A stretch of DNA of 10,545 nucleotides, taken from the IMG/VR virus record IMGVR_UViG_2909303794_000003. The stretch is one strand, 5' to 3'. The notes under the pieces were generated by a model that saw only the letters and a program-made list of their open reading frames with translations, did not search any database and was not told where the DNA came from. Origin of the DNA: a virus. Taxonomy: Duplodnaviria > Heunggongvirae > Uroviricota > Caudoviricetes. Position numbers and translations under genes: made by a program. Positions 1 to 10,545 of this stretch are shown piece after piece; position 1 is the first letter of the stretch, and every line of letters begins with the position of its first letter.

Positions 1-378
1 ATGACCGTATCAAAACGTGGCCGTGTGCCAAAAACAATCAAAGAAGCCGTACAAGAGCAGTTCAGTCGCATGGGGGAAAGCTACTATGCGAACATCAAGT
101 GGGCGAAATCAGTTAATGCCCATTACTTCAAGGTCATTCGGGAATCGGATCAGCCAGAACCGATTTTCTACACCTTCTCAGTAATTGATGAAGAGATACA
201 TTATACATATTTTGACGTGAACACCTTTGAAGCAACTCAGCTATCGTTAGCTTGCTCAGAGGATGCGTTCTTTCAATTCATGTTTAGGTGTGATCTACCG
301 TTAGACTTCGATGCATTTACCGAAATTATGCGTTTGATCTCATTGCATGGATTAGATGTCACTGCCTTTTATAAATAA
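1..378 (+). CDS. hypothetical protein (125 aa)
   Basis: ORF from the track, ATG at position 1 and stop TAA 376-378. It begins at the window edge, so the true start could lie upstream. No recognisable catalytic or binding motif. No AGTACT sites inside it. Confidence 0.45.
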   Translation: MTVSKRGRVPKTIKEAVQEQFSRMGESYYANIKWAKSVNAHYFKVIRESDQPEPIFYTFSVIDEEIHYTYFDVNTFEATQLSLACSEDAFFQFMFRCDLPLDFDAFTEIMRLISLHGLDVTAFYK

Positions 379-445
379 GACATTATATCAACTCCTATTT
401 TTGTTAGTCGTGATAAATAAGACTGTAAAAATAGGAGGGTTGATT

Positions 446-625
446 ATGACTTGGCTCAGTAATGTACTCATTGAAGTACTCGCAACTATAATTTATATGT
501 TTGTGCTATTTCCATGTTGGATAGTACTGCATCTTTGTTTTATGGTTTTGGTAGTATTACTGCTACCATTTAAGATTCCAGCTATAAATAGATATGTAAT
601 GACAAAGATGAAACGCCAAAAATAA
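446..625 (+). CDS. small hydrophobic membrane protein (59 aa), two predicted TM helices, basic C-terminal tail
   Basis: Track ORF 356..625, but ATG 446 is preferred because a consensus Shine-Dalgarno AGGAGG (433-438) sits 7 nt upstream. Product MTWLSNVLIEVLATIIYMFVLFPCWIVLHLCFMVLVVLLLPF... is almost entirely hydrophobic and ends RYVMTKMKRQK. Confidence 0.5.
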   Translation: MTWLSNVLIEVLATIIYMFVLFPCWIVLHLCFMVLVVLLLPFKIPAINRYVMTKMKRQK

Positions 626-628
626 ATA

Positions 629-637
629 TGGTATAAT
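629..637 (+). promoter_or_regulatory. candidate sigma70 extended -10 element TGgTATAAT, with a second TATAAT at 643-648
   Basis: Exact TGnTATAAT in the intergenic region between the 59-aa ORF and the RHH-like ORF. No convincing -35, which extended -10 promoters do not need. Sequence only. Confidence 0.3.
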
Positions 638-663
638 ATCACTATAATTCCTCCAATAATTTG

Positions 664-687
664 CCCCAATTATTTGGGGTGCTTTTT
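664..687 (+). terminator. candidate intrinsic terminator or attenuator hairpin
   Basis: CCCCAA (664-669), loop TTAT, TTGGGG (674-679), then TGC and TTTTT (683-687). The T-run is offset 3 nt from the stem, so this is a weaker-than-canonical terminator. Confidence 0.35.
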
Positions 688-729
688 GTGTGGAAGAAAA
701 TCAGAAAAGTTTAACAAAAGGATATTGTT

Positions 730-882
730 ATGAAAGAAAAGAAAACGATTAGTGTTGGAGTGAGATTAAATCCTACACAAGAAGAAATACTAAAATCACT
801 TATAGAATGTGGTAAGGCTACTACGATTAGTTCAGCCATTCAGTATCTGATACATCAGTATGCGATTTTAGGTAGCAAGTAA
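730..882 (+). CDS. small ribbon-helix-helix-like DNA-binding protein (50 aa), putative regulator
   Basis: ORF below the track size cutoff, found by reading: ATG 730, SD AAGGA (718-722) 7 nt upstream, stop TAA 880-882. Product MKEKKTISVGVRLNPTQEEILKSLIECGKATTISSAIQYLIHQYAILGSK has a short N-terminal beta-strand segment (ISVGVRL) followed by two helical segments, the pattern of CopG/Arc/MetJ-type RHH proteins. Fold assignment is inference. Confidence 0.4.
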   Translation: MKEKKTISVGVRLNPTQEEILKSLIECGKATTISSAIQYLIHQYAILGSK

Positions 883-906
883 GGGTTTGGTACTTTCACT
901 TTAGAA

Positions 907-923
907 AAGTACTGGCAGTACTT
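907..923. promoter_or_regulatory. 17-bp perfect palindrome AAGTACTGGCAGTACTT flanked by further GTACTT half-sites (888-893, 932-937); candidate operator
   Basis: Perfect 8-1-8 inverted repeat read directly. It lies 25 bp downstream of the RHH-like gene and 69 bp upstream of the IS2 left end. No T-run follows, so it is not a terminator. Confidence 0.35.
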
Positions 924-991
924 CAGGATGAAGTACTTATTTTCAAGGAAGAAATATGAAGAAGGAAAAAAGAAATGACCTAAAAGGTCAG

Positions 992-1032
992 TAGACTGGC
1001 CCCCTGAATCTCCAGACAACCAATATCACTTA
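992..1032. repeat. IS2 left terminal inverted repeat (IRL), about 41 bp
   Basis: Imperfect inverted match to the right end (shared CTGG..CC..T.T.TCCAGACA.C...TATCACTTAA core). Extent follows established IS2 knowledge. Confidence 0.7.
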
Positions 1033-1082
1033 AATAAGTGATAGTCTTAATACTAGTTTTTAGACTAGTCATTGGAGAGCAG

Positions 1083-1448
1083 ATGATTGATGTCTTAGGA
1101 CCGGAGAAACGCAGACGGCGTACTACACAGGAAAAGATCGCTATTGTTCAGCAGAGCTTTGAACCGGGAATGACGGTCTCCCTTGTTGCCCGGCAACACG
1201 GTGTGGCAGCCAGCCAGTTATTTCTCTGGCGCAAGCAATACCAGGAGGGAAGTCTTACTGCTGTGGCCGCAGGAGAGCAGGTCGTTCCTGCCTCTGAACT
1301 TGCTGCTGCCATGAAGCAGATTAAAGAACTCCAGCGCCTGCTCGGCAAAAAAACGATGGAAAATGAACTCCTTAAAGAAGCCGTTGAATACGGGCGTGCA
1401 AAAAAGTGGATAGCGCACGCGCCCTTATTGCCCGGGGATGGGGAGTAA
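1083..1448 (+). CDS. insC: IS2 transposase OrfA (InsC), 121 aa
   Basis: Product [56 protein letters not shown]... is recognised as IS2 InsC. The track ORF starts at an upstream GTG (1038); ATG 1083 is the known start. Confidence 0.9.
1400..1406 (+). other. A AAA AAG slippery heptamer for programmed -1 ribosomal frameshifting (InsC to InsCD fusion)
   Basis: A6G lies in the InsC frame (gcA AAA AAG) exactly where the InsD frame, which is -1 relative to InsC, opens at 1406. This is the standard IS3-family OrfAB arrangement. Confidence 0.6.
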
Positions 1449-2311
1449 GCTTAGTCAGCCGTTGTCTCCGGGTGTCGCGTGCGCAGTTGCACGTAATTCT
1501 CAGACGAACCGATGACTGGAAAGATGGTCGCCGCAGCCGTCACTCAGATGATACGGATGTGCTTCTCCGTATACACCATGTTATCGGAGAGCTGCCCACG
1601 TATGGTTATCGTCGGGTATGGGCGCTGCTTCGCAGACAGGCCGAACTTGATGGTATGCCTGCGATCAATGCCAAACGTGTTTACCGGATCATGCGCCAGA
1701 ATGCGCTGTTGCTTGAGCGAAAAACCGCTGTACCGCTATCGAAACGGGCACATACTGGCAAAGTGGCCGTGAAAGAAAGCAATCAACGATGGTGCTCTGA
1801 CGGGTTCGAGTTCCGCTGTGATAACGGAGAAAAACTGCGAGTCACGTTCGCGCTGGACTGCTGTGACCGTGAGGCACTGCACTGGGCAGTCACTACGGGC
1901 GGCTTCGACAGTGAAACAGTACAGGACGTCATGCTGGGAGCGGTGGAACGCCGCTTCGGCAACGAGCTTCCGGCGTCTCCAGTAGAGTGGCTGACGGATA
2001 ATGGTTCATGCTACCGGGCTAATGAAACACGGCAGTTTGCCCGGATATTGGGGCTTGAACCGAAGAACACGGCGGTGCGGAGTCCGGAGAGTAACGGCAT
2101 AGCAGAGAGCTTCGTGAAAACGATAAAGCGTGACTACATCAGTATCATGCCTAAACCAGACGGGTTAACGGCAGCAAAGAACCTTGCAGAGGCGTTCGAG
2201 CATTATAACGAATGGCATCCGCATAGTGCACTGGGTTATCGCTCGCCACGGGAATATCTACGGCAGCGGGCCAGTAATGGGTTAAGTGATAACAGGTGTC
2301 TGGAAATATAG
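1406..2311 (+). CDS. insD: IS2 transposase OrfB (InsD), DDE catalytic domain, 301 aa
   Basis: Product ...[37 protein letters not shown]...[50 protein letters not shown]... is recognised as IS2 InsD. Expressed mainly as the InsCD frameshift fusion. Confidence 0.9.
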
Positions 2312-2322
2312 GGGCAAATCCA
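2282..2322. repeat. IS2 right terminal inverted repeat (IRR), about 41 bp
   Basis: ...TTAAGTGATAACAGGTGTCTGGAAATATAGGGGCAAATCCA at the element end. Confidence 0.7.
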
Positions 2323-2356
2323 ACTTGCTTTAGGGGGCTTCCTTAAAGATGCACAG

Positions 2357-2628
2357 ATGAATATTACACTCGTTATCCTGAATCCCTATAACAGTACTGT
2401 ATTGTACTCCATGCTGATGTTCTCAGGATTTGTTGATTACATTCAGGCAGTAGCCGATCCAAATGAAAAAACGAATGAAATGACAGTTTACGTGAATAGC
2501 ATTTATAAGAAGCTGGACAGACAGCCACCACTAATTGCTGCCAATTCAGTATATCAATCTCTCTATAAAGGGGATGAATACTTTAGTTTATTAGGACAGG
2601 TGAATCAGGATCAAACGTGGAGATACAA

Positions 2629-2632
<4 letters not shown>
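2357..2632 (+). CDS. hypothetical phage protein (91 aa), first gene after IS2; possibly a 5'-truncated remnant
   Basis: Track ORF. ATG 2357 has only a weak SD and lies 35 bp from the IS2 right end. Its stop overlaps the start of the next gene (ATGA at 2629-2632), indicating translational coupling into the tail module. The product has no recognisable motif. Confidence 0.4.
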
Positions 2633-6220
<3,588 letters not shown>

Positions 6221-6221
<1 letters not shown>

Positions 6222-6520
6222 TGGCACAGGGTTTACAATGCTGGGATGCATCTGGACGATTAATTGTCGATATTGGTGATTACAACATGCGGTACATGGG
6301 ATCAGTCAATCTTAATGTATCGGCTGGTAGTACTACATCATGGAATGTAGCCTGGTCGGGTATGCGTCCAACGGGTTGGTTGGCAGTAATGCGAGTGAGT
6401 CAGTACTGGAATGAGTTTTACTGTATTCCGGGTACTAACGCTTTCACCGTTCAATATCTTCCAGTGAGTGGCGTTTATGCCCAAACATTAACATTCGATA
6501 TATACAAATATGACGTGTAA
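6221..6520 (+). CDS. hypothetical protein (99 aa), one copy of a repeated ~100-aa domain; likely tail-fibre or receptor-binding accessory
   Basis: Track ORF 6215..6520 starts at a GTG; ATG 6221 overlaps the J stop (TAATG), indicating coupling. It shares the motifs G-x-Q-x-[WY]-[DN]-[AS]-[SA]-G-x-L and C-[IF]-PG with both halves of the next ORF. Confidence 0.55.
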
Positions 6521-6528
6521 GGATCACT

Positions 6529-7176
6529 ATGTCAGGTTTTCAGGTTTACAATTCAGCAGGTGCTCTTACGATAGATTCCGATAATAAATCGGTCGTAATG
6601 AGTTCCGTTAAAGCAATGGGCACACTCTCAGATACAGGGTATTACCTCATTAACAGTGCTTTTGGTAATGGAAGTACGTTGGGGTATCTGCCTCTAAATT
6701 TCTTCCCCAATACGGGACTACGCTGGTTCCAGCTACAGACAAATGGAAAGTACTGTTTTCCCGGCTCGGCAATGTTCGAGGCAGGTTCAGGGCGGTTCAT
6801 GCTCTCCAGTAATACCACGGCTCTTACATCGGGCTATCTCGATGTGTATAACAGTGCTGGAACATTGATCTGGTCTGCTGCCAGTGCGGGTACAATGCCA
6901 CGTATTCAGGGTTTCCTTACCGTGCCATCCTCTCATGATCTCGGTACTGCCTTGACGCTTACGACGAGTTTTGCCGATCCGTGGATATGCATTAGTCAGT
7001 GTCCGGGCAACATATCCGATGATGGCGGCACAGTTGGCTATTCCGGCATTCTCATTAAAAGGAATAGCAGTACTTCATTCTCTTTACAGTATGTGAATAA
7101 GAACCAGAAGGCATATCGACAGGCAATGGGGAACAGCGGATTTCAAATTGCTTTAGCAAGTTTCACTGGTTATTGA
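6529..7176 (+). CDS. hypothetical protein (215 aa), tandem duplication of the same ~100-aa domain
   Basis: SD AAGGA 9 nt upstream of ATG 6529. Internal repeats GFQVYNSAGALTIDSD (N-terminal half) and YLDVYNSAGTLIWSAAS (C-terminal half), plus YCFPGS versus QCPGN, parallel LQCWDASGRLIVDIGD and YCIPGT in the previous ORF. Confidence 0.6.
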   Translation: MSGFQVYNSAGALTIDSDNKSVVMSSVKAMGTLSDTGYYLINSAFGNGSTLGYLPLNFFPNTGLRWFQLQTNGKYCFPGSAMFEAGSGRFMLSSNTTALTSGYLDVYNSAGTLIWSAASAGTMPRIQGFLTVPSSHDLGTALTLTTSFADPWICISQCPGNISDDGGTVGYSGILIKRNSSTSFSLQYVNKNQKAYRQAMGNSGFQIALASFTGY

Positions 7177-7184
7177 TATAAATA
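7177..7184 (+). promoter_or_regulatory. TATAAATA motif (T4-late-promoter-like, or a sigma70 -10 variant) 30 bp upstream of the 7214 start
   Basis: Exact TATAAATA in the short intergenic gap, followed by SD TAAGG (7201-7205) and ATG 7214. The same exact octamer occurs at 370-377 and 583-590 on the same strand. Confidence 0.25.
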
Positions 7185-7213
7185 CTCATAATAACAATAA
7201 TAAGGCATAATGT

Positions 7214-7486
7214 ATGGATTTCGGTACTATTGTTGCTCTTGTTATCGCTGGCCTTGGTTTTCTTTATACGATATTCCGTGACAGTTCTTCTGATACTGAA
7301 GATTTACTCACGCGAGTTTCGCAAATTGAAGCAAAGATACAACTGCACAGTAGCAGTATAGACCGCCTCGAAACAGAGCAGGATGAAATGAAGAAGACAT
7401 TACGTAATCTCGAAGATCAAATTCATCAACTGGATTTGAAGATTGAGCGTATTCTGACAATTCTCGAAAAGACAAAAGGGGCATAA
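7214..7486 (+). CDS. membrane-anchored coiled-coil protein (90 aa); possibly lysis-associated (i-spanin-like or holin-like)
   Basis: One N-terminal TM segment (FGTIVALVIAGLGFLYTIF) followed by a heptad-like charged helix (QIEAKIQLHSSSIDRLETEQDEMKKTLRNLEDQIHQLDLKIERILTILEK). Sits next to the endolysin but on the opposite strand. Function is inferred from architecture only. Confidence 0.55.
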   Translation: MDFGTIVALVIAGLGFLYTIFRDSSSDTEDLLTRVSQIEAKIQLHSSSIDRLETEQDEMKKTLRNLEDQIHQLDLKIERILTILEKTKGA

Positions 7487-7503
7487 TGCCCCTTTGTTAT
7501 TTT
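7474..7503. terminator. bidirectional intrinsic terminator between convergent genes
   Basis: Stem GGGGC (7478-7482), loop ATAAT, GCCCC (7488-7492), followed by TTTGTTATTTT on the plus strand and preceded by AAAA (TTTT on the minus strand). It overlaps the stop codons of both convergent ORFs. Confidence 0.6.
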
Positions 7504-7940
7504 AATTGATTATTCATATCTCTTACCCGGTTTGGCGTTTGCCTGTACCATAATGAATCAACGGACTCACGCCGCACACCATCACGATCTCCCGCCTTTG
7601 CTGCTGCCAGTAGTTTTCTGAATTTACTTACGCCATTCACCCCTAACTGAAAAATCATGATGATCAGATAGTCCTCAATATCGGCAGGAAGAGTACCCAA
7701 ACGTAATGTACTTAATCCTGTCCGGGCAACTGCAATATCTTTATCAAGTAAAGTCTCTGCCTCATTCGGGGATAATCCAGTACTGAAAATTTCCCCTGAT
7801 TTGATTAAATGTCCATACCCGACAGTGCTGAATCCCAATGAGTCAGAGTATGGGAAGAACTTTCCATTACGGAAGTACCCCAATTTTGTCTGATAGGCAA
7901 TCGTGCCTTTATATTCCTTAAGTCTGCTTTTTAAATCCAT
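7497..7940 (-). CDS. endolysin, T4-type lysozyme (glycoside hydrolase family 24), soluble, no signal-arrest-release (SAR) domain
   Basis: PYSDSLGFSTVGYGH matches the phage lysozyme motif (P22 AYSDSRGIPTIGVGH, T4 YKDTEGYYTIGIGH). MIFQLGVNGVSKF and SLWYRQTPNRVRDM match T4 lysozyme MVFQMGETGVAGF and SRWYNQTPNRAKRV. No N-terminal hydrophobic segment. Confidence 0.85.
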   Translation of the reverse strand: MDLKSRLKEYKGTIAYQTKLGYFRNGKFFPYSDSLGFSTVGYGHLIKSGEIFSTGLSPNEAETLLDKDIAVARTGLSTLRLGTLPADIEDYLIIMIFQLGVNGVSKFRKLLAAAKAGDRDGVRRESVDSLWYRQTPNRVRDMNNQLK

Positions 7941-7981
7941 TCACTAAATACCTATATAAATTACATATGGGTATTTAGTGA
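7941..7981. promoter_or_regulatory. 12-bp perfect inverted repeat TCACTAAATACC / GGTATTTAGTGA around a 17-bp AT-rich spacer; candidate divergent promoter-operator
   Basis: Arms at 7941-7952 and 7970-7981. The spacer TATATAAATTACATATG contains TATAAATT. Each arm abuts the start codon of one of the two divergent genes (endolysin ATG ends at 7940 on the minus strand; plus-strand ATG at 7981). Confidence 0.4.
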
Positions 7982-8430
7982 TGAGAATTAATAACAACTG
8001 GACGATGTTCGAACCAGAACAATGGGATATCAAGGAAGTAAATGAAGGTCTGTACTGTTCATTTGTGTACTTAATTGAATTTCCCGAAACGGGGGAGTAC
8101 TACTTCGGGAAGAAGCAGATATATAAAGGTATCAAAGATATTTCAAACCTTAAGGGTACTTCAACGGAAAGCAACTGGCTGGATTATACGGGCAGCAGTA
8201 AAAGTGTAAATGCCATGATTGATTCAGGTATGGAGTACTCAAAAAGGATTCTGTACTGCTTTAAAACTGATGCTGAAGCCACTTTAATTGAAACTGCATT
8301 GATTAGCTATTACGGCTTACATCCCGACAATCTCAATAAAGCCATTCTGTGTAAATCCCGATTGCCAAAAAATCGAATTGAATTGTTCCGGGTGCTACAG
8401 AGTTTGATCGAAATGTTGGGCGTGAGGTAA
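7981..8430 (+). CDS. hypothetical protein (149 aa); weak GIY-YIG-like / T5orf172-like motif
   Basis: Track ORF 7978..8430 starts at a GTG; ATG 7981 is adjacent. GLYCSFVYLIEFPETGEYYFGKK resembles the G-[IVL]-Y ... Y-[IV]-G-K beta-hairpin of GIY-YIG-superfamily domains, but the spacing is longer than canonical and the downstream conserved Arg/Glu are not evident. Low-confidence motif call. Confidence 0.45.
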   Translation: MRINNNWTMFEPEQWDIKEVNEGLYCSFVYLIEFPETGEYYFGKKQIYKGIKDISNLKGTSTESNWLDYTGSSKSVNAMIDSGMEYSKRILYCFKTDAEATLIETALISYYGLHPDNLNKAILCKSRLPKNRIELFRVLQSLIEMLGVR

Positions 8431-8432
8431 AT

Positions 8433-9002
8433 ATGATTAGAGGCAGAATAACAGGGCTGAATAACGCAACAACCTATCTTAATACTACAGGTCAACGTCT
8501 TGGACGTGACTTTCAGAATGAAATAATCAAAAGGTCAAGGGCGTTATCAGCCAAAATGCAAATGGACTTAAACAATGCCGTCGATAAAGGAGCAGTACCT
8601 TTCACTCAGCGTTCCATTCTCTTTATGTACAAGAAAGTTGGTAATGGAGTTCGCAGTACTATTCTCGTGAAGGATCTACAAGCGAAGTACTTATATGACG
8701 TACTTGTTGAGGAAAAAGCCCTTGATAAGTTTGTACCAACGAGTAAGGCACGTCTTGATCGGTTCGGTAACATTGCAGGGTTGAAACGTAATCTATCAAA
8801 TGGGCGTTATAAGGTCATTAAAGGGAAGAATGGTAAAGAGCGATTGATTGATACCAGCCAGAAGAAGAAAGAAAAGCGAGTAATTGGATTACGTGAAAGT
8901 AAGAAACGTAAAATCATTTATGATTTCTATGCAGAAGCAGAGAAGGGGGCAAGACTTGTTCTCGCAGGGATACAGGGATCGTTTGTTATAAAAAAGGGAT
9001 AA
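8433..9002 (+). CDS. hypothetical basic protein (189 aa) with a Lys/Arg-rich C-terminal region
   Basis: SD GAGG 8 nt upstream; start is 3 nt after the previous stop. The C-terminal part (KGKNGKERLIDTSQKKKEKRVIGLRESKKRK) is strongly basic, suggesting nucleic-acid binding. The N-terminal 60 aa loosely resembles the HK97 gp10-like tail-component pattern (RAL...A...AVP...RS); unverified. Confidence 0.5.
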   Translation: MIRGRITGLNNATTYLNTTGQRLGRDFQNEIIKRSRALSAKMQMDLNNAVDKGAVPFTQRSILFMYKKVGNGVRSTILVKDLQAKYLYDVLVEEKALDKFVPTSKARLDRFGNIAGLKRNLSNGRYKVIKGKNGKERLIDTSQKKKEKRVIGLRESKKRKIIYDFYAEAEKGARLVLAGIQGSFVIKKG

Positions 9003-9003
9003 T

Positions 9004-9315
9004 ATGAATTTTGAAGAACACTATGGTGAACTTACGAGTGAGATAACGCTGAATGGTACTATACCAGATGGTAATAGTATGCCAATCAACAAGTGCTTTC
9101 TCGGAAAGAAGTTCCAGAAGCAATTGAAGAAAGCAGATATACAGATTGAGTGCTTTATGAATATCTGCTACGAGAAAAAACAAAGTTTTAAAGATGGTGA
9201 AGTACTCACATGGTCACTACAGGGTGATGAAATGGATGTGTACTTAATCGAAAGTAAAAGGTTATTTGTAAAGGGAAAGCACTTTTGGGGATATTGTGTG
9301 GGGATCATTGAATGA
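9004..9315 (+). CDS. hypothetical protein (103 aa)
   Basis: SD AAGGGA upstream; start is 2 nt after the previous stop; Cys-containing; no recognisable motif. Confidence 0.5.
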   Translation: MNFEEHYGELTSEITLNGTIPDGNSMPINKCFLGKKFQKQLKKADIQIECFMNICYEKKQSFKDGEVLTWSLQGDEMDVYLIESKRLFVKGKHFWGYCVGIIE

Positions 9316-9602
9316 TTGGAATGATAATTGATTTAATCAAAACTGGATTGGGCTTCTTCCAGAAAAAAGAACAAAGCAAACAGGAACTGGACGCACAGAA
9401 CAGTCACGAGCAGAACGAGATCACACTTGAAGAAACACGTAAGGGCTTCACGTGGCGACAGGGTTTAGGCTGGGTACTAACGTTCATCATTCTATGGAAC
9501 TACGTCATTGTGCCAGTACTGGCATTGTGTGGTGTAGTACTTCCCATAGTTCCACTTGATGAAATATGGAAAGTACTGATCATCTTAATCGGTGGGAGTT
9601 GA
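9312..9602 (+). CDS. small membrane protein (96 aa): hydrophilic N-terminal half, two C-terminal hydrophobic segments
   Basis: ATGA start/stop overlap with the previous gene. C-terminal GLGWVLTFIILWNYVIVPVLALCGVVLPIV and IWKVLIILIGG are predicted TM helices. The protein ends immediately after the last helix, unlike a typical holin with a charged C-terminal tail. Its 3' end overlaps the convergent minus-strand ORF by 18 bp. Confidence 0.5.
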   Translation: MIGMIIDLIKTGLGFFQKKEQSKQELDAQNSHEQNEITLEETRKGFTWRQGLGWVLTFIILWNYVIVPVLALCGVVLPIVPLDEIWKVLIILIGGS

Positions 9603-10283
9603 TTTTGTCTCTCTAAACAATACTCGCCATGAAGTAAGCCATGTTGAAGGGAGGATTTGGGTAAGTGCGAAGGCTGGTATGAAACTCAAATTATGAAATT
9701 CCCAATTCTTCTTGCGTGCCATACCACTTACATCTTGACATATGTTAATCATTTTATCGCTAATGATAATAAAGTTGTAGTAATGTGTTATACATTGTTC
9801 AAGTTCTTTAGACTTGTCTGGATGTACTTCAATGTTCCAAACTCGTAATATATCTAATTGCGATTTCAATTTAATCAGATGATCTTTATAATCAGCATGC
9901 AAGTCATTTACCTTAGAGTTTTTGCTTTGGTACTCTTTATCGGTGATGTTAAGATCTTTATTTCCTAACATTTCATACATATCATTGATATAAGTATGTA
10001 ATATTTCCGCCTTTACTTTCGCTTCAATAAAGTAACTGATATAAACGTTTGCTTGTTCAAAACCTTTTTCATTAAGTTTTGAATCTAACCATCTATAAAC
10101 TTTAAAAACTGTGATGAGTGCTATTACTGCCATTATAGTATCCATGATTGCTGATGTAGTAGAGCTATCATATCCATGAAGTAATAGTAAATCGGTGTAA
10201 ATTGGTATTAATGCACCAATAGCAAGACATGCAATATGTGAAAATCTTATTTCATTTCTGATTTTTTTTAAAATCACTTTCAA
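9585..10283 (-). CDS. two-TM membrane protein with a ~160-aa helical cytoplasmic domain (232 aa if the TTG start is used); unknown function, candidate exclusion or abortive-infection effector
   Basis: Track ORF with a TTG start at 10283 (GTG at 10277 is an alternative); AGGGA lies 4 nt upstream of the TTG; the first ATG is at codon 46. Two N-terminal hydrophobic helices (HIACLAIGALIPIYTDLLLL and IMDTIMAVIALITVFKVY). The region is markedly AT-rich (roughly 30% GC by eye) and has no AGTACT sites, unlike the phage backbone. Confidence 0.5.
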   Translation of the reverse strand: MKVILKKIRNEIRFSHIACLAIGALIPIYTDLLLLHGYDSSTTSAIMDTIMAVIALITVFKVYRWLDSKLNEKGFEQANVYISYFIEAKVKAEILHTYINDMYEMLGNKDLNITDKEYQSKNSKVNDLHADYKDHLIKLKSQLDILRVWNIEVHPDKSKELEQCITHYYNFIIISDKMINICQDVSGMARKKNWEFHNLSFIPAFALTQILPSTWLTSWRVLFRETKSTPTD

Positions 10284-10305
10284 AGCATCCCTATGAAATT
10301 ATTGG

Positions 10306-10330
10306 AAAGCCTGTATATAGCACAGGCTTT
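10306..10330. promoter_or_regulatory. 9-bp perfect inverted repeat AAAGCCTGT (7-nt loop) ACAGGCTTT in the gap between the two minus-strand genes
   Basis: Read directly. It lies between the stop of the 69-aa ORF (10336) and the start of the membrane-protein ORF (10283). On the minus-strand transcript it is not followed by a U-run, so an operator or RNA regulatory hairpin is more likely than a terminator. Confidence 0.35.
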
Positions 10331-10335
10331 TATTG

Positions 10336-10545
10336 TTACCAATCCCAATCAATAGTAGTATCCAAATCACGCAAGTTAGTATGTTCTGTGCGAGTCGCTA
10401 CGAGAACAACATCACCAGTTTCTTTCGAAACAATATCAAAAACTTCAATTTCCGTTTGGCCCATTGTACCTTTCGTTCTAAAACTCTTTCTGACGTAAGT
10501 GTATTTTTCTTTTGGATAATTACTTTCAAATAATGCTTCATTCAT
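10336..10545 (-). CDS. hypothetical small protein (at least 69 aa), upstream partner of the two-TM protein
   Basis: Track ORF. Its ATG is the last three bases of the window, so the real N-terminus and RBS cannot be confirmed and the gene may extend beyond the window. Product (…GQTEIEVFDIVSKETGDVVLVATRTEHTNLRDL…) looks like a real mixed-charge protein, unlike the low-complexity plus-strand ORF that overlaps it. Confidence 0.4.
   Translation of the reverse strand: MNEALFESNYPKEKYTYVRKSFRTKGTMGQTEIEVFDIVSKETGDVVLVATRTEHTNLRDLDTTIDWDW

Follow-up and report, generated by a model that had tools for sequence, protein, structure and literature searches.

Positions about 390-991 of the window (the whole 10,545-nt stretch that was analysed) contain the control region on the integrase side of a serine-integrase prophage, which occupies the E. 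coli yeaG-mipA site. We regard it as unremarkable regulatory DNA of a phage, with elements that are all of familiar kinds. We think that it is best read as two independent units, a membrane-protein gene and the start of a short operon that runs rightward, and we give this reading about an even chance of being right. The first unit (446-625) would resemble a moron and encode a small membrane protein, with its ribosome-binding site locked in a conserved hairpin. The second would start with an extended -10 sigma-70 promoter at 629-637, followed by a leader that contains a conserved intrinsic terminator (662-688), a gene for a ribbon-helix-helix (RHH) protein that would be the DNA-binding regulator of the operon, a stretch of mRNA between cistrons in which three stem-loops (H1, H2, and H3) are conserved, and finally an HNH/AP2-like gene. 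The features are, by position in the window:

392-437, plus strand: hairpin sequestering the Shine-Dalgarno sequence of the hydrophobic ORF; perfect 11-nt arms, CTCCTATTTTT/AAAAATAGGAG, and a loop with GATAAATAAG
446-625, plus strand: gene for a 59-aa hydrophobic (membrane-type) protein with a basic tail, MTWLSNVLIEVLATIIYMFVLFPCWIVLHLCFMVLVVLLLPFKIPAINRYVMTKMKRQK; an ORF with AGGAGG 7 nt upstream
608-637, plus strand: sigma-70-like promoter; weak -35 ATGAAA (608-613), 18-nt spacer, extended -10 TGGTATAAT (629-637)
643-654, plus strand: second TATAAT (643-648), then a conserved (T)TCCTCC/ATCTCC box (CTCC at 651-654)
662-688, plus strand: intrinsic-terminator-like hairpin in the RHH leader, TGCCCCAA-ttat-TTGGGGTG (662-681) and CTTTTTG (T-run 683-687)
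689-729, plus strand: A-rich conserved leader; GTTTAAC at 709-715, Shine-Dalgarno sequence AAGGA at 718-722
730-882, plus strand: gene for a 50-aa RHH DNA-binding protein (predicted)
887-915, plus strand: stem-loop H1; core arms GTACTTT (890-896) and AAAGTAC (906-912), loop CACTTTAGA
907-923: 17-bp palindrome made of the H1 3' arm and the H2 5' arm, not a conserved unit
917-937, plus strand: stem-loop H2, AGTACTTCA-GGA-TGAAGTACT; perfect 9-nt arms (917-925/929-937), loop region CAGGAUG
941-954, plus strand: small stem-loop H3 (TTTC-AAGGAA-GAAA), whose loop carries the Shine-Dalgarno sequence for the gene that follows
956-991, plus strand: start (12 codons, MKKEKRNDLKGQ) of an HNH/AP2-like gene of 166 aa, interrupted by the insertion sequence
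992-2322, plus strand: IS3-family element, identified as IS2 from its ends and its 1331-bp length, without a target-site duplication

The prophage in the window is truncated by an IS2-associated deletion. The window matches one related locus (L003) exactly up to ...GGTCAG, where the insertion sequence starts. The terminal inverted repeats of IS2 were found, with flanks GTCAG and ACTTG, and copies of IS2 are present in 4897 of 5426 E. coli genomes. The interrupted gene is intact in L003 and L001, where it matches PHROG 953 'HNH endonuclease' (E 3e-37).

The gene order of the control region is conserved beyond E. coli. Recombinase, a gene of ~125 aa, small hydrophobic ORF, hairpin, RHH gene, and HNH-like gene follow each other in E. 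coli, Citrobacter, Cedecea, and Enterobacter loci. The metagenomic locus L010 keeps the recombinase, hydrophobic ORF, hairpin, RHH gene, and HNH-like gene, and IMG/VR fragments keep the hairpin and RHH gene, usually with the HNH-like gene too. The RHH operon apparently has three genes only and is followed by a gap of 640-800 nt. No near-identical DNA was found in phage and plasmid collections, and complete E. coli genomes contained a single, diverged relative (AREA_C483). A profile built from 49 RHH relatives was too diverse for scanning loci, and a 6-sequence alignment was used instead.

The hairpin at 662-688 belongs to the leader of the RHH gene, because in 18 distinct relatives its stem always ends 45-54 nt before the RHH start codon. 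The hairpin (-11.3 kcal/mol) is a G+C-rich stem-loop followed by a U-run, the form of an intrinsic terminator, and there are three terminator-like sites in 300-1000 compared to 0.2 expected. Across the 18 loci the stem keeps a CCCC/GGGG core with compensatory changes in the flanks (CCCCAA/TTGGGG, ATCCCCA/TGGGGAT, ACCCTAACG/TGTTAGGGT, GCCCCGT/ACGGGGT, and ACGCCCCT/AGGGGCGT); the T-run is weak in L030 (TTCTTC). An alignment of 13 lineages gave the leader consensus TGGGG..CTTTTT..GT..AAAAAAT..AAAA.GTT.AACAA.AGGAA. Upstream of the hairpin, a TCCTCC-type box is found 10-22 nt before the stem in all lineages, and this box can pair with GGAAGAA after the T-run, an outer stem that is lost in L024 and L028.

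The predicted promoter precedes this hairpin. The sequence at 629-637 has the extended -10 form (TGnTATAAT) for which a -35 is dispensable, and it is the only sigma-70-like site on the plus strand in 300-1000. The same motif or a near variant lies 5' of the hairpin in most lineages (8 of ~12): TGGTATAAT in L001, L012, and L027, TGCTATAAT in L007, TGTTACAAT in L030, and TGATATAAT in L002. The initial annotation had described an extended -10 followed by a hairpin with a T-run and suggested an attenuator or leader structure. Both elements are present and their order is conserved among relatives; the fixed distance to the RHH start bears out the placement in a leader, and a role in attenuation is plausible from the sequence. 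Transcripts from the 629-637 promoter would have to pass the leader terminator, which would damp or gate expression of the RHH operon, and the terminator may also insulate the operon from integrase-side transcription.

It is possible, though rather unlikely in our view, that the hairpin only terminates the transcript from the integrase side or from the moron, with TGGTATAAT being either a chance match or the start of a terminated RNA of ~45 nt, and with the RHH gene expressed by leaky read-through. The hairpin has the shape of a canonical terminator, its stem lies between an A-run and a T-run in several lineages, the pattern of bidirectional terminators, and the hydrophobic gene of L010 and L020 is itself preceded by a terminator, the layout of a moron. 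Promoter-like matches in this AT-rich DNA were also not enriched over shuffled sequence (two found and 3.6 expected). However, the interval to the RHH start is fixed while the stop codon upstream is 37 to ~220 nt away, about a six-fold range, the hairpin persists in L019 and L030 where the preceding hydrophobic ORF is missing, and the extended -10 is conserved 5' of the hairpin even at saturated synonymous divergence (L027 and L030). In addition, the RHH gene has no alternative promoter downstream of the hairpin: the interval up to its ATG contains no acceptable -10 and no room for a promoter.

Three other ideas about this segment were tried and rejected. An anti-terminator pairing of 650-661 with 668-679 was not the minimum-free-energy fold and was not conserved in L001 and L002. 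An anti-Shine-Dalgarno small RNA (UUCCUCC against the ribosome-binding site of the hydrophobic gene) would form only 5-6 bp, and the box is TTCTAC in L001. A resemblance of GUUUAACAA to boxA/nut failed on the absence of the GCUC core.

The 50-aa product of 730-882, an ORF missed by the ORF track and called RHH-like in the initial annotation, has an RHH fold by prediction. Its predicted monomer has the strand-helix-helix topology of the RHH superfamily in about 45 residues. The protein itself had no match above cut-off to a curated RHH model or to any other Pfam family, and no meaningful direct family match in PHROGs, NCBIfam, PADLOC, or PDB sequences. The link to the superfamily is transitive: among 49 relatives connected by HMMER, 11 match RHH_1 (best E 3.2e-7), three are NikA-like, and one matches RHH_7. 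Only its fold and its place in the operon point to a regulatory role. The 50-aa and 59-aa ORFs are beyond chance, because dN/dS against relatives ranges over 0.13-0.31 for the two ORFs (0.22-0.31 for the 59-aa ORF), indicating purifying selection.

The repeats at 890-937 are more likely mRNA elements than an operator, judging from sequence comparisons. We read H1-H3 as mRNA elements because there is no promoter in this interval and because the G·U pairs of the stems fit only plus-strand RNA (L020 and L027, and U-A to U·G changes between L001 and the window). Pairing was maintained with altered sequence in all three stems, as read by eye and script from about 6-10 lineages, with the caveat that palindromic protein sites can co-vary as well. 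H1 is ATACTTT/AAAGTAT in L012, L019, and L027, and GTTACTT/AAGTAAC in Citrobacter; its loop is conserved, and no complementary copy of the loop CACTTTAGA was found. H2 is GTACTTCAA-GGA-TTGAAGTAC in L010, GTACTAATCAA-GGA-TTGATTcAGTAC in L021, and, with G·U pairing, GGTGACA-GGA-TGTTACC in L027, and there is a U·G in L020. Its loop is GGG in L004 and L015, and the T-run after it is not conserved. H3 has the stems UUUCA/UGAAA, AUAUGA/UUAUAU, AUAUA/UAUAU, and AUAUC/GAUAU. The three stem-loops would work at the RNA level and set how well the HNH-like cistron is translated or how stable it is. A mini-ORF from the ATG at 928 was rejected, being out of frame and not conserved.

We think it unlikely that the inverted repeats with GTACT at 890-937 are a DNA operator bound by the RHH protein, which would either repress or roadblock the downstream gene or regulate its own. 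The initial annotation had placed such an operator at the 907-923 palindrome. An inverted repeat is indeed there (AAGTACTG/CAGTACTT at 907-914/916-923), with further GTACT copies at 890 and 933, but it is degenerate in L001 (AGGTACTAACAGTACTT), L012, and L019 (AAGTATTAGCAGTACTT) and absent in Citrobacter, L007, L027, and L010. The conserved units are two stem-loops, and the conserved repeat is the perfect 9-bp inverted repeat at 917-925/929-937, which had been overlooked. RHH proteins do bind short repeated or inverted half-sites; H2 as DNA is a palindrome of 21 bp, as long as the Arc operator; E. coli, Citrobacter, L010, L020, and L021 all keep GTAC at the outer ends of H2; and the RHH variant and the H1/H2 variant move together across a mosaic joint between the window and L007. 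Against this, RHH operators have half-sites that overlap or adjoin a promoter. No sigma-70-like site was found in 883-955 or in the matching interval of L004, and 600-660 has no inverted repeat other than the hairpin flank. The GTACT spacings (19, 9, and 15 bp) have no helical phasing, and the G·T positions in L020 and L027 break DNA symmetry while keeping RNA pairing. Nor do the repeats track the DNA-reading strand of the protein. The window, L007, and L021 share KKTISVGVRL and have unlike repeats. L020, L023, and L027 share the outward residues of the beta-strand (x, G, G, R), yet have AGTACTTCAA/TTGAAGTGCT, no intergenic region, and GGTGACA/TGTTACC, respectively.

The prophage-wide enrichment of AGTACT is real. 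There are 32 copies compared to 2.2 expected, spread evenly over codon phases, with none in the insertion sequence or the host flanks, and the word is enriched in all relatives, with a 7-12-fold enrichment common to the whole clade. A literature search for AGTACT in phages returned nothing relevant. The GTACT cluster at 890-937 is not significant because, with 32 copies in 9214 bases outside the insertion sequence, three sites within 24 bp somewhere have P = 0.086, and a similar cluster is present at 9515-9577. These numbers favor the view that the cluster is a local case of the AGTACT/GTAC enrichment, with the word making up the H1 and H2 stems by coincidence, and that a genome-wide reader (possibly the RHH protein or another phage protein) would also act there. 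We nonetheless consider that view improbable: H2 of L027 (GGTGACA/TGTTACC) and H1 of Citrobacter (GTTACTT/AAGTAAC) pair without AGTACT, so that structure is conserved rather than the word, and L021, with the same RHH beta-strand as the window, has only three AGTACT in 4.1 kb.

Equally doubtful, to our minds, is a broader scheme in which the rightward genes are gated by premature termination, as in P4-like immunity or Q/put-like antitermination, with the CTCC box and hairpin as a cis-acting RNA site and the RHH protein or another factor reading AGTACT genome-wide. No CI/Cro-type repressor was recognised in the parts of the prophage clade that were seen.

The 59-aa ORF at 446-625 was present as the initial annotation described and is best placed in a unit of its own. 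Proteins of this kind form 26 clusters in Enterobacteriaceae in which Y17, P23, L28, and P41 are invariant, some relatives have an in-frame 12-bp duplication, and AF2 predicts a single long helix (pLDDT 83). There was no match in Pfam, PHROG, NCBIfam, or PADLOC, and nothing meaningful among PDB sequences. The hairpin over its Shine-Dalgarno sequence has a folding energy of -19.6 kcal/mol (z = -2.9) and is kept with altered stems in relatives (CTCCTGTATCT/AGATACAGGAG in L022; CTCCTAT/ATAGGAG in L001).

That this protein is a toxin or superinfection-exclusion protein, in a type I toxin-antitoxin or RHH-repressed module, seems to us highly improbable, even though it is small, hydrophobic, and basic-tailed with its Shine-Dalgarno sequence in a conserved hairpin, like many type I toxin mRNAs, and although other lineages have non-homologous small hydrophobic ORFs at the same place. 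No conserved gene for an antisense antitoxin RNA was found: the sole promoter-like site on the minus strand (514-485) has a -10 that is not kept in L001 or L007, and no minus-strand terminator is evident. The earlier proposal that the locus is a toxin-type or exclusion module with an autoregulating RHH protein does not fit the arrangement of the genes, in which the terminator stands between the hydrophobic gene and the RHH unit. Moreover, the RHH unit persists in L019, which lacks the gene, and in L027 and L023-29, which have unrelated small hydrophobic ORFs in its place, and there is no operator-like repeat near the 5' end of the ORF. A type II antitoxin role is ruled out because the RHH protein, a bare 50-aa domain, has no C-terminal toxin-binding tail; the gene downstream is HNH/AP2-like and is replaced or absent in L023-L030.

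Our analysis amends the annotation of a prophage region that recurs in E. coli, adding an unannotated gene for a small membrane protein, an RHH subfamily, and four conserved RNA hairpins. The bare RHH proteins are a new subfamily by sequence, with 68 representative clusters of which most have no Pfam hit. The analysis also provides a testable layout for how a little-studied group of serine-integrase prophages may gate the operon near its integrase. Since the elements are all of familiar kinds, the wider value is modest; the clade-wide AGTACT enrichment is the most unusual feature nearby and merits its own follow-up.

The control region resembles several known systems. A constitutive-looking strong promoter with an intrinsic terminator ~20-60 nt further on, at the head of a rightward operon, is found in lambda pR'-tR' (Q), P4 PLE immunity, and HK022 put, and the window also has a -10-like repeat in the initially transcribed region (643-648). 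In contrast to those systems, we identified no component like Q, N, or CI RNA here, and the operon seemingly ends after three genes at the long gap. A fixed sigma-dependent pause is also disfavored by the distance between the first and second -10, which varies from 11 to ~45 nt among lineages. The RHH protein is a small regulator like Arc and Mnt (P22 immI) and the CopG-type plasmid repressors; it differs from them in having no sequence match above any Pfam cut-off, and here no palindromic operator overlaps the promoter and a terminator sits in the leader. The hydrophobic gene is like phage morons and type I toxin mRNAs in being a small ORF near the integrase, with its own terminator after it and its Shine-Dalgarno sequence paired with an upstream arm, and unlike them in having no conserved antisense RNA promoter, known toxin family, or evidence of toxicity.

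The host repressor CsrA is one specific candidate for a protein that might act on H2 and H3. CsrA recognizes GGA in hairpin loops and can bridge two sites 10-63 nt apart (PMC7652899). An Rfam search returned nothing near threshold, with a weak CsrC-like match at 886-1000 falling far below it (16 vs 279 bits). Compared to the SELEX consensus RUACARGGAUGU in a weak hairpin, the 9-bp stem of H2 is far more stable than the typical 4 bp or fewer, the ACA and GU of the consensus are only partly present (ACA in Citrobacter only, ACACGGAUGA), and L004 and L015 have the GGG loop. The likeness to CsrA/RsmA sites such as the glgC leader and the CAGGAUG repeats of CsrB is in the arrangement: H2 presents CAGGAUG with its GGA (926-928) at the tip of the hairpin, a second GGA (947-949) lies 21 nt downstream in the H3 loop, overlapping the Shine-Dalgarno sequence and within the bridging range, and both are kept in E. 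coli, Citrobacter, L010, L020, L021, and L027.

The gene for the small RHH (ribbon-helix-helix) protein lies in a conserved arrangement. Gene order was identical, with all genes on one strand, in relatives from E. coli (L001, L003-L006, L013), Citrobacter koseri (L007-L009) and Cedecea (L012): a large serine recombinase gene, a ~125-aa gene, the small hydrophobic ORF and a promoter-like site, then a hairpin ending in a T-run and the 50-aa ORF, followed by a ~166-aa gene (HNH-like), a ~155-174-aa gene, and a gap of 640-800 nt. The small hydrophobic ORF, hairpin, and 50-aa ORF followed in the same sequence in Enterobacter (L002) and metagenomic L010, and 16 IMG/VR fragments (L015-L030) supplied further lineages. 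The features in the window are:

446-625: 59-aa hydrophobic ORF; 26 homologous clusters, all from Enterobacteriaceae, none named
629-637, + strand: extended -10 TGGTATAAT of a sigma-70-like site with -35 ATGAAA, the only one on the + strand in 300-1000
662-681, + strand: terminator-like leader hairpin, T-run at 683-687
730-882: 50-aa RHH ORF; dN/dS 0.13-0.29
890-912: stem-loop H1, GTACTTT-cactttaga-AAAGTAC; variants ATACTTT/AAAGTAT and GTTACTT/AAGTAAC
917-937: stem-loop H2, AGTACTTCA-GGA-TGAAGTACT
941-954: H3, a small hairpin with covarying stems, its loop presenting the next gene's Shine-Dalgarno sequence
992-2322: IS3-family element, 1331 bp, with terminal inverted repeats

The gap was free of ORFs in all intact relatives (L001 9370-10052; L003 11317-12056; L007 7285-8091) and could hold an origin, a pac or cos site, or an RNA gene. 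The N-termini of the 125-aa protein (window 1-378; MTVSKRGRVPK) and the 174-aa protein (L001 8846-9370; MTKKKEPHEIKKRGRKPKK) look like AT-hooks, and a weak Lsr2 DNA-binding match (E 0.04) was also seen.

The 50-aa protein is related to RHH proteins, as the initial annotation had proposed. A HMMER search of 1.84 billion representatives found 68 relatives, all of 39-73 aa except one of 207 aa. Among the 49 relatives scanned, 11 matched Pfam RHH_1 (best E 3.2e-7), three matched NikA-like, and one matched RHH_7; the window protein itself matched none of these three families. We rejected a type II antitoxin identity, as the protein is a bare RHH.

Transcripts of the RHH gene must cross the leader hairpin. 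A conserved stretch of 45 nt separates the hairpin from the RHH ATG and contains no credible promoter, making the hairpin a leader element. Among 18 distinct hairpin sequences, the CCCC/GGGG core and the T-run were kept and the flanking pairs changed in a compensatory manner (CCCCAA/TTGGGG, ATCCCCA/TGGGGAT, ACCCTAACG/TGTTAGGGT, GCCCCGT/ACGGGGT, ACGCCCCT/AGGGGCGT). The distance from the end of the stem to the RHH ATG was 45-54 nt in all cases, that to the upstream stop codon varied from 37 to ~220 nt, and the hairpin was retained even in loci that lack a hydrophobic ORF ahead of it. Most lineages, including L027 and L030, which have reached synonymous saturation against the window, have the window's extended -10 or one nearly identical to it on the 5' side of the hairpin, and a conserved box, (A/T)TCTCC or TTCCTCC, lies 10-22 nt ahead of the stem in all lineages. 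The fixed spacing, compensatory stems, and recurring -10 bear out the proposed promoter-then-hairpin leader. We infer that the hairpin attenuates or gates the RHH operon and also shields it from integrase-side transcription.

Two other observations concern this segment. The 18-mer TATAAATAGATATGTAAT is coding in the window (583-600) and identical in the distant L010 (3696-3713), where it is non-coding and directly before the CTCC box and hairpin, which suggests a DNA-level element. Between window 446-882 and L007 5729-6153, synonymous divergence is 0.43 for the hydrophobic ORF but 1.84 for the RHH ORF, on either side of a nearly identical leader, indicating a recombination (mosaic) joint near the RHH start.

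The palindrome at 907-923, previously read as an operator, is the 3' arm of H1 beside the 5' arm of H2. Degenerate forms of it occur in L001, L012, and L019, and Citrobacter, L010, and L027 lack it, whereas H1, H2, and H3 were all conserved (H2 variants: GTACTTCAA/TTGAAGTAC, GTACTAATCAA/TTGATTcAGTAC, GGTGACA/TGTTACC). We therefore set the operator aside and favor RNA elements, because loops are constant while stems vary, G·T positions (L020, L027) pair solely as + strand RNA, T-A pairs change to T·G between L001 and the window, no promoter was found in 883-955, and the repeats do not follow the outward-facing residues of the RHH strand. Lacking a conserved T-run on its 3' side, H2 does not qualify as a general terminator. 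In L023-L029, the hairpins and HNH-like gene are replaced by a different gene (MKTIRTNRKNLNK...KVKFINLTF...), joined to the RHH gene by a TATGA overlap. L030 has a monocistronic RHH gene, with a strong terminator and three copies of CAGTACTG behind it.

AGTACT was indeed over-represented, with 32 copies in the window versus about 2.2-2.9 expected. Across the prophage clade (window 1-991 and 2323-10545; L003, L004, L010, L015-L030) enrichment was 7-12x for AGTACT and 2-3.4x for GTAC; AGTACT was enriched in all relatives and other NGTACN palindromes were not. There were no copies in the IS or the host flanks, and codon phases were even (9/11/9). Three copies within 24 bp are not significant given the window-wide density (P = 0.086). 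L021 has the same RHH strand as the window, yet few AGTACT sites, which does not favor the RHH protein as a genome-wide reader of this motif. A second cluster (9512-9577; three copies in 62 bp, including the 12-bp palindrome GCCAGTACTGGC) lies where ORF 9312-9602 encodes its C-terminal part. The related AREA_C483 prophage has a methyltransferase gene close to its right end (L014 24640-25350).

The 59-aa ORF is under purifying constraint (dN/dS = 0.22-0.31), with Y17, P23, L28, and P41 invariant, an in-frame 12-bp duplication in some strains, and one long helix predicted by AF2. A perfect 11-bp hairpin (392-402/427-437), which recurs in relatives with changed stem sequences, holds its AGGAGG in the 3' arm. 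Hydrophobicity and a sequestered ribosome-binding site are consistent with restrained synthesis of the protein. The suggested toxin or exclusion module nevertheless fails: the sole antisense promoter-like site is not conserved, a terminator stands between the 59-aa gene and the RHH unit, the protein has no defense-system match, and the RHH unit can do without the gene, whose position is empty in L019 and occupied by unrelated small hydrophobic ORFs (27-49 aa) in L023-L029, including L027. In L014 (3499-3910; NZ_CP123310.1, AREA_C483), RefSeq annotates the RHH homologue and omits the conserved hydrophobic ORF (3599-3772). The T4-late-like word (T/G)ATAAATA occurs five times on the + strand (370, 412, 583, 6095, 7177) and never on the - strand of the window. 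It lies 26-37 nt upstream of where the hydrophobic ORF, ORF 7214, and, for the copy at L004 17679-17716, the small terminase gene start; at the first and last of these it is in a hairpin loop with the Shine-Dalgarno sequence in the 3' arm, and may be a promoter within an insulating hairpin.

The window, phage-like DNA of ~40% G+C, is what remains of a prophage after an IS-associated deletion. Judged from its ends and length, the IS3-family element is IS2, present in 4897 of 5426 complete E. coli genomes. It fuses codon 12 of the HNH-like gene (start at 956) straight to tail, lysis, and accessory genes, and terminase genes lie ~9 kb past the 50-aa ORF in intact relatives, which implies loss of the early, terminase, and head region. 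The junctions (987-991, GTCAG; 2323-2327, ACTTG) have no 5-bp target duplication. Phage and plasmid collections contained nothing near-identical to the left flank (1-991), and complete E. coli genomes yielded a single diverged match, strain AREA_C483. The exact 50-aa protein is present on many E. coli contigs, where yeaG and mipA flank the element, whose first gene encodes a large serine recombinase of 644 aa.

CsrA is no more than a candidate regulator of the H2/H3 segment. H2 reads CAGGAUG, the CsrB repeat, and 886-1000 gave a sub-threshold CsrC match. The loop GGAs of H2 and H3 are 21 nt apart, within the CsrA bridging range (PMC7652899). However, the H2 stem is unusually stable for a CsrA site, the consensus ACA is mostly lacking, and the loop is GGG rather than GGA in L004 and L015. 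Based on these comparisons, we conclude that what the initial annotation observed is largely real, its RHH and leader readings standing and its operator and toxin-module readings falling, and that the region is a well conserved, conventional prophage control region whose parts are new members of familiar kinds.

Follow-up and report, generated by a model that had tools for sequence, protein, structure and literature searches.

An IS2 copy without a target-site duplication at the junction of a probable 22-23 kb deletion in a prophage between yeaG/prkA and mipA

The IS2 copy described here most probably bounds a deletion that removed about 22-23 kb from the interior of a prophage, whichever route made it, and we put the probability of this reading at about 0.85. 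The DNA analysed, referred to as the window, is the whole stretch of 10,545 nucleotides from which the element was read. With IS2 counted in, about 15 kb of a dead prophage remain, since the packaging, head and tail-shaft genes have been lost. The sequence-only reading of the window had taken the missing target duplication as a sign of an IS-associated rearrangement and not of a simple insertion. In line with this view, the two sequences that abut the element lie 22-23 kb apart in intact relatives.

The IS2 element and its missing duplication

The letters of the window were read directly and reveal an intact element that spans positions 992-2322, corresponding to 1331 bp. It begins at 992 with TAGACTGGCC (longer form TAGACTGGCCCCCTG) and ends at 2322 with GGCAAATCCA (longer form GGGGCAAATCCA). 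The element, its parts and its immediate flanks are as follows.

987..991, no strand: left 5-bp flank GTCAG, from the window letters and the control comparison
992..2322, plus strand: IS2 (IS3 family), with IRL on the left and IRR on the right, from similarity to E. coli genomes and phage records
992..1033, plus strand: IRL, imperfect inverted repeat, beginning with TAGACTGG
1083..1448, plus strand: IS2 orfA, 121 aa, intact, HTH_Tnp_1 at 1.8e-19
1406..2311, plus strand: IS2 orfB, 301 aa, intact, rve integrase core at 8e-20 together with rve_3, DDE transposase domain
2282..2322, minus strand: IRR, right inverted repeat, ending with GGCAAATCCA (...AAATCCA)
2323..2327, no strand: right 5-bp flank ACTTG, from the window letters and the control comparison

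Judged by length, identity, inverted repeats and the orfA/orfB pair, the element is IS2, and this assignment is not in doubt. The two reading frames overlap in the -1 frame arrangement expected of IS2, with an A-AAA-AAG (A6G) slippery site for the -1 frameshift at positions 1400-1406 in the orfA frame. The core of the inverted repeats (1001-1033) pairs with 2282-2314 at 79% complementarity, and IRL of IS2 is known to be 1 bp longer than IRR (PMC3299598). The G+C content of the element is 53% versus about 36-41% in the flanks. Among 5426 complete E. coli genomes, 4897 match the window, all of them through 992-2322 only and with at most 99.8% identity; the median number of IS2 places per complete genome is 4 and the maximum 41. 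The nearest IS2 copy, likewise from E. coli, carries 1 mismatch in 1331 positions (99.9% identity). Moreover, ten phage records match 992-2322, each of them with IS2. In the SfX record U82084, the copy is annotated as insertion sequence IS2 and is 95.5% identical to the window element.

Eight further IS2 copies served as controls; seven came from E. coli chromosomes or a P1-like phage, and the eighth from Shigella phage SfX. They were cut out with the same end sequences as the window element, which at the same time checks the placement of its boundaries. The termini of the window element are identical to those of the controls, each of which is 1331 bp in length, and a perfect 5-bp target duplication surrounds every one of them (8/8). 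In the window, GTCAG stands against ACTTG, and the element has no direct repeat. The control copies thus confirm what had been read from the letters, namely an intact IS2 of 1331 bp with no matching duplication. The catalytic centres of IS2 are 5 bp apart (PMC3299598). The duplication is a property of the insertion event and not of the element, and it is lacking here because one flank was replaced through the prophage deletion.

Both junctions in the intact prophage

Relatives of the window were located by exact-protein look-ups, since nucleotide searches gave none. Megablast and blastn were run with the flanks against 50,697 phage records, 72,556 plasmids and 5,426 complete E. coli genomes, and no close DNA relative emerged; besides IS2, the same searches returned just about 80-180 bp of weak similarity to J genes. 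The look-ups, which reached many draft NCBI assemblies, identified the relatives as a prophage located between yeaG/prkA and mipA in E. coli-type chromosomes. The prophage integrates there by means of a 644-aa large serine recombinase, whose gene lies at its left end; the adjoining chromosome shows 99.9% identity to E. coli. The whole intact prophage is siphovirus-type and comprises ~36.6 kb. A literature search brought up nothing relevant on a prophage at yeaG/mipA or on AGTACT over-representation in phages.

The retained left arm contains the following features.

1..378, plus strand: 125-aa prophage gene, first gene of the retained left arm, no Pfam match
446..625, plus strand: small hydrophobic 59-aa ORF with a 12-bp lineage-specific deletion relative to other copies (63-67 aa)
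730..882, plus strand: 50-aa prophage ORF, conserved, called at the equivalent position in seven other copies (L001-L007)
908..937, no strand: three clustered AGTACT palindromes just upstream of the truncated HNH-like gene
956..991, plus strand: start of an HNH-endonuclease-like gene, codons 1-12 (MKKEKRNDLKGQ) of a 166-aa gene

The exact 125-aa protein is present in many NCBI assemblies beside the 644-aa large serine recombinase and yeaG/prkA, and its gene lies about 770 bp downstream of the recombinase gene in relatives. The 50-aa ORF (730-882) gave no family match in profile searches. Positions 1-991 of the window align to positions 10001-11003 of the relative locus L001 at 98.8%, and the alignment ends exactly at 991. 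In the relative the HNH-like gene is intact (L001 10968-11468), shares the first 12 residues and matches phrog_953/374 HNH endonuclease, whereas the frame in the window stops at a TAG that IS2 supplies with its opening three bases (992-994). The uninterrupted left site in relatives reads AAAGGTCAG followed by GCACTACC, or, in the form of other length, AAAGGTCAG followed by GCACTACCACG.

On the right side, the element is followed by tail genes.

2323..2632, plus strand: 3' remnant of a 207-aa tail gene, comprising the last base of codon 105 and codons 106-207
2629..3033, plus strand: DUF6950 tail-associated protein, 134 aa, retained
3018..6221, plus strand: J-like central tail fibre / tail tip protein, 1067 aa, retained, phrog_31 at 9e-62, Pfam Phage_Tail_Tip

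Here, the alignment of window 2323-10545 to the relative locus L008 (5795-14017, 99.93%) begins exactly at 2323. The remnant is 100% identical to residues 106-207 of the protein encoded at L008 5481-6104 and matches the tail protein profile phrog_2048 at positions 272-361 of 390 only. The first ORF to the right of IS2 had attracted attention by its weak start, and rightly so: the 91-aa ORF 2357-2632 is an internal-Met fragment of the 207-aa tail gene. The uninterrupted right site, seen in 9 independent relatives, reads GTGTAAGAGC followed by ACTTGCTTT, with GTGTAAGAGC followed by ACTTGCTTTAGGG as the form of other length. The element had been placed at the upstream boundary of the tail module; it does belong with this module, but it sits inside it and cuts a tail gene. 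Among species-representative genomes, the J-like protein finds matches only in a Buttiauxella MAG (95%) and in Phytobacter massiliensis (58%).

Two features of the right flank were considered and set aside. The sequence TTTAGGGGGCTTCC resembles the IS2 ends (AGGGGGC / TAGGGGC), as might be the case for an IR-like target, but the shared 7-mer is not significant and the idea was dropped. Likewise, another sample has an IS1 end at a distance of 7 bp from the right junction of IS2, which was rejected as unproven evidence of a target hot spot. Its proximity is an ascertainment effect, because the contig was found via the exact 91-aa ORF, which is callable only if the gene is broken inside a window of roughly 50-80 bp.

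The sequence-only reading would have been refuted by a relative in which positions 991 and 2323 adjoin apart from a 5-bp duplication. The comparison with IS2-free relatives, which had been proposed for reconstructing the ancestral junction, shows the opposite, with 22,051 to about 23,254 bp between the two positions. The upper value derives from a close relative stitched from three loci (8450 + 9010 + 5794 = 23,254 bp), in which the IMG/VR contig L014, lying in one orientation, overlaps L001 at its end and L008 at its start. The lower value was obtained on one contig of a more distant relative, IMGVR_UViG_2690316316_000011. Strand and order of the two flanks match those of the intact prophage. 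Of the events that the sequence-only reading had considered, namely deletion, inversion or recombination, the collinearity of the flanks supports the deletion and excludes the inversion.

The missing DNA begins with the rest of the 166-aa HNH-like gene, after which come some ten genes without a known function and another HNH-like gene. These are followed by packaging and head genes (small and large terminase, head-tail joining protein, portal, protease-major-capsid fusion) and by genes for a 917-aa fibre-like protein, the major tail protein (Phage_tail_3) and two chaperone-sized ORFs. Next come an ORF of 739 aa at the place of the tape measure, a DUF6216 gene and the distal tail protein, and the last part consists of codons 1-105 of the 207-aa tail gene (phrog_2048). 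Hence, the tape measure and other tail genes whose absence upstream of the J-like gene had been remarked upon are present at that place in intact relatives. Both genes at the junction are truncated compared with their full-length counterparts in relatives, the left-hand one keeping 12 of 166 codons and the right-hand one codons 106-207 of 207. In other copies of the same prophage we observed IS1 ends, an IS66-family insertion and an IS-free deletion of about 31.8 kb, indicating that erosion of this prophage is recurrent.

The hexamer AGTACT had been reported as enriched on both sides of IS2, and this enrichment proved to be real and stronger than stated. The window contains 32 sites versus 2.2 +/- 1.5 expected, spread over all three reading frames and none of them within IS2; AGTACT is the most frequent hexamer of the prophage flanks. 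In the intact prophage we counted 104 sites in 36.6 kb where about 9 are expected, an approximately tenfold excess, with a density of 2.2-3.4 per kb in every segment, the deleted part included. In contrast, about 12 kb of flanking chromosome contain essentially none of it. The density, about 3 per kb throughout the intact prophage, supports a common origin of both flanks. Together with their collinearity in the intact prophage, this upholds the earlier proposal that both flanks stem from one phage. The enrichment extends to distant relatives that share only 52-67% identity across the 917-aa fibre-like protein, or 58% across the J-like protein. Such a family-wide enrichment (~10-fold) could reflect DNA-level selection of an unexplained kind.

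Possible routes to the deletion

Missing duplications classically result from recombination between two IS copies or from adjacent deletion (PMC11708052). We consider a transposase-mediated adjacent deletion from a single resident IS2 the more likely route, at about even odds. It would begin with an ordinary IS2 insertion at one of the two sites, accompanied by a 5-bp duplication. In a second event, the stretch between the resident IS2 and the other site would be lost, along with one copy of the duplication. In this event, a reactive IS2 end or an IRR-IRL junction may attack a site on the same molecule. IR-IR junction intermediates give intramolecular deletions, and reactive (IS2)2 tandem dimers are said to have been described by Szeverenyi et al. 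1996. For IS30, one study describes IR-IR junctions as reactive intermediates that go on to attack target DNA (PMC9333248). IS2 itself follows a copy-out-paste-in pathway in which IRR is the exclusive donor in step I and IRL the recipient only (PMC3299598). Because IRR is the only donor end in this step, an original insertion in the HNH-like gene, with the duplication GTCAG and the loss on the IRR side, is weakly favoured.

The preference for adjacent deletion draws on base rates borrowed from IS150 and not from the IS2 locus in the window. In three populations of the E. coli long-term evolution experiment (LTEE), 14 of 83 IS events were adjacent deletions by IS150, an IS3-family element, that lacked a duplication (Ngan et al. 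2024, PMC11708052). In all 14 cases the IS was already at its position, and the deletions often grew stepwise (PMC11708052). Taking the IS150 ratio of 14 deletions to 69 insertions and a prophage that makes up 0.7% of the genome, a rough comparison favours adjacent deletion a few-fold over two insertions in the same orientation followed by RecA recombination, unless the IS2 copy number is high.

The closest rival is a sub-route of the same deletion, in which RecA would recombine two direct IS2 copies, one at the GTCAG site in the HNH-like gene and one at the ACTTG site in the 207-aa tail gene, looping out 22-23 kb and one IS2 and leaving behind a hybrid copy that has one flank from each insertion. 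We regard this as a substantial possibility that nevertheless falls short of an even chance. It predicts exactly the final structure that is seen, and recombination of this kind is a standard source of missing duplications (PMC11708052). Moreover, IS2 is multi-copy in E. coli, as outlined above (median 4, up to 41 places per genome), and other copies reside in prophage genes, with several of the E. coli matches located inside tail fibre genes. However, it requires that IS2 inserted twice, in the same orientation, into a single 36-kb prophage of a rare lineage, and the IS150 rates, rough as they are, modestly favour the single-copy deletion unless IS2 copies are many.

Furthermore, no prophage copy with IS2 at either site was found in IMG/VR, in metagenome contigs or in the intact loci. 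The queries for these precursors combined IRR with GTCAGGCACTACC in metagenome and viral contigs, and GAGCACTTG with IRL in viral contigs. The corresponding junction strings are GGCAAATCCA followed by GTCAGGCACTACC for an insertion in the HNH-like gene and GTAAGAGCACTTG followed by TAGACTGGCC for an insertion in the tail gene. The exact search in IMG/VR and metagenome contigs returned no precursor junction, a result of little weight, as the lineage is represented by one other sample; none of the intact prophage loci holds an IS2. A 15-base left-flank pattern used in IMG/VR is too short, its hits being chance matches apart from the locus L084.

It appears improbable that the junction is an assembly artefact, in which the 1.3-kb repeat was collapsed and its outer flanks joined, while the real genome holds two IS2 copies or the junctions come from mixed strains. 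IS2 is indeed a multi-copy repeat, and the only other assembly of the lineage breaks about 139 bp inside IS2 on both sides. This second, independent assembly (ENA ERZ27308828, MEGAHIT k141) contains both IS2 junctions. In its contig k141_65849, which matches window 1-1130 at 100% identity, yeaK/yeaJ/yeaI-region genes, yeaH, prkA and the recombinase lead into IS2, whereas contig k141_30391 is 99.98% identical to window 2183-10545 and leads from IS2 to mipA. As both contigs end inside IS2, they bear out each junction along with its native chromosomal neighbours; the link through one IS2 copy is seen only in the window. There, the element is full-length, uninterrupted and continuous with both flanks, and both junctions agree between the two assemblies. 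Even if the repeat had been collapsed, the junctions would still exist, and the structure would then be the immediate forerunner of the deletion. The lineage is sparsely represented: the exact 59-aa protein of the left arm occurs on a single contig in the whole collection (k141_65849 of ERZ27308828), which marks the window lineage as rare, and the 91-aa fragment occurs on three.

Still less probable is a one-step event, in which IS2 was captured at the broken ends of the 22-23 kb deletion and never had any duplication. Capture at breaks without duplication has been proposed for IS5 and IS481 (Ngan et al. 2024, PMC11708052), so that the hypothesis is already in the literature, and no intermediate was seen in IMG/VR and metagenome contigs. 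Yet a pre-existing IS followed by adjacent deletion explains all 14 IS150 deletions (PMC11708052), and nothing at the locus demands a new mechanism, given that intermediates are expected to be missed in a sparsely sampled lineage. If true, it would provide a natural example for a copy-out-paste-in element of the IS3 family.

Finally, an inversion between oppositely oriented IS2 copies, or a simple insertion whose duplication decayed or was overlooked, was an a priori possibility in the sequence-only reading and has a negligible chance of being correct, since 22-23 kb separate the flanks in intact relatives, 8/8 controls bear out where the boundaries were placed, and the flanks retain the strand and order of the intact prophage.

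Meaning of the remnant and comparison with known systems

Taken together, the region is a dead remnant and not a compact phage or satellite, and the value of the finding lies mainly in annotation. The regulatory-type genes found beside a J-like tail gene are a scar and do not reflect genome architecture. The rearrangement is an already known phenomenon, a textbook IS-bounded deletion in a decaying prophage, and it adds one further natural IS3-family copy without duplication at a large deletion to a phenomenon that has been documented experimentally. The reconstructed uninterrupted prophage is unrepresented among deposited phages. The AGTACT enrichment is the more unusual and more interesting lead and is separate from the IS2 deletion.

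The window copy shares with IS2 of E. coli and Shigella the length of 1331 bp, the inverted repeats, the A6G frameshift and the HTH_Tnp_1 and rve domains. It differs from the E. coli and Shigella control copies, which keep their 5-bp target duplication, in that it has none, one flank having been replaced through the deletion. Unlike the grounded prophages of E. coli and Shigella that are eroded by IS elements, the window prophage has nothing closely related to it in 50,697 deposited phage records or in 5,426 complete E. coli genomes; as in those prophages, packaging, head and tail-shaft genes were lost to an IS-bounded deletion. For the IS150 deletions of the LTEE the earlier state, the IS alone, is documented, whereas the route at the IS2 locus is inferred from the end product. 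In both systems, an IS3-family element is found at the junction of a multi-kb deletion, with no duplication and with one original and one new flank (PMC11708052).

Over-representation of the AGTACT palindrome

In this prophage group, the palindrome AGTACT is over-represented approximately 10-14 fold relative to expectation. The window contains 32 copies (2.2 expected), and the 36.6-kb intact prophage, stitched together from loci of uninterrupted relatives (L001, L014 and L008), contains 104 (~9 expected). In addition, we observed 20 copies of CAGTACTG, where ~0.5 would be expected, and zero occurrences of GGTACC. The AGTACT-rich regions comprise window 1-991 and 2323-10545, L001 7297-20378, L014 and L008 1-15400, and the enrichment is likewise present in further loci (L016-L018, L139, L141 and L142). 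No AGTACT site was found in IS2, and the chromosomal flanks of the prophage are essentially devoid of the motif. Since the sites in the window fall in all three reading frames, the enrichment argues for selection acting on the DNA itself. Distant relatives, among them a Phytobacter prophage, retain it. A literature search on AGTACT over-representation in phages yielded no relevant report and no explanation.

Further rearrangements of the prophage

One locus (L002 11249-11253, GCA_021916655.1), compared with L001 11253 and L008 14604, revealed an independent deletion of ~31.8 kb that occurred without an IS element and removed almost the entire prophage. It begins in the HNH-like gene that IS2 truncates, ~250 bp further downstream than the IS2 site, and its junction falls in the 5-bp microhomology AGTAC, a half-site of the enriched AGTACT motif.

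Moreover, several prophage copies are interrupted by other IS elements. An IS1 end disrupts the DUF6950 gene in L011 (1-57; equivalent to window ~2783), and an element of the IS66 family (TnpA/TnpB/DDE_Tnp_IS66) is located at L010 12677-15212 and in L152, equivalent to window ~9205. This recurrent IS erosion suggests that the hosts are IS-rich, for instance Shigella-like lineages. A further IS1 end (…GTAAGTTGGCAGCATCACC) is fused to the 207-aa tail gene in L013 1-40 (Logan ERR11506691), at a point equivalent to window ~2330; the right junction of IS2 lies just 7 bp upstream of it. Because the exact 91-aa fragment of this gene served as bait for that contig, the proximity of the two elements is probably an ascertainment effect, though it may reflect a local IS target preference in the tail gene.

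In the early region, about ten assemblies all end at a single point (the L006 contig end; L001 12607-12673), where L003 and L001 also differ in length by 64 bp. The common break together with this length change suggests a variable tandem repeat.

Integration site and distribution

The prophage, which encodes a 644-aa large serine recombinase as its integration enzyme, resides between yeaG/prkA and mipA (L001, L003 and L143 1-9231; L008 15400-20648). Among draft assemblies it turned up in hundreds of index blocks, but neither the 5,426 complete E. coli genomes of RefSeq nor the deposited phage records contained it. The left flank of L003, which spans the chromosomal genes and the recombinase and reaches approximately L001 12665, shares only ~94-95% identity with other hosts, whereas the remaining prophage is 99.9% identical. 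The pattern suggests that the prophage has spread recently and horizontally across divergent Escherichia lineages, or that L003 has a recombinant left end. Relatives are carried by a Buttiauxella MAG and by Phytobacter.

Gene content of the retained right arm

Features of the retained right arm (window 7978-8430, plus strand; 7497-7940, minus strand; 9585-10283, minus strand)
SegE-like GIY-YIG homing-endonuclease gene, adjoining an oppositely oriented lysozyme gene
232-aa ORF, minus strand, 30% G+C, function unknown

The 232-aa ORF resembles a moron. Besides the SegE-like gene, the intact prophage contains two HNH-like genes, and this load of homing-endonuclease-like genes is unusually high for a 36-kb temperate phage.

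Follow-up and report, generated by a model that had tools for sequence, protein, structure and literature searches.

A lysozyme gene convergent with the tail operon and a probable PF11351 holin in a decayed Escherichia coli prophage

Introduction

The lysis genes of phages T4 (e, t, rI and the spanin genes) and P1 (lyz, lydA/B) are dispersed, with endolysin and holin non-adjacent and separately transcribed. In the Vibrio phage ICP1 and the gene transfer agent of R. capsulatus (RcGTA), a small membrane protein of family PF11351 (GTA_holin_3TM) and a muralytic enzyme are encoded apart from the main structural run; the PF11351 members are TeaA, the holin of ICP1 (10.1101/790493), and rcc00556, the putative holin of RcGTA, which accompanies rcc00555 (PMC3423380). 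Small accessory lysis proteins have been described as well. Phage Mu carries beside its endolysin the gene of the releasin gp25 (DUF2730, PF10805), a protein of ~90-100 aa with an 'MD' start, an N-terminal transmembrane segment and a helical cytoplasmic domain in a predicted N-out/C-in topology, and DUF2730 proteins also accompany cytoplasmic endolysins (PMC9239132). XhlA of Bacillus PBSX (PF10779), a membrane-associated coiled-coil protein, and Lcc6 of Shewanella LambdaSo are likewise small single-transmembrane proteins, both non-holins needed for, or acting with, the holin; in Lcc6 the transmembrane segment is N-terminal and the tail cytoplasmic (10.1101/2024.01.23.576932).

The locus presented here lies in a stretch of 10,545 nt, referred to as the window, and its features are listed in Table 1. 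As in ICP1 and RcGTA, a probable PF11351 membrane protein (tm96) is encoded with a muralytic enzyme, and in those relatives of the window that carry the enzyme gene in the other orientation (the co-oriented relatives) enzyme and holin share one operon. In contrast to ICP1 and RcGTA, three unrelated genes (GIY-YIG, neck-like and p103) stand between enzyme and holin, the enzyme gene is inverted in most members of the prophage family, tm96 is shorter with only one confident transmembrane helix, and no antiholin is known here. The non-adjacency recalls T4 and P1, but in the window the genes lie within 2.4 kb, share one palindromic control region and differ from a cassette by a single-gene inversion. 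The 90-aa protein cc90 resembles Mu gp25 in its size, start, predicted topology and position beside the endolysin; unlike Mu, the prophage is non-transposable (serine recombinase, lambda-type GpA terminase, no transposase), its endolysin has no SAR domain, and cc90 ends the tail operon, convergent to the endolysin gene rather than downstream of it. Lcc6 is 65 aa long and no similarity between it and cc90 was found. The best explanation overall, which we hold with moderate confidence, is that the window carries the lysis end of a decayed E. coli prophage, with an inverted lysozyme gene and with tm96 as the holin.

Table 1. Features of the window discussed in the text
Feature	Coordinates	Strand	Description
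IS2	992..2322		95-99% identity; joins early region 1-991 to the middle of a 207-aa tail gene
cc90	7214..7486	+	ORF, 90 aa; last gene of the rightward tail operon
Bidirectional intrinsic terminator (predicted)	7467..7503	both	Terminator scan; inverted repeat 7467-7484 / 7486-7503
T4-type (GH24) lysozyme	7497..7940	-	147 aa; PF00959 34.4 bits versus cut-off 22.3
Lysozyme codon 11	7908..7910	-	AAA (Lys), YEG to YKG; Glu in T4 lysozyme
Palindrome	7928..7994		67 bp; 30-nt arms, 80% complementary; between lysozyme and giy150 starts
giy150	7981..8430	+	GIY-YIG domain alone; PF19835 SegE_GIY-YIG 1.7e-15; first operon gene
Candidate sigma-70-type promoter, lysozyme	8183..8210	-	TTTACA-16-TATAAT, 11/12 matches; inside giy150
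p189	8433..9002	+	HK97-gp10-like neck or tail-completion protein (putative)
p103	9004..9315	+	Conserved protein; same operon as giy150
tm96	9312..9602	+	96-aa membrane protein; last operon gene

Prophage family and decay of the window copy

The window belongs to a family of uncultured, siphovirus-like, temperate enterobacterial prophages that integrate by means of a serine recombinase between yeaG and mipA, with hosts in E. coli, Klebsiella, Serratia, Yersinia, Pectobacterium and other genera. L009, L053 and L079, together with the left flank L134, served to reassemble complete relatives of ~31-36 kb. Window positions 1-991 correspond to 9272-10262 of L134, and the sequence from 2323 onward to the complete relative from 22314 onward; the IS2 between them replaces ~22 kb, from terminase to tape measure. 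Nucleotide searches of cultured phages, plasmids and complete E. coli genomes returned only IS2 and one remnant, a diverged and IS-ridden copy in E. coli AREA_C483. Scans of the window for Rfam families and tRNAs found nothing, and NCBIfam and PADLOC searches with the module genes gave nothing useful.

In phmmer searches the lysozyme matched T4 lysozyme and gp5 structures (1e-10 to 1e-8). On alignment to T4 lysozyme, its D33 and T39 correspond to D20 and T26, both of which are invariant. In T4 lysozyme the general acid is Glu11 (PMC5606550; PMC8228626, Table 3). This residue is Lys in the window, and Glu (as YEG or LEG) in 24 of the 24 other relative loci listed; two alleles 99% identical to the window lysozyme (P0151 and P0155) also have E11, while the K11 allele (P0150) is present on 23 contigs. 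The window lysozyme is a GH24 member by descent, and its K11 allele is probably inactive. Since the catalytic Glu is changed to Lys and the structural genes are deleted, the lysis system in the window should be unable to work, and judged from its sequence the E. coli copy is a dead prophage relic. Co-expression experiments with the K11 allele of the window would probably give no lysis for a trivial reason, and the module, being a relic with a presumably dead enzyme, is an unsuitable source of an active lysin.

Convergent gene pair and shared terminator

Positions 7214-7940 contain exactly cc90, a hairpin and the lysozyme gene. The two genes are convergent with stop codons 10 nt apart, and a convergent pair with a gap of 9-11 nt was found at ~25 distinct related loci, at a lysozyme identity of 50-95%. 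The core stem-loop, AAAGGGGCA-TAA-TGCCCCTTT, occupies 7475-7495; 5 of its 9 pairs are G-C, and an A-tract precedes it and a T-tract follows it. The cc90 stop codon forms the loop, the stem is built partly from the last cc90 codons, and the lysozyme stop codon (7497-7499) lies 1 nt past the stem. The terminator scan called the hairpin on both strands, with the tails GTTATTTTAA (+) and TGTCTTTTCG (-), so that a GC-rich stem-loop followed by a U-tract, as in a bidirectional intrinsic terminator, is present in either direction, its termination activity being a prediction. Compared with shuffled sequence, the RNA fold gave z = -4.6 on the plus and -2.8 on the minus strand. The long late operon, which runs rightward through the terminase, head, tail and J-like tip genes, would end with cc90 at an intrinsic terminator, and as the lysozyme is read leftwards into the same hairpin, the hairpin would serve both strands.

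A stable hairpin with A and T tracts at or just past the stop codon of the cc gene occurs in 21 of 26 distinct relatives. The stems often differ completely in sequence between relatives, which argues for a selected terminator. A by-product of tight gene packing with no role in transcription termination could give a similar picture, as the left arm is coding (K-G-A-stop) and its conservation could be partly protein-driven. This we consider hardly probable: relatives with different cc C-termini keep a hairpin at the site, with unrelated stems and with A and T tracts, a terminator also follows the cc gene in the co-oriented relatives, and the z-score of -4.6 speaks for a genuine structure.

Divergent start region and inversion of the lysozyme gene

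The lysozyme and giy150 are divergent, and the palindrome fills the 37-40 nt between their start codons and extends into both genes. The giy150 frame is also readable from a GTG at 7978. Each arm carries a TAAATA motif and GGTATTTAGTGA directly before the start codon, and the predicted fold is at -25 kcal/mol (z = -6.6 and -6.4). Relatives keep an inverted repeat at this place with altered arm sequences, and co-oriented relatives have a related inverted repeat upstream of the lysozyme, the 3' arm of which contains the ribosome-binding site. On these features, the palindrome is the common control region of the divergent pair. The candidate lysozyme promoter lies 242 nt upstream of the lysozyme ATG. 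L008-L010 and L001 have a promoter-like site at equal distance, L013 and L014 have one at ~235 nt, and L011 and L012 have none; the candidate is a consensus match whose conservation may be explained by coding constraint. In the search for a sigma-70-type promoter of the giy150 operon, nothing consistent among relatives was found.

In relatives from Serratia, Yersinia and Pectobacterium, and at locus L074, the lysozyme gene occupies the equivalent site in the opposite orientation. There it is the first gene of an operon of the order lys-giy-p19x-p12x-holin, with lys and giy 3-4 nt apart and the lysozyme translationally coupled. Because the lysozyme heads this operon in a sister lineage, lysozyme and operon can be regarded as one conserved unit, and, going by gene order, inversion of this one gene separates the two forms. 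The co-oriented form was considered as the ancestral one, but a neighbour-joining tree of the lysozymes places the co-oriented clade nested among inverted forms, and either arrangement may be the older. The inverted lysozyme is the majority arrangement across the whole prophage family, and the lone inverted gene is a modest gene-order variant. With the endolysin gene in two orientations, the family offers a natural inversion polymorphism for studying how the expression of lysis genes is coordinated.

A first-pass annotation of this DNA had described the endolysin and the 90-aa gene as convergent with a common bidirectional terminator, and the gene calls, the hairpin and its recurrence bear this out. 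It had also called the lysozyme a lone minus-strand gene with no holin adjoining it; within the module it is indeed the sole gene on the minus strand, and neither abutting gene was found to be a holin. Its account of which membrane proteins lie nearby, one of 90 aa and one of 96 aa, is likewise correct. The suggestion that the cassette was rearranged holds narrowly, in that the lysozyme is flipped with respect to the co-oriented relatives, but the layout is the majority state of the family and not an accident.

Rightward operon and holin candidate

The first gene of the rightward operon, giy150, is syntenic in all relatives. Its neighbour p189 is probably an HK97-gp10-like neck or tail-completion protein, and this resemblance to HK97 gp10 would mark the operon as late. 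For p103, no family match was obtained in Pfam, PHROG, NCBIfam and PADLOC searches. The last gene, tm96, is situated 1.4 kb from the lysozyme gene.

Against PF11351, the tm96 of the window scored 19.0 bits (E = 2e-3), below the cut-off of 24.8, over profile positions 39-116 of 123 and most of its own length, and no consistent competing family was found for it. The profile was matched by 16 of the 21 tm96 family members, and five syntenic orthologues passed the cut-off (L008, 25.1; L011, 25.4; L012, 25.8; L014, 30.7; L015, 28.6 bits), so that membership reaches the window protein by orthology; the family aligns end to end with 13 invariant columns. In addition, phrog_3427 ('holin') was matched by 9 of the 21 members, and 6 of 13 BFVD matches of tm96 were annotated holins, with weak E-values. 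In the AlphaFold2 model (pLDDT 69), the N-terminal helix is long and of low confidence, the transmembrane helix at 48-72 is confident, and residues 82-93 form a short helix of 12 residues, giving one confident transmembrane helix versus the three of the family, and the hydropathy scan showed a single long hydrophobic block at 51-88. None of the tm96 homologues found was annotated or came from a cultured phage, and tblastn of cultured phages gave marginal hits only (E ~0.7), to 63-aa T4-like proteins. Based on these matches, tm96 is probably a holin of the PF11351 family. As to ICP1, RefSeq ORF137 is not a PF11351 protein, because the gene numbering differs from that of the paper, and a comparison of TeaA with tm96 was uninformative.

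With tm96 as the holin, its build-up in the inner membrane during late infection would be followed by the opening of holes, through which the pre-folded soluble lysozyme would be released to the murein. Lysozyme and rightward operon (giy150, p189, p103, tm96) have their starts back to back in the one palindrome. The outer membrane would be disrupted by an unrecognised factor, or its disruption would be dispensable.

Endolysin and search for other lysis genes

No signal peptide or SAR segment was detected in the lysozyme, and a 95%-identical orthologue has no hydrophobic segment. Its best PHROG match is phrog_13211 (9e-31), the C-terminal lysozyme domain of a 'baseplate hub subunit and tail lysozyme', its nearest cultured homologues are jumbo-phage lysozymes (~45% identity), and its gene directly follows tail genes. 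These points could suggest a virion-associated or other non-lytic paralogue, with the real lysis cassette elsewhere. Such a role is very improbable for a free-standing protein of 147 aa that carries no attachment domain and heads, in the co-oriented relatives, an operon whose last gene is a holin-family member. Moreover, in the complete relatives, inspected over their whole length between recombinase and DUF2188, the lysozyme is the sole muralytic gene, and neither a further lysis cassette nor a spanin was found. The lysozyme of the relatives is, on this gene content, the phage endolysin.

No convincing o-spanin candidate came out of lipobox scans, which covered the window and the lysis regions of L009, L137, L141 and L142. 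The only lipoprotein in a complete relative is Cor-like and lies far off (L079:5962-6252).

These results bear on the remaining points of the first-pass annotation. It had named a canonical holin-endolysin-spanin cassette elsewhere in the genome, with this lysozyme as a virion-associated or non-lytic paralogue, as the finding that would overturn it; the complete relatives hold neither a second muralytic gene nor a lipobox spanin, so its view stands in this respect. Its proposal of an unconventional spanin or holin agrees, for the spanin part, with the lack of any recognisable spanin in the window and the complete relatives. The statement that there is no canonical holin is right insofar as none abuts the lysozyme, but the 96-aa protein matches a holin family, and the view that this protein does not look like a holin has to be given up, given the PF11351 assignment of its family with five syntenic orthologues above the cut-off. 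A widespread uncultured enterobacterial prophage family can be added to the few Gram-negative phages without a holin-endolysin-spanin cassette.

The membrane protein cc90

The cc90 protein consists of an N-terminal transmembrane segment (~residues 3-21) followed by a C-terminal coiled coil, and it is kept beside the lysozyme in ~25 relatives at 45-100% identity. In hhalign comparisons, the positional analogues at L137 and L074 fit the family profile with 81% and 95% probability, respectively, and a tblastn search of cultured phages gave no match. Lys and Arg are missing before the transmembrane segment in 42 of 47 members of the wider family and average 3.5 in the 15 residues after it, from which an N-out/C-in topology with a cytoplasmic coiled coil is predicted. 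Profile matches were all sub-threshold: DUF2730 (16 bits), XhlA (21.5 bits), phrog_1009, phrog_1296 ('holin') and Rz-like PHROGs. The XhlA match was obtained for 20 of 25 cc90 relatives and covers the coiled coil only, at 21.5 versus the required 34.7 bits. In XhlA the transmembrane segment is at the C-terminus.

Membership of cc90 in DUF2730, the Mu releasin family, was tried by hmmscan of 25 close and 47 wider relatives, by hhalign and by a profile search of 1.84 billion proteins, and was rejected. The 16-bit score of cc90 stands against a cut-off of 24.9 bits and concerns the coiled-coil part only, while the positive control Mu gp25 reached 50.4 bits. Weak DUF2730 matches were given by 12 of the 25 close and 7 of the 47 wider relatives, no better than for generic coiled-coil families, and hhalign of the cc90 family with Mu gp25 gave 30% probability. 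As the cc90 profile also drew long coiled-coil proteins, with no curated family consistent, the likeness to gp25 stands at the level of architecture.

Since cc90 always adjoins the lysozyme gene, it could itself be a single-transmembrane holin beside the endolysin, with tm96 unrelated, e.g. an exclusion or cargo gene. The near full-length, weak match to phrog_1296 (E = 7.6e-5), the matches to XhlA-type lysis proteins and the variable cargo slot to the right of tm96 point in this direction. Nevertheless, this is unlikely. Only 2 of the 47 family members match phrog_1296, the matches being spread over generic coiled-coil families, and a 68-residue soluble coiled coil in the cytoplasm, as predicted by the N-out/C-in topology, is unlike the known single-transmembrane holins. 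The tm96 orthologues, for their part, clear the curated threshold of a holin family and stand in the operon of the lysozyme in co-oriented relatives.

A second alternative, that cc90 is an Rz-like i-spanin whose outer-membrane lipoprotein partner has been lost or is unrecognisable, we regard as quite unlikely. In shape, with a transmembrane segment at the N-terminus and a coiled coil behind it, cc90 is like an i-spanin, 13 of the 47 family members match the Rz-like phrog_739 and others phrog_7686 and phrog_89, and the P2 LysB model is matched weakly (E = 8e-3). The juxtamembrane W..(F/Y)RD motif is, we presume, reminiscent of lambda Rz and was counted in favour. However, an i-spanin needs an N-in/C-out topology with the coiled coil in the periplasm, and the cytoplasmic coiled coil predicted for cc90 by the positive-inside rule argues against this. 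In addition, no lipobox ORF is embedded in, overlapping or near cc90 in the window, in three co-oriented relatives and in a complete relative, and 90 aa is short for an i-spanin.

The cc90 protein is a candidate lysis accessory, and would add to the rising number of such proteins. It would be anchored in the inner membrane and could, as a guess, modulate the triggering of the holin or the release of the endolysin. A doubtful but conceivable extension is that the cc90 family forms a new class of lysis regulator, cooperating in spanin-less phages with a cytoplasmic endolysin and a PF11351 holin, and that the palindrome acts as an expression switch. The class would comprise membrane-tethered cytoplasmic coiled coils of ~85-100 aa, always encoded at the boundary of tail operon and endolysin and having a function analogous to that of Mu releasin or LambdaSo Lcc6, with no homology to either. 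The palindromic start region would then provide mutually exclusive or hairpin-gated expression of the endolysin and the holin operon.

Organization of the lysis region

Genes of the window were mapped from open reading frames and family scans (see table). From position 2323 to 10545, exact copies of the window were found in E. coli assemblies, adjoining mipA, yeaE and gapA in a flank 100% identical to E. coli chromosomes.

Features of the window (1-10,545)
Feature	Position	Strand	Remark
Early-region fragment of prophage	1-991		
58-59-aa protein	449-625	+	
IS2	992-2322		
207-aa tail gene	right of IS2		3' half only
DUF6950 protein	between 207-aa tail gene remnant and J-like tail tip		
J-like tail-tip protein	3018-6221		1067 aa
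Two small conserved proteins	between J-like tail tip and cc90		
cc90	7214-7486	+	90-aa transmembrane and coiled-coil protein
Terminator hairpin	7475-7495		
T4-type lysozyme	7497-7940	-	147 aa
Catalytic-position codon	7908-7910		AAA (Lys)
67-bp palindrome, arms	7928-7957 / 7965-7994		
giy150	7981-8430	+	GIY-YIG domain only (SegE_GIY-YIG, 1.7e-15)
Best sigma-70 consensus match of the region	8183-8210	-	TTTACA-16-TATAAT (11/12), inside giy150, towards lysozyme
p189	8433-9002	+	
p103	9004-9315	+	
tm96	9312-9602	+	96-aa membrane protein
232-aa membrane protein	9585-10283	-	two transmembrane segments

The stop codons of cc90 and the lysozyme (GH24 endolysin) are separated by 10 nt. At their junction lies a hairpin, AAAGGGGCA-TAA-TGCCCCTTT, whose loop is formed by the stop codon of cc90 and whose stem is bordered by an A-tract and, opposite, a T-tract. 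The terminator scan scored it in both orientations, and it folds far more stably than shuffled sequence (z = -4.6 on the plus strand, -2.8 on the minus strand). IMG/VR and genome sequences, Buttiauxella and Phytobacter among them, yielded about 25 distinct related loci with the convergent pair and a gap of 9-11 nt. Of 26 distinct sequences, 21 have a stable hairpin, complete with A and T tracts, at the stop codon of the coiled-coil gene. Stem sequences often show no relation to one another, a pattern expected of a selected terminator and not of coincidental packing. These results bear out the convergent pair and bidirectional terminator described in the first-pass annotation.

The same annotation took the lone minus-strand endolysin as a possible sign of a split or rearranged cassette, or of an unconventional holin or spanin. 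In relatives from Serratia marcescens, Pectobacterium and Yersinia, and at one further locus (L074), a single strand encodes tail tip, an 85-88-aa cc90 counterpart, terminator, lysozyme, GIY-YIG protein, p19x, p11x-12x and a tm96-101 protein, with 3-4 nt between the lysozyme and GIY-YIG genes. The sole difference from the E. coli-type layout is an inversion of the lysozyme gene and its 5' region, so that the lysozyme and the giy150-to-tm96 operon are one unit with polymorphic gene order. An inversion polymorphism thus exists, but the inverted layout is the majority form and the norm of this prophage family, not a local accident. In a neighbour-joining tree of lysozymes the co-oriented forms make up one clade nested among inverted forms; the inverted layout may be the older, the tree being compatible with a flip in either direction.

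The giy150 gene was syntenic in every relative (41-97% identity), in contrast to the sporadic occurrence expected of a mobile homing endonuclease.

Control region between lysozyme and giy150

The start codons of these two genes are 37-40 nt apart, within a 67-bp palindrome with a folding energy of about -25 kcal/mol and a z-score near -6.5 for both strands. Each arm contains a TAAATA motif, and GGTATTTAGTGA lies immediately 5' of each start codon. Relatives have an inverted repeat at the same position with changed arm sequences; co-oriented relatives have an inverted repeat upstream of the lysozyme, with the ribosome-binding site in its 3' arm (e.g. TTCCTCC...GGAGGAA). The palindrome may represent an operator, a back-to-back promoter pair or a hairpin masking the ribosome-binding site. 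No consensus promoter match in this region was consistently conserved across the relatives compared. L001 and L008-L010 have a site at the same distance as the best sigma-70 match, whereas in L013 and L014 the distance is about 235 nt. Transcription from the window site, if it is used, would give a lysozyme mRNA that spans the entire palindrome and has about 235 nt antisense to giy150.

Search for further lysis genes in the complete prophage

The complete element (~31-36 kb) was rebuilt by walking and reassembling IMG/VR contigs, the left flank being read separately. It runs from yeaG through a 644-aa serine recombinase and small early genes, an HNH-like gene, Hcp and DUF3800, small and large terminase, portal and a protease-capsid fusion, tail genes, tape measure and tail tip, to cc90, lysozyme and the giy150-to-tm96 operon, followed by variable cargo, a methyltransferase, DUF2188 and mipA. 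No second muralytic gene or other lysis cassette was found in it; the outcome that the first-pass annotation named as contradicting it, a canonical holin-endolysin-spanin cassette elsewhere with this lysozyme as a virion-associated or non-lytic paralogue, is therefore not what the complete element shows. Lipobox scans of the window and of the lysis regions of four relatives gave no o-spanin or u-spanin candidate, and the sole lipoprotein of the complete element is Cor-like and far from the lysis module. The earlier interpretation is supported in part: neither a canonical cassette nor a recognisable spanin is present. A recognisable spanin is absent from ~15% of phages of Gram-negative hosts (PMC6139136; 10.1101/515445).

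Neither a replication gene nor a repressor gene could be recognised in any part of the element. In relatives, the early region includes an Hcp-like gene of type VI secretion, accompanied by genes for DUF8209 and DUF1493 proteins (L134:12816-14124); this stretch is deleted in the window. The 58-59-aa protein, located between p125 and an RHH-like 50-aa protein beside the serine recombinase, has two hydrophobic segments and a Lys/Arg-rich C-terminus; it had no family match and is holin-like in shape only.

Holin candidate and cc90

Since neither a signal peptide nor a SAR segment is present in the lysozyme, it needs a hole-forming holin. Window tm96 matched Pfam PF11351 (GTA_holin_3TM) over profile positions 39-116 of 123 with 19.0 bits, below the 24.8 cut-off, and with no consistent competing family. 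Its syntenic orthologues in five relatives (41-48% identity, end-to-end alignment, 13 invariant columns) scored 25.1-30.7 bits, above the cut-off. Within the family, 16 of 21 members matched PF11351 and nine of 21 a 'holin' PHROG. Members of PF11351 include TeaA, the holin of ICP1, and rcc00556, a putative holin of RcGTA (10.1101/790493; PMC3423380). In the AlphaFold2 model, residues 48-72 form the one transmembrane helix modelled with confidence, and a short helix lies at the C-terminus; the model has 13 matches in BFVD, all weak, and six of them are annotated as holins. From family membership and operon context we infer that tm96 is the probable holin for the lysozyme. The first-pass statement that no canonical holin is adjacent holds for the immediate neighbourhood of the lysozyme, but the conserved unit includes a recognisable holin-family gene, tm96, whose product did not look like a typical holin in that annotation.

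Two allelic types of tm96, only ~45% identical (window versus L008:1158-1451 and L009:1337-1633), are found in prophages that share 91-98% identity in the adjoining genes; this suggests that the holin-family gene has been replaced in a mosaic fashion. The slot directly to its right is a hot spot for cargo genes. In the window it holds the convergent 232-aa protein, whose gene overlaps tm96 by 18 nt at its 3' end; in relatives (L009:482-1276; L137:7288-8601; L139:7301-9547) it holds an HNH/SAVED-type effector-like nuclease, a KAP NTPase or an nSTAND3 protein.

For cc90, 29 close relatives were found. Members of the wider set (80-100 aa) begin with a transmembrane segment and have a W..(F/Y)RD motif as well as a coiled coil that ends with RILTILE, and a same-shaped protein occupies this position even at ~23% identity (hhalign 81-95%). 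No K/R precedes the transmembrane segment in 42 of 47 family members, and the 15 residues after it contain a mean of 3.5; an N-out/C-in topology with a cytoplasmic coiled coil is therefore predicted. This is the topology of Mu gp25 releasin (PMC9239132) and LambdaSo Lcc6 (10.1101/2024.01.23.576932), and the opposite of that of an i-spanin. By sequence, cc90 belonged to none of the families tested: it scored 16 bits against DUF2730 (cut-off 24.9; Mu gp25 itself 50.4) and 21.5 against XhlA (cut-off 34.7), and matches to Rz-like PHROG/LysB were weak and no better than to generic coiled-coil families. It is accordingly treated as a conserved membrane-tethered protein without assigned role; a lysis accessory is the leading guess, with low confidence. 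The cc90 homologue in L001 is cut to a 40-aa ORF.

The arrangement of this holin-endolysin module is unusual, its components are of known kinds, and it is accompanied by one conserved accessory-like protein, cc90. The most novel interpretation compatible with these data would centre on cc90 and a putative palindromic switch.

Decay of the window copy

D33 and T39 of the window lysozyme align with Asp20 and Thr26 of T4 lysozyme, and the position of catalytic Glu11 is occupied by Lys (YKG motif). In T4 lysozyme, Glu11 acts as the general acid, and it belongs to the Glu/Asp/Thr triad conserved in T4-like endolysins (PMC5606550; PMC8228626). Glu was found at this position in all 24 other relative loci listed and in alleles P0151 and P0155, which are 99% identical to the window allele; the Lys allele (P0150) occurs on 23 E. 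coli contigs. In addition, IS2 connects the early region, broken off 36 nt into the HNH-like gene, with a point midway in the 207-aa tail gene (flank 2323-2632), and ~22 kb comprising terminase, portal, capsid, tail tube and tape measure are missing from this genome. With both the Glu11 to Lys change and this loss, the prophage copy in the window is, as judged from sequence, dead, and its lysozyme is probably inactive.

In other strains that carry this lysozyme allele, at least the stretch from major tail protein to tail tip is retained. In one strain with the allele p189 is called as 148 aa, not 189 aa (L003:9062-9508), which again indicates decay of the prophage lineage. Among 5,426 complete E. 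coli genomes the only related copy was L001 (E. coli AREA_C483, NZ_CP123310.1, 2161417-2187133), a remnant at the same mipA site interrupted by IS3, IS5 and ISSen4 elements.

Follow-up and report, generated by a model that had tools for sequence, protein, structure and literature searches.

The inverted repeat that separates the divergent lysozyme and GIY-YIG genes of the DNA analysed here is probably, though by no means certainly, a two-way version of the control device known from T4 gene e and I-TevI, in which a hairpin sequesters a ribosome-binding site and carries a late promoter in its 5′ strand. The DNA, hereafter the window, is the whole stretch of 10,545 nucleotides from IMG/VR virus record IMGVR_UViG_2909303794_000003. 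We infer the use of the promoters, their start points, the dependence on a gp55-type factor, and the effect on translation from the sequence, the predicted RNA folds, and a comparison of related loci.

The lysozyme gene forms a single-gene transcription unit that ends at a bidirectional terminator (Table 1), and the same terminator closes the plus-strand operon of the tail genes and the XhlA-like gene. The lysozyme is 41-47% identical to the lysozymes of jumbo phages and 66-95% identical to the copies in relatives of the element. On the other side of the palindrome lies what the first-pass annotation had called simply the first operon gene. That position stands, and the gene is a homologue of the GIY-YIG nucleases (PF19835; 57.8 bits against a cut-off of 25), an identity that had been missed. 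The match of the 149-residue protein is restricted to the catalytic domain model. The 96-residue protein of the same operon has three predicted transmembrane segments and resembles a holin, with a weak match to PF11351. It is not obvious that the divergent operon is devoted to lysis alone.

Direct reading of the window shows that the left arm, TCACTAAATACC, and the right arm, GGTATTTAGTGA, are exact reverse complements. The left arm abuts the lysozyme start codon, a minus-strand ATG at 7940-7938, and the plus-strand ATG of the GIY-YIG gene, 7981-7983, shares its A with the final position of the right arm. The perfect 12-bp repeat touching both start codons, as first described, is thus exact in its coordinates and complementarity. 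Measured from CAT to ATG, the intergenic distance is 40 bp; the 37 bp given earlier stems from an in-frame GTG at 7978. The symmetry extends inward, where 7954-7957 pairs with 7965-7968 and positions 7953 and 7969 form a U-G pair in the plus-strand RNA, giving that RNA a full stem of 17 bp and a loop of 7 nt. A looser symmetry extends outward into both coding regions, with 30-nt arms (7928-7957 and 7965-7994) that are 80% complementary; in a repeat search, this palindrome at 7928-7994 is the longest inverted repeat of the window. Among 60 dinucleotide shuffles of the window, one contains a perfect inverted repeat of this size (12 bp or more, spacer no longer than 25 nt).

Further copies of the 12-mer, which the first-pass annotation had thought worth seeking, are absent from the window beyond the two arms, and matches with one to three mismatches are at chance level. 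The 8-bp core TAAATACC occurs nowhere but in the repeat in 18 kb of the element. The palindrome is not an intrinsic terminator: its stem is A+U-rich, and it has no entry in the terminator scan. On the plus strand the bases 3′ of the stem are GAGAAUUAAU, and on the minus strand GGAUUUAAAA. An Rfam search returned generic hairpins only, all of them below threshold.

Table 1. Features of the window that bear on the palindrome and its neighbours; promoter and hairpin roles are predictions.
Feature	Position	Strand	Details
Second copy of the design	370-452	plus	hairpin, 389-402 pairing with 430-443
Exact TATAAATA, predicted late promoter of the XhlA-like gene	7177-7184	plus	29 nt before ATG 7214
XhlA-like gene	7214-7486	plus	
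Bidirectional intrinsic terminator, AAAGGGGCAT-A-ATGCCCCTTT	7475-7495	both	terminator scan, repeat search
T4-type lysozyme (endolysin) gene	7497-7940	minus	147 aa; PF00959, E 3e-8
Left arm, SD-to-AUG spacer of the lysozyme mRNA	7941-7952	minus	
Left arm, 5′ (anti-SD) hairpin arm of plus-strand read-through RNA	7941-7952	plus	
Left arm, predicted late promoter ACTAAATA of the GIY-YIG operon	7943-7950	plus	-13 to -6
AT-rich spacer, hairpin loop TATATAAATTACATATG	7953-7969		17 nt
Right arm, predicted late promoter ACTAAATA of the lysozyme gene	7979 down to 7972	minus	
Right arm, start region of the GIY-YIG gene	7970-7981	plus	SD (GGG/GGT), spacer, first base of the AUG
SegE-like GIY-YIG domain gene	7981-8430	plus	149 aa; PF19835, E 1.6e-15
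Rest of the divergent operon	8433-9602	plus	189-aa and 103-aa proteins (function unassigned), 96-aa holin-like protein

The predicted folds suggest what the repeat might do. On either strand, an RNA with both arms has a predicted fold of -24.7 kcal/mol (z scores of -5.8 and -5.6), with the SD and the AUG inside the stem, and the predicted late RNAs, at -1.6 and -0.5 kcal/mol, are unstructured. Among 33 distinct family members, the mean folds are -17.9 and -15.8 kcal/mol for the read-through RNAs versus -3.2 and -1.9 kcal/mol for the late RNAs. Of the ideas put forward in the first-pass annotation, structured translation initiation is the best supported, since the SD/AUG regions of both genes fall within one hairpin in the predicted folds. 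Leaderless initiation, also suggested there, gains no support: each AUG is preceded, at 8-10 nt, by an SD-like GGG or AGG, and leaders of 25-26 nt are predicted.

We propose that late transcription would start in the spacer, with +1 at an A on each strand (7956 on the plus strand, 7966 on the minus strand), as reckoned from the position of the -13 to -6 motifs. The late transcripts would have leaders of 25-26 nt holding the 3′ arm only, which would leave the SD and AUG free and the gene open to translation. RNA entering from outside, whether by read-through from the tail operon, from flanking cargo genes, or as antisense, would carry both arms; the 17-bp hairpin would then bury the SD and AUG, and the lysozyme or the nuclease would not be made. 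[quoted passage not shown] The two promoters would face each other, with predicted transcripts that overlap by 11 nt; for this reason, polymerases at the two sites are probably mutually exclusive.

The promoter assignment starts from the core of the arms. Both read cACTAAATAcc, and in each the ACTAAATA points across the spacer to the opposite gene. The late promoters of the T4 family consist of the 8-mer TATAAATA at -13 to -6, without a -35 element, and in T4 itself an A is present at -13 in 9 of 50 sites (PMC2988020; PMC7892883). Aeromonas phage Aeh1 uses the late-promoter variant (A/G)CTAAATA, that is, a/gC at -13/-12 (PMC2988020). The arms of the window carry the variant ACTAAATA, not the T4 consensus, and are an exact match to the Aeh1 form; in most relatives both arms contain nATAAATA.

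The motif also stands singly before other genes. In 12 of 15 relatives it precedes the small-terminase ATG by 18-29 nt, in seven distinct contexts, and it is found upstream of several tail genes and of the XhlA-like gene. Where the lysozyme gene is co-directional with the GIY-YIG gene, the motif is 17-33 nt before the lysozyme ATG in 14 of 15 distinct loci, immediately after a terminator. In 127 kb of sequence from eight diverse elements, 19 of the 53 sense-strand copies of ATAAATA fall in the interval from -55 to -10, which makes up 3.7% of the sequence, and this enrichment upstream of starts is the highest of 21 composition-matched 7-mers. Sense copies outnumber antisense copies by 53 to 2, a bias that partly reflects an A-rich coding strand, other A-rich 7-mers being biased too. 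The 26-kb module at the head of the record of Escherichia phage DCP80 (see below) contains 16 exact copies of TATAAATA against 2.2 expected, a number that none of 100 shuffles reaches. In the window alone, the count of TATAAATA with one mismatch is not above chance; the signal arose in the comparative data only. Proteins like gp55 sigma, gp33, or the gp45 clamp were found neither among the genes of the element, searched with Pfam, PHROGs, and NCBIfam, nor in the flanking ORFs.

That two conventional promoters with -35 and -10 elements do not fit into the gap, as had been pointed out at the outset, is borne out by a scan with the sigma-70 consensus, which finds no promoter there, and by inspection, which finds no -35 element; the candidates of the scan lie inside coding regions, at 8210-8183 on the minus strand and 7886-7915 on the plus strand. 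The shared symmetric promoter that had been suggested instead is half right. The control region is common to both genes, but each arm would be a -10-only, T4-late-type promoter of its own, which had been overlooked.

A host sigma-70 promoter could still fire in both directions from the AT-rich spacer, with starts separated by about 18 bp, one at the inner end of each arm; the 5′ leader of either mRNA would then consist of one whole arm, and the two leaders would be identical. Hexamers resembling a -10 element, with A-11 and T-7, are present on both strands (TAAATT at 7957-7962 and TAATTT on the minus strand), relatives often carry GATAAT or TATGAT in the spacer, and bidirectional promoters built on -10 symmetry are known; Warman et al. 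reportedly found in 2021 that such promoters arise in this way. We hold this explanation to be distinctly unlikely, given that the consensus scan and the search for a -35 element came up empty in the gap, that the spacer is poorly conserved in sequence and in length (5-20 nt in relatives) while the arm core is invariant, and that the single copies of ATAAATA before terS, the tail genes, and the co-directional lysozyme genes would be left unexplained.

The palindrome is conserved in about 60 related prophage-like loci of the Enterobacteriaceae, with compensatory changes in the arms. The comparison covered 78 loci. Of these, 54 (33 distinct sequences) have the divergent arrangement, 6 belong to a group with a compact palindrome (the L049 group), and 17 have the lysozyme gene co-directional with the GIY-YIG gene and no palindrome between the two. 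All the divergent loci have the same layout, as follows: CAT, 0-4 nt, (A)TAAATA, a pyrimidine-rich SD complement, an AT-rich spacer of 16-20 nt, SD, TATTTA(T), 0-4 nt, ATG. Arm pairs that co-vary include AAATACCTCA/TGAGGTATTT, AAATACTCCA/TGGAGTATTT, ATAAATACCTTAT/ATAAGGTATTTAT, and AAATATTCC/GGAATATTT. At +1 to +4, the part of the stem adjacent to the core, C-G pairs in some loci are replaced by T-A pairs in others, and the SD variants of the inner arm change jointly, as in CCTCA/TGAGG, CTCCA/TGGAG, CCTTAT/ATAAGG, and TTCC/GGAA. Arms of the same locus agree at 7.35 of 12 variable positions versus 5.51 for arms taken from different loci, a difference that none of 20,000 permutations reached, kinship among the loci inflating the statistic.

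This pattern bears on the idea that the repeat is a scar left when a mobile GIY-YIG homing endonuclease gene inserted, or else a product of chance. The plus-strand gene does belong to the SegE GIY-YIG family, and AT-rich DNA easily yields short palindromes. The repeat is, however, conserved with covariation, and its length is met in only 1 of 60 shuffles, which makes this origin hardly credible. The scar in particular was rejected: the GIY-YIG gene is present in every relative, at the same position, and therefore is neither sporadic nor a recent homing insertion.

A subtler alternative is that the palindrome has no function of its own. Two late-type promoters that each overlap the SD-to-AUG spacer of the opposite gene would, through this double coding alone, already impose an inverted repeat of about 9 bp (ATAAATACC / GGTATTTAT). 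The hairpin would then regulate nothing, and the longer perfect arms would come from mutational homogenisation of quasi-palindromes; template-switch "correction" of such sequences could yield matching arms without selection. In keeping with this, the invariant portion of the arms is exactly the promoter core plus the SD complement, the outer-arm positions pair at only 32-65% across the family, and mismatches show no consistent strand preference. The type of mismatch (G-U vs. A-C) favours the plus strand in locus L048 and the minus strand in loci L008 and L055, and G-U pairing in relatives is not consistently favoured on one strand. Against it, the SD variants of the inner arm change together in both arms; in the co-directional loci, which have no divergent gene to impose double coding, an arm complementary to the SD or the AUG is still found at the promoter; a tight hairpin persists in the L049 group, whose left arm has ceased to be the lysozyme ribosome-binding site; and the terS site and the segment at 370-452 of the window repeat the design. 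We judge a mere by-product to be unlikely.

The same comparison speaks to the symmetric operator that the first-pass annotation had considered, on which a dimeric protein would bind both arms and co-repress both genes. Candidates for this protein would be a regulator from either the element or the host, and the GIY-YIG protein itself if it is an autorepressor like I-TevI, which represses its own late promoter through an overlapping operator (PMC2988022), and the perfect dyad does overlap both predicted promoters. But the distance between the cores (the AAATA...TATTT span) varies from 23 to 38 bp among relatives, a range that does not suit a rigid dimer and argues for a hairpin or for two independent sites. 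Moreover, the core motif also occurs singly, without a palindrome, upstream of other genes, the 12-mer and the 8-bp core are confined to the repeat, both in the window and in 18 kb of the element, no regulator gene was detected in the element, and the GIY-YIG protein matches the catalytic domain model only. The operator is, in our view, very improbable.

The compact palindrome of the L049 group (L049 and L060-L064, the group of Escherichia sp. ESNIH1), at about position 3960-4000 of the locus, reads ATAAATAATCC-TATAT-GGAGTATTTAT. It has an 11-bp stem and a 5-nt loop and adjoins only the start of the GIY-YIG gene, a GTG; the lysozyme start lies 14 nt away and has its own SD, and the ATAAATA cores are 19 bp apart, start to start.

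Hairpins of the proposed kind, with the promoter motif within or beside them, recur at other genes. The co-directional lysozyme loci have unrelated arms, such as TCTCCAT/ATGGAGA, TTCCTCC/GGAGGAA, and TCCTGCGAT/ATCGGAGGA, and about one-third of these loci are without a convincing hairpin. At the small-terminase gene, a hairpin in the group of locus L146 carries GATAAATA in its loop, with fold energies of -21.4 vs. -2.2 kcal/mol. In the window itself, a hairpin within 366-470 (-23.2 kcal/mol) buries the SD, AGGAGG, of an ORF at 446-625 that encodes a 59-residue membrane protein with two transmembrane segments, holin-like or toxin-like. A TATAAATA at 370-377 lies upstream of this second hairpin and a GATAAATA at 412-419 is in its loop; an 11-bp direct repeat, ATAAATAAGAC, starts at 371 and at 413. 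The left part of the window with this hairpin has no counterpart in the IMG/VR relatives, and in the endolysin region of DCP80 a comparable palindrome is absent.

The terS hairpin deserves a description of its own. It occupies positions 5027-5064 of L146 (IMGVR_UViG_2690316316_000011), occurs also in L149 and L164, and reads AGTCCTCCTGA-TAAATAAG-TCAGGAGGACT, followed by TTTTTT and the ATG, upstream of the small-terminase gene. It is terminator-like; its 3′ arm is the SD, and GATAAATA spans the 5′ arm and the loop. Such a hairpin could be a terminator combined with a translational lock before the first late gene.

A near-identity search of GenBank phages with the window gave no match. Many relatives are present in IMG/VR and GTDB, integrated in the chromosomes of Buttiauxella, Kluyvera, Pseudocitrobacter, Phytobacter, Pseudescherichia, Rouxiella, and Escherichia. 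In intact relatives the gene order is terS, terL, portal, protease-capsid, tail genes, a J-like tip protein, and the XhlA-like protein, followed by the block of lysozyme, GIY-YIG, 189-aa, approximately 104-aa, and holin-like genes, then by variable cargo and host DNA. The GIY-YIG gene has the same position in all the related loci, across several genera, with 40-98% identity.

The slot of the nuclease, 3′ of the genes for the tail tip and the XhlA-like protein, is itself conserved (7981-8430 in the window, 22959-23426 in L166, and 31438-31914 in L169). It holds a GIY-YIG gene in the window, an endonuclease VII gene in the DCP80 module, and, in E. coli MS 115-1, a gene for an "endonuclease domain" protein; in each case a homologue of the gene for the 189-aa protein comes next. 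This suggests that the nuclease is functional, perhaps debranching DNA before packaging, rather than a selfish homing enzyme. The copy in E. coli MS 115-1, a distant relative, lies between ybiT and ldtB and adds only a serine recombinase and defence cargo. At both ends of the elements (the flanks of L001-L008 and L146-L147, and 2216-14202 of L169), there is variable cargo typical of defence islands, as follows: DUF3800-like, KAP P-loop-like, HNH, and Hcp-like proteins, a TIR-domain protein, and a reverse transcriptase of the retron Ec67 type.

In the window, an IS3-family transposase pair (orfA, 1038-1448; orfB, 1406-2311) lies directly upstream of a tail-gene fragment, and its GC content is 0.49-0.56 vs. 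0.30-0.45 elsewhere. The fragment, an ORF at 2357-2632, covers just positions 272-361 of a 390-residue tail protein. Because this ORF is a remnant behind the transposase pair, the copy of the element in the window was evidently truncated on the left by the IS3-type element and is probably defective. The truncation also accounts for the finding that a walk leftward from the first ORF of the window turned up no relatives.

The element encodes heads, tails, and lysis genes, and no integrase, repressor, replication, or sigma genes were seen next to the structural module of the relatives. The terminase, tail, and lysis genes of the family all appear, as far as their upstream sequences indicate, to stand behind predicted T4-type late promoters. 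Since head, tail, and lysis genes are present and a late sigma factor was not detected, the late-transcription factor may be supplied in trans, possibly by a T4-like helper. A wider reading, which we offer tentatively and hold to be possible rather than probable, is that the window is one member of a family of integrated head-tail-lysis elements, about 25-35 kb long and widespread in the Enterobacteriaceae (Buttiauxella, Kluyvera, Phytobacter, Pseudocitrobacter, and Escherichia), that are silent until a T4-like phage provides gp55, gp33, and the clamp. The family would be a satellite, or a gene-transfer-agent-like parasite, of T-even late transcription, and the palindrome would be its safety catch against stray host read-through into the lysozyme and nuclease genes. 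In the literature, we found no description of a satellite or island with T4 late promoters.

Only one cultured relative, likewise the nearest to the structural module, came to light: the initial 26 kb of the record named "Escherichia phage DCP80", a T4-like coliphage. Labelled Straboviridae, this 141-kb record (PQ671644.1; L166-L168) has the look of a scrambled or chimeric sequence, with three rIIA genes, two primases, and duplicated gp46/gp47 and exonuclease genes, and it combines fragments of T4-like capsid, sheath, and fibre genes with the 26-kb lambda-like head-tail module. Such contents would fit the joint sequencing of a T4-like phage and an element of this kind, as co-purification with a helper would yield, and we take the record as a lead only.

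If the proposed device is real, a palindrome of 41 bp encodes four things, two promoters and two ribosome-binding sites, and allows two potentially toxic genes, a lysozyme and a nuclease, to be expressed only from the right promoter in both directions. It would be a compact case of dual coding combined with translational insulation against read-through. The mechanism of T4 gene e and I-TevI would then reach beyond the genomes of T4-like phages, and a family of phage-like chromosomal elements would be wired to a late-transcription system that it does not itself encode. A dependence of this family on T-even helpers would be directly testable.

The nearest known system is gene e of T4, where a hairpin blocks translation of the long early transcripts and late transcription starts inside the hairpin (McPheeters et al. 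1986, reviewed in PMC3014915). The late promoters of gene e lie in the 5′ strand of the hairpin, and the late transcripts, which lack that strand, are translated (PMC3014915). As in gene e, the gene concerned here is a T4-type lysozyme gene, with a hairpin that buries the SD and AUG and a late-type promoter, both of them predicted here, in the 5′ strand. [quoted passage not shown]

Hairpins that sequester a ribosome-binding site and contain a late promoter have also been described for I-TevI, I-TevII, I-TevIII, segB, and mobE of Aeh1 (PMC2988022). The SegE-like GIY-YIG gene resembles these homing endonuclease genes of the T-even phages, with its SD and AUG in the 3′ arm and a predicted late-type promoter in the 5′ arm. 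In contrast to them, it is conserved, syntenic, and at the head of an operon, not sporadic, and its position is held by the endonuclease VII gene in the DCP80 module and by the "endonuclease domain" gene in E. coli MS 115-1.

The predicted promoters themselves are like the T4-family late promoters in being 8-mers of the TATAAATA type, without a -35 element, in many copies before structural and lysis genes, on either strand. They differ from the T4 promoters read by gp55, gp33, and the clamp in that the element has no detectable homologue of gp55, gp33, or gp45, and recognition of the gp55 type is what we would expect from the motif. There is also a likeness to the sigma-70 promoters with -10 symmetry attributed to Warman et al. 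in 2021, in that a compact, symmetric, AT-rich region would drive divergent transcription. In those promoters, the two -10 hexamers are said to overlap and the transcripts to diverge back to back, whereas the predicted -10-type elements here are 22 bp apart and face each other, with leaders that overlap by 11 nt. The lock of T4 gene e and I-TevI is thus a mechanism of an already known kind; what we infer to be new is its bidirectional form, doubly dual-coded, and its presence in a chromosomal element outside the T4-like genomes.

Follow-up and report, generated by a model that had tools for sequence, protein, structure and literature searches.

Among the described systems closest to the locus analysed here are small prophage-encoded proteins of the inner membrane. 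The archetypal moron is gp15 of phage HK97, a small inner-membrane protein which blocks genome injection (PMC3594210) and acts on HK97 and HK75 (PMC3594210); the moron criteria, in the Hendrix/Juhala definition, are summarised in the same work, according to which morons often encode host-fitness factors (PMC3594210). HK97 gp15 is a YebO family member of only 62 aa, and its gene lies inside the tail operon, is co-oriented with that operon and is followed by its own terminator. SieA of P22 blocks P22-like phages (PMC10883804). It has 162 to 164 aa with three predicted transmembrane (TM) segments and no large cytoplasmic bundle, and its gene, which has its own promoter, directly follows the late operon's last gene and lies on the other strand. 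SieB of lambda and P22 and RexB of lambda are lysogen-expressed membrane proteins of temperate phages acting in abortive infection (Abi). In SieB, a cytoplasmic part accompanies the N-terminal TM segments, while RexB requires RexA. A two-TM helical architecture is found in SLATT effectors, and class II holins have two TM segments with both the N and the C terminus inside.

The window, i.e., the whole stretch of 10,545 nucleotides that we analysed, comprises an IS-truncated prophage of an uncultured enterobacterial siphovirus-like lineage. At its right edge, as the initial annotation had described, the coding strand changes; two minus-strand open reading frames, 9585 to 10283 (232 aa, p232) and 10336 to 10545 (69 aa, p69), are adjacent and co-oriented with 52 nt between them. 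The p232 gene shares the layout of P22 sieA, being the first gene beyond the late operon and opposite to it in orientation, and both proteins are prophage-encoded, are assigned to the inner membrane by prediction or by experiment, and occur as several weakly similar sequence types. However, p232 is predicted to have two rather than three TM segments and a large cytoplasmic bundle, and whereas exclusion by SieA was shown experimentally, exclusion by p232 is a proposal. With HK97 gp15 it has in common that extra DNA of differing GC content is found in the late-gene region, but p232 is much larger and its gene is convergent to the late operon. Unlike RexB, p232 has no obligate partner, and unlike SLATT systems it has no linked nucleotide-signal or reverse transcriptase (RT) partner, although the two-TM helical architecture is shared.

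Composition and layout of the prophage end

The GC content of positions 9603 to 10545 is 32.2% (31.5% for p232 and 34.8% for p69), compared with 41.8% for the phage backbone (2357 to 9584), in which the minimum over windows of 943 nt is 38.0%. GC3 is 27% in p232 and 26% in p69, against 34 to 46% in the backbone genes. The AT-rich edge is therefore an outlier in both GC and GC3, which agrees with the low-GC edge originally reported. The accompanying claim that an AGTACT signature is lost from about position 9600 was also confirmed, since the window contains 32 copies of this hexamer (2.2 expected) and none after 9577. In the full locus L007, 34 copies occur within 10 kb of late genes and none in the 943-bp cassette. 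At backbone density the cassette would be expected to hold about 3.2 to 3.7 copies, so that their absence is only mildly significant (p of about 0.03 to 0.04). The neighbouring methyltransferase was considered as the cause of the AGTACT enrichment, and no simple link emerged: locus L005 carries a methyltransferase homologue 67% identical and yet is almost free of AGTACT, while L044 is AGTACT-enriched with no gene annotated as that methyltransferase within the stretch fetched.

On its inner side the edge is bordered by a holin-like gene of 96 codons (9312 to 9602, plus strand), the last gene of the plus-strand late operon, which was found in most of the related loci that reach that side and forms the fixed left border of a variable slot. 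Its product has a weak match to PF11351 (GTA_holin_3TM) and falls in phrog_2024, and the G3/10 homologue is named "3TM-type holin" by PGAP. The 3' ends of p232 and of this gene overlap by 18 bp (9585 to 9602), as had been noted; among relatives the convergent overlap amounts to 21 bp in L015 and is missing in L002. A terminator-like hairpin followed by a T-run (9436 to 9454, minus strand) lies 130 nt past the p232 stop codon, inside the holin-like reading frame, and might possibly serve as the p232 terminator, although it is a weak candidate (one site, against 0.6 +/- 1.0 in shuffled sequences). On the outer side, Escherichia coli contigs that are 99.9% identical show a divergent gene for a 236-aa methyltransferase, a DUF2188 gene and then the chromosomal mipA, and thus the suggestion that the cassette might continue beyond the window does not hold. 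Rfam and tRNA scans of the region returned no RNA genes.

We compared about 60 related loci collected from assemblies, IMG/VR and metagenomes. In otherwise collinear relatives, the slot that separates the holin-like gene from the genes on the attachment-site side varies in content, being occupied by p232 subtypes, by alt264, by the 94-aa alt94, by the 143-aa alt143 or by a 230-aa protein. Of these, alt264 is encoded on the opposite strand and appears as a distant superfamily member (33 bits against the A2 profile; hhalign probability of 50%). The slot is a hotspot for cargo at the end of these prophages, which form an uncultured enterobacterial lineage. Two of the moron criteria, namely a GC content unlike that of the surroundings (32.2% against 41.8%) and presence or replacement among related phages, are thus observed here, the latter through the variation of the slot in collinear relatives, and the view of the edge as a compositionally foreign, horizontally acquired moron is upheld. 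Rather than one cassette, however, the edge consists of two accessory genes of the moron type that are independent of each other, located where an E. coli prophage ends at its attachment site.

p69, its hairpin and the independence of the two genes

p69 (10336 to 10545, minus strand) had been taken for the visible part of a protein of at least 69 aa. It is instead complete at this length, because its ATG (10545 to 10543) occupies the final three bases of the window and its homologues are likewise 69 aa long in many loci; the stop codon occupies 10338 to 10336. Its product is predicted to be a small cytoplasmic alpha+beta protein, made of one helix and a four-stranded sheet with a cystatin/NTF2-like fold. 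The gene recurs close to the attachment-site end across much of the prophage lineage, and both p69 and p232 are under purifying selection (dN/dS of 0.20 to 0.25 for p232).

Five nucleotides past the p69 stop codon there is an intercistronic hairpin (10305 to 10331, minus strand), whose arms (10306 to 10314 and 10322 to 10330) are the perfect 9-bp inverted repeat correctly recognised in the initial annotation. The corresponding RNA stem has 10 bp and a centroid energy of -12.6 kcal/mol, with a z-score of only -1.6, and by our own estimate about 0.4 perfect 9-bp repeats are expected by chance per 1 kb of such composition. The significance of the repeat therefore comes not from chance rarity but from its position and from compensatory variation in homologous loci: hairpins of differing sequence occupy the same place after p69 in L006, L012, L015, L020 and L022, whichever gene is located downstream. 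A consensus terminator scan did not call the hairpin, and its T-run is short in the window. We regard it as probably a leaky or bidirectional terminator of p69. Between the hairpin and the p232 start there is no room for a promoter, and the 45-bp intergenic stretch upstream of p69 in L007 gave no match to the sigma-70 consensus.

The two genes assort independently. Both are present in the window and L007 to L011, and in L006, L012 to L014, L015 to L019, L049 and L054, whereas p232 family genes without p69 were found in at least 10 arrangements (L002/3, L004, L005, L029 to L031, L039/40, L044, L050, L052, L053 and L055) and p69 without a p232 family gene in at least three (L020 to L028 and L041/42). 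Identities to the same relatives are also discordant, being 82% for p232 and 67% for p69 with respect to L006 but 49% and 75%, respectively, with respect to L015. In relatives, p69 or the p232-like gene begins 27 nt after a co-oriented phage-borne phosphatase gene. The proposal of a two-gene module, in which a small partner serves a two-TM effector, is contradicted by this assortment, by the discordant identities and by the presence of the p69 hairpin regardless of the downstream gene, and we infer that p69 is a separate small cytoplasmic protein with a probable terminator of its own, not a required partner of p232.

The p232 membrane protein family

The p232 gene (9585 to 10283, minus strand) starts with TTG at 10283 or with an alternative GTG at 10277, the start being uncertain since the ATG used by relatives, three codons upstream, reads AGG here. 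Its close relatives form 13 clusters, and at E<=1e-3 a search of 1.84e9 proteins gave 85 representatives for the family as a whole, with relatives named "hypothetical protein" by all sources. From these sequence comparisons, p232 appears to found an unannotated inner-membrane protein family of about 85 clusters.

The two N-terminal TM helices claimed earlier were recovered by hydropathy as two hydrophobic 19-mers at residues ~15 to 36 and 42 to 63, and the AF2 model, which is all-helical, places a helical hairpin there. This hairpin (10095 to 10241; residues ~15 to 63), delineated by hydropathy and invariant columns, includes a short loop, HGYDSST, predicted to be periplasmic. No other part of the family is as well conserved, and G23, D31, S44, A45, D48 and T49, and then W65, are invariant in alignment A3. 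D31, D48, S44 and T49 fall inside the predicted membrane helices, the two Asp residues being buried, and together with H36 and the DSST loop they make up the periplasm-proximal polar and acidic positions of the hairpin. Continuous with the second TM helix, a putative cytoplasmic four-helix bundle (9657 to 10094; residues ~64 to 209) diverges fast between subtypes: mean pairwise identity in A3 is 56% over residues 14 to 80 and 26% over the bundle, and the corresponding values in A2 are 30% and 12%. The K/R-rich flanks suggest a topology with both termini in the cytoplasm, and the structural model is consistent with a protein of the inner membrane. One family member is fused to an 8xMP membrane module (PF24838), to which the p232 profile itself shows no relation; our literature search on this Pfam family returned nothing.

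A link to SLATT or known Abi proteins, for which the initial annotation had proposed a search, did not materialise, as p232 has no significant match in Pfam, PHROG, PADLOC or NCBIfam. In PADLOC-DB v2.0.0 no family was reached at E<=1 by either p232 or p69. No SLATT domain was detected with Pfam in p232 at E<=0.1, nor in the 69 family members (p232 and 68 relatives) at E<=0.01, and hhalign of p232 against the SLATT_5 protein of L006 gave a probability of 0.7%. Neither SieB (PF14163) nor RexB was matched by p232 in Pfam, and the hhalign probabilities were 0.2% against lambda SieB, 0.3% against lambda RexB and 0.3% each against P22 SieA and HK97 gp15. PDB sequence profiles gave no match either. 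The best named fold match is orf1 of Haemophilus phage HP1 (P51700; BFVD E=3e-3, TM-score 0.42 to 0.46), a protein of ~205 aa to which a weak hhalign alignment covers the loop and the second TM helix in matching register (G-x-DS...W). This sequence similarity is not significant (probability of 5.5%) and, since HP1 orf1 is uncharacterised, it adds no mechanism. HP1 orf1 lies downstream of PL and on the same strand as cI and int, which flank it, and for this reason is probably expressed in lysogens.

As judged from sequence, the p232 family is confined to one prophage lineage. Most of the p232-family loci with interpretable flanks carry the lys-GIY-p189-holin module or a deletion remnant of it; from some contigs that are short or truncated it is missing altogether. 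The cassette had no match among 50,697 phage records (megablast and tblastn) or in plasmids (megablast), and the phage backbone had only short tail-gene matches to phage records. Two pattern scans found no relatives in 185,579 GTDB species representatives. Among 5,426 complete E. coli genomes, near mode gave a single match, restricted to the holin part, and distant mode gave five. The gene is nevertheless kept intact in decayed prophages, namely in the IS-truncated window and in L004, L006 and L012/13/L051, and in two of these settings defence genes are close by: a type II-A retron lies 1.3 kb from the homologue in L012/13, and a SLATT_5 (RT-associated SLATT) gene 2.7 kb from that in L006.

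Candidate roles of p232

The most likely role of p232, which we put forward tentatively, is that of an exclusion protein of the inner membrane expressed by the prophage. A reading in terms of exclusion or defence is the most plausible one given position, architecture and neighbours. p232 would be made from the repressed prophage by read-through of the leaky hairpin from a p69 promoter or, in relatives, by transcription from the upstream phage-borne phosphatase gene, and would act as a superinfection-exclusion factor in the manner of P22 SieA and HK97 gp15, its membrane hairpin hindering incoming phages of its own or a related lineage in building the conduit through which the genome is delivered, with subtypes differing in specificity. 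In this scheme expression in lysogens, the topology in the membrane, exclusion itself and the step concerned are all deduced rather than observed. Exclusion is favoured by the foreign composition together with the loss of the backbone motif, the variable slot at collinear prophage ends, the gene layout shared with P22 sieA, the retention in decayed prophages, the purifying selection and the likely lysogen-expressed structural relative HP1 orf1, and its direction against kin by the lineage restriction, which parallels the known injection blockers SieA and gp15. Against it stand the result that p232 is homologous to none of the exclusion and defence proteins characterised so far and the missing consensus promoter upstream of p69 in L007. 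A block at entry in particular is weakened by the fact that SieA and gp15 have no large cytoplasmic domain, and by the combination of a conserved hairpin with a variable bundle of ~150 aa, which suits a sensor-plus-pore (abortive) protein at least equally well.

In such an abortive-infection effector the bundle would sense a phage product, the two-TM hairpin would oligomerise into an ion pore, and collapse of the membrane potential would kill the cell. We consider this a somewhat doubtful alternative. It would account for a hairpin about twice as conserved as the bundle, for invariant D31, D48, S44 and T49 within membrane helices, for the fusion to 8xMP (PF24838), for the bona fide defence neighbours in decayed elements and for a topology like that of class II holins; but the family is limited to one prophage lineage, unlike typical promiscuous defence systems, it lacks any PADLOC match or similarity to SLATT, RexB or SieB, and a constitutive pore former would need tight control, for which no partner is conserved. 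That p232 is itself a class II holin was rejected, because such holins are two-TM proteins of less than 150 aa encoded in and co-transcribed with the lysis cassette, whereas p232 has 232 aa with a 150-aa bundle, faces the late operon convergently and does not occur in several relatives with that holin. A regulatory part in the prophage's own lysis, as an antiholin or holin-timing factor for the 3TM-type holin or through a convergent transcript that damps leaky holin expression in lysogens, might be read from the usual convergent adjacency to the holin-like gene (with 3' overlaps of 18 to 21 bp in some loci) and from the holin-like two-TM topology, and lineage restriction would suit co-evolution with the holin. 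We judge it improbable, since p232 is missing where the same holin is retained (L001, L025 to L028, L041/42), other genes intervene before the holin in L034/35 and apparently in L055 and L058/60 (~1 kb apart), the overlap is not conserved, p232 persists in remnants without lysis genes (L004, L012) and its composition is foreign to the lysis module.

A lysogenic-conversion gene outside phage conflict, acting on the physiology of the host envelope, on the handling of ions or metals or on signalling, seems unlikely but deserves consideration. In its fold the bundle is similar to the sensor domains found in chemoreceptors and histidine kinases, a cation might be bound by the Asp, His, Ser and Thr residues clustered near the periplasm, the gene directly follows a phage-borne pyridoxal phosphatase gene in relatives, and host-fitness factors are often encoded by morons (PMC3594210). 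Yet the sensor-domain match is generic (4 to 8% identity), p232 has no output domain, and strict linkage to a single lineage with subtypes co-occurring in one prophage (L034/35) looks more like an arms race. Least probable of all, and very much so, is an obligate two-component module of p69 and p232, either a toxin-antitoxin pair or a sensor plus channel similar to RexA/RexB. Adjacency and co-orientation at 52 nt without promoter room after the hairpin, together with co-occurrence in several arrangements, would fit it, but the co-occurrence census largely refutes it, as either gene stands alone in many lineages; the discordant identities, the hairpin after p69 whatever gene follows and the lack of similarity to RexB are also against it.

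If p232 has no phage phenotype, the region would be another pair of hypothetical prophage accessory genes. If exclusion by p232 holds, an uncatalogued family would join the prophage-encoded membrane immunity factors, which are far less understood than cytoplasmic defence systems, and its subtypes would offer a natural series, with a conserved hairpin and a variable bundle, for mapping specificity. It is possible, although we would not yet call it likely, that the p232 family with alt264, and perhaps HP1 orf1, represents a new and broadly distributed class of membrane immunity proteins that consist of a single polypeptide and are expressed in lysogens; a hairpin with a buried acidic pair would be the effector (a pore or a plug of the injection conduit) and an interchangeable bundle would set phage specificity. 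Such a class is absent from every current defence or exclusion catalogue. Further candidates could come from the cargo hotspot itself, where alt264, alt94, alt143 and the 230-aa protein take the place of p232.

Two genes at the edge of a prophage

According to our analysis, the AT-rich right edge of the window carries two minus-strand genes, p69 (10336-10545) and p232 (9585-10283), encoding proteins of 69 and 232 aa and separated by a perfect 9-bp inverted repeat (10306-10314/10322-10330). The 3' end of p232 overlaps by 18 bp a 96-aa holin-like ORF (9312-9602), the last of three small late genes. The ORF pair, the repeat, and the convergent overlap are thus present as the initial annotation had described them. 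Both are real genes; dN/dS values against homologues are 0.10 to 0.18 for p69 and 0.20 to 0.25 for p232. The reported fall in GC content holds as well, since the sequence right of 9602 has 32.2% GC versus 41.8% in the phage backbone (2357-9584), where no window of equal length falls below 38.0%, and GC3 in the cassette drops to 26 to 27%. The palindrome AGTACT, with 32 sites in the window versus 2.2 expected, has none past 9577, in agreement with the loss of this signature noted earlier.

From position 2323 to 10545, the window matches the contigs L007 and L008 of E. coli assemblies with 99.9% identity; in these contigs the small protein, previously given as at least 69 aa, is exactly 69 aa. 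There, a 236-aa orphan type II-like DNA methyltransferase gene (PADLOC MTase_II and mad2 matches) lies 45 bp upstream of p69 and divergent from it, beside an equally divergent DUF2188 gene (L007 8670-9693). This pair forms the final prophage genes and is followed by chromosomal mipA. Because of this order, the cassette, which had been thought to possibly continue beyond the window, is limited to exactly two genes, close to the prophage-chromosome junction.

The window represents the tail and lysis end of the prophage, including, in its tail region, a DUF6950 gene and a gene for a 1067-aa tail-tip protein. A minus-strand lysozyme gene (7497-7940), which runs against the late operon, and an adjacent SegE-like GIY-YIG homing-endonuclease-type gene (7978-8430) form an arrangement (7497-8430) kept across the prophage lineage. 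An IS3-family element (approximately 1038-2322; HTH_Tnp_1 and rve ORFs, 53% GC) splits the tail operon. Since its edge coincides exactly with the end of identity to the intact relatives L007/L008 (2322/2323), and positions 1-1037 have no blastn match to the tail operon continuing in those loci, the prophage looks rearranged or truncated, the cassette nonetheless being intact. Left of the element, a second AT-rich stretch (300-1000; 30 to 33% GC) contains an 89-aa hydrophobic ORF (356-625; 30.7% GC) and a 50-aa ORF (730-882), neither with a family match, and may be another moron-like insert.

A variable slot in one prophage lineage

Our survey drew on assemblies, IMG/VR, metagenomes, and complete E. 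coli genomes and covered about 60 related loci, which were scored by tblastn with the window's proteins. Those with visible flanks belong mostly to one prophage lineage or its deletion remnants, whose conserved end reads lysozyme, GIY-YIG, p189, (p103), holin-like gene, variable slot, (p69), an optional block made up either of the methyltransferase and DUF2188 genes or of an apparently phage-borne HAD phosphatase gene, and finally the junction. The element is rare, since distant DNA matches occur in only 5 of 5,426 complete E. coli genomes. The slot holds p232-family genes of many subtypes, 30 to 100% identical, or alternative cargo, all of it unannotated: alt264, encoding a 264-aa protein with two transmembrane (TM) segments on the strand opposite to p232 (L020 6249-7043(-); L034/L035 near 793, where a p232-type gene is also present), a 94-aa protein (L025 6299-6583(-)), a 143-aa protein whose N terminus is hydrophobic and signal-peptide-like (L001 15322-15753), and a 230-aa protein that is hydrophobic in a stretch near its C terminus (L041 3984-4676(-)). 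The p232 family occurs without p69 in L002/L003, L004, L005, L029 to L031, L039/L040, L044 (strain G3/10), L050, L052, L053, and L055, p69 without the p232 family in L020 to L028 and L041/L042, and both together in the window and in L006 to L019, L048, L049, L051, and L054. The p69 protein forms seventeen clusters in Escherichia, Klebsiella, Raoultella, and Enterobacter (62 to 100% identity), with the invariant motifs KGxMGQTEIE and RTEHT; a further copy is present in a 5.5-Mb genome.

In most loci examined, a hairpin of varying sequence lies 3' of the p69 stop, irrespective of the next gene. Its stem is followed by three T where a co-directional p232-type gene comes next, versus four in L020/L022, which have a convergent gene there; in this small sample, the shorter T-run suggests that the hairpin in the window is a leaky terminator. 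As only about 22 nt separate it from the start of p232, transcription of p232 probably depends on read-through. Relatives whose integration site is ybhA (L044 5728-7678, E. coli G3/10; L015 to L024, L002, L012) carry a truncated piece of the host ybhA and, after it, an apparently phage-borne pyridoxal-phosphatase (HAD) gene of full length. The p69 or p232 homologue begins some 27 to 40 nt downstream in the same orientation, which suggests co-transcription with the phosphatase, a gene necessarily on in lysogens.

The p232 protein family

The protein p232 is named hypothetical in every source and has no significant match in the Pfam, PHROGs, PADLOC, and NCBIfam profile libraries, in line with the earlier remark that it lacks a recognizable motif. 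Word-indexed searching brought up 13 close clusters; when 1.84 billion representatives were searched exhaustively with a profile, 85 proteins scored at E<=1e-3, and almost all of them are 215 to 275 aa long. A Pfam scan of 69 family members returned an informative family in none save the 461-aa fusion P0089 (L041/L042 8001-9386), in which a p232-like C-terminal half is joined to an N-terminal half formed by an 8xMP (PF24838) membrane domain, a family on which we found no literature. The prophage remnant encoding this fusion also has p69.

Hydropathy places two TM segments at residues ~15-36 and ~42-63, bearing out the N-terminal helices originally proposed, and the K/R-rich flanks and short acidic loop (HGYDSST) imply a predicted N-in, C-in topology. 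In the AlphaFold model (pLDDT 78; 83 to 95 in the bundle), the second helix of a helical hairpin continues into a four-helix bundle. Residues G23, D31, S44, A45, D48, T49, W65, and W149 are invariant in a 19-sequence alignment, and the whole family keeps a C-terminal aromatic motif with F223 as its last residue. Conservation in the hairpin and juxtamembrane region is about double that in the bundle, both in that alignment (56% versus 26%) and in a broader one (30% versus 12%).

The best fold matches among viral models are two uncharacterized myovirus proteins and Haemophilus phage HP1 orf1 (E=3e-3), the best named one. The orf1 gene (L047 1698-2315(-)) lies in the cI-to-int string on the same strand, and its product gives a weak hhalign match to p232 in the same register, with the G-x-DS loop and a post-TM2 Trp in common, a hint that membrane proteins from lysogeny regions may form a wider superfamily. 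Judged by sequence profiles (33 bits against the broader alignment; hhalign 50% over the hairpin), alt264 is a distant member of the p232 superfamily. Direct profile comparisons of p232 with a SLATT_5 protein, 8xMP, lambda SieB and RexB, P22 SieA, and HK97 gp15 were all negative, and the SLATT/Abi link once suggested is borne out neither by these nor by the library searches.

Possible role of p232

Morons are recognized by variable presence, deviant GC, their own terminator and promoter, and expression from the prophage (PMC3594210). The region has the first two and perhaps, in part, the third, and its deviant GC together with variable presence in the slot makes the reading as a foreign moron sound. 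Membrane morons at prophage ends are a well-known kind of element; the protein family itself carries no annotation and is missing from catalogues of defence systems.

A putative phage-exclusion role of p232 is supported by its cargo-hotspot position, by the confinement of the family largely to one phage lineage, and by a layout matching P22 sieA, likewise convergent and directly after the late operon. It is further supported by the gene remaining intact where the prophage has decayed (in the IS-truncated window, L004, L006, and L012). Of these, L012 and L006, apparent deletion remnants of the lineage that retain p69 and a p232 homologue, hold bona fide defence genes beside them: a type II-A retron in L012 (NDT and RT; 9945-12061) and an RT-associated SLATT protein in L006, where the same stretch (2815-6898) also has DUF3800, a resolvase, and an 8xMP membrane protein. 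SieA and gp15 are kin-directed injection blockers with the same type of lineage restriction (PMC10883804, PMC3594210), and we tentatively propose that p232 might, in a similar manner, stop genome entry of incoming phage at the inner membrane. An abortive, sensor-gated pore, the main rival, would better account for a conserved polar hairpin joined to a variable cytoplasmic bundle but leaves the lineage restriction unexplained, and we consider it doubtful. A conversion gene unrelated to phage conflict is rather unlikely, and a function in lysis control improbable. The two-gene module initially envisaged does not stand, as each gene is found alone in several loci and identities to relatives are discordant (82% for p232 and 67% for p69 to L006; 49% and 75% to L015), and an obligate pair or toxin-antitoxin system seems highly improbable.

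As a separate observation, AGTACT is the sole enriched palindromic hexamer, 12- to 15-fold in the backbone (window 475-9577; also L007 10682-20699), with zero sites in the IS element and in the cassette. Members of the lineage differ in AGTACT density, with values between 0.13 and 3.4 per kb versus ~0.1 per kb in host flanks, and this density does not track the neighbouring methyltransferase. The sites are spread over all three reading frames (8/11/7) and therefore point to selection at the DNA level.
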